From an uncultured Gammaproteobacteria bacterium (GTDB lineage: Bacteria; Patescibacteriota; Microgenomatia; JALYQM01), in assembly GCA_964535655.1 (NCBI GenBank), contig CAZHTP010000001.1:31515-95514 (forward strand): a stretch of 64,000 nucleotides of DNA, read 5' to 3'. Positions within the stretch are counted from its first letter, which is position 1, and every line of letters starts with the position of its first letter. Both the position numbers and the translations under genes were made by a program. The notes below the pieces were generated by a model. It ran no database searches. It had not been told where the DNA came from and was given only the letters and a program-made list of their open reading frames with translations. Shown in pieces: positions 1 through 64,000 of the stretch.

Positions 1-100
1 GCGACATAAACAGCGTCAGGGATAGTATTAAGGAAAAATCCCAGGCAATTTATGCCCGGGACGAATTTAGATTTATAAGTTAATATTAAGGAAAATTCGC

Positions 101-496
101 ATGGCACGTATTTCAGGTGTTGATCTACCTAATAATAAAAGAGCTGATATCGGACTTCGCTATCTTTTTGGTGTTGGTCCAACGAATGCAAAGAAAATTT
201 TAGATGCAGCCCGAGTTGATTACGCAACTCGCATTAAGGATTTAACCGAAGATGAAATTCTTCGCATTCAGAGAATGGTAGACACCTATCGCGTAGAAGG
301 CGATCTCCATAGAGAAATAATTCAAAATATCCGACATAAGCAATCTATTGGTACCTATCAAGGAAATCGTCATAAAGCTGGCCTTCCCGTTCGCGGCCAG
401 CGTACTCGACATAATGCTCGAACTCGTCGAGGTAAGCGAAAAACTGTTGGTACAGTACGTAAAGAAGTAGTAGCAAAAATGGGAGCAACTAAATAA
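101..496 (+). CDS. rpsM: 30S ribosomal protein S13
   Basis: N-terminus '[34 protein letters not shown]' and a basic C-tail are typical uS13. A strong SD 'aaggaaa' precedes the start. Confidence 0.95.
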
Positions 497-498
497 CT

Positions 499-879
499 AT
501 GGCAGCATCAGCAGCAAAGACAACACGGAAAAACATTAGTAGTGGTCGGGTATATATAACTGCGACCTTTAATAATACACTCGTAACGATTACCGATGGC
601 ACAGGTAATACTGTAGCTTGGGGTTCAGCAGGTGTTTCAGGGTTTAAAGGAGCACGAAAGTCTACTCCTTATGCTGCAACAACTGCAGTTGATCAGACAA
701 TTCGTAAAGCTATGGATATGGGGCTTCGCGATGTGGATGTTTTCATTAAAGGACCTGGAGCTGGTCGTGATGGCGCGATTCGTGCGTTAAAAGCTGCAGG
801 AATGGGTATTAGCTCTATTTCAGATGTAACACCTTTAGCACATAATGGATGTCGTCCTAAAAAGAAGAGGAGAGTATAA
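499..879 (+). CDS. rpsK: 30S ribosomal protein S11
   Basis: Motif '[30 protein letters not shown]' matches uS11, and the gene follows rpsM as in the conserved operon. Confidence 0.95.
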
Positions 880-1493
880 TGGCACGCTACACAGGCCCTA
901 AAACACGTTTAATGCGACGAGAAGGTACCGATCTCGGTTTGAAGTCGTATGTTAAAACTTCCGCTACCAAGCGTCTTACGGTTCCACCTGGAATGCATGG
1001 ACAAAAAGGTAAGCGAAAGACGAGTTCCTATGGAATTCAGCTTCGTGAGAAGCAGAAGGTGAGAACTATTTATGGCCTTGCCGAAAGGCAGTTCCTTCGT
1101 TTTTTTAATTTAGCATCAAAAAGTCGTGGTGCAACAGGTGAGTTGTTTTTACAACTTCTAGAACGCCGCCTTGATAATGTTTTATATCGACTAGGATTTG
1201 CGCCTACACGCGCTGCTGCTCGTCAGTTTGTAAATCATGGACATGTAAAAGTTGACGATAAGCGTGTTTCTATTCCTTCATTTATTGTAGAACCAGGAAT
1301 GGTTATCTCACTTTATGAGCGAGCATTGCAAATCCCATCTTTGAAAGCAACGGTTGATGTAACTAAAGATGCAGAGGTGCCAGTTTGGCTTGAGAAAAAA
1401 GGAATGGTTGGTAAAATTAAAGGTTTACCAGCACGCACAGACGCACCAAATGAAATTGATGAGTCTTTGATAGTTGAATATTATTCAAGATAA
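879..1493 (+). CDS. rpsD: 30S ribosomal protein S4
   Basis: '[19 protein letters not shown]' N-terminus and an S4 RNA-binding domain ('LDNVLYRLGFAPTRAAARQFVNHGHVKVD'). The start overlaps the rpsK stop. Confidence 0.93.
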   Translation: MARYTGPKTRLMRREGTDLGLKSYVKTSATKRLTVPPGMHGQKGKRKTSSYGIQLREKQKVRTIYGLAERQFLRFFNLASKSRGATGELFLQLLERRLDNVLYRLGFAPTRAAARQFVNHGHVKVDDKRVSIPSFIVEPGMVISLYERALQIPSLKATVDVTKDAEVPVWLEKKGMVGKIKGLPARTDAPNEIDESLIVEYYSR

Positions 1494-1533
1494 TGGAGGA
1501 TCCGCCAGGGAAGGCTTCTGGCGAAAACGTATA

Positions 1534-2475
1534 ATGTTAGATTTAACAAAAGTTATTTTAGTGTCAGAAGGAACGAATTCAGCAACTATCTCTATCGAAC
1601 CATTGGAACGAGGATATGGTCAGACTCTTGGTAACGGCCTTCGTCGGGTGCTTTTAACAAGCCTCCCTGGCGCTGCTGTTACTCGAGTACGTATTAAAGG
1701 CGCACCTCATCAGTTCATGACGGTTACTGGTATGACGGAGGATGTAGTGGATCTTCTTCTTAACGTAAAGAAGATTCGTATTAATCTTCATGGGGATGAT
1801 GAAGTAGTTTTGAAATTGCATGCAAAGGGTGCCGGCGCTGTTACTGCAGGTGATATCGAAAAGAACACAGCAGTGGAAATAGTTAATTCAGATTTAGTAT
1901 TGGCTCACCTGGCTGATGATAAAAGTTCACTCGATATGGAGTTAGTAGTAGGGCGTGGAGTTGGTTATGTAACTGCTGAAGAGCGCGTTTCCAATGACCC
2001 AACAGCTGCACAGAAGTTAGGAGAGATTTTACTTGATTCGCATTATTCACCAATAACTCGTGTTAATTACACAATTGAGACTACCCGCGTGGGGCGAATC
2101 ACTAACTTTGATAAATTGAATATGGAAATATTTACTGATGGAACTATTTCGCCGATGGATGCGATGCGTCAGTCTGCATCAATTCTTGCTAAGTATTTTG
2201 GTTTCTTGAGTGGTGCTGAAGCGAATGCAGCTACTGATGATGTTCAGGAAAAGCCAAAAGTTGTTGCACATAACACTGAGAAGTTGACTGTTGACGAGCT
2301 TGATCTTCCCCCTAAGATTGCAAATCGATTAAAAGAGAATGGGTATGAGACTGTTGATGATGTGGTTAATGCAGGGCGCGATAAGCTTTTGAAAATGCCT
2401 AACTTTGGAGAAAAATCACTTAAAGAAGTTGAAGTAAAATTGAAAGAGAAAGGACTCCCGGGGATTGGTAAATAA
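1534..2475 (+). CDS. rpoA: DNA-directed RNA polymerase subunit alpha
   Basis: 'IEPLERGYGQTLGNGLRRVLLTSLPGAAV' matches the alpha N-terminal domain. A C-terminal alpha-CTD-like 'LDLPPKIANRLKENGYETVDD' is present. The internal Met at 1534 was chosen because its spacing to the 'EPLERG' motif matches E. coli; the ORF-track start at 1474 would overlap rpsD. Confidence 0.9.
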   Translation: MLDLTKVILVSEGTNSATISIEPLERGYGQTLGNGLRRVLLTSLPGAAVTRVRIKGAPHQFMTVTGMTEDVVDLLLNVKKIRINLHGDDEVVLKLHAKGAGAVTAGDIEKNTAVEIVNSDLVLAHLADDKSSLDMELVVGRGVGYVTAEERVSNDPTAAQKLGEILLDSHYSPITRVNYTIETTRVGRITNFDKLNMEIFTDGTISPMDAMRQSASILAKYFGFLSGAEANAATDDVQEKPKVVAHNTEKLTVDELDLPPKIANRLKENGYETVDDVVNAGRDKLLKMPNFGEKSLKEVEVKLKEKGLPGIGK

Positions 2476-2551
2476 TAAGACTGAGAAATTGCCAAGCAAT
2501 TAATGCTAGGCACGAAAATAGTTTTTTATTGCTAATTAGAGGAATTTTCGC

Positions 2552-2989
2552 ATGCGACACCGTGTATCAGGAACTAAATTTAATGTAGATCGCGATCATC
2601 GTGCATCGTTACTTCGTAACTTGCTTACGTCGTATATTATTCACCAGGAGATCACTACAACTGAAGCTAAAGCTAAAGCTTTGAAGAGTTTATTTGATAA
2701 GCTTGTAACTCGTGCGAAGAAGAATGATTTGCAAGCTCGCAGAATGGTAGCTACGTATATTACGCAACCTGATGCTATGGTGAAATTGTTTGATGAATTA
2801 TTACCAAAGATGCAAAACAGAGTAAGTGGTTATTCTACTACCGTTAAGCATATTGGTGAGAGGGCCGGTGATAGTTCAAAAATGATGACAATTAAAATGC
2901 TTGTAGAAGAAGCAGCGGTTAAAGAAGAAAAGAAACCAGCAAAGACTACGGCAAAAAGAGTTAGAAAAACTAAAATGGAGGAGAAATAA
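2552..2989 (+). CDS. rplQ: 50S ribosomal protein L17
   Basis: 'MRHRVSGTKFNVDRDHRASLLRNLLTS' is a bL17 signature, and the gene follows rpoA as in the conserved order. Confidence 0.93.
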   Translation: MRHRVSGTKFNVDRDHRASLLRNLLTSYIIHQEITTTEAKAKALKSLFDKLVTRAKKNDLQARRMVATYITQPDAMVKLFDELLPKMQNRVSGYSTTVKHIGERAGDSSKMMTIKMLVEEAAVKEEKKPAKTTAKRVRKTKMEEK

Positions 2990-2994
2990 GGTAT

Positions 2995-3423
2995 ATGAAC
3001 AGCTCAACAGGAATTAGACCATCGCAGATTCAGAGAAAGTGGCATGTTGTTGATGTTGCTGATCAGACTTTAGGTCGAGTGTCATCTCAAATTGCTAAGT
3101 TACTTATTGGTAAACATAAGCCTTACTTTGTTAATCATCAGGATACTGGCGATTATGTAATTGTTATTAATGCTGCAAAAGTAAAAACTACTGGTAATAA
3201 ATTAGCTAATAAAATTTATCATCGACATAGTGGATTCCCCGGTGGTATGAAGACTCGTACTTTGGGTCAACAAATGGATAAGGATTCACGCATTGTTTTA
3301 GAAAAAGCTATTAAAGGTATGTTACCAAAGACTAAGTTGGGTGCACAAATGTTTTCGAAGTTGTTTGTATATTCGGATGATAAGCATCCTTACGAGGATA
3401 AAATTGCAAAAGGAGCTAAATAA
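2995..3423 (+). CDS. rplM: 50S ribosomal protein L13
   Basis: 'KWHVVDVADQTLGRVSSQIAKLLIGKHKPYF' is a uL13 signature. Confidence 0.93.
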   Translation: MNSSTGIRPSQIQRKWHVVDVADQTLGRVSSQIAKLLIGKHKPYFVNHQDTGDYVIVINAAKVKTTGNKLANKIYHRHSGFPGGMKTRTLGQQMDKDSRIVLEKAIKGMLPKTKLGAQMFSKLFVYSDDKHPYEDKIAKGAK

Positions 3424-3827
3424 TGTCAGAGAATACTGAAAGCATATACAAGGGTACTGGTCGACGCAAAACTTCGACCGCACGCGCTCATATTAAATTG
3501 GGTAAAGAGGGGATGACTGTTAATGATCGTCCAATCGAAGAGTATTTTTCAGGTGCAGTCAGTGCAACTGTATACACTCGTCCTTTTAAAGTCACCAATA
3601 CTTTAAGCCGATTTACTGGTTCAATTAGAGTTTCTGGTGGTGGACTTGAAGGTCAGCTAGAAGCTGTAGCGCACGCTTTATCGCGCGCTTTAATGAAATT
3701 TGACCCTACTCTTAAGGTTCAATTGCGTAAGCATAAGCTTTTGACTCGTGATCCTCGCATGAAGGAGAGTCTTAAGTACGGTCTTGCTCATGCAGCTCGT
3801 GCTAAGAAGAGTTCTCCAAAGCGTTAA
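3423..3827 (+). CDS. rpsI: 30S ribosomal protein S9
   Basis: 'GTGRRKTSTARAHIKLGKEGMTVNDRPIEEYF' and a C-terminal 'AARAKKSSPKR' match uS9. The gene overlaps the rplM stop. Confidence 0.93.
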   Translation: MSENTESIYKGTGRRKTSTARAHIKLGKEGMTVNDRPIEEYFSGAVSATVYTRPFKVTNTLSRFTGSIRVSGGGLEGQLEAVAHALSRALMKFDPTLKVQLRKHKLLTRDPRMKESLKYGLAHAARAKKSSPKR

Positions 3828-4038
3828 AACTAAATACCCTGCTTCTTGAGAGTTCGTTGCTCAGAAATTTGAAGTTTAAGTCATACTACTTTTTGCGGCT
3901 TCTTGCTTTCGAATTGTTTCTTAATCCTAGAATTTAACCAGGACGGATGCAAATTTCTTGCGCTACGAATCTCTCAATTCGCAACTCTTAACTTGGAAAT
4001 AAATATTACTTCGGATTAGTATTGATATAATAACCTAT

Positions 4039-4860
4039 ATGCCTGAACTTCCTGAAGTTGAAACTATTCGTCGTGGTTTGGAGTTACTTGTTGTTGGTCA
4101 GCAGATCAATTCGGTTGAAGTGTTACTACCTAAAATGTTTATTGGCTCGGCTGAAGATATTGTAGGGGCTTCTCTTGTGTCTGCCGGAAGGAGGGGAAAA
4201 CTCCTTATTATTCGTACTTCAGGTACTTTCTCGGTTCTTATTCACCTTAAAATGACAGGTCAGTTGCTATTTGTTCGCGCAGGCGAGACTACTTCTTTAC
4301 CTGAAAAAAGTACTAAAGTGATTTTTACTTTTGAATCGGGTGACCGCCTGTTTTTTAATGATTTTCGCACGTTTGGATTTGTTCAACTGTTTGAACAGAC
4401 AAAGCTTGATGAACATCCTTTTATACGAAAAATAGGGATTGAGCCTTTAGAAAATTTTTTTACTCAATCTTCTTTTTATGCATTACTTTCAAAAAGCAAC
4501 AGATCTAATATTAAAGCTTTTTTACTTGACCAGACTAAAATTGCTGGATTAGGCAATATTTATGCTGATGAAGTCTTATTTGCTGCTAAAATTTTGCCTA
4601 CGCGCAGGGTTGATTCGCTTTCTTTTTCTGAGCGTGAACTGCTTTTTGAATCGATTCGGGCAGTACTGTCAAAAGGCATAGATTTACGCGGTTCTTCTCA
4701 CACCAGCTATGTTGACGTTTCTGGTGAACGTGGGGTATTTTTGAACCAGGCAACTGTTTATCAGCGAGCTGGTTTACCATGTCGAGATTGCGGCACTCTA
4801 ATTACTAAAATAAGGCTTGCCGGAAGAGGCACTCACTACTGCCCGAACTGTCAAAAATAG
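4039..4860 (+). CDS. fpg: formamidopyrimidine-DNA glycosylase (Fpg/Nei family)
   Basis: N-terminal 'MPELPEVETIRRGL' has the catalytic Pro2/Glu3. A C-terminal zinc finger 'CRDCGTLITKIRLAGRGTHYCPNCQ' is present. A -10-like 'tgatataat' lies just upstream. Confidence 0.85.
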   Translation: MPELPEVETIRRGLELLVVGQQINSVEVLLPKMFIGSAEDIVGASLVSAGRRGKLLIIRTSGTFSVLIHLKMTGQLLFVRAGETTSLPEKSTKVIFTFESGDRLFFNDFRTFGFVQLFEQTKLDEHPFIRKIGIEPLENFFTQSSFYALLSKSNRSNIKAFLLDQTKIAGLGNIYADEVLFAAKILPTRRVDSLSFSERELLFESIRAVLSKGIDLRGSSHTSYVDVSGERGVFLNQATVYQRAGLPCRDCGTLITKIRLAGRGTHYCPNCQK

Positions 4861-4865
4861 CCGTT

Positions 4866-7430
4866 TTAGAGCATCTCAGCGCCTGTGTGCGGGTTAATTA
4901 CGTGCATTTTCTTATCTGTGGTCTCAGTTGGAGGGAAGACGAAACCTACTCCAGATCCGTTATAGTTAATTCCGCAATGCAGGTTATCAATCCCGGTTGC
5001 GCCGGTTATGCACATTTTTACTCCTGGGGCATCAAATAGTCTTGTATTTACATTGTATTTGGCCGTTCTCTCTTGAACAGTAAATGAAATTTGAGCTGTC
5101 TTATCAATACCCTCATCGGAAATACGTGTCTGCCAGTCTAAGTCCATCTCGTCTGATGTTTTGATGGGCTTTGACCATTTTCCTGGTCCGCCAATTGGTC
5201 CTGAGCGAATGCTGTAGTATATCTGGACAAATTGGTGATTACCATCCCCTCTGGGTATTGATGAATACACAGTATAGACAACAAATGTAGCCGTGTTTCC
5301 GTTTACATCTGTAACTGTTGCGATTTTTGGTGAAGCGTTATTCGCCCAGGTTTCAAATTCAGTCTTTCGGGTTGTTATGCGTTTTGTGATTAGTTCTTCT
5401 GGACTCCATTGACCTAATGGTGAACGAGCCAAGAATACTAAGCTGTTGTCATCATTACTTCCTAATCGGCCGCCTACGAGAACATTCCCTTGATTATCTG
5501 TCTGTATGGTAAACGGTATCGTATTAACTAATCCCACTGTGCTTGCGGAGAATGGCACTTTTTCAGATTCAACAACTGTTTTTAACGTCCTTGAAACCTC
5601 ATCAAACGCTAGCTTACTGTACAAAACTCGAGGGCAGTTATCGTCATCACACCACAGGAGATGAATATTATCGTCATTATCGGAAGCAAAGCGTACTGCC
5701 CACTTTACTCTATTACCTAAAAATGCGTTTGCGGTGGTGTTTTCTTTAAATACACCATTTATAGAATTAAAATACTTATATACTCCTCCAACATTAGTAA
5801 AAGCTATTTTTTCACCATTTTTTCGGATAAAAACTGCGGGAGTACCATAAAATTCACCATCGGCTACTTTTACAATTGGAAGAAGTGGACCGTTGGGAAG
5901 TTCATTAGTGGCTATAAAGAAGCCTTTTTTGTTGTCAGGGTTTTTATATACTTCTACAGCTACAGCCAAATGACCCGCTCTTTCTGTTATAGTAGGCCAA
6001 TGCTGTGCAACACCTAACCGATGACCTACCGGTTGTCCATCTACAAAGAGCGCTCCCGCACGCTCGTTTCCTGCCCTTAGGTAGGCAGAGTGATTCCCTG
6101 CAGTAACAACGGAAGCGCCGATTGGTAGTACATCAGGATTCATGAAACGAGAATCCGCTGAAATTTCAGCATATCCACCTAACTTATCTATATAGTCGTC
6201 AGTGCTGAAAGGTCCATTGCCGGTAGAGGTTGTTCCTGACTTAGTTGATAAAGAAAAGTGCATTTGAGCCGGTAGGTCCTTCATCCATTTTAAGTCATCT
6301 GGAGAGTATATGCCTAATTTGTCACCAAAAGCACGCGAGAAATATAACTCTGCTGCTTCAGTGTCGAACCCAATTTCATTGGTAGGAGCATGAATAGATG
6401 CAATCTTTAAGAATGGAAGTTTTGCTGGATCAACGAGTACGGTTGATTCTGGATTTTCAAATTGCTGTTGCGTATATTTCGGCTCAATTGGTGGCTCATC
6501 ATAACAGACCTTACTTGATAACGTTGTTGCAGGAGGACTAATATTTTCTTCTGAACAGAGTAAATTAGCGGGAAAGGGAAGCGATGCTGTTGTTACTGCA
6601 ACATCAGGTGATGTAGCGCAGATTCCCTTAAATGTACCAATATCAGGAAAAAAAGGTAACGCTGCCGGTGGAATTTCTTGACACGAATAACCGGCACTGC
6701 AGAATGAAGTTGGATCCCCTGGATTGCAGTAGCGGGTATCGTTTGAGATAACTGACGGAATTTTTCGTGCTAGCTCGCGAAGCCCATTGGGGTATGGTAT
6801 TGCAAAATCTTTTCGATCTGAATCGTCAATTGGATTTGAATCGGTAGGTTTTTCCTCATCTACCTCGCAGAGTTCGCCATCGTCTACTATACCGTTTGCA
6901 ATTACAGTATCGCAGCCACTTGCCGAACTTGGAATGGATTCTCCGATAGATAAGGTCCTTTTGGTAGTTTTTAAATATCTAATTACGCCGGTTTCACTTA
7001 CCGTGAAAGATCCCTTACCTATTCCGTCTCTGCTAATACAATATGTCTTCCAACGGTCGGAAAACTGCGGGTCGTTGACTGTAGTGCTGGTAAACGCTCC
7101 GATTACATTATAATAGTTAAGAAAGATTTGTGAAAAAACATTTGTTTTAATCGATGCTTCAGAATCTATAGTTACCGAGTATCCTCCTTCGGAGAATGTA
7201 TGCGAGAATCCAACATCATTCTTGGTATCGACGTCACTGGTGTGATGAGTAGTAAAGTGTGGCAGAGGAAATTGTCCGCCAAAATTGTAAAAAGCTGGGC
7301 ATGTTTGTGCACTTGCGGACGAAATGGGAGCTACTACCAGAGTCGAGAAAACGAGTACAGAACCGATAGCTCCGTACATAAATTTAGTGCTTTTTCTAAA
7401 TCGCCTATTGAACATGTACCCTCTTTTCAT
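4866..7430 (-). CDS. large secreted protein of unknown function (signal peptide, Cys-containing, possible BNR-like segments)
   Basis: The 854-aa ORF starts with a basic stretch plus hydrophobic core '...KFMYGAIGSVLVFSTLVVAPISSASAQ', which is a signal peptide. No catalytic motif was recognised. Confidence 0.6.
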   Translation of the reverse strand: MKRGYMFNRRFRKSTKFMYGAIGSVLVFSTLVVAPISSASAQTCPAFYNFGGQFPLPHFTTHHTSDVDTKNDVGFSHTFSEGGYSVTIDSEASIKTNVFSQIFLNYYNVIGAFTSTTVNDPQFSDRWKTYCISRDGIGKGSFTVSETGVIRYLKTTKRTLSIGESIPSSASGCDTVIANGIVDDGELCEVDEEKPTDSNPIDDSDRKDFAIPYPNGLRELARKIPSVISNDTRYCNPGDPTSFCSAGYSCQEIPPAALPFFPDIGTFKGICATSPDVAVTTASLPFPANLLCSEENISPPATTLSSKVCYDEPPIEPKYTQQQFENPESTVLVDPAKLPFLKIASIHAPTNEIGFDTEAAELYFSRAFGDKLGIYSPDDLKWMKDLPAQMHFSLSTKSGTTSTGNGPFSTDDYIDKLGGYAEISADSRFMNPDVLPIGASVVTAGNHSAYLRAGNERAGALFVDGQPVGHRLGVAQHWPTITERAGHLAVAVEVYKNPDNKKGFFIATNELPNGPLLPIVKVADGEFYGTPAVFIRKNGEKIAFTNVGGVYKYFNSINGVFKENTTANAFLGNRVKWAVRFASDNDDNIHLLWCDDDNCPRVLYSKLAFDEVSRTLKTVVESEKVPFSASTVGLVNTIPFTIQTDNQGNVLVGGRLGSNDDNSLVFLARSPLGQWSPEELITKRITTRKTEFETWANNASPKIATVTDVNGNTATFVVYTVYSSIPRGDGNHQFVQIYYSIRSGPIGGPGKWSKPIKTSDEMDLDWQTRISDEGIDKTAQISFTVQERTAKYNVNTRLFDAPGVKMCITGATGIDNLHCGINYNGSGVGFVFPPTETTDKKMHVINPHTGAEML

Positions 7431-7444
7431 ACATAATATATCGT

Positions 7445-8143
7445 ATGAAACCTGTCAATAAATTGCAACTGTTTTCCCATTCTACCAAGATGGCCGTATA
7501 TTTCTTATATTTTGCTATTGCTGGCCTAATAATTGTTTTTATTATATCTTATTTCATGAAAGGGAGCGATAGTGCAATTACCGATTTCAGCAATTCCGAT
7601 GACATACCCGTAACAGGGCAACGGACTCAATCTCCCGTAGCTTCATTACCTCAAAATGAGGTGAAATCGTATCCGATCAATGACTATTCAGTCGGTGTAG
7701 TTGCACAAAGCGATTATGTTCAGGATCCGAGCACCCCTAAGGATCAAGCTGTTATTTCGTTGGTAAAACCTTCTACAAACCAAAGAATCATTGTGAGAAT
7801 TATTCAGACAAACCCCAATACTACTGCCGAGATTTATGCGCGAGAAAATCTTAAACTTTATGGAGATGCTGTTCAAGATGCGCGAACATTTAAAAAATCT
7901 ATATTTGGCGGTTTCCGCTATGTTGTGTTATCCACTAATAAGACGTTGTTGTTCTCTGTGGCTTTTATAAAAACTCAAGACCAGGTACATACTTTGCAGG
8001 TAAGTGGTCCTGTTGCTGATGGTAATATAGATAGTATTAAGAGTAAAAATGAAGCTGATCTTGATCAACTACTTTCAACCTACAACTTAAGTTCATATGA
8101 AGAAAGGGAGCTCCTGAATGGAAATGGGTATGCTGGACAATAG
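7445..8143 (+). CDS. membrane-anchored hypothetical protein
   Basis: Has an N-terminal TM helix 'VYFLYFAIAGLIIVFIISYF'. The remainder has no recognisable motif. Confidence 0.5.
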   Translation: MKPVNKLQLFSHSTKMAVYFLYFAIAGLIIVFIISYFMKGSDSAITDFSNSDDIPVTGQRTQSPVASLPQNEVKSYPINDYSVGVVAQSDYVQDPSTPKDQAVISLVKPSTNQRIIVRIIQTNPNTTAEIYARENLKLYGDAVQDARTFKKSIFGGFRYVVLSTNKTLLFSVAFIKTQDQVHTLQVSGPVADGNIDSIKSKNEADLDQLLSTYNLSSYEERELLNGNGYAGQ

Positions 8144-8169
8144 TTTTATGGTACCCTCAGTAGTGACCT

Positions 8170-9012
8170 ATGTCTAATGAGGCTTATTCTATCATTATTC
8201 CGTGCCTAAATGAAGAATTTTACATCGGCAAATTGCTTCAGTGTCTTTTGGCGCAATCGCTTAAAAATATAGAGATTATCGTTGTTGATGGCAATTCTGT
8301 AGATAAGACTCGAGAAATTGTAACTCAGTATGTTTCTAACTCTGAAGGAGTTGCAGTTCGCCTTCTTGTTTCAGATAAACGAGGTGTTTCCCATCAGAGA
8401 AACTTGGGAGCATCGCAGGCACAATTTGATAAATTACTTTTTCTTGATGCCGATGTGCAAGTAAAGCCAAATTTTTTAGAACAGACTATCCCTGAAATCT
8501 TGGAGCGGGGATTAGAATTGGCAACGGTACAATTTAAGCCGCTTAGTGTTCGAGTGGAAGATAAGTTCCTCTATTCCTTCGCAAATTCATATATTAGTTT
8601 GTTGCAATTTATTGAGCCTGTATCGTTAGGCTGGTGTATCTTTAGTACAAAACATGTGCATACGTTAATTAACGGATTTGATGAAGAGCTTACATTCGGT
8701 GAAGACTATAATTATGTGGTTCGTGCTGCAGAAAGAGGAATAAAATTAAAAGTCTTAAAAAAGGGGCGAGTATATATCTCTGTGAGAAGACTTAGCGATG
8801 AAGGCAGGCTTAACTTTGCAAAGAAAACTATTGTTGCTGAAGTGTTACGTTTTATGAAAGGGAGAGTAGAGAAAGATCAAATAAATTACGAGTTTGGTAA
8901 ATTTAAAAAAGATATTGATGCGATGAAATTTGGTGATCTTGATACCGGTACCCAAGATATGTGGAAACGTTTATTGCAAGCACTTAATTTGAATAATAAG
9001 GAGAATTCATGA
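8170..9012 (+). CDS. family 2 glycosyltransferase
   Basis: 'IIIPCLNEEFYIGKLLQCLLAQSLKNIEIIVVDGNSVDKTREI' and 'LDAD' (the DxD motif) are GT-A/GT2 hallmarks. Confidence 0.75.
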   Translation: MSNEAYSIIIPCLNEEFYIGKLLQCLLAQSLKNIEIIVVDGNSVDKTREIVTQYVSNSEGVAVRLLVSDKRGVSHQRNLGASQAQFDKLLFLDADVQVKPNFLEQTIPEILERGLELATVQFKPLSVRVEDKFLYSFANSYISLLQFIEPVSLGWCIFSTKHVHTLINGFDEELTFGEDYNYVVRAAERGIKLKVLKKGRVYISVRRLSDEGRLNFAKKTIVAEVLRFMKGRVEKDQINYEFGKFKKDIDAMKFGDLDTGTQDMWKRLLQALNLNNKENS

Positions 9013-9821
9013 GTCCAAAGATTTTGTCTATTGTTACTCCGTGTCTTAATGAAGAGCATTATATTGGTAAACTGTTATATACATTATCTTTACAGACTAA
9101 CCAGGATTTTGAATTTATTGTTGTTGATGGTGGTTCAACAGATAAAACTATCGATGTCCTGAATAAATTCGACAAGATTTTGCCACAAATGCAAATTGTA
9201 CAAGCTGGTAAAAGAGGAGTATCGTATCAGAGAAATTTGGGAGCTAGCAAAGCGTCTACCGATCAACTCCTCTTTTTAGATGCTGATAGTCGACTTGATC
9301 AATATTATATTGCAGATTTCTTAGATGAGGTTCATAAATCGACTGCGGATATTGCCACTGCCTATATTTGGCCAGATAGTAAGAATCCAATGGACTGGTT
9401 TTTCTGGCTTGGTGGAAATGTAGTTACTGATTTATCTCGGTATGTCTGGCCTCTAGGCTACGGAATGAATTTATATATTCAAAAACGTTTATACGATGAA
9501 ATACATGGCTTTAACGAGGAATTGCGTGTTGCCGAGGATGTGGATTTAGTAAAGCGAGCAATTGCTGCAGGCGGCAAGTATGCTGTTCTTAAAAAACCAA
9601 AATATTATACTGATGTCCGCCGATTGCGTAGTGAAGGACATGCACAGTTTATGGTGAAGACAATGTTAATTGCCTGGCAAGCATACCGCCATGGCTCTTT
9701 TTCTAAAGTAGATGTGGAATATAAAATGGGAGACTGGAATGAGAAAGATCAGGAGAAAGATTTAGAAGGTAAAAGTTTATTTGAGAAAGTAAAACAGTCG
9801 ATGTTGTTTTGGAGAGAATAA
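9009..9821 (+). CDS. family 2 glycosyltransferase (tandem paralog)
   Basis: 'IVTPCLNEEHYIGKLLYTLSLQTNQDFEFIVVDGGSTDKT' and 'LDADS' match GT2. The gene overlaps the upstream GT2 by 4 nt and is clearly paralogous to it. Confidence 0.75.
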   Translation: MSPKILSIVTPCLNEEHYIGKLLYTLSLQTNQDFEFIVVDGGSTDKTIDVLNKFDKILPQMQIVQAGKRGVSYQRNLGASKASTDQLLFLDADSRLDQYYIADFLDEVHKSTADIATAYIWPDSKNPMDWFFWLGGNVVTDLSRYVWPLGYGMNLYIQKRLYDEIHGFNEELRVAEDVDLVKRAIAAGGKYAVLKKPKYYTDVRRLRSEGHAQFMVKTMLIAWQAYRHGSFSKVDVEYKMGDWNEKDQEKDLEGKSLFEKVKQSMLFWRE

Positions 9822-9824
9822 CGT

Positions 9825-11162
9825 ATGAAGAAGAAAGTTGAACTTACCTTTAAGGAGCTGCTTTCTAATAAGGCTTTTTTAATTTTGTGGGCTAACCAAT
9901 TCTGCCTGCAGTTGTCTTATAGCATGACGAATTTTGCTTTGATCCTGTGGGTATATGAATTATCTAAGCGCAATACCGTTGTATCTCTGTTAGTGCTTAC
10001 AATTAGTGTGCCTTCTATTTTATTTGGTACATTTGCCGGTGTGATTGCGGATCGTGTTAATCGAAAAAAAATAATTCAAATAACGGATATTTTTTTAGCT
10101 GTATTGTTTCTTTGTTTTTGGTTTGCACACAATTCACTAGGATACATCTTTTTATTGGCTTTTCTAATTAGTATGGTTAGTCAGTTCTTTCTTCCTGCTG
10201 AGGCTGCAACTATTCCCACTATTGTTCCTAAAGATTTACTTGTTAAGGCAAACTCATTATTTTCCCTTACTATTTATGCATCGCTTATAGTAGGCTATTC
10301 ACTGGCTGGCCCTGCTATTAGTTTAAGTGGAAATTATATTACGCCTTTTATGGTTGCAGGTGTCTTATCTCTCATTGCCAGTATTATTTTTACACAGTTT
10401 CCATTTGTGCATCAGAAGTACGATGAACAAAGTAGAAAACGAAAATTTGTTCAAGCTGTTAAGCTGGCATTTGATGAAGTGCGAGAAGGATTACAATATA
10501 TTTTAAAGCAGCGAACTATTCTCGTTTCGATATTACTACTAACTGCTGTCCAAGCTTTTGTAAGCACGCTTAGTGTACTCATTCCTGAATATATTAATAA
10601 CATCCTTCAAATACCAGCGACTAATGCTAGTTATATTATTATGTTGCCACTCGGGTTAGGTCTCATTACTGGGGCATTCTTTAATGGTGCTTATGCAAAA
10701 ATATTCTCAAGGCGGCGGTTGGTTGAATTATCGGTCATTGGTGTAAGTATAATGTTATTATTTTTGGCTTCTGCGCCCGTAATTTCGGATTATCTTGTAT
10801 TACATACCGTTTCGCTATCTCTGAATTTTAGACGACCGCTTGAACATATTATTGGATTATCTAGTTTATTGGCAATTTTTTCTTATTTCCTGGGATTTTT
10901 TAATGTGTCGATTGTTATTCCGGCTCAAACTGTTTTACAAGAATATACGCCGGAGGAGTTACGGGGGAGAGTTTTTGGTGTACTCAATATGTTAATGTCT
11001 TCTCTGGCTACTTTGCCGGTTGTTTTAGTTGGGTCACTCGCAGACTGGCTTGGAACAGTGACTCTTATCAGTACGATCGCTTTGTGTATAATGTTCATCG
11101 GCTTGTTTATTCAGTCCAAACGATTTGTTACCGAGCGATTGTTGTTTAAGAGAGAAGAATAA
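9825..11162 (+). CDS. MFS transporter
   Basis: About 12 predicted TM segments. The MFS-like loop 'GVIADRVNRKKII' lies between TM2 and TM3. Confidence 0.7.
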   Translation: MKKKVELTFKELLSNKAFLILWANQFCLQLSYSMTNFALILWVYELSKRNTVVSLLVLTISVPSILFGTFAGVIADRVNRKKIIQITDIFLAVLFLCFWFAHNSLGYIFLLAFLISMVSQFFLPAEAATIPTIVPKDLLVKANSLFSLTIYASLIVGYSLAGPAISLSGNYITPFMVAGVLSLIASIIFTQFPFVHQKYDEQSRKRKFVQAVKLAFDEVREGLQYILKQRTILVSILLLTAVQAFVSTLSVLIPEYINNILQIPATNASYIIMLPLGLGLITGAFFNGAYAKIFSRRRLVELSVIGVSIMLLFLASAPVISDYLVLHTVSLSLNFRRPLEHIIGLSSLLAIFSYFLGFFNVSIVIPAQTVLQEYTPEELRGRVFGVLNMLMSSLATLPVVLVGSLADWLGTVTLISTIALCIMFIGLFIQSKRFVTERLLFKREE

Positions 11163-11172
11163 TTCCACCTTC

Positions 11173-12276
11173 ATGAATATTTCACATATTCGTTTACAGA
11201 ATTTTCGAAATTTAATCGATGTATCGCTCGATGTAGATTTTCAGACCATTGGTTTACTGGGAGAGAATGCTCAAGGGAAAACGAATATTTTAGAAGGATT
11301 ATTCGTTCTTTCAAGAGGTGAAAGTTGGCGTTCGGCTTTGGATAGCGATTTAATTGGTCATGAATCTTCCTTTACTCGTGTTGATGGGAAAACTATTACT
11401 GATGGTGATGAAACCGATCTTGCGTTGGTGGTAGAGCGTAATGTTGATCGATCGGGAGTAAAAAAATCTTATCTTGTAAACGATATTCGAAGGAAGAAGG
11501 AAACATTTATCCGTTATTTCCCGGCTATATTATTTTCGCCCGAAGATATTTCACTTATTGTTGGGTCTCCTGCTGCGCGTCGTAAAGCTTTAGACGCTTG
11601 TTTATGTGAATCTTTCCCCCATTATACTCAGTTGATTTCGCAATATAGCAAGGTTATTATCTCGCGGAATCGATTGCTGGAGCGTATTCGGGAAGGGGAG
11701 GCTCATGTAAACCAGTTGGAGTATTGGACACAGTCAATGATTCAGCTTGGAGGCCAAATTTATCTCTACCGCTATAGATTTTTTAACTTTCTTGCAAGTA
11801 GACAAGAACAGTATAGAATTTTATATTTACCTAAAATTGTATGTGAAATAGATGTTTCTAATGATACCTTTCTTTCGTCAATGGCGACTCTTTATGCTGA
11901 TCGAGTTCAATCTAATATTGAAAAGGAAATTTATAGTGGAGCTTCGCAGTATGGGCCGCATAAGGATGATTATGGCTTTTTCCTTAAAGAAAAGAACCTT
12001 TCTCTCTATGGGTCACGTGGTGAACAAAGAGCGGGTCTCTTTTTCTTTAAGAAAATTCAACTTCTTTATATTGAACGATCTCGTGGGACTAAGCCAGTAT
12101 TGCTACTTGATGATATTTTTTCAGAATTTGATCGAACTCATCGCGATGAGCTTGCTCAAATGATTGCTGGATATCAAACTTTTGTAACTGGAACAGAAGA
12201 GGAGTTTTTTATTCACGAAAGTTTTGCTTTTGACATTGTGTTTGAAATTAAAGCTGGGAAAGCTTTTGTAAAATAG
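11173..12276 (+). CDS. recF: DNA replication and repair protein RecF
   Basis: 'IRLQNFRNL' N-terminus, Walker A 'GENAQGKTNILEGL', and a C-terminal Walker B/signature 'LLLDDIFSEFD' all fit RecF. The internal Met was chosen as start; the upstream ORF extension overlaps the MFS gene. Confidence 0.85.
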   Translation: MNISHIRLQNFRNLIDVSLDVDFQTIGLLGENAQGKTNILEGLFVLSRGESWRSALDSDLIGHESSFTRVDGKTITDGDETDLALVVERNVDRSGVKKSYLVNDIRRKKETFIRYFPAILFSPEDISLIVGSPAARRKALDACLCESFPHYTQLISQYSKVIISRNRLLERIREGEAHVNQLEYWTQSMIQLGGQIYLYRYRFFNFLASRQEQYRILYLPKIVCEIDVSNDTFLSSMATLYADRVQSNIEKEIYSGASQYGPHKDDYGFFLKEKNLSLYGSRGEQRAGLFFFKKIQLLYIERSRGTKPVLLLDDIFSEFDRTHRDELAQMIAGYQTFVTGTEEEFFIHESFAFDIVFEIKAGKAFVK

Positions 12277-12306
12277 AGTACAATTCTGTATAATACCCTA
12301 TGTTTT

Positions 12307-13038
12307 ATGAGTTTATTTACTAATTTCTACACCATGTTTTTTCTTCACGAAAATCGATCGCGCTACCGCAAGATTTTCTTAATCCGAACGATTGGAAATA
12401 TTCTTATACTCGGATCGTTGCTTTTCGTATTCTCACAGTTTTACCCTGTAATTGCGGCTGAAGTGTCTTATCGGTGGGAGCGATCAACTCATACGAAGCA
12501 AGCGGATGAAGCAAAAATACCTGAGAGCGTGCGCATACCTTCGACAGCAACCAGTTCTGCTGAAGTAACCCCTAAGCCATTGCCAGCGTTATCTGACGAA
12601 CCGATAAATAAAGATTTTGGAATAGTAATTGATAAAATACATGCTAATGCTGCTATTGTAAGTGATGTTGATCCGTTTAACGCGGATGCATATGATTTAG
12701 CACTTAAAAATGGTGTTGCTCATGCAAAAGGGACACATTATCCAGGAGAAGTAGGGAATGTCTATTTATTTGCTCACAATACTTTAAATGCGTGGGACAT
12801 ACCTAAATACAATGCAGTATTTTTTCTTTTACACAATCTTGATGCTGGTGATCGTATCTCAACTTTTTATGAGGAAACTCGTTACGATTACATAGTCTTT
12901 GATAAACAGGTTCGTAGTGCTCGAGATTTAGCACCACTGGAAGCTCAATACTCTGAACCAGTGCTTAGTTTACAGACATGCTGGCCACCTGGAACTACTT
13001 GGCAGCGACTTATTGTTCGAGCAAAGCTTGATCGGTAA
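12307..13038 (+). CDS. sortase-family transpeptidase (membrane-anchored)
   Basis: Has an N-terminal TM helix. A His is in 'VYLFAHNT', the catalytic Cys is in an 'LSLQTCWPPG' (TLxTC-like) motif, and the downstream Arg is in 'RLIVRAKL'. Confidence 0.55.
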   Translation: MSLFTNFYTMFFLHENRSRYRKIFLIRTIGNILILGSLLFVFSQFYPVIAAEVSYRWERSTHTKQADEAKIPESVRIPSTATSSAEVTPKPLPALSDEPINKDFGIVIDKIHANAAIVSDVDPFNADAYDLALKNGVAHAKGTHYPGEVGNVYLFAHNTLNAWDIPKYNAVFFLLHNLDAGDRISTFYEETRYDYIVFDKQVRSARDLAPLEAQYSEPVLSLQTCWPPGTTWQRLIVRAKLDR

Positions 13039-13046
13039 TTTCCGTG

Positions 13047-14369
13047 TTATCTCAAGTTAATGGTATAGATATTGGGTTCAGTTCCTGCTTTAGAATTGAA
13101 ATTAGTAAGGATTACGAGCCTTCCACCATCTGGCCAGGGGAATACGGTGCTATCTTCAAAGGGCCCTGAGTATATGGTCGATTTATTTTTAGCGTCGGTT
13201 TCTATTATTGAAATGCTTCCATCTTCGACCATAATTAAATGTTGAATCTCTCGATCGGCTTTTTCCTCTGCTGGATACCATGCATAGTATTTTGCTTTAG
13301 GTAAATCAAAACTCTTCTTTAATTTAACGTCGTATATTTTTATGTTTAGATCTGCTGAGTAACTTGCTGTTTGAGATTCAATTTTATGGATATATTGAGC
13401 TGAAGCAGTAGCAGTTATTTCTGCAAGTGCTGCAGACTGTGTCGCAATTTTTGATTTTGCTGTTAAAGCTGGCACAATTACGACTTTTGGTTTCTCAGTA
13501 GCGGTTGAGGCTGATGGATCGCGTGTTGCGTATAAGAACATGGTCTCATCGTACGACCATTTAATTGGAATTGCAGATTCGGAGGCAATTTTTGTTCCAA
13601 TTGGATCCCCTGTTAATTTAGATAATCGAACATTTTCTATTTTTATTAATTCGTTATTCCATGTTTTTAACTGGCCATCTCTTGTTAACGTGATATCTAA
13701 TGGATTGCTGTTAAGTCTTGTTATGTCCAATAAGAAATTCCGTGTGTATTTAGCCTCTGATTTATTACCCTCCTGAAGAGTTGCAAGAATTTGCTTACTA
13801 TCAGGGGACCATAGTAATTGAGCTCCACTGAAATCTAGTTCGGCAGTATTGCGGGCAATTTGTGTGAAATCAGTTGACGTGCCTGAGAAGACGGTTCTTT
13901 TTGCCATATCCATTATCCATAGCCCCGCTTTATCTTTCTCACTGAAGCGAATTGCATAGGCTGCTTTTTGCATATCTGGTGAAATCTTAACGTCGATGGC
14001 ACCTGTATTTGTTATTGGATTAACACTTGGGGTTGCTGGCCACATTATTGCTTCAATTTCTGAGATGATCTGGTTATTAATGTTCATTTCTTTTTCCCAA
14101 GGAATGTAGCCTTCTTTTGTTAGGCGGATTGTGTATTTTTTTGCTGGGAGAAACGAGATGCTGGTATTGGTTACATTCTGATAATGCCCATCGATATATA
14201 TTTGTGCGCCGTTAGGGACCGAGTTAACAACTAGTACCCCAGTCTGAACTACTTTTTTGTTCTTAGCATCGAATGTATATCCTTGCACTAACAGTACACC
14301 AATGATTGTTCCAAGACCAAGTATTACTACTGAAGCAATTGAAACGAGAATACGGGTTTTTTTGTCCAT
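13047..14369 (-). CDS. membrane-anchored PEGA-domain / beta-propeller (TolB-like) protein
   Basis: Has an N-terminal TM. A PEGA-like 'NGAQIYIDGHYQNVTNTSISFLPAKKYTIRLTKEGYIPWEKEM' is followed by repeated W/D-containing beta-strand segments. Confidence 0.5.
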   Translation of the reverse strand: MDKKTRILVSIASVVILGLGTIIGVLLVQGYTFDAKNKKVVQTGVLVVNSVPNGAQIYIDGHYQNVTNTSISFLPAKKYTIRLTKEGYIPWEKEMNINNQIISEIEAIMWPATPSVNPITNTGAIDVKISPDMQKAAYAIRFSEKDKAGLWIMDMAKRTVFSGTSTDFTQIARNTAELDFSGAQLLWSPDSKQILATLQEGNKSEAKYTRNFLLDITRLNSNPLDITLTRDGQLKTWNNELIKIENVRLSKLTGDPIGTKIASESAIPIKWSYDETMFLYATRDPSASTATEKPKVVIVPALTAKSKIATQSAALAEITATASAQYIHKIESQTASYSADLNIKIYDVKLKKSFDLPKAKYYAWYPAEEKADREIQHLIMVEDGSISIIETDAKNKSTIYSGPFEDSTVFPWPDGGRLVILTNFNSKAGTEPNIYTINLR

Positions 14370-14492
14370 GGCTTTATTATATACATTCCCGCTCTTAAAA
14401 ACAAAAGTACCAAATGTCGTTCTAGGCGTGGCGCTTGATGCTGTTTTCTGGTATATTTGGTTGACGGTTCTTCCTCCTACTTTTTAAATTTT

Positions 14493-15503
14493 ATGATGAA
14501 TTTTACAAAACGGATTGGTATTGATTTAGGTACTGCAAATTCGCTGGTATATTTGGCGGGTGAAGGGATAGTGCTTAATGAGCCCACTGTTGTCGCTGTA
14601 TCTGTTGATGACAATAAAGTTGTTGCTGTTGGAAATGAAGCACGGGAGATGTTAGGACGTACTCCAACGAATATAATTGCTTCTCGGCCGATGCGAGATG
14701 GTGTTATTGCAGACTATATTATTACTGAAGCAATGCTCCGTTACTTTATTGATAAAGTTTGTGGTACTTCGCGATTTTTTAAACCTGAAGTTATGATTTG
14801 TGTTCCATCAGGAGTTACTTCTGTGGAACGCCGGGCAGTTCTTGATGCTACGATGTCGGCGGGAGCAAAAACAGCATACTTAATAGATGAACCGTTAGCT
14901 GCTTCGATTGGTGCAAAAATTCCGATCGCTCATCCGTCGGGGAATATGATAATTGATATCGGTGGAGGTTCTGCTGAATCGGCGGTTATTTCACTAGGCG
15001 GCGTTGTAGTTCATGGCTCAGTTCGGGTTGCAGGAAATAAAGTAGACGAAGCAATCGCAACGTATATCCGGCGAAAATATAACCTGATAATAGGTGAGCG
15101 GATGTCTGAAGAAATTAAAATAGGAATTGCTTCAGCGATTCCATTAGATTCAGTTATGGCAATGGAGATAAAAGGAAGAGATGCTATTGATGGATTACCT
15201 AAAATTGTTGAAATTACCTCTGATGATGTTACCGAAGCAATAAGTCCTAATTTAATGGCGATTGTTAACATGGCCAGACGTGTTCTTGAGCAAACCCCGC
15301 CAGAACTTGCGGCTGATATTATTGATAAAGGGATTGTTTTATCGGGAGGTACTTCTCAGTTACGAAATCTTGATAAGCTATTAAGTATGTCGACGGGTGT
15401 TCCGGTTTATGTAGCTGAAAATCCGATGATGTGTGTTGCTATTGGAACTGGTGTTGCAATTGAAAATATTGATCTTTATAAACGAGGGATCAGCAGACGG
15501 TAA
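14493..15503 (+). CDS. mreB: rod shape-determining protein MreB
   Basis: 'IGIDLGTANSLVY' and 'MIIDIGGGSAESAVISLGGVV' are actin-fold phosphate motifs. The start was set at an internal Met. Confidence 0.9.
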   Translation: MMNFTKRIGIDLGTANSLVYLAGEGIVLNEPTVVAVSVDDNKVVAVGNEAREMLGRTPTNIIASRPMRDGVIADYIITEAMLRYFIDKVCGTSRFFKPEVMICVPSGVTSVERRAVLDATMSAGAKTAYLIDEPLAASIGAKIPIAHPSGNMIIDIGGGSAESAVISLGGVVVHGSVRVAGNKVDEAIATYIRRKYNLIIGERMSEEIKIGIASAIPLDSVMAMEIKGRDAIDGLPKIVEITSDDVTEAISPNLMAIVNMARRVLEQTPPELAADIIDKGIVLSGGTSQLRNLDKLLSMSTGVPVYVAENPMMCVAIGTGVAIENIDLYKRGISRR

Positions 15504-15602
15504 TTTGACCGAAAAAGTATAGCCTAAGATTTGAAAAAAGTAAAAAACAATCAATGAGTGCCTTATTGTTAGTGCGTGGATAATTGCATATAATGGGCTT
15601 GT

Positions 15603-16802
15603 ATGATTATTGGATTTGATGCTTCACGTGCATTTATTGCTGAGCGCACCGGGACGGAGAATTACTCTTATAATATCCTAGTCAATTTACTTCAAAATGA
15701 TCGCAGAAATGCATATAAAATATATTTGCGATTACCTCCTGAGTTCTTGGCAAAATCTGTAGACAAAGTGTATAAAGGCAAATCTAAAAAAGAACGAATT
15801 CAGAGCTGGGTTGAAGCTGTGCGCAAGCAGTTGCCTACAACTCAGAATTACCGGCTAATTGTTATTCATAGTACATGGTTGTGGACTCAAGTAGGTCTTG
15901 CTCGGGAATTGTGGAAGTATCCGCCTGATGTTTTATTTATTCCAGCACATACCCTTCCGGTAATTCGTAAGAAACGAATTAAAACTGTCGTTACTATTCA
16001 TGATTTAGGATATGAATATTTGCCACAATATCATCAGTTTCCCCAGAAATTATGGCTAAATCGTTCTACGGAATATGCTGTACAACATGCTTCAGCATTA
16101 ATTGCTGTTTCACAAGCAACCAAGGAAGATTTGATTCATAAACTCCATGCAGATGAAAAAAAAATATCTGTAATTTACGAAGGATTGGGTTGGGATATGC
16201 CGCAAAAGCTTTCTTCCGTTAAACAAGAGATTGCCCAGCTTCACCATTCTTTAGTATCTTCTCACTATATTCTTTTTATCGGGACTATTCAGCCGCGAAA
16301 AAATTTAATCCGTTTAATGCAAGCCTTTTCGAAACTTATTGAAAAGCCCTTCATCAAAAATACCTTTCCCGATTTACAGCTTGCAATAATTGGGAAGCGG
16401 GGGTGGATGTTTGAAGAAACTTTACTTGAGCCGGAAAAGCTAGGAATTACCGATAAAATTCGTTTCCTGGGGAGGCTTCCCGACTCTGAAACGTATTCAC
16501 TTTTGAAAGGTGCACTGTGTTTTGCTTTCCCCTCATTATTTGAAGGTTTTGGTATTCCAATTATTGAGGCTCAAGCTTTACGTGTTCCCGTTGTTACTTC
16601 AGCTAAAAAACCCATGACTGAAGTTGGAGCGGATGCTTGCATGTACGTAGACCCTGAGTCGATAGATAGTATTGCGGATGGGTTGCTCAAGGTTTTGGAA
16701 GATAGTGCTTATGCTACTACACTGCGCAAACGGGGCCTTATAAATATTCAACGTTTTAGTTGGAAGAAAGCGGCAGAGGAGACACTCCGTGTACTTACTT
16801 AA
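15603..16802 (+). CDS. family 4 (GT-B) glycosyltransferase
   Basis: The C-terminal 'FPSLFEGFGIPIIEAQALRVPVVTS' is the GT4 EX7E motif region. Confidence 0.75.
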   Translation: MIIGFDASRAFIAERTGTENYSYNILVNLLQNDRRNAYKIYLRLPPEFLAKSVDKVYKGKSKKERIQSWVEAVRKQLPTTQNYRLIVIHSTWLWTQVGLARELWKYPPDVLFIPAHTLPVIRKKRIKTVVTIHDLGYEYLPQYHQFPQKLWLNRSTEYAVQHASALIAVSQATKEDLIHKLHADEKKISVIYEGLGWDMPQKLSSVKQEIAQLHHSLVSSHYILFIGTIQPRKNLIRLMQAFSKLIEKPFIKNTFPDLQLAIIGKRGWMFEETLLEPEKLGITDKIRFLGRLPDSETYSLLKGALCFAFPSLFEGFGIPIIEAQALRVPVVTSAKKPMTEVGADACMYVDPESIDSIADGLLKVLEDSAYATTLRKRGLINIQRFSWKKAAEETLRVLT

Positions 16803-17637
16803 TGTAAAAATTTCCGAGCTTTCACGAAAAGAAGTGTTTAATGCACTACTGGGCTTTTTAGAAGATGGTAACAAGCATCATTTTGTGACAACTAACCCTG
16901 AATTTATTTTAGAAGCCCAAAAAAACGAAGAGTTCAAAAATACTATTAACAGTTCAGATTTATCCCTCATTGATGGGATAGGGATTTTGGTTGCAACTGA
17001 ATATGCGCAGAGAAAAATTCACTCCAGAAATACACTTATTTCGATCGTACATTTTCTTGCTGATTATTTAAAAGTTGGTGTATGCAAGCAGCCCGTTTCC
17101 TACCACGGTAAACATCTAGAGAGAATAAGTGGGGTTGATTTAGTTTTAATGCTTGTGCAACAGGAGTGGATGAGGGGGAGGAAAATATATTTACTGGGGG
17201 GAATGGATATTGTCTCTTCTTTGGCAATGCGTCGACTGCAGCAAATTAATCCAGATATTCAATTTAGAAGTTCGAAAGGTGAATCGCATGTTAAGGAAAG
17301 CCTTGAATCTTTCGAACAAAATAAAGAATCTTCAGTAGTTATTTCCGATATTAATACGTTTAATCCTGATGTATTGCTTGTTGCTTATGGTCATCCCTGG
17401 CAAGATATATGGATTGCGCGATATAAAGATAAACTAAATTTTAAAATTGCAGTTGGAGTAGGAGGTACGTTTGATTTTCTAGCAGGACGCGTACCACGAG
17501 CTCCGACATGGATGCGAAAAATTGGCTTAGAATGGCTTTATCGTATGGTTAAACAGCCAAGGCGATTTAATCGCATCTGGTCTGCAACATGGATCTTTAT
17601 GCGAAAAATAATAGCAAGTGGTACAATTCTCTCATAA
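16789..17637 (+). CDS. WecB/TagA/CpsF-family glycosyltransferase
   Basis: 'LLVAYGHPWQDIWIARYKDKLNFKIAVGVGGTFDFLAGRVPRAPTWMRKIGLEWLYRMVKQPRRFNRIW' is the characteristic family signature. Confidence 0.8.
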   Translation: MYLLNVKISELSRKEVFNALLGFLEDGNKHHFVTTNPEFILEAQKNEEFKNTINSSDLSLIDGIGILVATEYAQRKIHSRNTLISIVHFLADYLKVGVCKQPVSYHGKHLERISGVDLVLMLVQQEWMRGRKIYLLGGMDIVSSLAMRRLQQINPDIQFRSSKGESHVKESLESFEQNKESSVVISDINTFNPDVLLVAYGHPWQDIWIARYKDKLNFKIAVGVGGTFDFLAGRVPRAPTWMRKIGLEWLYRMVKQPRRFNRIWSATWIFMRKIIASGTILS

Positions 17638-17716
17638 AATTCTTAAGCTTACCTCTTGCAAAGCGTAATTTGCAGGTAAATACTATTATTACTACTTTAT
17701 AGTTTGTGAGGTCTTT

Positions 17717-19000
17717 ATGGAAACTTCTTTGCCTTCGGGTGCGTTTTTGGGTCCAACGCAATTGTTTGATCGCGCTTGGGTGATTTTTGAAAAAAAATGG
17801 AAAACTATGCTTGTTGTTGGGTTACCAATGGTTGGTTTTGTCATCATGTGGGTGGTGTTTATTGCCCTACTGGTAGGTGGGGTTGGTGCAGGAATGATGA
17901 TTAACAAGTCCAGTACTTCTGCTTTGGCTGGATTTGGTATAGCTGGTGCTATTGTCGGTATTATTGGATATGTAGCTTTTATTGTAGGGTGTATTTGGGT
18001 GCAGCTGGCAGAGTTGTATGTGATTGCAAATCATACCCGAGAAGTTACTTTTAATGAGGCATACGGTTCAACTAGAAAATATATTCTGTCATTATTTTGG
18101 ATAGGTATACTAACGGCTGCGATTTCAGTAACCGGGTTTATAGCGTTAATCGTTCCGGGAATTATATTGGCAGTCTGGTTTATATTTGCTCAATATGTTT
18201 TAGTTGATCAGAATATTCGCGGTCTGAATGCGCTGCTTACTAGCCGTGAATATGTGCGTGGCCGATGGGGTATGGTATTTGGGCGCCTTGTTCTGTTCTT
18301 TCTGGTGTATTTTGTTCTCTTACTTCTCTTGTCGATAGTGCAAAATGTAGGAAAAGATACAGCACTTGGTGATTTACTTTCAATACTTTCTTTACTTGTT
18401 CAAATGGTTATGGGACTTTTGGCTTCATTGTACATCTTTGCAATGTATGAAAACCTTAAAGAAATTAAAGGAACAAATATTGCAATTGCTGGTGGGACGC
18501 GAACAAAATTTTCAATTCTGGGGTGGGTCGGTATTGTACTATTGTCCCTTGGTGTTCTTGCGCCAATTGGTTTACTTGCACTAAATCCAGCTGGAACACT
18601 TGTGGTTGCACGCAATGCAACTCGAGTAGGGGATGTTATTAAAACTCAGAAAGCTTTAACTATGTACTATGTTAGTGCTAATAAGTATCCTGAATCACTT
18701 CCTGTCCTGGTACAAGGTGGAATGCTTGATGCCGTTCCTGCTGATCCACTTACCAAAGCACCTTTGAGTTATGTGGTAAATTCTGATGGTTCAGATTTTA
18801 GACTTTGTACGCATCTAGAGCCATCTGCAAACGCTGCGTTTAAAAAGCCGCTTGATGCGAATGGTGATTTCTGTATCACTTCGAGAACTACTGAAGCAGG
18901 CATGATGGAAGATCAGTATCCAAGTGGAGCTTCTGGAACATTTCCTGAAGGATATAATGCTTCGGGTAGTGGAATGGTGGAGGATCCAAGCAGATATTAA
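17717..19000 (+). CDS. polytopic membrane protein fused to a C-terminal pseudopilin (GspG-like) globular domain
   Basis: About 7-8 TM helices span residues 30-290. The C-terminal part 'KTQKALTMYYVSANKYPESLPVLVQGGMLDAVPADPLTKAPLSYVVNSDGSDFRLCT' resembles the type II secretion/type IV pseudopilin core. Confidence 0.5.
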   Translation: METSLPSGAFLGPTQLFDRAWVIFEKKWKTMLVVGLPMVGFVIMWVVFIALLVGGVGAGMMINKSSTSALAGFGIAGAIVGIIGYVAFIVGCIWVQLAELYVIANHTREVTFNEAYGSTRKYILSLFWIGILTAAISVTGFIALIVPGIILAVWFIFAQYVLVDQNIRGLNALLTSREYVRGRWGMVFGRLVLFFLVYFVLLLLLSIVQNVGKDTALGDLLSILSLLVQMVMGLLASLYIFAMYENLKEIKGTNIAIAGGTRTKFSILGWVGIVLLSLGVLAPIGLLALNPAGTLVVARNATRVGDVIKTQKALTMYYVSANKYPESLPVLVQGGMLDAVPADPLTKAPLSYVVNSDGSDFRLCTHLEPSANAAFKKPLDANGDFCITSRTTEAGMMEDQYPSGASGTFPEGYNASGSGMVEDPSRY

Positions 19001-19036
19001 TTTTTGAGTCCGGCACTCTGGTAGTATTTTGGTGTA

Positions 19037-20659
19037 CTAAATTTCAATTACTTTTCCACCTATTTTCTTGATGAAGTAGTTGTCGTGGGAAATATATAGA
19101 ATTCCTCCATGGAACGCCTGTAGGGAGTTTTCCAGTTCTTCAATTGAGGGAAGATCGAGGTGGTTGGTAGGTTCGTCTAATACGAGCAGGTTAGGGTTGT
19201 TTGCCAGAAGTTTAATTATTTGAAAACGGGCTTTTTGTCCTCCAGAAAGCGATTCAACCCGCTGATTAGCATCAAGAACAGGATCAAAGAGATATTGTGC
19301 TAAGAGTGCCTTAATGCGTCGGTCTTCAATCATAATTCCACAATCTTCGTAGGCCTCCTTAATAGCTGTCGCTAGGCCTTTCTCTAGATATTTTTGGTGA
19401 ATTTCTTGCTCATATTCTCCAATACGAAGATCTTTTCCTAGCTCAATTTCTCCCGTAAAAACTGTTGCCTGGAGTGTTTCTTGTGCATACATCGAAAGAA
19501 TGGTTCGAACGAAAGTACTTTTCCCCGCGCCATTTCTACCTTTTATAAATATGCGATCATGGCTATGCATCGAAAAATTAACGTTTTCAAAAAGAGGTTG
19601 TGTATATCCTAGAGAAAGTTTCTTAATGGATAGAAGGTGACTTGCTTTCTCTTTACTTTCCTTTACTTGGATGGAGATGTTTTTTTCTTTGTATTTATGG
19701 TATGAATCTGCCATATCTTGATCGAGCATATCTTTTGATTCCTGATCGATCCAAAATGATGGCTTAATTGTTTCTGCCTTGATTTTTTCGTAGTCACGTA
19801 GCCAATGATCGTAGCGAGTTTTCCATTCTTTGCTTTTTGCTCGCATGCGTAAGCCCCAGTCAACCTTTTTCTTGGCATCTTCAAGTCGTTTGAGTTGATT
19901 TTCGTATTGAATAACGGAATTTGTTGTTTGGGTAGTGTTTTGTTTTAGGTAATGATCGTAATTGCCGTTGAACGTTAGTAATTTTTTGTCTTTAAGTTCA
20001 ATTATTTTATTGACATGCTTTAAAACGTCGCGATCGTGTGAGACGATAATGACGCTTTCAGTTGCGCCTTTTAACCATTCAATAAACTGCTCCTTTCCTA
20101 CATAATCCATATGGTTGGTAGGTTCGTCGATGAGTAAAAGGTCGGCTTGAGAATACATAACCCTAACCAGTTCTATAAACCTTTTTTGCCCTCCTGAGAG
20201 AGTGGCTAGGGGCTGTATAGCTTTATCGTTATTTATTTGAAACGATTTAAGAGATTCAAGGATTAAATCTTTAACATAGTAATAGCCGTTATCCGAATAG
20301 AAATTTACTGCATCGGTATAGGCATGAAGGTCTTTATTTTGTCCCGATTCGTAATCCTGTATTGTTTTCCCGTATTCAGTGTAGTTGGGGACGCTTTCAA
20401 GTATATAGTCCAAGGCACGGATTTGATTGTTATGAATATGCTCCTGGCGAGTAAGCACTATTCTGAGATTTTTTCGTTTCTGGATATCTCCTGCAAACTC
20501 GGTATCCTCACCGGAAAGAATACGCAGAAGAGTCGATTTACCATGGCCATTTCTCCCTATTAAGGCGACTTTTTCATTAGGGTAAATGGTGAAATTTAAA
20601 TCGGTAATGAGCTCTTTGGCGCCGATATGCTTGAATAAATTTGCTATTTTAAGTAACAT
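19037..20659 (-). CDS. ABC-F family ATPase (tandem ABC domains, no TMD)
   Basis: Two Walker A motifs ('GRNGHGKSTLL', 'GRNGAGKSTFV') and two ABC signatures ('LSGGQKRFIEL', 'LSGGQKARFQII') are separated by a charged linker. Confidence 0.85.
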   Translation of the reverse strand: MLLKIANLFKHIGAKELITDLNFTIYPNEKVALIGRNGHGKSTLLRILSGEDTEFAGDIQKRKNLRIVLTRQEHIHNNQIRALDYILESVPNYTEYGKTIQDYESGQNKDLHAYTDAVNFYSDNGYYYVKDLILESLKSFQINNDKAIQPLATLSGGQKRFIELVRVMYSQADLLLIDEPTNHMDYVGKEQFIEWLKGATESVIIVSHDRDVLKHVNKIIELKDKKLLTFNGNYDHYLKQNTTQTTNSVIQYENQLKRLEDAKKKVDWGLRMRAKSKEWKTRYDHWLRDYEKIKAETIKPSFWIDQESKDMLDQDMADSYHKYKEKNISIQVKESKEKASHLLSIKKLSLGYTQPLFENVNFSMHSHDRIFIKGRNGAGKSTFVRTILSMYAQETLQATVFTGEIELGKDLRIGEYEQEIHQKYLEKGLATAIKEAYEDCGIMIEDRRIKALLAQYLFDPVLDANQRVESLSGGQKARFQIIKLLANNPNLLVLDEPTNHLDLPSIEELENSLQAFHGGILYISHDNYFIKKIGGKVIEI

Positions 20660-20732
20660 ATGATGTGATTAACCTTTTAATTGTATATTTTCTTGCATAT
20701 TTGAGCAAGATTGTATATACTGCTAATCCTTT

Positions 20733-20966
20733 ATGACCGAACTAGATTCTCTAATTGGCGATGCGACCTATGATGTTCACAACGGTCATTTTACCGATCG
20801 TCCAAAAATAGCCCACCCGGAAACGCGGAAAAATCGGCGAAGTAGAAGGCTCCCTACTGAAGTACCTAAAATTCGTAGATGTCTGCGTAGAAAAAACCGT
20901 ATGTTACATTGGACGGAACGTAAAATGTATCGTGAAGTACAAACGTCTATGCGAAAAGTTTCCTAG
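20733..20966 (+). CDS. small highly basic hypothetical protein (doubtful)
   Basis: A 77-aa Arg/Lys-rich ORF with no clear RBS. It could be a spurious open frame. Confidence 0.2.
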   Translation: MTELDSLIGDATYDVHNGHFTDRPKIAHPETRKNRRSRRLPTEVPKIRRCLRRKNRMLHWTERKMYREVQTSMRKVS

Positions 20967-21004
20967 CTATTGAGAATCCACGATTGGTACAGTATAATCT
21001 ATAG

Positions 21005-21712
21005 ATGAATAGCCAAGACTTCGCTCAATATGAACCAGTACCGTATTTACTTGAAAAAGCAGAGAAAACGGAGATTCCCTTAATCTATTTAAATAAAAAA
21101 CCAAAAATCAATCCAGAGCTTCCTTTGGTGTTTATTCTTATTGGTCCATCTGGGAGTGGTAAGGATACGATTAGTGACTCGCTGTATTCTGAAGGGGCTG
21201 TTGTTCGTGCAACGACTGCAACTAGTCGACCTCGGCGTGTGGAAGAAGATGAGCCTGAAGAACGACACGTATGGATGCGTAGTAAACGAGAAGATGAAAC
21301 GGTTGAAGTGTACGATGCAAATTTAATTAAAGAATATACTCTGATTGAATATGATCGTCATTTTGGTAACTTATATGGATTGCCGCTTGCTAGTTTAGAG
21401 AAAGCGATGCAAAGCGGTACTCCGCTAATTCGCACTGAGCCTCGGGGAGCTAAAACAATTTATACCTTCCTGGAGGGTAAAGCAAATTGTATTGTTGTGT
21501 TTATTGTACCTGAAAGTTTTGAACAAGTTTGGTCGCGTGCCCTTAATAGGGTGAACTTTGAGGAACGAAAAGAGAAAGCGGTTCTTGAAGTAAAAGAAGC
21601 TCCAGAGATTTCTCACTTTTATTTATTTAATCCTGAGGTGTTTAATGGTAGTGCAGGCTTACCTCAAGCCCAGCATGCTTTGATACAGTTAATTCGTTCT
21701 TACGCTCATTGA
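21005..21712 (+). CDS. gmk: guanylate kinase-like protein
   Basis: P-loop 'LIGPSGSGKDT' is followed by 'TTATSRPRRVEEDEPEE...', which aligns with the Gmk 'SxTTRxPRxGE' GMP-binding segment. Confidence 0.65.
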   Translation: MNSQDFAQYEPVPYLLEKAEKTEIPLIYLNKKPKINPELPLVFILIGPSGSGKDTISDSLYSEGAVVRATTATSRPRRVEEDEPEERHVWMRSKREDETVEVYDANLIKEYTLIEYDRHFGNLYGLPLASLEKAMQSGTPLIRTEPRGAKTIYTFLEGKANCIVVFIVPESFEQVWSRALNRVNFEERKEKAVLEVKEAPEISHFYLFNPEVFNGSAGLPQAQHALIQLIRSYAH

Positions 21713-21745
21713 TTTCTCTTCAGTTTGACATGATATACTCTGAGA

Positions 21746-23989
21746 ATGAATACAAAGAAACAATTGGTTCTCATTGATGGTAATGCACTTTTGCATCGTG
21801 CCTTCCATGCGTATCCTCTTTTGACGACTTCAAAAGGTGAACAAGTTAATGCAGTTTTTGGTTTTAGCGTAATGCTTATTCAAGTTCTTGAGCGTTTTAA
21901 ACCTGAATATATCTGCGTAACCTTTGATCAAAAAGGTCCAACATTTCGGCATCAGGAATTCACTCAATATAAGGCGCAGCGAAAACCAATGGATGATGGT
22001 TTGGCTTCACAATTTGAGCGCACATATGAAGTAGTAAGGGCTTTTAATATACCAATATTTGCTATTCCTGGGTATGAAGCTGATGATTTAATCGGAACTA
22101 TTGCAACCTGGGCAAAGTCATCTACAGACGTTGATGAGGTTATTATTGTAACCGGAGACCGCGACCTGTTGCAGTTACTTGATGATAAAGTAAAAGCGTT
22201 TATGCCTGGTAAAACGTTTAGCGAAGGAAGTATTGTTGATATTGTAGGATTTGCTGCAAAATATAACTTCAGTGAACCAAGGCAACTAATAGATTTCAAG
22301 GCCTTGCGTGGAGATGCTTCAGATAATATCCCCGGAGTTCATGGAATAGGGGAGGTTGGAGCAACTAAGTTGATTCAAAAATATGGGTCTTTGGAAAATA
22401 TTTATGCCCACATTGAAGAAATTGACTCTAAGACTAAAATTAAATTAGTGGAAAGCGCGGAGATTGCGGCACTCTCCAAAAAGCTTGCCACCATTGATAC
22501 CAATGTACCGTTACAATTTGAGTTAAAAGGATGTAAAACTGAAGACTATGATAGTCGCGCGGTACGGGTGCTTTTTGAAGAATTGCAGTTTAAATCTTTA
22601 TTGAAAAAATTTTCTGATCCTGAAACTAAAACAGAAGAGCAGCCTCCTAAAAAGATTACTAAAACAAAAGGGCAACTTTCTTTTGATGACTCTATTGAAG
22701 AAGAGATGCTTGATGAAAAAGCGCGAGTTGAGAAATTTTTAACAGGCCAGCCACAGCATGTTATTGATTTGGATTTATCCATGATTGATGTACTGACGCG
22801 AATGCGGGAGAAGGGAATTCTTGTGGATAAAGAGGTCCTGGAAAACCTTAGTACGGATTTTGCAGGTAAACTTGAAAAAATTATAGCTGAAATATATGAA
22901 GCTGCCGGCCATGAATTTAACCTAAACTCTCCCAAACAACTTGCTGAGGTGTTATTTGACCAACTAAATTTGCCGGTTGTTAAACACACTAAAACAGGAC
23001 GATCAACGGATGAAGAAGTGCTTAAGGAGTTGGCAATTGCCAGCCCTGTTGCTGAGAAAATTTTAGAATATCGCGAATTGTATAAATTAAAATCAACATA
23101 TGTCGATGCATTACCTAAATATATTAAAGAGGATGGTCGCATTCATTCAACGCTTTCACTTGATGTTGCGGCGACTGGCAGACTTTCTTCATCTGATCCT
23201 AATTTGCAAAATATACCTATTCGGAGCCAGTGGGGTTTGGCAATACGCCGCGCTTTTGTTGCAGCCAAAGGATATACGCTAATTTCGGCTGATTACTCAC
23301 AAATTGAATTACGCATTCTTGCTCATCTTTCGGGAGATGAAGCAATGCAGTCGATTTTTGCGGAAAATCGTGACATTCATGCCAGCACCGCTGCACTTAT
23401 TTTTAATGTTCCTCTTGATCAAGTTTCTAAAGATCAGCGCAGAAGTGCTAAGACTATTAATTTCGGATTGATGTACGGTATGGGTGCGCATGCTTTATCT
23501 CGAGATTTAAAAATAACTTTTAGTCAGGCCCAATTGTTTATTAAAGCTTATTTCGAAGCTTTTCCCAAAGTAAAAGAATGGGTTGATAAAGTTTTATCTG
23601 AAGGCAAAGAGAATGGGTATGTCGAGACAATCTTAGGGAGAAAACGATTCCTTCCTGAACTTAAATCTCCGGATAAACGATTACAGTCGGCTGGTCAGCG
23701 AATGGCTATTAATATGCCTGCACAAGGCACGCAAGCCGAGATGATAAAACTTGCAATGGTTGATATTGATACGGAAATACGCAATCTGCCTGCCTCGCGA
23801 AAAGATGAAATCGGAATGCTTTTACAGATTCATGACGAACTAATATTTGAAGTAAAAGAAGGTGCTGAAAAAGTCTGGATTCCAATTATTCGAGAAAAAA
23901 TGCTCACAGCATTACCGCTTTCTGTTCCAATTGAAGTAGGGGTTAATAAGGGCAGTAGTTGGGGTGAGATGAAAGAAGTTTCTGACTAG
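21746..23989 (+). CDS. polA: DNA polymerase I, short form (5' nuclease + polymerase; 3'-5' exonuclease region largely absent)
   Basis: The 5'-nuclease N-terminus ('LVLIDGNALLHRAFHA'), pol motif B 'RRSAKTINFGLMYGMGAHALS' and motif C 'LQIHDELIFEV' are present. At 747 aa it is much shorter than E. coli Pol I. Confidence 0.9.
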   Translation: MNTKKQLVLIDGNALLHRAFHAYPLLTTSKGEQVNAVFGFSVMLIQVLERFKPEYICVTFDQKGPTFRHQEFTQYKAQRKPMDDGLASQFERTYEVVRAFNIPIFAIPGYEADDLIGTIATWAKSSTDVDEVIIVTGDRDLLQLLDDKVKAFMPGKTFSEGSIVDIVGFAAKYNFSEPRQLIDFKALRGDASDNIPGVHGIGEVGATKLIQKYGSLENIYAHIEEIDSKTKIKLVESAEIAALSKKLATIDTNVPLQFELKGCKTEDYDSRAVRVLFEELQFKSLLKKFSDPETKTEEQPPKKITKTKGQLSFDDSIEEEMLDEKARVEKFLTGQPQHVIDLDLSMIDVLTRMREKGILVDKEVLENLSTDFAGKLEKIIAEIYEAAGHEFNLNSPKQLAEVLFDQLNLPVVKHTKTGRSTDEEVLKELAIASPVAEKILEYRELYKLKSTYVDALPKYIKEDGRIHSTLSLDVAATGRLSSSDPNLQNIPIRSQWGLAIRRAFVAAKGYTLISADYSQIELRILAHLSGDEAMQSIFAENRDIHASTAALIFNVPLDQVSKDQRRSAKTINFGLMYGMGAHALSRDLKITFSQAQLFIKAYFEAFPKVKEWVDKVLSEGKENGYVETILGRKRFLPELKSPDKRLQSAGQRMAINMPAQGTQAEMIKLAMVDIDTEIRNLPASRKDEIGMLLQIHDELIFEVKEGAEKVWIPIIREKMLTALPLSVPIEVGVNKGSSWGEMKEVSD

Positions 23990-23991
23990 AT

Positions 23992-25080
23992 TTACCCAAC
24001 CCAGATATTGTTTGTAAAGCACCCAATAAAGATTAACTGGACAACTAAAAAAAGCATACAAATTCCGTAGAATATAACGTTTTTCTTAACTATTAAAGGA
24101 AAAACTATAAAAACAGGGAAAGCGGATAGCACAAACCGTGTCATACTCATTATGTTCCCTGTTGCTAAAGGAATAAGTAGTACCCCAAATGTATATAGTG
24201 CATATCTTGGTCCTAGGTTTTTGTAAACCGTTATTCCCAAAAATAGAAATGAGATTGACACAATCCAATCAACCGCCAGTATGGGGGTGTTGCGGATTTG
24301 AGCGTTGTATATGAATTCATGCGGGTAGGTTATTAGTTGTTTAAAAGGTATGTTGAGTCGAGGGTATGCGTTATTGATGGTCCATTGCTGCTGTGCTTGG
24401 AAAAATATTAGTGGTGTTTTACTTGTATACGCTAAAAAGGCTGCATAGATAATAAAACCGGTCAGTGCAACTAAAAAATAAATAGTTTTAGTTTGCAACG
24501 ATTTTTTTAGGAAGCTATATTGTAAAGCGATAATACACCCTATGATGCGAGTTGCGGATGAAAATCCAGCGCAAAGGGCGGATAACAGATAGGATTTTTT
24601 CTCGTAAAGATAATATGAGAGTAGAGAGAACGTTAAAAAAAGTCCTTCACTATACAAGGAATTTAAGAAAAAAGCTGAAGGGAAGGCCATGAAAACTATA
24701 ATTGACTTTTTTGCAACCGCTTGGGTGGTAATTTTTTTTGCAAGGGCATAGAGGAGTACAACGGAAGCAAGCGAAAAGATGTTAACTAAAAAGAATCCAG
24801 CAACATCCAAAGGAATGTGCATATACGTCACTAGTTTCATAAGCAGCGATAATAACGGAAAGAATGCCTGGTTGGGGAATTCATACCCTTTCCAGGCAAT
24901 TTGGAGATAAAAGACTGAGTCCCATCGAGAAACCCAGGAAAGATAGAGTCTTTGAGAAAAGCTTTGGGTAAGCGGGGTACTATAAAAAAGTGGTTCGATG
25001 AAGGAGAGGAAAATAGTTTGGATTAATCGCCATACTATATATACAGTGAACGGAAATATCAACTTAGTACGCATGTACAC
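23992..25080 (-). CDS. GT-C fold integral membrane glycosyltransferase (PIG-V/mannosyltransferase-like)
   Basis: Multi-pass membrane protein. 'SRWDSVFYLQIAWKGYEF' resembles the conserved WDxxxFxxIAxxGY motif of PIG-V/DUF2029-type mannosyltransferases. Confidence 0.45.
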   Translation of the reverse strand: MYMRTKLIFPFTVYIVWRLIQTIFLSFIEPLFYSTPLTQSFSQRLYLSWVSRWDSVFYLQIAWKGYEFPNQAFFPLLSLLMKLVTYMHIPLDVAGFFLVNIFSLASVVLLYALAKKITTQAVAKKSIIVFMAFPSAFFLNSLYSEGLFLTFSLLSYYLYEKKSYLLSALCAGFSSATRIIGCIIALQYSFLKKSLQTKTIYFLVALTGFIIYAAFLAYTSKTPLIFFQAQQQWTINNAYPRLNIPFKQLITYPHEFIYNAQIRNTPILAVDWIVSISFLFLGITVYKNLGPRYALYTFGVLLIPLATGNIMSMTRFVLSAFPVFIVFPLIVKKNVIFYGICMLFLVVQLIFIGCFTNNIWVG

Positions 25081-25082
25081 AA

Positions 25083-26969
25083 TTATAGCGCATAGTGTCG
25101 GGAAAGTGTCTCTGCAATTGCTTCAACTTCATTTTGAGGATTAACATAATAAATGTTTGACTTATTTGCATTCTGCATCAGCCAGGTAGATATGATCATC
25201 AGATCGTCAATGTTTTCTTTAGTTATCTTTATTTCAGTCTTATCTTGGTAAACAGTATTGAGTGAATCAATCCACATCCGTTTATTTTCTTCATTTTTCT
25301 TACCTTGATAATGGATGTATTCTTTTTGATTAAGTGTCGTTTCGAGATATTCGTCATCCAAAAAATAAGGCTCGTTTTTTTGTAAATAAGAATATTTAAA
25401 GGCAGCCAAGTTGTCTTTAACAAAATTTTGTTCTTGATTTGTTTTTTTGATTGAAGTGGCGAGTAGCTTCGCATGAACTATACCGTTTTTAATACAGAAA
25501 ATCTCTTTTGACTTTTTATCCAGTCCATCCTCGATAATAATTACATTGTTTTCTTTTACAGACTTGGTAATTCTTTGTTGTTTGGCAAGGATTCGTTCGA
25601 GGGCAATAAAATTATCCCGAAGTTCAGCGGCTTTCTCAAACTCGAGTAATTCACTTGACTCATCTATTTGTGCCTGGAGTTTGTTTAAGATTATTTGCTC
25701 ATTTCCAGAAAGAAACGCTTTAGCTTTTTCTATTATTTGTGCGTATTCTTGTTGAGACATTTTGCCGCCACAAACGCCTGGACATTCGCCCATCTCGTAA
25801 TAGAGACAAAGCTTCATGTTTTCTGGTTTTTTAGGATTAATTTTCTCTTTACAAGGACGTAAATTAAATGCTTTGTGAAGGTTCGCAATTGTTTGTTGTA
25901 ATGCGCTTGAGGATTTGAATGGGCCATAGTATGTAGCACCGTCAGCCTTAAGTTCTCGTACGGCGTAAATACGAGGAAATGCTTCATTGGAGATTTTAAG
26001 GAATGGGTAGGCTTTATAATCCCGTATCATTTTATTGAAAACTGGTAAGTGCTCTTTAATTTTTTTTGACTCTAGGAGCAAGGCAGAAAGCTCAGAACCA
26101 GTGGGAATATATTCAATTTTTTCTACAGTTTGTACTAGTTTTTCTAATTTTTTAGTTTTGTGGCTGTTATAAAAATAAGATCGTACACGTTTTTGGAGAC
26201 ATTTAGATTTACCTACATATATGATTTGATTGTCATTATCTCTCATGAAATAAACACCGGGAGAAAATGGTAAGAGATCAATCTGATTTTTAATTTGTTG
26301 ATATTTTTTTGCTTCAGGAGGGGTAGTAAGTTCCTGAAGTGATCCAAAAATCTTTTTTCCACTTTCGATGAGCATATCAAACATGTTAAGTAAACTCTTT
26401 CCTGTTGCGATAGCGTCGTCGAGTGCTCGATGCCTATTTGGAATCTCGATATGAAAATGCCGTGCGAGATCATCGAGGGTGTGATGGTGTAGCTGAGGAA
26501 TAAGTTTTCTTGAAAGTTGTACCGTACAGATTTTGGGAGAGGCGAATTCGAATCCTGCTAAGCGTAAATTTTTTTGCAAAAAGTTGTAATCGAAGGCTGC
26601 ATTGTGTGCAACAAAAACAGTATCCTGAATCATTGGTAAAATTGTCGGTGCGATATCTGGCAGCAGTGGGGCGAATTCAACATCACTGTTTCGTATCCCG
26701 GTCATTTGAGAGATAAATGGAGGTATTGTCTCACCTGGATTTAAGAAGGTTTGGTATGTATCTACAATTTCACTATTGAGAATTTTTACTATGCCAATTT
26801 CAATGATTTGACTTACACCAGGCTTTGTGCCGGTCGTTTCGAGATCGACTACACTATACGAAAGATCGCGGAGTGGTGTGTTATAAAGAGTTTCTTGTGT
26901 CATTGATGAAATACGTTGGGCAGAATTCATGACGTGTCTTACTATACGAATTTTTTTATACGAAGTCAA
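25083..26969 (-). CDS. DnaQ-like 3'-5' exonuclease fused to a GIY-YIG/UvrC N-terminal-half (Cho-like) nuclease
   Basis: N-terminal exo motif I 'VVDLETTGT' and later 'HNAAFD'. The middle is GIY-YIG, 'GVYFMRDNDNQIIYVGKSKCLQKRVRSYF'. It is followed by a UvrC-like Cys cluster 'CLYYEMGECPGVCGG' and a UVR-like helix 'EFEKAAELRDNFIALERI'. There is no C-terminal RNaseH/HhH half. Confidence 0.75.
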   Translation of the reverse strand: MTSYKKIRIVRHVMNSAQRISSMTQETLYNTPLRDLSYSVVDLETTGTKPGVSQIIEIGIVKILNSEIVDTYQTFLNPGETIPPFISQMTGIRNSDVEFAPLLPDIAPTILPMIQDTVFVAHNAAFDYNFLQKNLRLAGFEFASPKICTVQLSRKLIPQLHHHTLDDLARHFHIEIPNRHRALDDAIATGKSLLNMFDMLIESGKKIFGSLQELTTPPEAKKYQQIKNQIDLLPFSPGVYFMRDNDNQIIYVGKSKCLQKRVRSYFYNSHKTKKLEKLVQTVEKIEYIPTGSELSALLLESKKIKEHLPVFNKMIRDYKAYPFLKISNEAFPRIYAVRELKADGATYYGPFKSSSALQQTIANLHKAFNLRPCKEKINPKKPENMKLCLYYEMGECPGVCGGKMSQQEYAQIIEKAKAFLSGNEQIILNKLQAQIDESSELLEFEKAAELRDNFIALERILAKQQRITKSVKENNVIIIEDGLDKKSKEIFCIKNGIVHAKLLATSIKKTNQEQNFVKDNLAAFKYSYLQKNEPYFLDDEYLETTLNQKEYIHYQGKKNEENKRMWIDSLNTVYQDKTEIKITKENIDDLMIISTWLMQNANKSNIYYVNPQNEVEAIAETLSRHYAL

Positions 26970-26980
26970 CCCGAAGATGT

Positions 26981-27781
26981 TTATTTTTCTTCATCAATTG
27001 CGTTAGAATTTTTGAAAAATTGCATTAGTGAAACGTTTGCGAATAATCCGAGCCCTGTACCAAGTAACCAACCACCAATAACGTCACTCATCCAATGTTC
27101 ACCGATATACACTTTAGTAAATCCAACAATAAAGGTAAAAGAAAGTAATACAGAGAAAATACTGATAAATGATGCAATGCGAGCAAAGTCTACTATTTCA
27201 AATGAAACGGTATTTTCGCGCGCGAGAACAAATCCAAACGGTAAATTCAATTTAAAATCTGAAATAGCTTTTTTAGTATGTCTTTTAACATAACTTACTA
27301 AATTTTCAAAGAAATAGGGTATCCAGATAAATACAAGAAATGCTGACCTGGCTGCATGTCCTGAAGGATACGATGCCTCTTGGCGAATATAATATTTTGG
27401 AAGATCAAGATGTTGAAACCGAAGGGTCATGAACTGCGGTGGTGGTGGGTGGTGCAGCATAAATTTTCCCAGTAATTCAACCCCGAGAATGAAAAGAAAT
27501 AACAGGCCAATTGTCCAAAAGTGTTTGCGTTGCATAAGCATGGATATAAAAACGGCTATTGACATTACCTGCCAACTACCTAATGTTACAAATTGAATTA
27601 AATATGGTTTAAGTCGCTCTGGCATATGGTCCTGGATGCGAACTGTTGTATCAAAATCAAAGTTGGTAGTTTTATCGTATTTTGCGGCGATTGTTAAAAA
27701 GAAAAATCCAGCCAGTAATAGCAGTGAGATGCCTAAGATGATAAAATTCAGTTGCTTATTATTTTTAAGCATACTTAACAT
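26981..27781 (-). CDS. PAP2-family membrane phosphatase (undecaprenyl-diphosphatase/PgpB-like)
   Basis: 'YPSGHAARSAF' (the PSGH motif) and 'GEHWMSDVIGGWLLG' (SRxxxxxHxxxD-like) sit in a multi-TM protein. Confidence 0.65.
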   Translation of the reverse strand: MLSMLKNNKQLNFIILGISLLLLAGFFFLTIAAKYDKTTNFDFDTTVRIQDHMPERLKPYLIQFVTLGSWQVMSIAVFISMLMQRKHFWTIGLLFLFILGVELLGKFMLHHPPPPQFMTLRFQHLDLPKYYIRQEASYPSGHAARSAFLVFIWIPYFFENLVSYVKRHTKKAISDFKLNLPFGFVLARENTVSFEIVDFARIASFISIFSVLLSFTFIVGFTKVYIGEHWMSDVIGGWLLGTGLGLFANVSLMQFFKNSNAIDEEK

Positions 27782-27792
27782 TATAACAAACT

Positions 27793-28881
27793 ATGAGAAT
27801 AGCTTTAGTACATGATTATTTGCGAGAGTATGGTGGTGGGGAACGGGTTCTTGAAGCATTGCATGAAATGTTTCCTGATGCACCTGTTTACACTTCCTAC
27901 TATTTTGCGGAAACCATGCCCGAAAATTTTAAAAAATGGGATATACGAACCTCGTCGATGCAAGGCTGGTGGAATATTCGGAAGCGATTTTTGTGGTATA
28001 CGTATGCAGTTCCTTGGGTGTTTGAACAATTTGATTTTAAAGAGTTTGATTTGCTGATCTCTTCATCTTCATTTGCTGCAAAAGGTATCCTTACCAACCC
28101 TGGACAGATTCATATAGATTATTGCCATACACCTACTCGATTTATTTGGGGATTGAATCGAACCTCAAACAGAAAGTTTATTCACTCCTTGCTTGCACCG
28201 GTGGATACCTTTTTACGTCAATGGGATTTTGCCGCGGCTCAGAGAGTGGATTATTTCATCGCTAATTCAAAAGTAGTACAACAGAGAATTAAGCTATTTT
28301 ACAAGAGAGATTCGGAAGTGATTTACCCGCCTGTAGTAGCGCCTACAAATATACCTGGCCAGGGAAGTACAGAAAAGTTCTTCTTAGTAGTAAGTCGTTT
28401 GGAGAGACTCAAAAATGTTGAAGTGATTATTCGGGCATTTAATACGTTAGGCTTGCCTTTGAAGGTCGTAGGGACTGGATCTCAGAAAGAATATCTTTCT
28501 TCCATTGTTGGATCCAATGTTGAAATGCTGGGTTATGTTGATGATGAAGCAAGGAATAAGCTTTACGCATCGTGTAGGGCACTGGTAGTTGCAACTGAAA
28601 ATGAGGATTTTGGGATGACAATTCCTGAAGTACAAAGTTTTGGACGACCCGTTATTGCGTTGCGAAGTGGGGGGTATGTAGAATCGATTGTTGAACATAA
28701 AACAGGAGTGTTTTTTGATCATCCTATTGAAACCTCAATACAAGATGCGGTAGAAAATTTTCAGAAACAATCATTTAATGCGGAAGCAATACGTGCTCAT
28801 TCTCAGCAATTTTCAAAAGCAGTCTTTATGCAGAAAATGAAAGATTTTATTGAAAGGGTTTCTTTAGAGAATAAAAAATAA
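27793..28881 (+). CDS. family 4 (GT-B) glycosyltransferase
   Basis: 'ATENEDFGMTIPEVQSFGRPVIALRSGGYVESIVEHKTGVFF' is the GT4 EX7E region. Confidence 0.75.
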   Translation: MRIALVHDYLREYGGGERVLEALHEMFPDAPVYTSYYFAETMPENFKKWDIRTSSMQGWWNIRKRFLWYTYAVPWVFEQFDFKEFDLLISSSSFAAKGILTNPGQIHIDYCHTPTRFIWGLNRTSNRKFIHSLLAPVDTFLRQWDFAAAQRVDYFIANSKVVQQRIKLFYKRDSEVIYPPVVAPTNIPGQGSTEKFFLVVSRLERLKNVEVIIRAFNTLGLPLKVVGTGSQKEYLSSIVGSNVEMLGYVDDEARNKLYASCRALVVATENEDFGMTIPEVQSFGRPVIALRSGGYVESIVEHKTGVFFDHPIETSIQDAVENFQKQSFNAEAIRAHSQQFSKAVFMQKMKDFIERVSLENKK

Positions 28882-29380
28882 AGAGCCATGTTCTTTTGAT
28901 TTGTGCTCCTCGTCTGCGCCAAAATCCTGGGAAGTAAATGATATTCAATAAGATGAGCGAGATGATCATTATTGCTTCATAGGAAATACGAGCATAGTAA
29001 TCATCTTGGAGTTTTAACCAGAGCGCAAATTCATCAAATGTTAATCCTAAACCAATTCCATAAAATATTGCTAATCGGCGGTGAATAACTGGTCGTAGAT
29101 CGTATAAAGCAATAAATCCGACAATTCCTAAAATGCCGATACCCCAGTTCAAATGATGAACATGCACTCCCTTAATATATACATGTTCAATGAGGAACGT
29201 TACTTCGAGGATATCGTTACTGGTGATGTATACATAGGTTCTGGCGATAACAAATGTGATGAGAAAAGATAAAAAAACAATAAAGGGAACTTCTTCAAGT
29301 CTTGACAGAAATAGGTTTCGGAGTATCTTTTTTATTCGGTTCTCTTTGCGGTTTAACCACATCTTTTTGAGCCTACTCAT
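28847..29380 (-). CDS. small integral membrane protein, unknown function
   Basis: A 177-aa ORF with 4-5 hydrophobic helices and no motif recognised. Confidence 0.4.
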   Translation of the reverse strand: MSRLKKMWLNRKENRIKKILRNLFLSRLEEVPFIVFLSFLITFVIARTYVYITSNDILEVTFLIEHVYIKGVHVHHLNWGIGILGIVGFIALYDLRPVIHRRLAIFYGIGLGLTFDEFALWLKLQDDYYARISYEAIMIISLILLNIIYFPGFWRRRGAQIKRTWLFIFYSLKKPFQ

Positions 29381-29769
29381 AGCTTTTGTAAAAACCTTTC
29401 AAGAATCACGACAGCAGCTGCTGAATCGTCCTTGCGTCTTTTTTTCTGTACTATCCCACTGAGAATCATAGATTCCATTGCTTCGTTAGTAGAAAATGAT
29501 TCGTCTTCAAATTTGACCTGGCAATTAAATACTTCCTTAAGTTCCTTACCAAAATGTTTAATTTCTGTGTCAAGAGGAGAATTAGGTAACCCAAGTACAA
29601 TAGTATCTATTGGTTGGGAGAGTCGTTCTTTTAGCTGTTGAATGCGCGAAGGGGAGTTTACAATGGAATGCAATCCTGAAGCAGTAATTCCTTCCGAGAT
29701 CGCGAGTCCTATCTTTTTCTTTCCGTAGTCAATGCCGAGGTACATAGTAGCTTTATTTTTTATCTCCAT
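29377..29769 (-). CDS. ruvX: Holliday-junction resolvase-like pre-16S rRNA nuclease YqgF/RuvX
   Basis: 'MYLGIDYGKKKIGLAISEGITASG' N-terminus, and a later 'VLGLPNSPLDTE' with the conserved acidic residue. Confidence 0.85.
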   Translation of the reverse strand: MEIKNKATMYLGIDYGKKKIGLAISEGITASGLHSIVNSPSRIQQLKERLSQPIDTIVLGLPNSPLDTEIKHFGKELKEVFNCQVKFEDESFSTNEAMESMILSGIVQKKRRKDDSAAAVVILERFLQKL

Positions 29770-30226
29770 CGTCCCAAATGACGGGAGTTGTGAGTATTTT
29801 TTCTATCACATCGTATAAAGTTATATATTCAAGCTTTTTATCTATTAAACCATATTCAATATTTAGATAAGAAAGTATTTCGCGTGCCTTTTGAGCATAA
29901 TCTTTAGAATTGTTTCGCATAGCATAGGCTATTGTGAGGTACGTTAAAAACTCAGCAAGATGACCTTCTCTATTATAATAGTATAGCGTGCGAGCGATAT
30001 GTCCGAGTTCGATATTCGGGGTTTGATAGGCAGATTTTAATTCTTTTCGAATCCAATATGCACGCGACTCAAAAATTCCTGAATCAATAGTTGTTTCGAG
30101 CCAGAGTTTATCACGTTCGTCCTGCTTATCTGTAAGCAGGTCCCCTATAAATAAATGACAAATATCCAATACTGTCTTTTTAAGTTTAGCTATTTCGATA
30201 TCGGAGAGAGTATTTGTGACTGACAT
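29753..30226 (-). CDS. hypothetical protein
   Basis: A 157-aa ORF translationally coupled to ruvX. No recognisable motif. Confidence 0.4.
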   Translation of the reverse strand: MSVTNTLSDIEIAKLKKTVLDICHLFIGDLLTDKQDERDKLWLETTIDSGIFESRAYWIRKELKSAYQTPNIELGHIARTLYYYNREGHLAEFLTYLTIAYAMRNNSKDYAQKAREILSYLNIEYGLIDKKLEYITLYDVIEKILTTPVIWDDGDKK

Positions 30227-30373
30227 GGATATACGATATCAAAGAAAATATTGATAGTAAAGCAGGGTCCGGGGTTCTTCGCGCAAGTTTATAGTAAAAT
30301 ACTTTAAGGTAACTCTGTCGTTTCACTCCAGAGTCAATTCCCCACAATCTAAAGTATCGCGGTTGGGGAATTG

Positions 30374-30448
30374 AGGTGCGGGCCGGATTCGAACCGGCGA
30401 TTTTACGGTTTTGCAAACCGTTGCAATTGGCCACTCTGCCACCGCACC
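30374..30448 (-). tRNA. tRNA-Cys (GCA)
   Basis: The reverse complement folds as a cloverleaf. Acceptor is GGTGCGG/CCGCACC, T-arm is GCCGG-TTCGAAT-CCGGC, anticodon stem is ACGGT/ACCGT with loop TTGCAAA (anticodon GCA), and the discriminator is U as expected for tRNA-Cys. No encoded CCA. Confidence 0.85.
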
Positions 30449-30577
30449 ATGTAACAAGGAATATATCATATTGGCCAATTTAGTTCAAAGCATGTGTTCG
30501 CACTCTTTCATGGCGACTGCAAACATGGTATACTTTTTATATTCGATTACAAATAATTAGGATTCGGGAGAGACCTT

Positions 30578-32467
30578 ATGCCACAACAAAATGATATTCA
30601 AAAAGATAAACCTCCAGGCGGTCGCTGGAAGGGGTTTTTACTTTACTCTGTTTTTGCTTTGATCAGCTTGCTTATCATCTTTGCTCTTGTTAATCCGGTA
30701 CCAAGTGGAACAGAATTACCTCTTTCTACAGTACTTAGTGATTTGAAATCAGATAAAGTTAAAAACCTCGTTGTCGATGGGAATAAAATTACCGTTAAAT
30801 ATAAAGATGACTCAGAAAAAATAACGTATAAAGATAACGATAGTTTTACACGAATACTCGAAAGTTCAGGACTTGACCCCAAAACGGTACCTTTTAAAAT
30901 TAAAGACTCTTCATTTGGTGATGCGTGGATTGGATTGTTAACTACGGTTCTTCCCATGCTCCTTATTGTGGGGTTTTTCTTTGTGATCTTTCGCCAGGCT
31001 CGAGAGTCGCAGGGTTCTTTGTTCTCATTTGGACAGTCGCGAGCTAAATTATTTAATAAAGATCAACCACGAACCAAATTTTCTGATGTTGCTGGTGTTG
31101 ATGAAGCAAAAGCAGAACTTGAAGAAGTTGTTGAATTTCTAAAAGTTCCTGAAAAGTTTCATGCACTTGGTGCGCGTACTCCTAAGGGCGTATTGCTTGT
31201 TGGCCCTGCCGGTGTAGGTAAAACGTTACTTGCAAAAGCTGTGGCTGGAGAAGCCAATGTTGCATTCTTCTCAGTTGCTGGCTCCGAATTTATGGAAATG
31301 CTTGTTGGTGTTGGTGCTTCTCGGGTGCGTGATTTATTCGCGACAGCTAAAAAAAATGGCCCCGCGATTATTTTTATTGATGAAATTGATGCAATTGGAC
31401 GACAGCGTGGAAATGGGTTTTCTGGTGGGCATGACGAGCGTGAACAAACATTAAATCAAATTTTAGTTGAGATGGATGGGTTTGCTGTTAATGACAATGT
31501 GATTGTTTTGGCTGCAACAAACCGACCAGATATGTTGGATAAAGCGTTACTTCGCCCCGGACGCTTTGACCGAATTGTTCATTTAGATTTACCTGATATT
31601 AATGGACGAAAAGAACTGATAAGGATTCATAGCCGGGGCAAGTCGATGGCTAAGGATATTGATTTCGATCGAATAGCTCGTCGTACCGTAGGTTTTAGTG
31701 GAGCTGATGTTGAAAATATGCTTAACGAGGCTGCAATACTCGCTGCACGTCAGAATAAGAAAATCATTGACATTCATGATATTGAAAATGCTGCTTTAAA
31801 GGTAAAACTTGGACCAGAGCGAAAGAGAATGCAATCTGAGGAAGACCGTCGAATGACGGCATATCATGAAGCTGGACACGCAGTGGTTATGTGGGCTATG
31901 GAACACTTAGATCCAGTCAACCGTATTTCAATTGTCTCTCGTGGTATGGCTCTTGGTTTTACTACTGCTACTCCAGAGCAAGACCGCTATAATGATACAC
32001 GAACGCGCTTGTATGAGCTTATTGCTGGAATGTTGGGTGGACGCGCTGCTGAGAAGCTGGTTTACAATGAGTTAACAATTGGTGCGTCTAATGATTTAGA
32101 AAAAGCAAATGGTTTAGCACGAGATATGGTTACTATTTATGGTATGAGTGAACTGGGACCAATCTCTACTGAGAAGCGTGGATCATATGGGTACGATGAT
32201 GTTAAAGAGTACTACTCAAATGATTTAATGTCTAAAATTGATGATCAAGTACAGAAAATTCTACAGAAATCTTCCGATATGGCAGATGAGGCACTTTCAA
32301 CATATCGTAAGGGATTGGAAGCGGTTACTGATGCATTGATGAAAGAGGAAACTATTGATGCAGATCGTTTCAGAGATATTATGGCCAGCGTTACAGGGAT
32401 TGTCCGTGGTGGTGAAATGAAGCAAGTCTCGAGTGAACCAGAGATCCTTGTTGAATCAGCAGTATAA
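30578..32467 (+). CDS. ftsH: ATP-dependent zinc metalloprotease FtsH
   Basis: N-terminal TM. AAA Walker A '[18 protein letters not shown]', Walker B 'IIFIDEIDA', SRH '[20 protein letters not shown]' and zinc site 'HEAGHAVV' are all present. Confidence 0.93.
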
Positions 32468-32486
32468 AATAGCAACGTCTTTATTT

Positions 32487-32516
32487 AAAAGGCCTCGTTT
32501 ATTCGAGGCCTTTTTT
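32487..32516 (+). terminator. rho-independent terminator after ftsH
   Basis: Hairpin 'ggcctcg-tttatt-cgaggcc' followed by tttttt. Confidence 0.6.
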
Positions 32517-32561
32517 GGTACTCGTATTGCTATCTTAAAATAGAAATTATACCATTAGCAT

Positions 32562-34061
32562 ATGAAAGTTCTTTATGTTGCAACGGAACAAACACCTTTT
32601 TCTACTGTGGGAGGACTTGGTAGGGTCGCGTATTTTCTTCCCAAAGAGTTACAAAAACTGGATATTGATGTTCGCGTGATCATGCCTAAATATGGCAAGA
32701 TTGATGAGCAAAAAGCTCATATGGAGACAGTATTGCATGGACTGCATGTTCCCACTCAAGAAGGGTTCAATGATCTTATTTGTAATGTAAAAATGAGCCA
32801 ATCTGAAAATCGAATTACGTATTTTCTTGAGAATCAGGAATATTATGAGCTTCGTGCTAATGAGTATGGGTATTTTGATGATCCAATGCGATTTACGCTG
32901 CTTTGCCGTGGAGCGTTGGAATTCCTATTACATTCGCAAAACGACTGGATTCCTGATGTTATTCACAGCAACGACTGGCAAACAGCGTTAATTTCGCAAA
33001 TGTTATCGCAGCATTATGCTCAAGAACCTCGGTTAGCTCATACCGTTACTCTATACACAATTCATAATCTTGCATACCAGGGAATGTACGACTATCGCTT
33101 TGTGTCAGATTTAGATTTTGATGACGGAAAAAGTGATATTCCAAGGTTTTACGATCCACGTTTATCGAAAATTAATATGATGCGTCGTGGCATTATGTAT
33201 TCGGATATTGTAAATACGGTTTCACCGACCTATGCTTCGGAGATTCTGACGGAAGAATATGGGGCAGGGCTAGAACGACTGTTGCAGGAGCTGAGAACTA
33301 AATTGTTTGGTATTTTAAATGGGATTGATTACGAAGAATTTAACTCGGTGACCGATAAACTGGTGGTCGAAAATTTTGACGCCTTTTCCACTGAAAAAAG
33401 AAAAATTAACAAGTGTGCGCTGCAGAAAGAATTTCAATTACCCGAGGATGAAGATATACCAATATTAAGTATTTCCAACAGACTAGATAGTCAAAAAGGT
33501 ATCGATCTTGTTACTGAAATAATTGAACCCATTCTTGAAGAATATGCGCCGGTACAATTTATCGTAAATGGTGGCGGAGATAATCGTTTTAGAGAATTTT
33601 TTGCAAAGCTTGCTAAAAAATATCCCTATCAGGTTGGGGTAAACTTGAATCCTAATTTTACTTTGCCTCGTCATATTTTTTCGGGGGCTGACGTGATTTT
33701 ATTGCCTTCGCGTTTTGAACCATGTGGAATGACACAGATGGAAGCAATGCGTTATGGTTGTATTCCGCTTGTTCGTAATACAGGAGGCCTTGCCGATACT
33801 GTTGCTGATTATGATCCGGTTACGGGTGAAGGAACTGGTTTTGTTTTTAACAACTATGAATCATTTGCGTTATTTGGATCAATTGTACGGGCACTCGAAA
33901 CGTATAAACATAAGGATGAGTGGAGCAGATTAGTACAGCGAGTAATGGCTCAGGATTTCTCTTGGACAAAATCAGCACAAGAATATAAAAAGTTATATGA
34001 ACGCGCGATTGAACTTCGTCGTCAAACTTCTCAGGCGAAAAGTCATTTTGGAATTAGATAA
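32562..34061 (+). CDS. glgA: glycogen/starch synthase (GT5, ADP-glucose type)
   Basis: 'MKVLYVATEQTPFSTVGGLGRVAYFLPKEL' is the canonical GlgA N-terminus (KVGGL-like motif). The C-terminal 'LLPSRFEPCGMTQMEAMRYG' is also present. Confidence 0.8.
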   Translation: MKVLYVATEQTPFSTVGGLGRVAYFLPKELQKLDIDVRVIMPKYGKIDEQKAHMETVLHGLHVPTQEGFNDLICNVKMSQSENRITYFLENQEYYELRANEYGYFDDPMRFTLLCRGALEFLLHSQNDWIPDVIHSNDWQTALISQMLSQHYAQEPRLAHTVTLYTIHNLAYQGMYDYRFVSDLDFDDGKSDIPRFYDPRLSKINMMRRGIMYSDIVNTVSPTYASEILTEEYGAGLERLLQELRTKLFGILNGIDYEEFNSVTDKLVVENFDAFSTEKRKINKCALQKEFQLPEDEDIPILSISNRLDSQKGIDLVTEIIEPILEEYAPVQFIVNGGGDNRFREFFAKLAKKYPYQVGVNLNPNFTLPRHIFSGADVILLPSRFEPCGMTQMEAMRYGCIPLVRNTGGLADTVADYDPVTGEGTGFVFNNYESFALFGSIVRALETYKHKDEWSRLVQRVMAQDFSWTKSAQEYKKLYERAIELRRQTSQAKSHFGIR

Positions 34062-34063
34062 TT

Positions 34064-35482
34064 ATGAAAGTACTGTTTGTAGCATCAGAGTGTACGCCCT
34101 TTGCAAAAGTAGGTGGATTGGGAGATGTAATAGGTGCTCTACCTCAAGCATTGGTAGCTGAAGGTATTGAAGCGTCAGTTATATTGCCCTTATATAAAAA
34201 CCTTTTGAATACTCAGACAGAGCTTGTTTTAATGCATGGACAACATACTTTTGAGGTATACTTTGAAGGAAAGAGTTCAGTTTGCGAATTGCATAAAACA
34301 ACATTTCATAACTCTCCCATAGTACTGTATTTAGTTAAGAACGAAGAATATTTATCTAATGGCGGTATTTATCTTTCTGATGACGCGATGGTTGTTGGGA
34401 ACGATGAGCCCCGACGATTTATGTTTTTCTGTCGAGCTGTACATCGTTTATTGCAAAGCGGTGTGCTACAAGCAGAAGTAGTACATTCTCACGACTGGCA
34501 TACTTCATTTCTTCTTAAGTTGATTCATCAGGATTTAGACTTAAAACATATCCGTACTGTTCTGTCTGTACACAACCTTGCTAATAAAGGTACAGTTTCG
34601 GATGATGTTTTGAATAAGGAAATTGATGGTACCGTAAACACGCATAGGTTGATGGCTGTAGGCGTAGATGCTGCTGATGCTATAGTCCCGGTATCGAAAA
34701 ATTATGCTAAGGAGTTACTCCGAGGCGAATTTTGCGATGGGTTGGAATATGTAGTTGAAGAGAATTGTAAAAAATTCACTGGTATAACTAATGGAATTGA
34801 TACCTTATATTTTGACCCAAGTAAAGATCCTTTCTTGGTTCATACTTACTCCGCTCGTGACTGGGAAGAAGGAAAACTGCATGCAAAAACTGAATTATTT
34901 AAAAAAGAAGGGTGGAGCGATACTGACCCTCATTCGGTTTTACTTTTTGGATTTGTCGGTCGGATTGCCTTGCAAAAGAATATTGGACTGATAGTCGATT
35001 CTCTTTCTAGTCTTTCAAATCATGCTCTTCGTTTCATATTCTTGGGAGTTGGTGAAAAAGAACTTACGCACCGTCTGCATGCGCTTGCATTGAAACACAA
35101 TAATCGTATAAAGTTTATTAATCGATTTGATGAATCCTATGCTCGACTAATTTATGCGGGGAGCGATGTATTTTTAGTGCCATCTTTGTATGAGCCATGT
35201 GGGCTTACTCAAATGATCGCAATGCGTTATGGCGCTTTACCGATAGGGAGAAGTGTTGGCGGTCTTGTTGATACTATCGATGATAGTGACGAGTCGCAAA
35301 ATGGTTTCTTATTTGAAGAGTCGACCCCTACTGAATTTCAAGATGTTTTGAACTATGTTTTTGATGAATGGCATGATAAACCAGATTACTGGCATAAATT
35401 GGTAATTAATGCCATGACGAGAGATTTTTCCTGGGGGAATGCTGCAAAGGAATATATTAAGATATATAAAAATATGAAGTGA
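34064..35482 (+). CDS. glgA: glycogen/starch synthase paralog (GT5)
   Basis: 'MKVLFVASECTPFAKVGGLGDVIGALPQAL' and 'LVPSLYEPCGLTQMIAMRYG' match GlgA. It is a second, divergent copy directly downstream of the first. Confidence 0.8.
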   Translation: MKVLFVASECTPFAKVGGLGDVIGALPQALVAEGIEASVILPLYKNLLNTQTELVLMHGQHTFEVYFEGKSSVCELHKTTFHNSPIVLYLVKNEEYLSNGGIYLSDDAMVVGNDEPRRFMFFCRAVHRLLQSGVLQAEVVHSHDWHTSFLLKLIHQDLDLKHIRTVLSVHNLANKGTVSDDVLNKEIDGTVNTHRLMAVGVDAADAIVPVSKNYAKELLRGEFCDGLEYVVEENCKKFTGITNGIDTLYFDPSKDPFLVHTYSARDWEEGKLHAKTELFKKEGWSDTDPHSVLLFGFVGRIALQKNIGLIVDSLSSLSNHALRFIFLGVGEKELTHRLHALALKHNNRIKFINRFDESYARLIYAGSDVFLVPSLYEPCGLTQMIAMRYGALPIGRSVGGLVDTIDDSDESQNGFLFEESTPTEFQDVLNYVFDEWHDKPDYWHKLVINAMTRDFSWGNAAKEYIKIYKNMK

Positions 35483-35483
35483 T

Positions 35484-37577
35484 CTATTCTACTGATTGAA
35501 CTCCGCGAACTTTTTGGAGTCGGCTATACAATAATAGCCGTTGACTATCACTTTCAAGACCTACTACAAACTGAATCTTTAAAATGCCGTCGTGAGCAGG
35601 TAACTGTTCAAGTTGTTCTATTGCAACCCTAATATCAGATACGGCTTTAGTGATATCGCGCAGAGCCCCTTCGCGATAAATCATTTCAACTTTCATTCTT
35701 TGGGCTTTGACCATGCCTTCTGGTAATGTCCAGGTGACAGGAATTTGTTTCTCTTTATGTATTATATTCGTTACGTTTGGACATACTGCGCTATGGACTG
35801 AAACTACTTGCGTTTGTGTTACAAAGCCAACTATTTCTTCGCCTGGTAGAGGATTACAACATTTAGCAAGCCGGGTTGCAACACCTTTGAGACCATGTAC
35901 TACAACCGCTGCTTTTTGTGTAACTGGTTTTTTTGTCCATCTGTTTTTAAGTGCTGTTTGAACTTTTCCGACAAGCGTCATGGGGTTGAGTAGTGATTCG
36001 CTGGGAGCTGTTTGTGGGAAATTATCTACTCGTTTAGGTCCATGATTGGGCGATTCCTCGATATCTTCTATAAGTTCTTTTTCTTGTACTTGCTCATATG
36101 AGTTGGTAGCTTTCTGAATGTGCTTTCGAGCGTTATTGGTGATTGCGAATTGTAACCAATCTGATGAGGGAGCTTTCTTTTCTTTAGCTGTTAAGATTTC
36201 AACTATTTCGCCGTTTCTTAATTGGTAATTAAGTGGAACGATATGATTATCTACTTTTGCACCGACTGTTTTATTGCCTATTTCGGAATGGATCGAATAG
36301 GCGAAATCGATCGGAGTCGCGCCTAGAGGGAGGTCTTTAACATCGCCTTTGGGGGTGTAAACGAAAATACGATCTTTAAAAAGGTCGTGCTTTAAGCCTT
36401 TAAGAAAACCCTCACTGTTGGGTGCTTCTTTCTGCCAACGTGTTAACTCTTGAATCCACTCGAGTTGTTCTTTAGAGGCTTTAAATCCTTCTTCCATTTC
36501 TTTATCGGTTACACCTTTTTTAGATTTCGATTGTTCATAAATAATATGTGAGGCGATACCATATTCTGCTTGTTCGTGCATTATTTTTGTCCGAATCTGC
36601 ACTTCCATTACTCGCCCTTTTTCCACAAATACTTTGGTGTGCAAACTCCGATACCCATTGGCTTTAGGGACTGCAATGTAATCGCTGACTCGCCCGGCAA
36701 GCGGAGTCCAGATCTGATGGACTAAGCCGAGTACAACATAGCAGTTCTCAATACTTTCGTCTTGGAGAATAATGCGTACAGCTATCAGATCGGGAATTTT
36801 GGATAAATCATAATTAAATTCCGGTCGCTGCAATTTTTTCCATAACGAGTACATGTGTTTCGCGCGGCCTTCAACATTGGCGTTAATTTTTTCTGTTGCG
36901 AGGGCATCAATTAATTTTCGCTTAACTACGGAGATATACCGATCACCTTCTTTAAAAAGAACACGGGTCTGCTCTTTTAACTGTTCATACTCTTTTGGAT
37001 ACACCCACTGGAAAGCGAGATCTTCAAGTTCGCCGCGTATTTGACCCATTCCTAAGCGAGAGGCGAGGGGGGCATAAATTTCGAGTGTTTCTTTGGATTT
37101 TCTAATTCGTTTTTCTGGTGGCATGTATTTCATGGTGCGCATGTTATGCAATCGATCGGCGAGCTTAATCATGACTACGCGAATATCTTTAGCCATGGCA
37201 AGAAACATTTTGCGCAGGTTTTCGACTAAATAATCCTGTTTATCATCGGATATAAATTTAAGTAATCCTAAATTGGTCTCGCCTTGTACGAGAGAAGCAA
37301 CGTCTGCTCCAAATGCCAATTCAATTTCCTCGATTGGGACTTGGGTATCTTCTACGACATCGTGAAGCAGTGCTGCAATGATTGAAGCATCATCAAGTCC
37401 CATTTCGGCAACGATTAACGCTACTGCAGCAGGATGAATAAAAAACGGTTCACCTGATTTTCTTTTTTGTCCCTCGTGAGATTTTGCCGCATATTCGTAT
37501 GCGCGTTTAATATTGGCTGGGTCTACTTTTTTTCTTTTTTTCTTAGCTGTTTCAATGATTTCCTGTGCAGTGATCAT
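35484..37577 (-). CDS. rel: bifunctional (p)ppGpp synthetase/hydrolase Rel (long RSH)
   Basis: HD domain 'HPAAVALIVAEMGLDDASIIAALLHDVVEDT'. Synthetase motifs 'EGRAKHMYSLWKKL', 'DLIAVRIIL', 'ANGYRSLHT' and 'EVQIRTKIMHEQAEYG'. C-terminal TGS/ACT-like regions are present. Confidence 0.9.
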   Translation of the reverse strand: MITAQEIIETAKKKRKKVDPANIKRAYEYAAKSHEGQKRKSGEPFFIHPAAVALIVAEMGLDDASIIAALLHDVVEDTQVPIEEIELAFGADVASLVQGETNLGLLKFISDDKQDYLVENLRKMFLAMAKDIRVVMIKLADRLHNMRTMKYMPPEKRIRKSKETLEIYAPLASRLGMGQIRGELEDLAFQWVYPKEYEQLKEQTRVLFKEGDRYISVVKRKLIDALATEKINANVEGRAKHMYSLWKKLQRPEFNYDLSKIPDLIAVRIILQDESIENCYVVLGLVHQIWTPLAGRVSDYIAVPKANGYRSLHTKVFVEKGRVMEVQIRTKIMHEQAEYGIASHIIYEQSKSKKGVTDKEMEEGFKASKEQLEWIQELTRWQKEAPNSEGFLKGLKHDLFKDRIFVYTPKGDVKDLPLGATPIDFAYSIHSEIGNKTVGAKVDNHIVPLNYQLRNGEIVEILTAKEKKAPSSDWLQFAITNNARKHIQKATNSYEQVQEKELIEDIEESPNHGPKRVDNFPQTAPSESLLNPMTLVGKVQTALKNRWTKKPVTQKAAVVVHGLKGVATRLAKCCNPLPGEEIVGFVTQTQVVSVHSAVCPNVTNIIHKEKQIPVTWTLPEGMVKAQRMKVEMIYREGALRDITKAVSDIRVAIEQLEQLPAHDGILKIQFVVGLESDSQRLLLYSRLQKVRGVQSVE

Positions 37578-37670
37578 AGGATAATTATACCCTGCAAGAG
37601 CAATAGGTTATAGATATCAATTAACCTATAATAATCTATTCAGGACAATAGCTAGGTCGAGTTGGATATC

Positions 37671-39377
37671 CTAATATTTTAAATCTCTTACTTTTAACTG
37701 CACTGTTTTTTTACCGTTCCATTCGTTGATATCAATATGATACGCAAGATCGATTGGTAACCCGGGGCGAATTTGTGGTGAGTACGATCCAAAGCCAAAC
37801 GCAATTGCTTCAAGCGGTTTATTCCCTGATTCTTGTTGGGTTACTTTTAATTTTAAATGTTTATTTTCTAATCCCAATGTTCTTACTTCTATGACGTTTA
37901 CTTTTTCCGTTGAGAATAATGGTTCTTCGGCATTAATTCCAAACGGCTTTAATTCTTGGATTGCAGAATGGAGTTGCTCGGAAATGTGTTGAAGTGGTAG
38001 ATTACAATCAATATCCAAGCTTGGATCAGTCATATCTTGAGTTATTCTGTGACTGGCAAATATGCGCATGCTTTCTGTAAAGCTTTTTAACGATCCTGGC
38101 GTTACCGAAAGCCCTGCAGCCATAGGATGTCCACCATAACTTAGCAGATGTTCGCTACTTTCAGTGATAGCATCGATAATATTGAAACCTCGGACAGAGC
38201 GTGCTGATGCTTTAAACATATTGGCATGATCGGCTGTTGATCCCCATACGATCGTTGGTTTGTAGTATTCTTCAACCATTCGTGAAGCAACGAGGCCAAT
38301 TACACCCGGATTCCACTGTGGGCTTCCTAAAATTAAAATTTTATGATCTTGCTGTTCTTCGGCCTGTTTCCTTGCAGTATCAATGAGTGTTTGTGTTAAA
38401 TCCTTCCTATCGTCATTAACCATGTTAACTTTTTGAATTAATTTATCAGCTTTTTGTTGGTTATTGGTACAAAGTAGGCGCAGCGAATCCATGGCGTGTT
38501 CAAGTCTTCCCATGGCGTTAATACGGGGGCCAATAATATATCCAATCTGATAGCATTGTGTATCCTTTAGATTAAAATTAGCTGACTTGGCTAAGGCTAG
38601 TAATCCTGGGCGGGTAGTTTTTCTCAATTGCGGTAGCCCATGAATGACCATTGTTCTTGCTTCGCCTTGCAAGGGTATTAAATCACAGACAATCCCGATG
38701 GTAGCTAGCTCCAGAAGCTTGAGAGCATCCGATTTAGGATCAGCAGGATCGTAGGATTCTGTTAACAAATTCTCAATAGATTCGCCAGTTATTTCAGCAA
38801 GTAACTGTACGGAAGTTTTCCAAGCAACACCTGCTCCGGAAATGCGGGAATCGTGGATAATAAGGCAATTTTCCGGAAGTAATTCTGGTTTATGGTGATG
38901 GTCGGTTACTATTACCTCAACTCCTTTTTCTTGCGCGTAGGCTATTTGTTTGCGACAGCTGATTCCTTGGTCCACAGTAATTATGAGGTCTGGTTTTTCG
39001 TTTTCCAGTAGACTGTCTATACCAATTATGGACATGCCATATCCTTCACGTTCGCGGTGGGGAATGTATGGTTTTGCCTTGGCTCCTAGTTTATACAATG
39101 TTTCCCACATTACGGCTGTTGCAGTTACACCATCGGCGTCATAATCACCATAAACAATAATCCTTTCTTTTTTTTCAATCGCTTCTTTTATCCTTAGGAT
39201 AACTTTTCTCATATCGCCAATTTCAAAGTCGATATCGCTCAGGGAAGGGTTTAAGAATGTCTTGATAACAGAGTCATTGTTAAGCGCACGATTTTTATAA
39301 AGAACTTTGAGGATGTCTGAAATTGATGTTATTTGTAGTGGCTCTTTGTTTATTAGATTCCAAATCTTTTGTTTCAT
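37671..39377 (-). CDS. recJ: single-stranded-DNA-specific exonuclease RecJ
   Basis: DHH motifs 'ERIIVYGDYDADGVT', 'LIITVDQG' and 'VIVTDHHH', plus a DHHA1 region 'GGHPMAAGL'. Confidence 0.88.
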   Translation of the reverse strand: MKQKIWNLINKEPLQITSISDILKVLYKNRALNNDSVIKTFLNPSLSDIDFEIGDMRKVILRIKEAIEKKERIIVYGDYDADGVTATAVMWETLYKLGAKAKPYIPHREREGYGMSIIGIDSLLENEKPDLIITVDQGISCRKQIAYAQEKGVEVIVTDHHHKPELLPENCLIIHDSRISGAGVAWKTSVQLLAEITGESIENLLTESYDPADPKSDALKLLELATIGIVCDLIPLQGEARTMVIHGLPQLRKTTRPGLLALAKSANFNLKDTQCYQIGYIIGPRINAMGRLEHAMDSLRLLCTNNQQKADKLIQKVNMVNDDRKDLTQTLIDTARKQAEEQQDHKILILGSPQWNPGVIGLVASRMVEEYYKPTIVWGSTADHANMFKASARSVRGFNIIDAITESSEHLLSYGGHPMAAGLSVTPGSLKSFTESMRIFASHRITQDMTDPSLDIDCNLPLQHISEQLHSAIQELKPFGINAEEPLFSTEKVNVIEVRTLGLENKHLKLKVTQQESGNKPLEAIAFGFGSYSPQIRPGLPIDLAYHIDINEWNGKKTVQLKVRDLKY

Positions 39378-39685
39378 CTCTCTATTTATAGATCATTGAG
39401 TATAAAAGTCAACTTGTTTTTTAAAAATAACATGACTATTATTCTGTGTACTTAACAATTTTTAAGAAAGGACTCTCTCATGAACGCTTCTGACTCTCAA
39501 GAGATTCGAAATATTTTCCGTGAGGAAATGAATGTTGTTTTTAAGCCAATTCACTTTGGTTGAAATAGAAAACACTTTGGGTATCTATTCTGATATGTAT
39601 AAAATTAATCGTGATACTAGTATGAATTTAGAAATGCGGTTAACACTGCTGGAAAAGCGTCGCTAATGATATACTTATAGCTGCT

Positions 39686-41125
39686 ATGGCATCGGGGATT
39701 AGTGTTCCAAACTATATCATTTACATTCTAAAAGCGCTTTCAGAGGCAGGATTTGAAGGCTATATTGTGGGAGGTCCGGTTAGGGATATCCTAGTTGGCC
39801 GCGAGCCTAATGACTGGGATGTTACCACTAATGCAACTCCTGATGAGATTCAAAAAATCTTTCCCGAAAACTTTTATGATAATACGTTTGGTACGGTTGG
39901 TGTGGTACTTCGGGTAAAAGAGAATCAAGTGCTGTCGGAAAAAGATGATAGCGTTGATCCGATGGTTGTTCATGTAACTACGTTTCGCAGTGATGGGGAG
40001 TATTCTGATTTTCGTCGACCGGATTCAGTGGAGTGGGGCAAATCTATCGAAGATGATCTGCAACGACGCGACTTTACGATTAACGCTGTGGCTTTACGAA
40101 TTGAACAGGATATTTATTCTCAACTTCCATTACTTTGGGAAGAAACGTTCTCTAAACTATTTCCTGGTGATTTTGTTCTTATTGATCCGTATGGTGGTTT
40201 AGTCGATCTACAAAAAAAATTAATTCGTGCGGTAGGGAGTCCTGTTGAACGATTCCAGGAAGATGCGTTGCGCATGCTACGGGCGGTTCGATTTTCCTGT
40301 CAGTTAGGCTTTGAAATTGAAGGGGAAACTAAAAATGCCATCAGTACAAAATGTGAGAATTTAACTCATATTTCGGGCGAACGAATTCGCGATGAATTTT
40401 TTAAGATTTTATCTTCGGATCGTCCGTATGAAGGAGTTCAATTGCTAGATCAGCTAGGATTGCTGCAGTTTATTTTTCCTGAATTAGTTGCGGGTCGGGG
40501 AATGGATCAACGAGGGCATCATATTTACGATATTTTCGAACATAGTCTACATGCTCTCAAGTTTTGCCCTTCACCAGATCCGATTGTCCGGCTCGCCGCT
40601 CTTTTACATGATATTGGAAAAGTGCCTACGCATGAGGTTCGTGATGGAATAAACACGTTTTATAACCATGATATTGTTGGTGGAAAAATGGTGCGTGAAA
40701 TTGCGTATCGCTTGCATTTATCTAAAAAAGACCGGGAAAAATTATATACGCTAGTTCGATTCCATATGTTTAGTGTGGATACTATTCAAACTGATGCTGC
40801 AATTCGTCGATTTATAGTAAAAGTTGGTGCTGAAAATATTAATGATATGGTGGATTTGCGGATCGGTGATAGGCTAGGGAGTGGGACAAAAGATCCAGAA
40901 GGATGGAGACTTAAAGAGTTTAAAAAGCGCATTGAAACCTTGTTAATGCCAACATTTACAGTGAAAGATTTAGCCATTGATGGCCGTGATGTAATGCGAA
41001 TATTAAATATTTTGCCGGGTCCAAAGGTTGGCGAAATCTTGAATGCTTTGTTTGACGAAGTACTTGATGACCCTGAGAAGAATACTACGACATACTTAGA
41101 GAAAAGAGCTCTCTCTTTTATCTGA
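39686..41125 (+). CDS. cca: CCA-adding tRNA nucleotidyltransferase (class II, with HD domain)
   Basis: 'GYIVGGPVRDILVGREPNDWDVTT' is the NTase head. 'DALRMLRAVRFSCQLGFEIE' is present. HD motif 'HSLHALK...LLHDIGK'. Confidence 0.85.
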   Translation: MASGISVPNYIIYILKALSEAGFEGYIVGGPVRDILVGREPNDWDVTTNATPDEIQKIFPENFYDNTFGTVGVVLRVKENQVLSEKDDSVDPMVVHVTTFRSDGEYSDFRRPDSVEWGKSIEDDLQRRDFTINAVALRIEQDIYSQLPLLWEETFSKLFPGDFVLIDPYGGLVDLQKKLIRAVGSPVERFQEDALRMLRAVRFSCQLGFEIEGETKNAISTKCENLTHISGERIRDEFFKILSSDRPYEGVQLLDQLGLLQFIFPELVAGRGMDQRGHHIYDIFEHSLHALKFCPSPDPIVRLAALLHDIGKVPTHEVRDGINTFYNHDIVGGKMVREIAYRLHLSKKDREKLYTLVRFHMFSVDTIQTDAAIRRFIVKVGAENINDMVDLRIGDRLGSGTKDPEGWRLKEFKKRIETLLMPTFTVKDLAIDGRDVMRILNILPGPKVGEILNALFDEVLDDPEKNTTTYLEKRALSFI

Positions 41126-42896
41126 GTAATTTTTGCATGATTTCATTTACACCTGATATTACTTGTGGGTTTGACAATAAATCTAGATAATCTTGAAGTT
41201 GTTTTCGGTCAATTAACCCTGAATATACTTTTGGCCTTCTGATAAGATTAAGCAAGAACTGGACTTCGGCTTTAATTCTTTCCCACTCAACTTGAAGTGG
41301 AGTCATGGCAATAGTAGGCTTGTTGGTACCTAAAATTCTTCTATGTGCACCGCTTCGCATCAGTTCCCCAAATTGAGGGTCATTTAATGTTCTAATTCGC
41401 TGACTTTTATCGACCTGGAGAATGTCCATTAAGTACGCGATGTAATGATCGTTGAATAAGCGAGTTATCAGTGGCTCGTGGTCTCCGTTTTGGAATAGTT
41501 TACGGACATAATATCCTTCATGGAAGAATTCTTTATTGTATTTTGTGTTTAGGTGGTCCTTAACAGTTAACACTTGTACCTCTATTGATTTTCCATCAAT
41601 TATTAAATCAAATTGTATGACTTTGCGCTTGGAATTCGTAGCGCGGTTATGTGTATTCTCTGTATAACTGAAGAATATAGGTTCTCCTTCTTGTGGATCA
41701 GCCAAAAATCCCTCTTCGAATATGTTTTGTGTGTACCCGTGCTTGGAGTATGTAAATGAGTTATTTGACTTTCTTATACTGCTGACTAATTTGCTCATGA
41801 GGCTTGGAATGTCTGATTCATCTCTCACGATAAAACGTAATCCATTACTATCATCCGAAATTGCGCCGTTTTTGATTCCTCCTTTGGCGATGGCCCGAGG
41901 CATTTCTTTGTATCTACTGGTAACTTCCACCTGGATAATTTTTCCTTGAAAATTAACTTCACGGTAGGGCATTGCATGGCGCATTACAATGTGTCCTGGT
42001 TCTTGCGGTAGTGGCCCAGAGTCAGTCCAGTCAATGCATTCCCCTGAATGTAGGCTGTGCAGTGCATACACGTCTCTGTCGTGCAACTGGTCAGCTTTTG
42101 AATGGGTGTTTGGTCTGTGCCAAAATTCGGTGGCGTTTAGGATACCGTATAGCTCGTCCATGATTCCGTTTTGGTTTTCTGATGCGACAATTTCTCCAAT
42201 CCCGTGTAGTGTTGTGACAAATTTTGTTTGAGCTTCACTGCGCGCTTTATATGTAAGATCTTGATCAAAAGCAATTCGCAATATTTGTCGAATGCCTCGA
42301 GATGCTTTTACTTCTTGCTGCCACTCGAGCGCTGCATGCAGATCACTGATTATGTCAATTGAGTTGTTTACATGAGTTAGGGCCTTCAATTGATTTTTTC
42401 TTGGAGCGCCGCTGGTTCTTATGTAGTCTGTAAATCTTACTTTTATTCCCTCGATTATGAGTAGTAACCTGTTCCTTTCTTGTTCTGCTAATTCTTCGGC
42501 GTGTTGTGCTGCCACTTTTTGATACGTATCCGTATGAGCGCGGGAGGTAGATTGGGGTAACTTAAATCTTTCTATTAAGAAGTTAGCAACTCTTGCTTCT
42601 TGGGCGTCGATTTCTGATTTATCTGTAGTTTTAAGTGCTCTTTCAATTTCTTGTAATCCTATTGGTGATTCAGCATCGCCGGATGCTATATATCTTACGA
42701 TCTGCAGTAAGTCTTTTGCTGGTTCTTGTTCTGAATCTGGTGCTTCTTCTTGGAGTTGTCTATGCGTGTGGTCTGCTGTCTGCCTGCGTTGTGCTTCAAG
42801 TGCTTGAAAGGCGCCGTTATTGCCAATGAAGTTCCAGATATTAACGTCTGGATTAACTTGTTTTGGTAAAGATAATTTTTCAGTCATATATATCAC
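41118..42896 (-). CDS. protein with C-terminal RelA/SpoT-like nucleotidyltransferase (SYNTH-like) domain and a ~330-aa N-terminal region of unknown function
   Basis: The C-terminal half aligns by eye with synthetase motifs of the Rel in this window. 'RFIVRDESDIPSL' matches 'RIILQDESIENCY'. 'SKHGYTQNIF' matches 'KANGYRSLH'. 'SIEVQVLTVKDHLNTKYNKE' matches 'VMEVQIRTKIMHEQAEYG'. 'QGKIIQVEVTSRYKEM' matches 'EGRAKHMYSLWKKL'. The N-terminal half is unrecognised. Start is GTG at 42896 or ATG at 42887. Confidence 0.5.
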   Translation of the reverse strand: MIYMTEKLSLPKQVNPDVNIWNFIGNNGAFQALEAQRRQTADHTHRQLQEEAPDSEQEPAKDLLQIVRYIASGDAESPIGLQEIERALKTTDKSEIDAQEARVANFLIERFKLPQSTSRAHTDTYQKVAAQHAEELAEQERNRLLLIIEGIKVRFTDYIRTSGAPRKNQLKALTHVNNSIDIISDLHAALEWQQEVKASRGIRQILRIAFDQDLTYKARSEAQTKFVTTLHGIGEIVASENQNGIMDELYGILNATEFWHRPNTHSKADQLHDRDVYALHSLHSGECIDWTDSGPLPQEPGHIVMRHAMPYREVNFQGKIIQVEVTSRYKEMPRAIAKGGIKNGAISDDSNGLRFIVRDESDIPSLMSKLVSSIRKSNNSFTYSKHGYTQNIFEEGFLADPQEGEPIFFSYTENTHNRATNSKRKVIQFDLIIDGKSIEVQVLTVKDHLNTKYNKEFFHEGYYVRKLFQNGDHEPLITRLFNDHYIAYLMDILQVDKSQRIRTLNDPQFGELMRSGAHRRILGTNKPTIAMTPLQVEWERIKAEVQFLLNLIRRPKVYSGLIDRKQLQDYLDLLSNPQVISGVNEIMQKLLR

Positions 42897-42910
42897 TAAC
42901 CATTAACTGA

Positions 42911-42940
42911 AAGACCCCCTCTTTTGGAGGGGGTCTTTTT
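42911..42940. promoter_or_regulatory. perfect GC-rich hairpin flanked by A- and T-runs, in the shared upstream region of two divergent genes
   Basis: 'aagaccccctc-tttt-ggagggggtcttttt' forms a 9-10 bp G/C stem with a T-tract on the + strand. It lies ~20 nt upstream of the start of the minus-strand gene. Confidence 0.45.
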
Positions 42941-43259
42941 AAAATTTTTAATTTAAATGGCTTTCGATTACCCCCTCAACTTATTCGTGTACAAGAGGCC
43001 ACGAATAATGAACTCATTATTAAATGAGAGGTGTGCGTAATTGGAAAAACGTGTGCTTTTATTCATATAACAGACTATTTTTAACTTAATGCTATTGACT
43101 TGTCAAGTCTTAATTCGTTGGCGAGAAAGGTGTTAGCAGGTTTATAACTATTACTTAAATTAATACTTGGCAATAATTTAAACTTGATTTATAATTAAAG
43201 TTATAGGATATTGTACTAAATATTTCATTTTTGTCAAATCAATACTATAATCGTTTCTT

Positions 43260-45695
43260 ATGCTTACCGAGACTGGTGCTATCACTGATCGACCGAGTGG
43301 ATCGCTTACTGCAATTTTAAGGGGAACGTATTCTCGAGCAAAAGATATTCTTCAATATCAAAATACGCGGTTTAATAACGCAATCGAGCTTATAGGGCTA
43401 GATTATGAAGCGTTCAAAACTCGAAATAGATTGCGGTTTTTAGGTGATTACTTGCAAGCTGAAGATTATCCTCAACTAGCTGAAAAATATCGAATAGCTC
43501 CTGAATATGAATATATTCGTGTACTTCAGGAACGGGTGATGTACTACTACAAAGACCCTGATCATGTAAGTTTAATTTTGCGAGCAGCAGAATTTGGTGA
43601 AAATGAGAAGCGAAGAAATGAATCTAGTACCGGTAACGTAAAGAAGCGAGAATCGACTGGAAGAGATGCGTATGAACACCCGGTTGAAGTTGCAACCGTG
43701 GCGATGGATCACTTGTATGAGGAATTTGGTGTCTTACTTTCTCCGGATGTAATTGTGGCTATTCTTTTACACGATTCAATGGAGGATGACAATGTATCGT
43801 ACGAGAGCATTTGTAGTAATTTTGGAGTGCGGGTTGCAGATATTGTTTTTCGCATGACAAAAATTAAAGGTGATCAATTTGAAGGAATGGATCCGTTTGA
43901 GGCTGAGGCTCTTACGGTGGAACGATTGCTTAAATGTATGCAGCATGACCCGCATGGAGAGATGCCTCCTGACTTGGTTGTACTCCTTATAAAGTTTTTT
44001 GATCGAGAGGTTAATTCGCGAACGTTTAAAGAGATGAAGGATAAGAGAGATGCTTCAGGAAAAATAGTTGAGACAGCAGCCGATCGGCAAAGAAGAAAAG
44101 GGGAGGAGACTCTTCATATCTATTATACCCTAGCTGATTACTTCAGAATGTGGAAGTTACGAGATCAAATGGGTGACCGGTCTTTTGAATGTGTTGATCC
44201 GGAGGGGTACCGAAATGCTAAGCGTCTACAAGATTCAAATTCAGCTGATGTTTTGGCTATTGGAGAGAACATTGAAAAAATAATTGATCGGTATTCTGCA
44301 CGTGTACCATATGTTCGTGCTTATCAGGATCGGCATTTGCGTCGTATCCGTCGTGCTGGTGTACTTGATCATTTTGTACCAAAAGTTGCCGATATTCGGA
44401 CTCCTAGTGCTTATGAAATACATCAGCGAATTTTTGAGGAAGGAATGACTGCTGATGAGGCATTGCGTCCAACTATTTACATTGATGCACAGAATCACAA
44501 CCAAAGAGGTAAATTATTTGAGACGTTGTTACGATTCAATCCTTATTCAGGACAAGTAAATTATGAGACAGCTCAAGAAGATGCTGTTGTTGTAGCTAAT
44601 CAGGATCAGCTTACCATTCGTAACTTTAACTTAACACCAGACCAACGTGTTACTATCGTTTTACGTAATGCAGAAACAAGCTGGGTAACCAATATGCCTC
44701 TCGCTCTCAGAGTACAATTTCCTCCGACTGCCGACAGCGTTTTAGCGGAACGAATTACCTATTCTCATTTTTCAAGCCACTTTACGCCGAGAATTGGTGA
44801 GGGAGTTGTTGATAGAATTGATGTCTTTTTAGATGAAATACGTAAAAAAGATTTGACGTACGTATATGTCGTAAATGGATATAAGAAGGATCATTTAAAT
44901 TTTGCGGAACGTGTACTACTTAAAGAAGGCGCAACAGTGCTCGATTATTTATGTCGAAAATATAGTTTAGAAGAAATAGAATCTTTCTCAGAAATCTATA
45001 TTTTTGATCCTTTGACTGGTAAGAAAAATCTTATTAATGATCGATTAGGTGATGTCTTACCACGAGGTTGTTATGTTCTGCTATCTAAAAATAAGCGTAA
45101 AGTATTTCATTACAAACCGAATCCTCGGGACTTGTTTTGTCAAAAAACTGATCCAGCATTGGATTTTATACTGCGAAGGATGTCGGAGCATGTTGCCATT
45201 GATGAAAATTATCTCCTTCATGTTGAGGATTCACTTATTGAAAGAGGCAAGGGTATCTTTTCAGATGCTTTATTTGACGAAGTAGAAGGGCCTGATGTTC
45301 AAAACCCTGAATTTTATGTCGATGAGCTGTTTGATTTCTTTTCAAATGTCTATGGTAGTGAATTTAAGGTAAAGGTATTTAATTTAGCGCTTTCCTATGA
45401 TACCAAAGAGAGAGAGCATTTCTTAAGTGAAGTTATGACATTTATTAATCAACGCAGTATCAACCTGGCGTTATATCCTGGGAGCTCAGGATGTTACACC
45501 GCAGAGCTGAGTGACTTTAAATTGCTCGCACTTCGTGAATATGTTGAAAGCGTTGGTGGAGTTATGCCGTTTGAAAAGACGGTAAGTGCAAATGGTTCTT
45601 TGCGGGTAATTTTACGTGGATACTTAGCTATCAGAGAAGCCTCAGATCTTCCAGATATTGTCCAAGAATTATCTAAGTACATCAAAACTATATAA
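43260..45695 (+). CDS. protein with RelA/SpoT-type HD (ppGpp-hydrolase-like) domain and long uncharacterised C-terminal region
   Basis: 'YEHPVEVATVAMDHLYEEFGVLLSPDVIVAILLHDSMEDD' (HD motif) and 'ETLHIYYTLADYFRMWKLRDQMGDRSF' align with Rel 'HPAAVALIVAEMGLDDASIIAALLHDVVEDT' and 'ETLEIYAPLASRLGMGQIRGELEDLAF'. No synthetase motifs follow. About 450 aa of unknown sequence lie C-terminal. Confidence 0.6.
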   Translation: MLTETGAITDRPSGSLTAILRGTYSRAKDILQYQNTRFNNAIELIGLDYEAFKTRNRLRFLGDYLQAEDYPQLAEKYRIAPEYEYIRVLQERVMYYYKDPDHVSLILRAAEFGENEKRRNESSTGNVKKRESTGRDAYEHPVEVATVAMDHLYEEFGVLLSPDVIVAILLHDSMEDDNVSYESICSNFGVRVADIVFRMTKIKGDQFEGMDPFEAEALTVERLLKCMQHDPHGEMPPDLVVLLIKFFDREVNSRTFKEMKDKRDASGKIVETAADRQRRKGEETLHIYYTLADYFRMWKLRDQMGDRSFECVDPEGYRNAKRLQDSNSADVLAIGENIEKIIDRYSARVPYVRAYQDRHLRRIRRAGVLDHFVPKVADIRTPSAYEIHQRIFEEGMTADEALRPTIYIDAQNHNQRGKLFETLLRFNPYSGQVNYETAQEDAVVVANQDQLTIRNFNLTPDQRVTIVLRNAETSWVTNMPLALRVQFPPTADSVLAERITYSHFSSHFTPRIGEGVVDRIDVFLDEIRKKDLTYVYVVNGYKKDHLNFAERVLLKEGATVLDYLCRKYSLEEIESFSEIYIFDPLTGKKNLINDRLGDVLPRGCYVLLSKNKRKVFHYKPNPRDLFCQKTDPALDFILRRMSEHVAIDENYLLHVEDSLIERGKGIFSDALFDEVEGPDVQNPEFYVDELFDFFSNVYGSEFKVKVFNLALSYDTKEREHFLSEVMTFINQRSINLALYPGSSGCYTAELSDFKLLALREYVESVGGVMPFEKTVSANGSLRVILRGYLAIREASDLPDIVQELSKYIKTI

Positions 45696-45714
45696 TTGTA
45701 CAAAATCGAGTTTA

Positions 45715-45905
45715 TGATATACTAAGCACAAAGCAATGATCCTGTGACGCAGGAGAGCTGAAAGAAGAACAGTCATTTTATGACCCATTAGAACTTTCCG
45801 GGTTTGCCCGTTATCGCTACAATGAGTATAAAGTAAGGTGGCACCACGCCCAATAAGCGTCCTTGCAGAATTATTATTAGAAATAATTTGCAGGGATTTT
45901 TTAGT
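45715..45905 (+). promoter_or_regulatory. candidate T-box riboswitch leader with terminator upstream of aspS
   Basis: T-box-like 'AAGUAAGGUGGCACCACGCC' (45830-45849; compare the consensus AAUUAGGGUGGNACCGCG). It is followed by hairpin 'ccttgcagaatt...aatttgcaggg' and a T-run at 45897-45902. An 'AGAGA'-type motif sits in the upstream stem ('gcaggagagctgaaagaagaacag'). The -35/-10-like 'ttgtac...gatatact' lies at ~45697-45725. Confidence 0.45.
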
Positions 45906-45920
45906 ATTTAGGAGGTTTAT

Positions 45921-47249
45921 ATGCAGAGAACATTAGTCCGGGAAACTCCTACCAAAGTAGGGGAAAAAGTAGTTGTTAAAGGTTGGGTCGATATTAAACG
46001 TGATCACGGCAAGCTTACTTTTATTGATTTGCGAGATCGCAGTGGTCGGGTGCAGCTGGTGGGATATCAGAAAATGTCGGAGCTTGGTAAAGAAGATGTT
46101 ATCGAAGTTACTGGGACTGTTAAAGAGCGTTCAGCTAAGTCGGTTAATGAAAATCTGGAGACAGGGAAGATCGAAATTGATGTTGAGGAATACAACGTAT
46201 TAGCCAAATCAGCAACCCTTCCGTTTGATATGACAAAAGAGGTATTGGACGTGGAACTCCCAACTTTACTTGATCACCGAGCGTTAACTCTTCGGCACCC
46301 TCGTGTTCAGGCAATTTTTAAAGTCCAAGAAGTTGTTATTGATGCGTTTCGTGAGTACATGAAACAGCATGAGTTTTTTGAATTTCAAGCACCGGCAATT
46401 GCGCCAGCAACAGCTGAGGGTGGGGCTGAAGTTTTTGAAGTAAATTATTTTGATAAAAAGGCATATTTAACTCAAAGTCCACAATTATATAAACAAATTG
46501 TAATGACTGCGTTTGAGCGAGTGTTTTCGGTCAATAAAGTATTTCGTGCTGAGCCTTCAGTTACAACACGGCATCTTACGGAAATCGTTTCGCTTGATGC
46601 TGAAATGGGATTTATTGATTCGTGGCTAGATGTACGGGATATGGCCGATGGAGTGGTTAAATATATTTTGCAGCAAGTTAAAGAGAAATGCTCAAAAGAA
46701 GTTGCGCTCTTTGGTATAGACATTCCGGCTACAATTGATAAAACACCGACCATGAGTTTGCGAGAAGCACAAGAGAAAATATTTCAAAAGAACGGACGCG
46801 ATGTGCGGGGAGAGAAAGATTTGAATCCGGAAGACGAGCGAGAGTTGTGCCAGATTATTAAGGAAGAAACTGGTTCTGATCTTGTGTTTGTGTATGGTTA
46901 TCCAACCAAGAAAAAACCGTTTTACGTATACCCTAATCCGGAGGATCCGGAATTTAACGAAGGAATGGATTTACTCTGTCGTGGTGTTGAGTGGTTGTCG
47001 GGAGGACGTCGTGTTAATGATTATGATCAATTGATGCGCCATGTTGAAGAGTGGAAAATGGATCCGGATACGGTCCGCATGTTTCTTGATGCCTTTAAGT
47101 ATGGAGCACCTCCTGAAGGTGGATTTGCCTTTGGAGCAGAACGCATAACAAAACAGATTCTTGGGCTTGAGAACATTCGAGAAGCGGCAATGTTCCCGCG
47201 TGATATGGAACGGATTGATTTCCGGCTGTCACATACAAAAGAAGATTGA
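45921..47249 (+). CDS. aspS: aspartate--tRNA ligase, archaeal/type-2 class IIb (could alternatively be AsnRS)
   Basis: N-terminal OB fold 'VVVKGWVDIKRDHGKLTFIDLRDRSGRVQLV'. Class II motif 2 'FRAEPSVTTRHLTEIVSLDAEM'. Motif 3 'GAPPEGGFAFGAERI'. At 442 aa it fits the short AspRS/AsnRS type. Confidence 0.75.
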   Translation: MQRTLVRETPTKVGEKVVVKGWVDIKRDHGKLTFIDLRDRSGRVQLVGYQKMSELGKEDVIEVTGTVKERSAKSVNENLETGKIEIDVEEYNVLAKSATLPFDMTKEVLDVELPTLLDHRALTLRHPRVQAIFKVQEVVIDAFREYMKQHEFFEFQAPAIAPATAEGGAEVFEVNYFDKKAYLTQSPQLYKQIVMTAFERVFSVNKVFRAEPSVTTRHLTEIVSLDAEMGFIDSWLDVRDMADGVVKYILQQVKEKCSKEVALFGIDIPATIDKTPTMSLREAQEKIFQKNGRDVRGEKDLNPEDERELCQIIKEETGSDLVFVYGYPTKKKPFYVYPNPEDPEFNEGMDLLCRGVEWLSGGRRVNDYDQLMRHVEEWKMDPDTVRMFLDAFKYGAPPEGGFAFGAERITKQILGLENIREAAMFPRDMERIDFRLSHTKED

Positions 47250-47269
47250 TAGGATATTTTGATCACTTG

Positions 47270-47299
47270 AAGGACGGGATGTATTCCCGTCCTTTTTTA
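47270..47299 (+). terminator. rho-independent terminator after aspS
   Basis: Hairpin 'ggacggga-tgtat-tcccgtcc' followed by ttttttat. Confidence 0.6.
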
Positions 47300-47318
47300 T
47301 TGGTATAATTCATATATT

Positions 47319-48245
47319 ATGCGTGTTCTTGCTAATCCTTCATTCTATTTTTTACTACTTTTACTTGTAGTTTTTACACAAGTGCCTGGGTATTCTTATT
47401 ATCGCAATTTAGATTATTCTCAATTGCGGGCAGCGTATCGGCCTTTACCGCAGTGGTTTACCGATGTTCCTGTAGCTCTATATCCCGAAAAAACCGGAGT
47501 TGAAAATTTTCCGAGCCTAAGTGCTGAAGGAATATTTATTATTGATGTAGATTCAGCTGTTCCGATTTACCAAAAAAATGCTCATCAGGAATTATTCCCT
47601 GCTTCTACAACTAAAATCATGACGGCGCTAATTGCGCTTGAAGAATATCGGCTGGATGATGTTATTGAAGTTCCTGAGGCGAGTTTTTCCGGCTCCTTAA
47701 TGCGACTTGTTTTTAAAGAGCGCATAACGGTACGAAATCTTTTAAATGGGCTTCTTATCAATTCAGGTAATGATGCCGCGGATACTTTTGCTTTAACCTA
47801 TCCGGGAGGATACCCCGCATTTATTGATCGGATGAATTCGCGGGCTACTGAGTTGGGTCTGCGAAATACTCACTTTGTTAATCCTTCAGGGCTTCCTGAC
47901 ACAAATCATACAATGTCAGCCTGGGATTTAGGTCAACTGGCCGTTTATGCTTTGCATAATGAAACATTTAAATCCATAGTGAGCACTAAAGAAAAGACCA
48001 TTTATGGATTAACTGGTGAGAGGCATGTTTTAAAATCGACTAACAAATTGCTTGGTGACGTTCCTGGTTTGGATGGGGTTAAAACAGGATATACTGAGGA
48101 CGCTGGTGAAGTGCTTGTATCTACTGTGCAACGTAATGGTCATCGCATCTTAGTGGTGCTCCTTAAGAGTGCAGATAGATTTGGCGAAACTAAATCTGTC
48201 GTTGAGTGGATATACAGAAACTACGAATGGAAGAAAATAGAATAG
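47319..48245 (+). CDS. D-alanyl-D-alanine carboxypeptidase (S11 peptidase, PBP5/6-like)
   Basis: Signal peptide. SxxK 'ASTTKIMTAL', SxN 'LINSGNDAAD', KTG 'GVKTGYTEDAG'. Confidence 0.8.
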   Translation: MRVLANPSFYFLLLLLVVFTQVPGYSYYRNLDYSQLRAAYRPLPQWFTDVPVALYPEKTGVENFPSLSAEGIFIIDVDSAVPIYQKNAHQELFPASTTKIMTALIALEEYRLDDVIEVPEASFSGSLMRLVFKERITVRNLLNGLLINSGNDAADTFALTYPGGYPAFIDRMNSRATELGLRNTHFVNPSGLPDTNHTMSAWDLGQLAVYALHNETFKSIVSTKEKTIYGLTGERHVLKSTNKLLGDVPGLDGVKTGYTEDAGEVLVSTVQRNGHRILVVLLKSADRFGETKSVVEWIYRNYEWKKIE

Positions 48246-48246
48246 T

Positions 48247-49374
48247 TTATTCTTGGTTTATATATCCTTCTTGGACCGCGGGTACGAAAGCCCTAAAGAG
48301 GAAACTACTATCACTTACTTTATCTCCTTCAAATACCCACACTGGCTGAATGTTCTCTTGAAAAGTTGGCGGCTCATAATAAGCCAAGTAAATACTTCGA
48401 ATATTATACTCATCTCCTGGATTTGAAGGGCTCAAAATTGTCGCTTTACCATTGTTTAGCATCTCCCAAGCTGTTTTGGTGGAACGGGTTGGGTACACTC
48501 CAAGAACTACTGGACGGGTATTAATTGGCCAGAAGGTTATTTCTGCATTAACCAATCTATCTTGAAAATCTTTTGAATTATCACTTCTGGTAATCCCGGT
48601 ATAGGTAAAATTAATTAAACTTTTAGTGGTATACGGGCTAATTATTGGTATTCCGTTAATAGGTAAGCGAGGAATATCTACTTTTGTTAAGTTCGCTTGA
48701 AGTTGGGAAGCGACTGGAGCAGATGTCTGGAGAGTAGGATCAAGGTAAATATAACTTCCGTGTGGTGCAGTCTCAGTTTCTAGTATGTTTTTCTGTTGGC
48801 GTAGTTCAGGTCTGGCTTGGCCTAAATATGAAACTGCGTTTCGTTTGGCTTTATCTATGGTAGGTGTTGCGCCTCGTTCCAGTGATACATATGCCGCCAA
48901 ATTGTCATAACTATAGTGAAGATTGTAATAGGTAAAATCTACTTCGAGTTTTTTATTTGGATCGGTTGGATCTTGAAACAGGAAAGTCCGGTCCGTGTTC
49001 TTTACCGGATTTACATTAGGGAACCCGAGTATTCCAGCGAGTTTTACAGAACTGACTTGGTAATCTAATTCCGGGCTTTTTTTAACTACTTCGTATACTG
49101 TAGCGCTACCTGTTCCTTCTGGAATTGTTCCGTCAATTGTTTCGAGGATAAATTTCTTTCCAGCGCTGGTTGTTGTGCCGGCTGGCAATGCTGGTGCAGA
49201 AAGTACGCCGTATGTTGGGTTTATGTAGGGAGTAGGCGTAGGCGTAGGGCGAACACAACATAGGGTGTATGCTGCTCTAAAGGTATATCTGAGTGCAATA
49301 AATGCGATTATTGCTATCCCAAGTATAATCGCGCCTTTTTTAGTAGCGTCAGCGGTAGAGGTAAGAGAAGCCAT
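48247..49374 (-). CDS. membrane-anchored/secreted hypothetical protein
   Basis: An N-terminal TM/signal anchor 'AIILGIAIIAFIALRY' is followed by a Thr/Pro-rich segment. No catalytic motif. Confidence 0.45.
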   Translation of the reverse strand: MASLTSTADATKKGAIILGIAIIAFIALRYTFRAAYTLCCVRPTPTPTPYINPTYGVLSAPALPAGTTTSAGKKFILETIDGTIPEGTGSATVYEVVKKSPELDYQVSSVKLAGILGFPNVNPVKNTDRTFLFQDPTDPNKKLEVDFTYYNLHYSYDNLAAYVSLERGATPTIDKAKRNAVSYLGQARPELRQQKNILETETAPHGSYIYLDPTLQTSAPVASQLQANLTKVDIPRLPINGIPIISPYTTKSLINFTYTGITRSDNSKDFQDRLVNAEITFWPINTRPVVLGVYPTRSTKTAWEMLNNGKATILSPSNPGDEYNIRSIYLAYYEPPTFQENIQPVWVFEGDKVSDSSFLFRAFVPAVQEGYINQE

Positions 49375-49418
49375 AACTCATATGAGTATAGCTAGTGGTA
49401 TGTTAAAATGCAATTATT

Positions 49419-50897
49419 ATGGATACATCTGTACGTACTAGAATTGCCCCTTCGCCCACGGGTTTCCCTCATATTGGAACTATTTATCAGGTTTTATTTG
49501 ATTTTGTTTTTGCCCATAAGTATAACGGACAATTTGTGGTACGTATTGAAGATACCGACCGTAATCGTTTTGTTGAAGGAGCGGAGGAAGTTATCTCCCG
49601 CAGTCTACACTGGTTTGGTCTTGATGGTGATGAAGATCCCTGGAAAGGTGGTCCGTATGCTCCGTATCGTCAGTCTGAGCGACTTCAGACATATACGGTA
49701 TATGTTGAAGAACTTATTCAAAAGGAACGTGCGTATTATTGTTTTTGTACTAAAGAGCGTTTAGAAGAGATGCGTAAGCAGCAGGAAGCTAACCATCGGC
49801 CGCCAATGTATGACAGGCATTGCCGCAATTTAACATCCCATGAGGTTGCAGATCGTCTGGATAGTGGTGTGCCTCATGTTGTTCGTATGCGCGTGCCGGA
49901 TGGTGAAGTGATTAAAATTCATGATCTTTTGGTGGGGGATGTTGAGTTTAGAAGTGAGCTAATTGATGACCAGGTCATCTTGAAGGCGGATGGTTTTCCT
50001 ACTTACCACTTAGCTGTGGTAGTTGATGATCATTTAATGCAGATTTCGCATATTATACGTGGAAGAGAATGGTTACCTTCAACTCCAAAACATATTTTGC
50101 TGTATACTTTTTTTGGATGGGACGTTCCTGAGCATATTCATTTGCCACTTATTTTGAATAGTGAGGGTAAAGGCAAATTGTCAAAGCGCCATGGGCATGC
50201 TTCGGTTGACTATTACCGTAATTTGGGATATTTGCCTGAAGCGGTACTTAATTATCTTTCTAATATTGTATGGAATCATCCAGAGGGTAAAGAGATTTAT
50301 GATTTGGATGAGTTTACTCGACTTTTTGAAGTTGAAAAGATTACTTCTCAAGGAGCGCGTTTTGACTTAAAAAAATTAGATTGGGTTAATGGACAATGGG
50401 TTCGTAATATGTTGGATATTGAGTTAGTGTCACGTTTAACGACGCATGATGAAGTTGCTGGTACGCCGTATTCTAAATACTCCCCCGAAGAAATTGAGCG
50501 AGTTTTGCCGCTCGTTAAAGATCGACTTAATTTACTTTCAGGATTTGATGATTTAGTAACTATTTTCTATGAGGATATTGAAAAAATAATTGAGTCTCCT
50601 GAACAATGGAAACTGCAGCTATTAGGAAAACATTCTGATTTCGATCTTACTACTAAAATGCTTGAGAGAGCTTTGGGCGTTTTAGAAAAGACTGAAACCT
50701 GGACTCATACGGTACTTGAGGAATTGATGCGTGGTGTACTTGCTGATGAGGCATGGGAAATAGGGGATTTCTTTATGGTTCTTCGTGTAGCGGTAACTGG
50801 TCGTTCGGCAACTCCGCCGTTGTTTGAAACAATGGAGGTTTTGGGTAGAGAAGTTTCTCTTGAGAGAATAAGAAAAGCTTTTAAGATTTTTAGTTAA
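49419..50897 (+). CDS. gltX: glutamate--tRNA ligase
   Basis: 'RIAPSPTGFPHIGTIYQVLFDFVFA' is the HIGH motif region. 'VRIEDTDRNR' is present. 'KLSKRHG' is the KMSKS motif. Confidence 0.92.
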   Translation: MDTSVRTRIAPSPTGFPHIGTIYQVLFDFVFAHKYNGQFVVRIEDTDRNRFVEGAEEVISRSLHWFGLDGDEDPWKGGPYAPYRQSERLQTYTVYVEELIQKERAYYCFCTKERLEEMRKQQEANHRPPMYDRHCRNLTSHEVADRLDSGVPHVVRMRVPDGEVIKIHDLLVGDVEFRSELIDDQVILKADGFPTYHLAVVVDDHLMQISHIIRGREWLPSTPKHILLYTFFGWDVPEHIHLPLILNSEGKGKLSKRHGHASVDYYRNLGYLPEAVLNYLSNIVWNHPEGKEIYDLDEFTRLFEVEKITSQGARFDLKKLDWVNGQWVRNMLDIELVSRLTTHDEVAGTPYSKYSPEEIERVLPLVKDRLNLLSGFDDLVTIFYEDIEKIIESPEQWKLQLLGKHSDFDLTTKMLERALGVLEKTETWTHTVLEELMRGVLADEAWEIGDFFMVLRVAVTGRSATPPLFETMEVLGREVSLERIRKAFKIFS

Positions 50898-51331
50898 TTA
50901 TTTACGCAGGTGTGAATTTTAGTTCCATCCTTATCATAGTCGTAACAACCATTAGTATCTAGTTCTACTTTTTGGCCATTAACTTCGGCATAGCGTTTAC
51001 CATTTTCGCTGTAAACTTTAACGTTGGTACCGTTTGATGTGATATTAATATTCGTTGAAGAGTTTGAAGTGTTATACGATTTCACTGATCCATTTATGTT
51101 GGAATTAATATTTACGTTGCTCTTAGATTTTCCATTATTTATAACGGACTTATGTGTTGGGCTTACGGTTGGTGACGCCGAAGGCGAGGATGTTGGTGTC
51201 GTAGTTGGTGCAGTTTGTGGTGTTTGAGTAGCCGTGCTTGGGGATGGGGATGTTGATAGTGTAGAGTTTGAAGTACAGGCGCTAAGAAATACTACTGCTG
51301 TCAGGGCAATGAGCATAATTTCTTTATTCAT
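50894..51331 (-). CDS. lipoprotein with Ser/Thr/Pro- and Asn-rich low-complexity region
   Basis: Lipobox 'VFLSAC' after a signal peptide. A 'TPQTAPTTTPTSSPSASPTVSPT' linker and an Asn-rich repeat 'NVNINSNINGS' follow. Two Cys lie near the C-terminus. Confidence 0.5.
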   Translation of the reverse strand: MNKEIMLIALTAVVFLSACTSNSTLSTSPSPSTATQTPQTAPTTTPTSSPSASPTVSPTHKSVINNGKSKSNVNINSNINGSVKSYNTSNSSTNINITSNGTNVKVYSENGKRYAEVNGQKVELDTNGCYDYDKDGTKIHTCVNN

Positions 51332-51423
51332 ACAATAATACTATCACATTCTTTTTAAATTAGAAAGAGAAAAAGAGTCTTGTCAGGATGTCGTTTTTAT
51401 TGCATACTCAATTTTAATTAAAT

Positions 51424-51573
51424 ACATCAAGAGTGATAGGGAGAGTTCCGGCTCGTTAATCTATCCAGCAACCGATTCAATTAGAAAACGGTGCTCCATC
51501 CGGCCCGAAAGGGAAGATGCGGTCATGTACATGACAATTTAGCCTCGTCTTCCTAGTAGGGAGAGAGGTTTTT
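51424..51573 (+). promoter_or_regulatory. SAM-I (S-box) riboswitch with terminator/SD-sequestering hairpin upstream of metK
   Basis: 'AUCAAGAG..AGGGAG..GGC..UUAAUCUAUCCAGCAACC....CGGUGCUCCAUCCGGCCCGAAAGGGAAGAUG' matches the S-box conserved segments (AUCAAGAG, GCAACC, GGUGCU, GAAAG..GAUG). Hairpin 'cctcgtcttcc..gggagagagg' plus a T7 run lies immediately before the metK ATG. The promoter 'ttgtca-17-catact' is at ~51380-51408. Confidence 0.55.
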
Positions 51574-51575
51574 TT

Positions 51576-52691
51576 ATGGCTACAATAAGCCGTTCGTTTA
51601 CTTCTGAGAGTGTTTGTGCTGGGCACCCCGATAAAATATGTGATCAAATTAGCGATGCGATAGTTGATGCAGTGTTGCATGAAGATCCCTACGGTCGTGT
51701 AGCAATAGAAACATTAGTTACAACTAATAAGGTTATTTTGGCAGGCGAAGTAACTAGCCGTGCTGTTATCGATTATGCAAGAGTTGCGCGAGATCAAATT
51801 GAAAGATTAGGTTACACAGATGATAAATATGGTTTTTCTCATAAAGCATTAATAGATGTATATATTCATGAACAGTCATCCGAGATTGCAGTTGGTGTAG
51901 ATGATGCTGGAGCTGGTGATCAAGGGATGATGTTTGGCTATGCTTGCCGTGAAACAAATAATTTTATGCCGATGCCTATTGCTATTGCTCACGCACTCAC
52001 TGCGCGGATTGACGAAGTGCGCGAAGAGAAGCTATTACCATATCTTCGTCCTGATGGAAAAGCTCAAGTGACTGTTGGCTATGACAATGATGTACCTGTT
52101 GAAATTGTATCGGTTGTTTTAGCAGTTCCTCATGAAGAATCGGAAGAATTGGAAAAAGTGAAAGATGATCTTTACCGGCAGGTTGTTTTGCCTGTTCTTT
52201 CGGGATTTGAGCTATCCTATCCGCAATTTCATTTAATAGTTAATGGAACCGGTGTTTGGCATATTGGTGGGCCGGCGTCAGACACCGGAGTGACGGGACG
52301 AAAAATTGTAGTGGACACCTATGGAGGGTATGCTCGAGTAGGGGGTGGAGCCTTTAGTGGCAAAGATCCTACAAAAGTTGATCGCTCGGGTGCATATGCT
52401 GCTCGGTATCTGGCGAAGAATCTCGTTGCTCACCGTTTTGCGGATAAGGCGGAAGTCTCACTTGCGTATTTTATTGGAGCTAAAAAGCCGGTAATGCAGG
52501 AAGTAGAAACCTTTGGTACGGCTAAGAAATCTGATCAAGAGATTAAAGCCTTTGTATCTGAATTGTTGGATACTTCAGTTCAGGGGATTCTGGAAGGGCT
52601 GCAGTTGCGAAAACCATTGTACTTAGCTACTGCTACTTATGGTCACTTTGGACGCAAGGGCTTCCCGTGGGAGGAAATAGTTCAGAAATAA
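51576..52691 (+). CDS. metK: S-adenosylmethionine synthase
   Basis: 'FTSESVCAGHPDKICDQISDAIVDAVL' and 'GGGAFSGKDPTKVDRSGAYAARYLAKNLVA' are canonical MetK motifs. Confidence 0.93.
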   Translation: MATISRSFTSESVCAGHPDKICDQISDAIVDAVLHEDPYGRVAIETLVTTNKVILAGEVTSRAVIDYARVARDQIERLGYTDDKYGFSHKALIDVYIHEQSSEIAVGVDDAGAGDQGMMFGYACRETNNFMPMPIAIAHALTARIDEVREEKLLPYLRPDGKAQVTVGYDNDVPVEIVSVVLAVPHEESEELEKVKDDLYRQVVLPVLSGFELSYPQFHLIVNGTGVWHIGGPASDTGVTGRKIVVDTYGGYARVGGGAFSGKDPTKVDRSGAYAARYLAKNLVAHRFADKAEVSLAYFIGAKKPVMQEVETFGTAKKSDQEIKAFVSELLDTSVQGILEGLQLRKPLYLATATYGHFGRKGFPWEEIVQK

Positions 52692-52759
52692 GCCCAATTA
52701 ATTTGCTGAATGTTGCCTGGGCTTAGGTTTTTGTGGTACTATTGGCGTTAGTTTTTGAA

Positions 52760-52830
52760 TGCCGGATGGTGAAATGGTATCACAAAGGACTCTGAATCCT
52801 TTTTTCTAGGTTCGAATCCTAGTCCGGCAA
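52760..52830 (+). tRNA. tRNA-Gln (CTG), compact 71-nt form
   Basis: Cloverleaf. Acceptor is TGCCGGA/TCCGGCA with a U1-A72 pair as in bacterial tRNA-Gln. D-stem is GTGA/TCAC. Anticodon stem is AAGGA/TCCTT with loop CTCTGAA (anticodon CUG). A 4-nt variable loop, T-arm CTAGG-TTCGAAT-CCTAG. No encoded CCA. Confidence 0.75.
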
Positions 52831-52868
52831 CAATCTGACTTGCAAATAGAACCTGGTATACTTATTCC

Positions 52869-53408
52869 ATGAATATTATTTTGTCTGCACACTTTGATTT
52901 AGCACATCCTGTTATGTGTATTCGGTTAAACTCTGAAAAGCTATCTGGACTAGTTGATAACTTTGCGGGGGTTTTTGCATCGTATCAAGTATCGAGAAAG
53001 ACCGGAGTTCCCGTTTATTTCACTAATTACGAAGAGCTTGACTATGATGGTGCTATCTCAGTTGCGGAGAAGCTAGATAAAGAAACTATTGTGATTGTTG
53101 TGGATACTATCAAAGAATCGGATATTTCTGGAAAAGGTGCAAGTATAGCAAATGTATATGATCTTGATGTTTCTGGTATCAAAGAAACGTTGAGAGAATC
53201 GGTTCATTATATTGAGGGTCTTTTTGAAGAAACAGAAGATGAAACATGGATCTATGGTCACCAATTTGGCCTTAAGACTTTATACTTTGGAATACCTATT
53301 CCCGGAGAATATCATTCCGTAGATAACGCTATACTGTTGGAGAAGATCGATAATGCTGCTGAAATTCTTGGTAAATTAGTAAGCTATCTTCAAGTCGTTC
53401 GAGAGTAA
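52869..53408 (+). CDS. hypothetical protein
   Basis: A 179-aa soluble ORF ('MNIILSAHFDLAHP...'). No motif assigned with confidence. Confidence 0.4.
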   Translation: MNIILSAHFDLAHPVMCIRLNSEKLSGLVDNFAGVFASYQVSRKTGVPVYFTNYEELDYDGAISVAEKLDKETIVIVVDTIKESDISGKGASIANVYDLDVSGIKETLRESVHYIEGLFEETEDETWIYGHQFGLKTLYFGIPIPGEYHSVDNAILLEKIDNAAEILGKLVSYLQVVRE

Positions 53409-53508
53409 AATAGGTTCGAGCGTTGTCTAAGACCTGCAACTTAGATTATAGATAAGCCTTTTTATTTTGATAAGAATATTTCAAGGTTGTTTGTGGTATC
53501 ATAATATT

Positions 53509-53799
53509 ATGAGTGATTTAATATCTAAGAATTTACATAGTATCAATGATTTATGCCAAGATTTTGGAATTAGCTACTTGGGATTATTTGGCTCTCAAGC
53601 TCGCGGTGATGCACGAGAGGATAGTGATGTGGATATTCTGGTCGAATTTAAGGAAACACCAGGATTGATAGAATTTATCAGGACAAAACAGAGGTTAGAA
53701 CAAATTCTTAATAAAAAAGTAGATTTAGTCACCCGACGCGGGCTATCTAAACATTTGTCTAGTTATGTAAATCAGGACTTACAAAAGATATATGGTTAA
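53509..53799 (+). CDS. minimal nucleotidyltransferase (MNT/MntA-type antitoxin)
   Basis: 'LGLFGSQARGDAREDSDVDILVEF' is the GSx(n)DxD NTase motif, and 'KVDLVTRRGL' is present. It overlaps the downstream HEPN gene by 8 nt. The start was set at an internal Met. Confidence 0.75.
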   Translation: MSDLISKNLHSINDLCQDFGISYLGLFGSQARGDAREDSDVDILVEFKETPGLIEFIRTKQRLEQILNKKVDLVTRRGLSKHLSSYVNQDLQKIYG

Positions 53800-54142
53800 A
53801 GATCCACATGTTTTTCTGGCTCATATAATTGAAGCAGTAGGGTTAATAGAAAGCTATGTTGCAGGTGTTACTTTTGAACAGTTTGAGCATGATACTAAAA
53901 CGAGAGATGCGGTCATTCGTCAGTTGGAAATAATAGGAGAGGCAGTATCAAATTTGGAGCAGGATTTTCGTTCTGAGTATGCTGAGATCCCTTGGAGGGA
54001 AATCAGTGATTTTCGCAATGTGTTGGCGCATGAGTATTGGGATATCGATATCGAAATTGTTTGGAAAGCGGCTACGGAAGAAGCCCCTGAATTGAAAAAG
54101 GCAATTATTCATATCATACCAAATTCTGAAATAAATCCTTAA
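53792..54142 (+). CDS. HepT/DUF86 HEPN-domain toxin
   Basis: Rx4HxY motif 'RNVLAHEYWDID'. Size and position downstream of the MNT are typical of type VII HepT/MntA TA pairs. Confidence 0.75.
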   Translation: MVKDPHVFLAHIIEAVGLIESYVAGVTFEQFEHDTKTRDAVIRQLEIIGEAVSNLEQDFRSEYAEIPWREISDFRNVLAHEYWDIDIEIVWKAATEEAPELKKAIIHIIPNSEINP

Positions 54143-54278
54143 GATAATTTGTGTCTTTACTTAATAGCAGTATGTTTTCCAGATAAGTAGTTCGAAATGT
54201 GTCCACTAGTGGCAACATTGTTTTATTAAAGCCATTATCATATGTCTGATAATGTTAAAAAAATAAACATATTACAAT

Positions 54279-54503
54279 GTGATTGATATGGATTTTCAAT
54301 ATAAATATCAGGCTATATATCTTGATATATTTGGGTCAGTGTATTGTGGAGATCAGACTCAGATTTTGGATATTGATTTGTTAGTTAAATTTTCTCCAGA
54401 AAATAAGAGCGGGCTATTCGCCTTGTCGGCAATGAGGGATGAGTTGCAAGGAGTATTGGGACGAAAAATGGATTTGCTTGCGGAAGGTATCTCAGGAACA
54501 TAA
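54279..54503 (+). pseudogene. truncated orphan MNT-like nucleotidyltransferase
   Basis: 'FGSVYCGDQTQILDIDLLVKF' and 'LGRKMDLLAEGIS' match MNT. It ends about 25 aa early and no HEPN partner follows. Confidence 0.5.
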
Positions 54504-54677
54504 AAGTTGTGCACTTACTTTTTTGGCCATTGGACATCGTCATCATTGAAGACGTTTGAGTGATGGCTCTTCTTGGCACCAGGATTGGATGCTTCATAGG
54601 ATTGAAGTAGAACCCATTGCGTGTTATATTTCGCAATATGCCAAATCCAGAATATCTGTTGTTACTTCCTCAGCCTC

Positions 54678-55013
54678 CTAGTGTCTTTGAGGTATAACTA
54701 AACCATTTATCAGATGATCATCACTTGGATGAATGTAGATCGGAGGGTAGTTCTTTGAAGATTCAGAGTAAAGAACTATTCTTTCATTATGGGTATCATA
54801 ATTGAACTTTTTGATATTTGCGCAACTGTCAATGATTGATAAGATGTAATCACCGTTTTTAGGATTTGTTTTGTTGCTATCTACTAACAAATAGTCACCT
54901 TCCTCAACATTTTTACCATTAATATGCGCTTTATCCATAGAATCGCCTTCTGCACGCAAATGTAGAATACCCGCATGAAGAAGCTGAGCGGGGATTTGGC
55001 TATAGTGTCTCAC
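54678..55013 (-). pseudogene. LexA/UmuD-like S24 peptidase domain lacking N-terminal HTH and cleavage-site region (GTG start; possible remnant)
   Basis: 'LLHAGILHLRAEGDSMDKAHI' has the catalytic Ser in a GDSM-type motif. The later 'NIKKF' carries the catalytic Lys. The ORF begins right at the protease core, and upstream frames show no HTH. Confidence 0.5.
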
Positions 55014-55292
55014 TGCTTTTTGATTGCTCCGTACCTGATACTACGTTTACTCGTGATGAACAGATAGAGTTTTTCCTTTCGACACCAGAGAATACTGTGG
55101 AAGAGCAGAAAAAATTAATTTCTGACTTGGGGGATGTACGCCGTCGTGATCTTTTTCATTTTCATTATTACAGTGCACTAAAATAAGATTCCGTCCTGTC
55201 TCATTCGATCGAGATATTCGAGAATCGGGTAGAGTTGATCTACGTGATGAATAAATGCAATATATCGTTCATCGGTGGTTTTCCTTCATTTT

Positions 55293-56081
55293 TTACCCTT
55301 CATTTCGTGCGAATTGTCCTGTTTCTTTTGATGTTTCAAACAGTTTGTTAAAGATAATAATTGCGAGTATGAGGTATAGTATTGAGAGTAGCGCAGCAAT
55401 TAAAAACTGTCCATATCCTTCTTTTTTATTCACAAGTAACGCTCGTGCTCCTTCGAAGATATAAGTCGGAGGTAATGTTAAGGCTATTTTCTGTAAAATA
55501 TAAGGAAGAGTTTTTACAGGATAGAATGCTGCTACAAGTGGCTGTAGGATAGAAATAAAACCCCAGGCGAGCGCTTGAATTTTAGTCCCAAAGCGGAAAA
55601 TGAATCCGAGCAACATGATTCCCAGAGCAACTCCAAAAAGCATTAAATTGAAAATTATTATAAGTAAAGGCATAAATCCTAGTGAAAGTAAATTAAAACC
55701 AAAGGAGTATGATACTGCGATTGAGCTTATAGTCAAGACTAAAAGCGCCTTTACTAACCCCGTTATTGCGTGTGCAAGCAGATATTCTTGCAATCGAATA
55801 GGCGAGACAAACATATTGCTTAAGTTTCTTGACCAAACATTCCAAAGACTTGGTACGGTGATGCTATATTGCATCACAAACATCGCCTGCCATAGTAGCA
55901 TACCCATAATTACATAGTTGGAGGCGGCTTTGTTGCCTGCTCCAGAAAGATAGGTGGCTAAGAAACCGAAAACAACTATACTTAATATCGGCATTACAGC
56001 AATGTCAAAAAAAGTTTCGACAGAACGGCGTGTTAGAAAGAATTCCTGTAATAATATTCCCTTAACTCTTTGAAAATTCAT
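55293..56081 (-). CDS. ABC-2 type exporter permease
   Basis: A six-TM hydrophobic protein translationally coupled downstream of an ABC ATPase. Confidence 0.7.
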   Translation of the reverse strand: MNFQRVKGILLQEFFLTRRSVETFFDIAVMPILSIVVFGFLATYLSGAGNKAASNYVIMGMLLWQAMFVMQYSITVPSLWNVWSRNLSNMFVSPIRLQEYLLAHAITGLVKALLVLTISSIAVSYSFGFNLLSLGFMPLLIIIFNLMLFGVALGIMLLGFIFRFGTKIQALAWGFISILQPLVAAFYPVKTLPYILQKIALTLPPTYIFEGARALLVNKKEGYGQFLIAALLSILYLILAIIIFNKLFETSKETGQFARNEG

Positions 56082-56084
56082 AGA

Positions 56085-57008
56085 TTATTCCGATCGTGCG
56101 ATCTGTAAAAATACATCTTCCAGGTTTGGTTTGACAATTTCAATATCTGCTATCTCTACTCCTTTACCGCCAAGTTCAAGAATTAGCGGAGCGATATTAT
56201 TTTCTTCTGTTTTGATGTGAACTTTATTATGATCTTTTATATCGTAAATTAAACTTTTTTCGATTAATATCTTTTCGGTATGTTCTTTATTTCTTACTAT
56301 TAAAACTAACGATGAGGTATCGACATTTTTTGTTAAGTTTTCAGGCGTATCATGAGCTACAATTTTTCCTTTATCAAGAAAAATAACTTCATCACAGATT
56401 CGGGTAATTTCATCCATATTATGGCTGGTGTACAGAATTGATAGATTCCGCTCTTTACGCAATTTTTCAATTAGAGATAGTGTTTTGTCAGCTACATCAG
56501 GATCAAGCGAAGCAGTAGGTTCATCCATTAAAATTAATTCAGGATCGTTTACTAATGATTTAATTAAATTTACGCGTGTTTTTTGACCTGCAGAAAGATT
56601 CCAATATACCTCATTCTTAATTTCATCCAGTTCAAAGTACTCGCCTAATTCGGCAACTTTTTTTTGAGGATTTTTAACACCGTACAAATTCGCGTAGACT
56701 ATCAGATTTTCATAAACCGAAATACGACCAAGTAAGGTATTAAAGGCCGAGGTGAAGTTAATCTTTGATAAGGATGCTTCTTTATTGTATTTAAATTCTT
56801 TATCAAAGTAGCGGATAGTTCCCGAGGTTTCTTTGGTTACTCCGATAAGAATTTGAATTGTTGTCGTTTTTCCTGCGCCATTAGGACCTAAAAAACCGAT
56901 AACTTTACCGCGTGGTACATTAAAGGATATGTCGTTAACGGCGACATAATTCTTATATTTTTTTACTAGATGTGAGACTTCTAACACATTATCAGCTTTT
57001 TTAACCAT
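56085..57008 (-). CDS. ABC transporter ATP-binding protein
   Basis: Walker A 'GPNGAGKTTTIQIL', signature 'LSAGQKTRVNL', Walker B 'ILMDEPTASLD'. Confidence 0.85.
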   Translation of the reverse strand: MVKKADNVLEVSHLVKKYKNYVAVNDISFNVPRGKVIGFLGPNGAGKTTTIQILIGVTKETSGTIRYFDKEFKYNKEASLSKINFTSAFNTLLGRISVYENLIVYANLYGVKNPQKKVAELGEYFELDEIKNEVYWNLSAGQKTRVNLIKSLVNDPELILMDEPTASLDPDVADKTLSLIEKLRKERNLSILYTSHNMDEITRICDEVIFLDKGKIVAHDTPENLTKNVDTSSLVLIVRNKEHTEKILIEKSLIYDIKDHNKVHIKTEENNIAPLILELGGKGVEIADIEIVKPNLEDVFLQIARSE

Positions 57009-57084
57009 ATCTGGCTATTATACCTTATACTAAAAAATATTTAAGCTTGACATGTCACAGTAGCACTATTACGCTAGTTATACG

Positions 57085-58698
57085 ATGAAAAAACGTTACT
57101 ATATTGTAATAATTTCTTTGACTGCGGTGCTATCTCTTTCAATTGTCTTTTTTACCCAAAATTTTCGAGTATCATCTTTTCTGAGAAGTTTTGATACTTC
57201 GAGCGCACAATCTGCGCCTTGTACCAGTGCAACACTTAATGCCATTGGAGCGAGAAGTGGTGCCTCCTTTACCACGGAAGTCGGATGTATGCAGTCGGGA
57301 ACACAAATTTATCTGAATGACAGCCAGTATACTTTTTTTCAGGCTCCTTCTTCTCTTGCCTCTAAAGGCGTTGCCTACATTAAAACTCCTAATAGTGAAG
57401 TAATGAATTCTCCGTTGAATTGGAGTGTGAATATTACCACGCCTTCAGATGTTTATATTTTTTATCGTAAAATTCCAGGAATTTTGCCTCCTAATTGGAT
57501 TACGTCGTCGTATATAAAACAGACTCCAGAGTCATTTTCGGACTTAGCTCCTTTTTTGTTGCGCAAAAATAGTAACGGATTGATTGGTGTGTATGATGTG
57601 TATAAACTTCAGACTTTAAATAAAGTTGGAGTATTGGATTTGCATGATGCAATTCCATCTAACAATATTACAGCATATTCTATGTATATCGTTGGTGTTG
57701 TGCCAAATAACCCCAATAATACGACTAACCCTACGGCCTCCGTTACTCCGACGACAACTGCAAGGCCTACAAGTGCACCAACGACTCCAACTCATACAGA
57801 ACCGCCTGTTTCAGGTGACTTTCCTTGTGGTAAATATCCAAATGCTAATCCAGGGTGCATGCCAGTGTCGTTTCAATCATGGTTTGATAATGTTCCTGCT
57901 TCGGCCGAAACAATGAATGTTAACTATACACCACGTCTTGTACATCAGCACTATGAGTGCAATGTGCCTGCTGTTCGTGCTAATGGGCAATACTTAAAGC
58001 AAGGAATGAAGATAGTTTGCCAGTTTGTTAGATATAACAGTATTATTCCTTTTAACAGTGGCAATTCGTCGTGGTTTCGATCTCAGAATCAAGGTAGCAC
58101 GTATGAGCAATTTACAATGAATTTGGCTCCGTGTCAGGGTAATAAATACGAGGGAAAAGAATGTAAATCTGAAAATGTCCATACGGTTCGTGCTAGCGAT
58201 TTTTCGAGCGCTACTGAGATGCGCTATACTCCTAATACTAATTTTGCGGGAATGGGTGGACAACGTCACTTCTTGTCGTCTAACTGGCAAACTGGAATTG
58301 GATACCGAAGCTCTTCGGAATTTACTTCTCGTTATTGGATTGGTGAATGTGGTAATTATCAGCGAATGATTTTAAGCACAGTTGATAAATACATGCGAGG
58401 AAACGAACCAATAGCTACTGTAAGAGGTACGATTACACTTCCATTTGAATCTAATGGAGGTTGTGGGACACAATTTAAAACTTTTGTGTTCTTAGATCCA
58501 GCTCAGCATGTGACGGTTGCTGGAACTCAAACAGGCACTACTTTATTTGAATCGAATTCTCATGTTAAAACTAATTTAACCTGGGATACGACTAAAACTA
58601 CTAATGGACTGCATAGCTTGCTTTTTATCAATATGGAAGGTACTGGTAAGTATGTTTCGGCCTCAGGAGTAGCGGTCAAATATATAGTTCAAAATTAG
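57085..58698 (+). CDS. secreted hypothetical protein with Thr/Pro-rich linker
   Basis: Signal peptide 'IVIISLTAVLSLSIVFF'. Linker 'NPNNTTNPTASVTPTTTARPTSAPTTPTHTEPP'. A Cys-containing C-terminal domain. Confidence 0.55.
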   Translation: MKKRYYIVIISLTAVLSLSIVFFTQNFRVSSFLRSFDTSSAQSAPCTSATLNAIGARSGASFTTEVGCMQSGTQIYLNDSQYTFFQAPSSLASKGVAYIKTPNSEVMNSPLNWSVNITTPSDVYIFYRKIPGILPPNWITSSYIKQTPESFSDLAPFLLRKNSNGLIGVYDVYKLQTLNKVGVLDLHDAIPSNNITAYSMYIVGVVPNNPNNTTNPTASVTPTTTARPTSAPTTPTHTEPPVSGDFPCGKYPNANPGCMPVSFQSWFDNVPASAETMNVNYTPRLVHQHYECNVPAVRANGQYLKQGMKIVCQFVRYNSIIPFNSGNSSWFRSQNQGSTYEQFTMNLAPCQGNKYEGKECKSENVHTVRASDFSSATEMRYTPNTNFAGMGGQRHFLSSNWQTGIGYRSSSEFTSRYWIGECGNYQRMILSTVDKYMRGNEPIATVRGTITLPFESNGGCGTQFKTFVFLDPAQHVTVAGTQTGTTLFESNSHVKTNLTWDTTKTTNGLHSLLFINMEGTGKYVSASGVAVKYIVQN

Positions 58699-58705
58699 GA
58701 TACTT

Positions 58706-59290
58706 ATGAGAAGAAAGAATCAATCTTTAATTGTGACTATAATATTAGTAATTGTTGCGGTAGTTGTTTTTATTTTTTCGCAATATCGTGGAACGAATTC
58801 TGTCGAACCAATTGGGGCCGCAGATCGTATTCCTAAAAAGCAATTATCAGATGTAGAAGTATTAGAAACTGTTAGTTTTAGTGCTGTAATTCCACAGTTT
58901 CGTTTAAATGTTCAGGCAGATAACGCCTTATATATACCAACTAGAATTGCGTTAATTGACAAAACTACGCGTGCTACTCGAATGGAGTTGCCTGTTACTG
59001 ACTCCCAATATCCCAGTGAATGTATGACACATAAGAAAATGGATGGACATGATCAAATGCGAATGTCGATGAAAAAATGGAATACTGATTGGTTTACGCT
59101 GCCAGAGCTTGGACCACTTGATGCGAGTTATACTCCTAAATTATCTTCAAATTATTTAGTTGAATTAACGTATTCGGATTCCTCTGTAGCGTATGTTAGT
59201 GTTAATGAGATTAAAGATGTTTGTTATCAGGTTTCAAAAAATGACCCCATGATTCCGAACGCCCGTGACGAGGTACCCGAAAAAGAATGA
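58706..59290 (+). CDS. membrane-anchored hypothetical protein
   Basis: N-terminal TM 'LIVTIILVIVAVVVFIF'. Co-oriented with and adjacent to the upstream secreted protein. Confidence 0.45.
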   Translation: MRRKNQSLIVTIILVIVAVVVFIFSQYRGTNSVEPIGAADRIPKKQLSDVEVLETVSFSAVIPQFRLNVQADNALYIPTRIALIDKTTRATRMELPVTDSQYPSECMTHKKMDGHDQMRMSMKKWNTDWFTLPELGPLDASYTPKLSSNYLVELTYSDSSVAYVSVNEIKDVCYQVSKNDPMIPNARDEVPEKE

Positions 59291-59817
59291 TTTCACACCA
59301 ATTAATTTCTCTTTTTGTAACCCTTAGTTTTTTCTTTTGGGCACTTTTTATGGTGCTCTCGATTATCAAGGGGGCTCCATTTATTCGTTCAACTAAAAAA
59401 CGGATTTCAGGAATACTAGATCTTGCTGAAGCAGCAACTACTGATCGTGTTTTAGACTTAGGCTCTGGTGATGGATCTATACCGATTGCTTTTGCTCAAA
59501 AAGGAATTCGAGCCGATGGTTGTGAAATAAATTTTTTCCTTGTCGTTTACTCTCGAATTCGCGCACAGCTTCTTCATTTAGATACTCTTTCGCATTTTTA
59601 CTGGGGAAATATGTGGCGATATGACACTGGTGGTTATTCGGTTGTTACCGTCTATGGCTTCCCATCAATTATGGCTGATTTAGAAAAAAAACTACTCAAA
59701 GAACTTGCTCCTGGTTCGCGGGTAATTTCTAACTCGTTCCAATTTCCCAATTGGAAAGCCGAAAGAGTCGAAGGTTCGCTCTTTCTTTATATTGTTCCTT
59801 CTTCATATCAAAATTAG
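59287..59817 (+). CDS. small membrane-anchored class I SAM-dependent methyltransferase-like protein
   Basis: An N-terminal TM is followed by motif I 'VLDLGSGDGSIPIAFA'. The gene overlaps the upstream stop by 4 nt. Confidence 0.5.
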   Translation: MISHQLISLFVTLSFFFWALFMVLSIIKGAPFIRSTKKRISGILDLAEAATTDRVLDLGSGDGSIPIAFAQKGIRADGCEINFFLVVYSRIRAQLLHLDTLSHFYWGNMWRYDTGGYSVVTVYGFPSIMADLEKKLLKELAPGSRVISNSFQFPNWKAERVEGSLFLYIVPSSYQN

Positions 59818-59868
59818 TTCATGAACTTATCACCTGCTCATTTTTCATTTTTATGATATATTCATACT

Positions 59869-60489
59869 ATGAGTACACCTGAATCATTAACAACTAAAAA
59901 ATATATACAAAGTTTTTTTGCAGAATTTATTGGAACGTTATTTCTTTCTCTTGTTATTATAACGTTGGCAGGAGGATCCAGGGCAGAGTGGACGCCTTTT
60001 GCTGTAGGTGCATTAATCGCCTTAATGATTTATTTGCTAGGAAGCGTGAGCGGCGGTCAATTTAATCCAAGTGTTACCGTTGGGCTTGTGTCAGCTGGCC
60101 TAATTTCCTGGAAGCAGGGTTTGGTTAATATTTGTGGTCAGATAGTCGGGGCTTTAGCTGGTTTTTGGATAAGTGTGCGTTATTTGGCTATGGAAATGCA
60201 GTTTCCTGAAGCACATAGTAATGAATGGCTGTACGAGATGTTAGGGGCGTTTCTCCTTTCTTTTGCTGTTGCCGCTGCTTTGCGCAAACAGATATCGCCT
60301 GCGATTTCAGGAATAGTTGTTGGAATGGCATTAACGTTAGGTATATTATTGTCTGAGCCAGTTAGTGGTGGAGTACTCAATCCAGCTATCGCACTTGGCG
60401 GACAGATCTATTCGTGGGACTATATTATTGCACCGCTCCTTGGAGGAATACTTGCTCAATATGCCTATTACGCTTTGATTCGAGAATAG
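59869..60489 (+). CDS. MIP-family channel (aquaporin/glycerol facilitator-like)
   Basis: A first 'SGGQFNPSVT' (NPA-box variant NPS) and a second 'GVLNPAIALG' sit in a six-TM protein. Confidence 0.7.
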   Translation: MSTPESLTTKKYIQSFFAEFIGTLFLSLVIITLAGGSRAEWTPFAVGALIALMIYLLGSVSGGQFNPSVTVGLVSAGLISWKQGLVNICGQIVGALAGFWISVRYLAMEMQFPEAHSNEWLYEMLGAFLLSFAVAAALRKQISPAISGIVVGMALTLGILLSEPVSGGVLNPAIALGGQIYSWDYIIAPLLGGILAQYAYYALIRE

Positions 60490-60566
60490 TTATTGAAAGG
60501 ATGCTCCAATGAAGATACTCTAAATATATATTTATATTTGATACATTTTAAAGGAGTGTGATTTAT

Positions 60567-60635
60567 ATGGCTAAAGGTGAAAATCGCGATAAAAGTAATA
60601 AAAATAAGAAGAAACCTAAGAAAGATAAAAAGTAG
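60567..60635 (+). CDS. 22-aa lysine-rich microprotein 'MAKGENRDKSNKNKKKPKKDKK'
   Basis: A strong SD 'aaaggag' lies 9 nt upstream of the ATG. A perfect terminator hairpin follows immediately. It was not in the ORF track because it is below the length cut-off. Confidence 0.45.
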   Translation: MAKGENRDKSNKNKKKPKKDKK

Positions 60636-60648
60636 GCTTTTTCGTTTT

Positions 60649-60676
60649 GGCCCCTTACAAAGTAAGGGGCTTTTTT
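60649..60676 (+). terminator. rho-independent terminator after the microprotein ORF
   Basis: 'ggcccctta-caaa-gtaaggggc' followed by tttttt. Confidence 0.55.
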
Positions 60677-60727
60677 ATTGCTTTTCAGTCTTGTAATTCG
60701 GGTTATATTTGCTAGTATGAGATAACT

Positions 60728-61936
60728 ATGACAGATGAATTGCTTTGCCCTTCCTGTGGAACTACTATTCAAGTTACTCAGGCGCTTATGAATCAATTGT
60801 CCGGCCAAATCCGAGACGATTTAAAAGCGCAAAATGAAGCTGAAAAAAAACTATTGGAATCTTCTTTGACTGAAAAAATGCAAAAGCAGCTGCTTTTGCA
60901 TGAGAGTGAACTTAAGAAAAAATTAGAAGCAGAAAATGAGCTTCGACAAAAAGATTTGGCGAATCGCTTAAGAGAGAATGAAGAGAAACAGAAAAAAGAT
61001 CAGCAAATGATGCTTGAGTTGATGAAGCAGATTCGTGAGAAGGACGTAAAAACTCAAGAGATGCAGATTGAAATGCAAAATAAATTGACTGAAGAGGTTC
61101 GTCAGTCGTTTGCTAAAGCTCAGAAGATGGCATCAGAACAATACGAGATGCAAATAAAAGAACGAGACAAGATGAATGAAGATTTGCGCAAAAAAATTGA
61201 AGAATTGCAAATGAAAGCCACCGAAAGTTCGGTGCAAATTAGGGGAGAGATTCAAGAATTGGCGCTTGAGGCGTTACTTGGCGAAATGTTTCCGATGGAT
61301 GTTATTGAGCCAATCGGTAAGGGGAAATATGGCGCTGATGTTGCTCAGAAAGTGCGTGATCAGTATGGTCGCACGTGTGGTGTAATTTTGTGGGAATCAA
61401 AACATACTAAAACCTGGCAAGCAGAATGGCTTCCTAAATTACGAGAAGATTTGCGTACATATAAAGGGCATATTGCGGTTCTTGCAACGCAGACCCTGCC
61501 GGAAGGTGTTGAAACATTTGGATTAAAAGACGGTATTTGGGTTACTAATTATGACTGTTTGACAGGGCTTGCTACAGCTTTGCGCCATCAATTAATTTAT
61601 ATTGCCTATGAACGAAATGCAGCAAGCGGTAAGGGTGAAAAAATGGAAATGCTGTACAACTATTTGATTGGCCATGAATTTAAGCAAAAGATTGAGGCAA
61701 TTGTTGAAGTATTTACCACCATGCGTGAAGATATGGAAAAAGAGAAGAATGTGCAGGAGCGAATATGGAAGAAGCGTGAGATGCAGTTGGCTCGACTTGC
61801 TGTGAATACATCGCGAATGTATGGTGAGATGCAGGGGCTTGTAGGATCTGCATTGCCCGATGTTCGAGGTCTAGAGTTGGAGTCTGGACTTGAGCCGCAA
61901 AAAGAAGCAAAAAACCTACTCGATTTAATGGCTTAG
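60728..61936 (+). CDS. Zn-ribbon / coiled-coil / C-terminal PD-(D/E)xK-like domain protein (DUF2130-like architecture)
   Basis: N-terminal 'CPSCGTTIQ' is a CxxC zinc ribbon. A ~170-aa heptad-rich charged segment follows. The C-terminus is 'FPMDVIEPIGKG...GVILWESKHTK', i.e. D...ExK spacing typical of the restriction-endonuclease fold. Confidence 0.5.
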   Translation: MTDELLCPSCGTTIQVTQALMNQLSGQIRDDLKAQNEAEKKLLESSLTEKMQKQLLLHESELKKKLEAENELRQKDLANRLRENEEKQKKDQQMMLELMKQIREKDVKTQEMQIEMQNKLTEEVRQSFAKAQKMASEQYEMQIKERDKMNEDLRKKIEELQMKATESSVQIRGEIQELALEALLGEMFPMDVIEPIGKGKYGADVAQKVRDQYGRTCGVILWESKHTKTWQAEWLPKLREDLRTYKGHIAVLATQTLPEGVETFGLKDGIWVTNYDCLTGLATALRHQLIYIAYERNAASGKGEKMEMLYNYLIGHEFKQKIEAIVEVFTTMREDMEKEKNVQERIWKKREMQLARLAVNTSRMYGEMQGLVGSALPDVRGLELESGLEPQKEAKNLLDLMA

Positions 61937-62163
61937 ATATTTTTTCTTTCGAGTTTAGCAACTCTCTTTTGTAATTTTTCAATTTGTTCGCTTACGATGT
62001 CTTCAGTTTCTAACAAGTGATTAAGAATGCTGTTAACACCTTTTAATTGTGCACGAGATGATTTTTTTAGCTCATCAAGATCTTGTTTTAAAGGAATTAT
62101 TTTAAGATCAATTTCTTCCTCTAGTAAAGAAGCAATTCTTTGAAAATCTATTTCTTCTAACAT
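61933..62163 (-). CDS. small coiled-coil protein
   Basis: A 76-aa Leu/Glu/Lys heptad-rich ORF. Confidence 0.35.
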   Translation of the reverse strand: MLEEIDFQRIASLLEEEIDLKIIPLKQDLDELKKSSRAQLKGVNSILNHLLETEDIVSEQIEKLQKRVAKLERKNI

Positions 62164-62205
62164 ATTGACTCCAGTTTATAAGAATTAATCGTCAATTTAT
62201 AGCGT

Positions 62206-62778
62206 TTACTTTGACCGTTTTGGAGGTGCGATAGAAACTTTTACCACGAGATCGCGGGTATTCCCTTCGGCATCGTCGATTTCTTTAACGCGCATAGTTT
62301 CGTAATACTCAACAAGCATGTCCGAAAGAGAACCCATTTGATCCTTAAGCATTTCGTGGGCTTCGTCGTATTTGCCTTGCAATGTTTTTGCTTCTGCTGT
62401 TCCCATGATGGTTGCTTTAACCTGTTTTTTTATCTTAAGAGCTTCTTTAGCCGCTTTATCTGCTTTATAATATTCTTCACTGTTGGCTGCGATATCTTTA
62501 AGTTGTGTTGAAAGCTCAGAAAGTTCAAGTTGCGATTTTTCAATAATACTGAGTCTTTGACGAATGACATTTTCGAGTGAAGAGAGTGCAAAGTCGACCT
62601 TTTCATCTTCATCTTCCTTATCGTTATTTGCGGGTACATCGTATGCATCATTAAATGTTCCCATTCCAATTGGGGCGGCAGTTGCATAACTTGAATTTTG
62701 AGAATTATCGAGGGTGCCTTCGTCGGCTTTTCCCTGATTTGGCAAATTGTTGAGATCTTCAGGCAGATTGTTATTCAT
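62206..62778 (-). CDS. acidic coiled-coil protein, unknown function
   Basis: A 190-aa ORF with a low-complexity N-terminus and a long predicted helix. Confidence 0.4.
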   Translation of the reverse strand: MNNNLPEDLNNLPNQGKADEGTLDNSQNSSYATAAPIGMGTFNDAYDVPANNDKEDEDEKVDFALSSLENVIRQRLSIIEKSQLELSELSTQLKDIAANSEEYYKADKAAKEALKIKKQVKATIMGTAEAKTLQGKYDEAHEMLKDQMGSLSDMLVEYYETMRVKEIDDAEGNTRDLVVKVSIAPPKRSK

Positions 62779-62819
62779 AATTTGGTATACTAGCGGGTAT
62801 TGTTTGGAGAGTCAAGTAG

Positions 62820-63569
62820 ATGATCGAAGTATATAAGAAAAAATATCAAACGTGTTTGGAAATGCTTGAGGAATTACGACAGAAGCAGCCGGAGTTACGA
62901 ACAGAAATTTTAAGTTATAACGGTATTCTTGATCCAATGGCTGAGGGTATTGTTCCGGTACTTGTTGGCGAAGAAAATAAGCGAAGAGATGATTTTACTG
63001 GCTCTGAAAAAGTGTATGAGGTGGAAGTACTCACAGGGGTGTCAACTGATAGCGGCGACTTGCTTGGGGTTGTAAATAATTCAAATACCGATGTTTTAGT
63101 TGAGCAATCAGTACCGGGGGCAACCATAAATTCACGAGGAAAGTTTGAACAAATAGTGCCTATGCATTCAAATCGTAAAGTGAATGGGAAGCGACTGTGG
63201 TGGTGGGCTCTCCATGGGACTGAGATTCCAAAAGAGCATAGACCAAAAAATGTTGTTGAACTTAAACAAATAACTTTTGGGGAGAAGCGAGAGATTAGTA
63301 GGGTTCAATTGCAGCAGGAGATAGATTTGATGAGGGAAAATATTGGTGAACGCTTCCGATTACTAAAAGTTGCTACGTCTTGGGAAGATTTTTTTAGTAA
63401 TTCTAGCCAGAAAAATTTTAATGTTTTTAGATTTGATGTTCATGTGACCAGTGGCTTTTATGTGCGGACTTTTGTTGAGGAGATTGGTGAGCAACTGCGT
63501 CTGCCAATGGTGGTTTATTCGCTTAAGCGAACTAAAGTTATTTATTCACACGGCAGCTCAATCTTGTGA
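62820..63569 (+). CDS. truB: tRNA pseudouridine(55) synthase TruB-like (short N-terminus)
   Basis: 'NGILDPMAEGIVPVLVGEENK' carries the catalytic Asp in the GxLDP context. 'KVYEVEVLTGVSTDSGDLLG' is present. 'PMHSNRKVNGKRLWWWALHGTEIPKEHRPKNVVELKQITF' matches the TruB 'YSALK..GKrLYeyAR.G.eV.R..R.v.i.el' region. Confidence 0.7.
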   Translation: MIEVYKKKYQTCLEMLEELRQKQPELRTEILSYNGILDPMAEGIVPVLVGEENKRRDDFTGSEKVYEVEVLTGVSTDSGDLLGVVNNSNTDVLVEQSVPGATINSRGKFEQIVPMHSNRKVNGKRLWWWALHGTEIPKEHRPKNVVELKQITFGEKREISRVQLQQEIDLMRENIGERFRLLKVATSWEDFFSNSSQKNFNVFRFDVHVTSGFYVRTFVEEIGEQLRLPMVVYSLKRTKVIYSHGSSIL

Positions 63570-63587
63570 TATCGTGGAGGGGTGATT

Positions 63588-64000
63588 ATGAAGACTAATT
63601 GGCAAAAACTATATGATGGGCAGTTGAAATTTGATACTTTTTTGATGCGCGAAAAAGTCATTGACGCGATTCGTTTGTTTTTTAAGTCGCTGGAGTTTCA
63701 TGAAGTTGAAACACCATTGATGGTGGCCTCTCCTGGTATGGAGCCATACCTCGAAGTATTTGAAACTGAATTACTTGATGCTCCAGGAAAGAAGTATCGA
63801 ACATTTTTAACTACATCTCCTGAGTACGGTATGAAAAAATTACTGGTAGCTGGTCTTCCTAGGATTTTTCAAATATGTAAGTCTTTTCGAAATGGCGAAG
63901 ACTTGCGAAGTACAAGCCATAACCCAGAGTTTACGATTATGGAATGGTATCGCGCTGATGCTGACTACACAGATATTATGCTTGATTGCGAAAAAATGAC
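63588..64000 (+). CDS. epmA: EF-P (R)-beta-lysine ligase EpmA/PoxA-like class II aaRS core (5' part; continues beyond window)
   Basis: It starts directly at the catalytic core: 'LMREKVIDAIRLFFKSLEFHEVETPLM' is motif 1 and 'FRNGEDLRSTSHNPEFTIMEWY' is motif 2. There is no anticodon-binding domain. A strong SD 'ggagggg' is present. Confidence 0.7.
   Translation, partial: MKTNWQKLYDGQLKFDTFLMREKVIDAIRLFFKSLEFHEVETPLMVASPGMEPYLEVFETELLDAPGKKYRTFLTTSPEYGMKKLLVAGLPRIFQICKSFRNGEDLRSTSHNPEFTIMEWYRADADYTDIMLDCEKM

Follow-up and report, generated by a model that had tools for sequence, protein, structure and literature searches.

An intact HepT/MNT pair beside the remnants of two further genes in a variable slot between tRNA-Gln and an ABC-transporter operon

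The window analyzed here, a contiguous stretch of 64,000 nucleotides from a genome that is probably that of a member of the Patescibacteria, contains a slot (52832–55292) lying between the 3′ end of a tRNA-Gln gene and an ABC-transporter operon. Four coding elements can be recognized within this slot, which is laid out together with its two anchors as follows.

52760–52831, plus strand: tRNA-Gln, anticodon CTG (ARAGORN; Rfam, 67.5 bits), which anchors the variable slot on its left.
52869–53408, plus strand: orf179, an intact conserved gene of ~180 residues (179 aa).
53509–53799, plus strand: MNT1, a MntA-type minimal nucleotidyltransferase (antitoxin) of 96 aa (Pfam NTP_transf_2).
53792–54142, plus strand: HepT, a HEPN RNase toxin of 116 aa (Pfam HepT-like).
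54143–54272, no strand: AT-rich spacer (GC 0.27 over 54143–54278).
54273–54503, plus strand: MNT2, remnant of a second MntA-type gene (Pfam, PADLOC, relative P0013).
54504–54677, no strand: unassignable 174 bp running from the MNT2 breakpoint to the S24 stop codon.
54678–55022, minus strand: S24 peptidase domain, remnant of a LexA/CI-like repressor (Pfam S24).
55023–55292, no strand: unassignable spacer upstream of the S24 remnant.
55293–57008, minus strand: ABC-2 permease (55293–56081) and ABC ATPase (56085–57008), both by Pfam, the right anchor.

All of the features that a first-pass annotation had listed are present, at or near the positions it gave, including the tRNA-Gln directly upstream of the patch (found by ARAGORN and Rfam alike). 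Nothing beyond this tRNA was returned by Rfam at permissive thresholds, and a promoter and terminator scan gave counts at chance level.

The gene nearest the tRNA, orf179, has relatives at 28 metagenome loci (46–66% identity), among which H8, E55-E56, D79 and H149 do not vary and D10 and D30 vary little, a putative metal-ligand pattern that resembles that of M42/M28 peptidases. The match to Pfam M42 reaches only E=0.069, a profile search of PDB sequences gave no match, and a single-sequence AlphaFold model was set aside (pLDDT 39.5). Exact-protein look-up of orf179 returned no other contig; the neighborhoods of the 28 relatives are unrelated, except for partial synteny in one of them (L103). 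The metagenome scan thus identifies orf179 as a conserved gene and is not evidence of variability of the patch; orf179 lies inside the variable slot, yet is intact and stands outside the decay of the genes that follow.

Downstream of orf179, MNT1 and HepT form the overlapping pair of type VII architecture that had been proposed for this position, with MNT1 upstream and an 8-nt overlap at 53792–53799 (ATGGTTAA). MNT1 matches Pfam NTP_transf_2 (PF01909, E=5e-15) and PDB entry 1WOT (1.3e-14, residues 10–87), and is covered over its full length by PADLOC profile PDC-S09 (2.7e-26); its start is likely the ATG at 53509, in agreement with an independent gene call, and the TTG at 53467 is not favored. 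HepT spans positions 1–119 of the 120 in Pfam HepT-like (PF01934, E=1.5e-30) and has no PDB relative by sequence; exact-protein look-up of HepT and of the permease found one other contig only, of the same sequence. The GSX10DXD motif can be read from MNT1 as G28-S29-X10-D40-V-D42 (with D72 also present) and the RX4HXY motif from the HepT translation as R75-NVLA-H80-E-Y82. The two motifs together are the defining mark of Class I, type VII HEPN/MNT modules, RX4HXY comprising the RNase Arg/His and the tyrosine that becomes AMPylated (PMC7641770).

The pair shares its gene order (MNT upstream, overlapping HepT) with the type VII HepT/MntA systems of Shewanella oneidensis (SO_3166/SO_3165) and Thermococcus cleftensis (CL1_0071/0070), as it does the combination of PF01909 and PF01934 domains, the GSX10DXD antitoxin and the RX4HXY toxin with its AMP-receiving tyrosine, here Y82 (PMC7641770); the proteins are likewise small (here 96 and 116 aa). 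It differs from them in being distant in sequence (56 bits for MNT1 against NCBIfam MntA, NF047752, and 48.4 bits for HepT against HepT_toxin, NF047751, each below a cutoff of 60; no PDB match for HepT), and in that its host is probably one of the Patescibacteria. Since both proteins score below their equivalog cutoffs, we regard the pair as a type VII member at the level of Pfam domains and motifs, not as an equivalog. By analogy, MNT1 (through G28, S29, D40 and D42) would transfer AMP units to Tyr82 of HepT, beside the active site, and so hold the toxin inactive. Of the toxin–antitoxin and repressor genes here, the MNT1/HepT pair alone would be expected to function.

The second MNT-like gene had been described as ending prematurely and lacking a HEPN partner, and comparison with its closest relative bears this out. 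MNT2 (54279–54503) still matches NTP_transf_2 (E=8e-6) and retains GSX10DXD (as GS-X10-DID), the third Asp and an in-frame ATG; its ORF encodes 71–74 residues and closes at the stop codon 54501–54503. The relative, P0013, is 98 aa long, 74% identical, and followed by an overlapping HepT partner of 109 aa. By tblastn and DNA alignment, homology between the two is confined to residues 5–77 and ends abruptly at ~54490 (residue 77 of 98), such that the last 21 residues are missing; PADLOC coverage is similarly restricted to profile positions 18–77 of 97. At the other end of the gene, the ancestral ATG start has become ATA in the window and is followed by indels of 2 and 3 nt, and within the retained region there are non-conservative changes at family-conserved sites (R to C in GSxxRG, S to L before DxD). 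No trace of a HepT gene was detected by tblastn in the sequence after MNT2 (54504–54677), nor does this interval match Pfam in any frame or resemble any of the fetched loci by tblastx or blastn; a 41-aa ORF at 54556–54681 that by eye might be taken for a HepT N-terminal remnant was rejected, having neither tblastn nor Pfam support. A deletion probably removed the MNT2 3′ end along with its HepT partner; the start codon has mutated as well.

The AT-rich spacer that precedes MNT2 contains a palindrome (AATGTGTCCACTAGTGGCAACATT, 54196–54219), and a GATAAT box in the same spacer lines up with a TATAAT that precedes the MNT gene of the relative.

Facing MNT2 on the minus strand is an S24 peptidase core (54678–55013; Peptidase_S24, E=5e-11), for which the first-pass annotation had likewise noted the lack of a DNA-binding domain. 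The ORF encodes 111 aa from a GTG at 55013, with homology extending to 55022, and agrees with the family alignment at each of its 22 invariant columns, among them those of the Ser/Lys dyad (GDSM and NIKKF). It corresponds to positions 101–196 of 203 in the LexA model and is 64% identical to P0002 from residue 51 of that protein onward, a point that lies after the self-cleavage loop of the relatives (GAANCGPA). The median length of the relatives is 214 aa; among the best 150, 119 reach 195 aa or more and possess both an N-terminal winged helix and a cleavage loop. Measured against these, ~75–110 N-terminal residues are missing from the window ORF. In-frame minus-strand stops stand upstream of it (TAG at 55041–55043, TAA at 55047–55049), and because these are TAA and TAG rather than TGA, an alternative genetic code that would rescue the repressor was rejected.

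We searched the 279 bp that remain before the ABC permease (55014–55292) for the missing domain. A profile built from 93 N-terminal domains scored −0.2 bits there, a value equaled or exceeded by 59% of shuffled sequences, no significant tblastn match to an HTH was found upstream of S24, and the interval has no Pfam match in any frame or similarity to any fetched locus, in keeping with the earlier remark that ~250 bp of this patch encode nothing recognizable. One candidate HTH remnant, FIHHVDQL (55232–55255, in another frame) compared with IKHHLNQL, was rejected on its tblastn E of 2–4, on a spacing ~70 nt too long and on the N-terminal-domain profile being at chance. The DNA-binding and self-cleavage parts of this gene would have been lost through another deletion or rearrangement.

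The affinities of the S24 remnant lie with LexA and phage CI-type HTH-S24 repressors (TIGR00498; PHROG 4), with which it has the Ser (GDSM)/Lys (NIKKF) dyad in common: its nearest relatives are HTH-S24 proteins of 186–221 aa with an IVGAANCGPA cleavage loop, one of them on a phage contig, and the contexts in which relatives occur include, besides this phage contig, positions next to a methyltransferase-like gene or a PemK toxin. The window copy differs from such repressors in having neither a DNA-binding domain nor a cleavage site, and so could not bind to an operator or undergo inactivation by cleaving itself; with respect to LexA itself, even the full-length relatives fall below the equivalog cutoff (85 versus 110.95 bits). 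UmuD/UmuD′ is also a small S24-only polypeptide, and the remnant aligns with positions 32–111 of 115 in the NCBIfam UmuD model; however, with 39.7 bits it falls far short of the 110-bit cutoff, it lacks the N-terminal arm that bears the cleavage site, neither umuC nor any polymerase gene is among its neighbors, and the nearest relatives are HTH-bearing repressors.

Comparison with a related genome demonstrates that the slot is not conserved: the segment proves variable, as had been suspected, rather than syntenic and intact. The relative in question, L116, is the only one with shared gene order for which DNA could be compared, and is a distant one (~73% protein identity). It retains both flanks, including tRNA-Gln, with 5.7 kb of unrelated genes between them; orf179 is absent from the corresponding position. 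The tRNA and ~50 nt upstream of it are nearly identical in the two genomes, and DNA homology stops ~3–8 nt past the tRNA 3′ end. On the far side of the slot, the permease and ATPase are 73% identical and keep the same gene order. Other relatives likewise differ downstream of the permease. At ~73% identity, L116 and the window could have come to differ by rearrangement over a long time, without recent mobility. Upstream of the tRNA, metK likewise varies between genomes. A metK scan of species-representative genomes was set aside as a measure of presence or absence, the best match being 61% identical with no shared gene order.

We consider it likely that 52832–55292 is a fast-turnover slot, occupied at present by an intact orf179, an MNT1/HepT pair, a wrecked MNT2 and a wrecked S24 gene. 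The first-pass annotation had read the patch as repeated insertion and erosion of small cassettes. Erosion stands, in that both truncations are evident against full-length relatives; insertion by mobile elements may be suspected, and no transposase marks the arrival of any of the cassettes in the slot. The truncations look like deletions rather than slow point decay, insofar as homology is lost sharply, the retained parts are well preserved and the S24 invariant residues are all kept.

The reading that best survives beside this one, which we nevertheless hold to be unlikely, is that the patch is the eroded remainder of an integrative element (a prophage or genomic island) that targeted tRNA-Gln and later lost its integrase and att repeat by deletion. 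The locus in part recalls tRNA-adjacent genomic islands: the variable segment begins right after a conserved tRNA 3′ end, homology to L116 ceasing within a few bases of it, slot contents vary between relatives, and toxin–antitoxin cargo lies next to gene remnants. Toxin–antitoxin modules are commonly carried on mobile elements, which counts for this reading, as do the full-length member of the LexA-like family on a phage contig and the matches of that family to PHROG repressors. Against it, no integrase or recombinase was found among the main ORFs of 52869–56081 or in the ATPase (Pfam), and none in the L116 slot. The 21 nt at the tRNA 3′ end have no second copy in the window or in L116, even with as many as 3 mismatches, nor were flanking repeats found around the slot; in both respects our results agree with what had been seen at first reading. 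Moreover, the composition of the slot is native-like (GC 0.364 versus 0.389, z=−1.6; tetranucleotide distance z=1.0, both within the normal range of the window), so that the suggested GC and k-mer comparison uncovered no deviation, even as the HMM searches suggested alongside it confirmed the HEPN/MNT and S24 domains through Pfam. The gene beside the tRNA, orf179, is a conserved, housekeeping-like gene of the lineage and not phage-like, and the difference in metK on the opposite side points to general rearrangement around the tRNA.

That both remnants are instead functional short proteins strikes us as improbable. MNT2 would then be an orphan antitoxin (anti-addiction, or cross-neutralizing against HepT toxins), and S24 a stand-alone protease or dimerization domain, either UmuD′-like or acting as a dominant-negative partner to a LexA-like repressor. 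The motifs and ATG kept by MNT2, along with an S24 frame that is open and carries its dyad, leave room for some residual function; MNT2 has, in addition, a −10-like box aligned with that of its relative, whereas S24 has remained open for 111 codons in AT-rich DNA with its 22 invariant residues, including the Ser/Lys dyad, in place, and has a GGAG 13 nt upstream of its GTG start. Proteins of at most 140 aa also account for 16 of the 150 best S24 relatives, yet in the two whose contigs could be inspected the short length is not natural: P0008 runs off the end of its contig, and P0002, on a coverage-1 contig, is interrupted by a stop codon in its HTH region. The ATG start chosen for S24 by the gene caller (86 aa) would drop the catalytic Ser. 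MNT2, for its part, is 21 C-terminal residues short of the 98-aa fold and is altered non-conservatively at conserved sites, and the destruction of its ancestral start by substitution plus indels is typical of a pseudogene. Synonymous sites were saturated in dN/dS comparisons of MNT2 and S24. Most likely, both remnants are inert.

A more elaborate version, in which the slot is an integrase-free exchange site for small defense and toxin–antitoxin cassettes in a Patescibacteria lineage, with MNT2 (as an anti-addiction AMP-transferase) and S24 (as a non-cleavable dimerization decoy against incoming phage- or toxin–antitoxin-linked LexA-like repressors) retained on purpose, we regard as very improbable. 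That the truncations are artefacts of sequencing or assembly error, or of a chimeric metagenome contig, is scarcely credible, for although the genome is metagenome-derived and the left end of a Logan contig (SRR8893623) at exactly 53407, the left edge of the patch, could mark an assembly-graph branch, this second assembly (possibly built from the same reads as the window) is 100% identical over 53407–55400 including all stop codons and continues so to 60708, unbroken through both remnants into the conserved ABC operon, and the defects go beyond single bases, amounting to ~21 codons and a partner gene for MNT2 and ~100 codons for the repressor.

The fast-turnover slot thus remains our preferred reading, and it describes ordinary genome turnover, with no new system at the locus. 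What is known of type VII toxin–antitoxin modules and of LexA-like repressors is left unchanged. The two remnants are better annotated as pseudogenes than as "nucleotidyltransferase" and "S24 peptidase/LexA", and the locus documents a variable slot in which the content beside tRNA-Gln changes, whereas the tRNA and its promoter hardly do. To the HepT/MntA family it contributes a further, divergent pair, from a poorly sampled lineage.

The sequence supports a reading in which a type VII toxin–antitoxin module adjoins two gene remnants, each truncated by deletion, in a variable slot beside tRNA-Gln (52832–55292, from the tRNA 3′ end to an ABC-transporter operon). The features of the region are as follows.

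51419–51551, SAM-I/IV riboswitch
51576–52691, metK
52760–52831, tRNA-Gln(CTG)
52869–53408, plus strand, orf179, an ORF of 179 aa
53509–53799, plus strand, MNT1 (Pfam NTP_transf_2, E = 5e-15)
53792–54142, plus strand, HepT (Pfam HepT-like, profile positions 1–119 of 120, E = 1.5e-30)
~54273–54503, plus strand, MNT2, a second MNT-like ORF (Pfam NTP_transf_2, E = 8e-6)
54678–55013, minus strand, S24 ORF, 111 aa from a GTG at 55013 (Pfam Peptidase_S24, E = 5e-11)
55014–55292, 279-bp gap
55293–57008, minus strand, ABC-2 permease and ATPase operon

The interval 53407–60708 is 100% identical in the Logan assembly of run SRR8893623, so the stop codons of the MNT2/S24 area are not particular to one assembler. 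The Logan contig (L001/L115) has its left end at 53407, exactly at the orf179 stop codon and hence the left edge of the toxin–antitoxin patch, and crosses the right edge without a break; its start may reflect strain-level branching of the assembly graph. Neither gap (54504–54677 and 55014–55292) matched anything among the fetched loci or in Pfam; the second is the ~250 bp of unrecognizable sequence reported by the first-pass annotation. An 8-bp direct repeat, CCTTCATT (55283–55290 and 55297–55304), flanks the permease stop codon at the margin of this second, unassignable 279-bp stretch.

The most likely start of MNT1 is the ATG at 53509, for a protein of 96 aa: an independent gene call has the same start, and the alignment with 1WOT, a minimal nucleotidyltransferase, sets in at residue 10. 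Class I HEPN/MNT pairs are defined by two signatures, GSX10DXD and RX4HXY (PMC7641770). The former is present in MNT1 (G28, S29, D40, D42; the third metal-binding Asp is D72) and the latter in HepT (R75, H80, Y82); PADLOC PDC-S09 models span MNT1 end to end. The NCBIfam equivalog scores of the pair (56 and 48.4 bits) fall just below the cutoffs of 60, and no PDB entry is related to HepT by sequence. With domains and signatures present, equivalog cutoffs missed and HepT lacking a PDB relative, MNT1/HepT is a family member by domain, motif and gene arrangement, yet a divergent one. The type VII architecture first proposed for this overlapping pair is thus borne out by Pfam domains, both signatures and an 8-nt overlap between the MNT1 stop and HepT start, and the two look like one working module; by analogy, HepT would be an RNase kept inactive by MNT1-catalysed oligoAMPylation of Tyr82.

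MNT2 shares only 34% identity with MNT1 and is therefore not a recent duplicate of it. In two independent contigs, its nearest relative (P0013, 98 aa, 74% identity) precedes and overlaps a HepT gene of 109 aa. DNA homology to the P0013 locus runs from just upstream of the MNT2 ORF to ~54490, where it ends abruptly at residue 77 of 98; PADLOC models likewise match MNT2 over positions 18–77 of 97 only, and 3′ of it no HepT remnant was detected. MNT2 has ATA where the P0013 locus has the ancestral ATG, 2-nt and 3-nt indels follow, and near the active-site motif a conserved Arg is replaced by Cys and a conserved Ser by Leu. Taken together, these lesions are those of a pseudogene, in line with the earlier description of an ORF cut short and without a HEPN partner; some residual activity is formally conceivable, as the GSX10DXD residues are still present. 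Between the HepT stop and MNT2, the AT-rich spacer holds a near-perfect palindrome, AATGTGTCCACTAGTGGCAACATT (54196–54219), which could be a relic operator or terminator.

The S24 ORF is what is left of a LexA/CI-like repressor, its C-terminal half. In relatives 186–221 aa long, a winged helix at the N-terminus and a P-I-V-G-A-A-N-C-G-P-A loop precede the S24 domain, in that order; the best 150 cluster representatives have a median length of 214 aa (at least 195 aa in 119), and the S24 match usually begins at residue ~100–120. Against the LexA model, a full-length relative (P0007) aligns to positions 27–201 of 203, the S24 ORF to 101–196 only; similarity to P0002, the closest relative at 64% identity, begins at residue 51 of that protein, past the cleavage loop. 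Neither of the two short relatives with inspectable contigs is naturally HTH-less: a contig end truncates P0008, and P0002 has a stop within its own HTH region and lies on a coverage-1 contig. Upstream of the GTG, in-frame TAG (55041–55043) and TAA (55047–55049) codons lie nine and eleven codons away, and a profile of 93 N-terminal domains, searched against all six frames of 55014–55292, scored at best −0.2 bits, a value reached or exceeded in 59% of shuffled sequences. A minus-strand S24 core without DNA-binding domain, as originally called, agrees with these stops and this null. Every invariant family residue is kept, including the Ser/Lys dyad, and an intact C-terminal half beside an unrecognizable N-terminal half argues for loss by deletion or rearrangement and against uniform neutral decay. 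Both remnants, MNT2 and S24, are probably inert.

Full-length LexA-like relatives have different partners. In L084 (10001–11521) and L085 (1424–2946) they lie upstream of a 312-aa methyltransferase-like protein (SAM-binding and NPPF motifs, no Pfam match); in L121 (2–834) the partner is an overlapping PemK/MazF-type toxin gene; and in L122 (1542–2183), a viral contig from IMG/VR, a 213-aa copy sits amid genes that match PHROG families. These three accessory contexts favour an accessory or mobile-element regulator over a chromosomal SOS LexA, and fit the "accessory" label given to the patch. The LexA-like/PemK arrangement could be a toxin–antitoxin module with an autocleavable antitoxin.

orf179 is intact and outside the decay, though inside the variable slot. 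With its relatives (28 metagenome loci, 46–66% identity) it forms a conserved family of ~180 aa. H8, E55–E56, D79 and H149 do not vary across the family and D30 hardly does; this resembles the pattern of co-catalytic M42/M28 metallopeptidases, which are about twice the size. The exact protein had no record in the collection looked up, there was no Pfam match above cutoff and no match in a profile search of PDB sequences, and a single-sequence AlphaFold prediction (pLDDT 39.5) could not be used.

Going by the names attached to permease homologues, the organism is probably one of the Patescibacteria. Species-representative genomes contained no close relative (best metK match 61% identical, no common gene order). 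Permease homologues led to L116, a relative locus (permease and ATPase 73% identical) that shares p402, MIP, p194, p537, ATPase and permease on one side and tRNA-Gln(CTG), p145, a class-I aminoacyl-tRNA synthetase (Pfam tRNA-synt_1c), p375 and an S11 peptidase on the other. Between permease and tRNA 3′ end it carries unrelated genes over 5.7 kb (PIG-L, His_Phos_1, AHSA1, HTH_20, DUF554, HAD and others), with no MNT, HepT, S24 or orf179, and three more relatives likewise differ directly downstream of the permease. At this evolutionary distance the slot is therefore variable, with flanks and tRNA kept. Similarity is lost a few bases at most from the tRNA 3′ end; tRNA-Gln and ~50 nt upstream, with a promoter-like TTGCCT...TGTGGTACTAT among them, are close to identical (52710–52831 versus L116 16543–16665), although the proteins of the two genomes are only ~70% identical. 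The 5′ side differs also: in the window, riboswitch and metK (51419–52691) separate p145 from the tRNA-Gln promoter, whereas L116 has only a 138-bp spacer there (16614–16752). Both sides of the tRNA are thus rearranged, and variability is not limited to classical 3′-end integration. In L117, a contig from a sister sample encoding an identical permease, two small ORFs are called between PIG-L and His_Phos_1, and none in L116 (L116 11508–12150 versus L117 2048–2690), which hints at strain-level micro-variation within the relative's slot.

As reported at first, neither an integrase nor a direct repeat of the tRNA 3′ end was found: no second copy of that end exists in the window or L116, no flanking repeats rise above noise, and no recombinase occurs among the slot ORFs of either. 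Patch composition is unremarkable (GC 0.364, window mean 0.389, z = −1.6; tetranucleotide distance z = 1.0). The cassettes may have a mobile origin. Taken as a whole, the original observation is confirmed and its interpretation supported; what is new here is confined to divergent members of known families, and the locus represents routine turnover of toxin–antitoxin and accessory genes.
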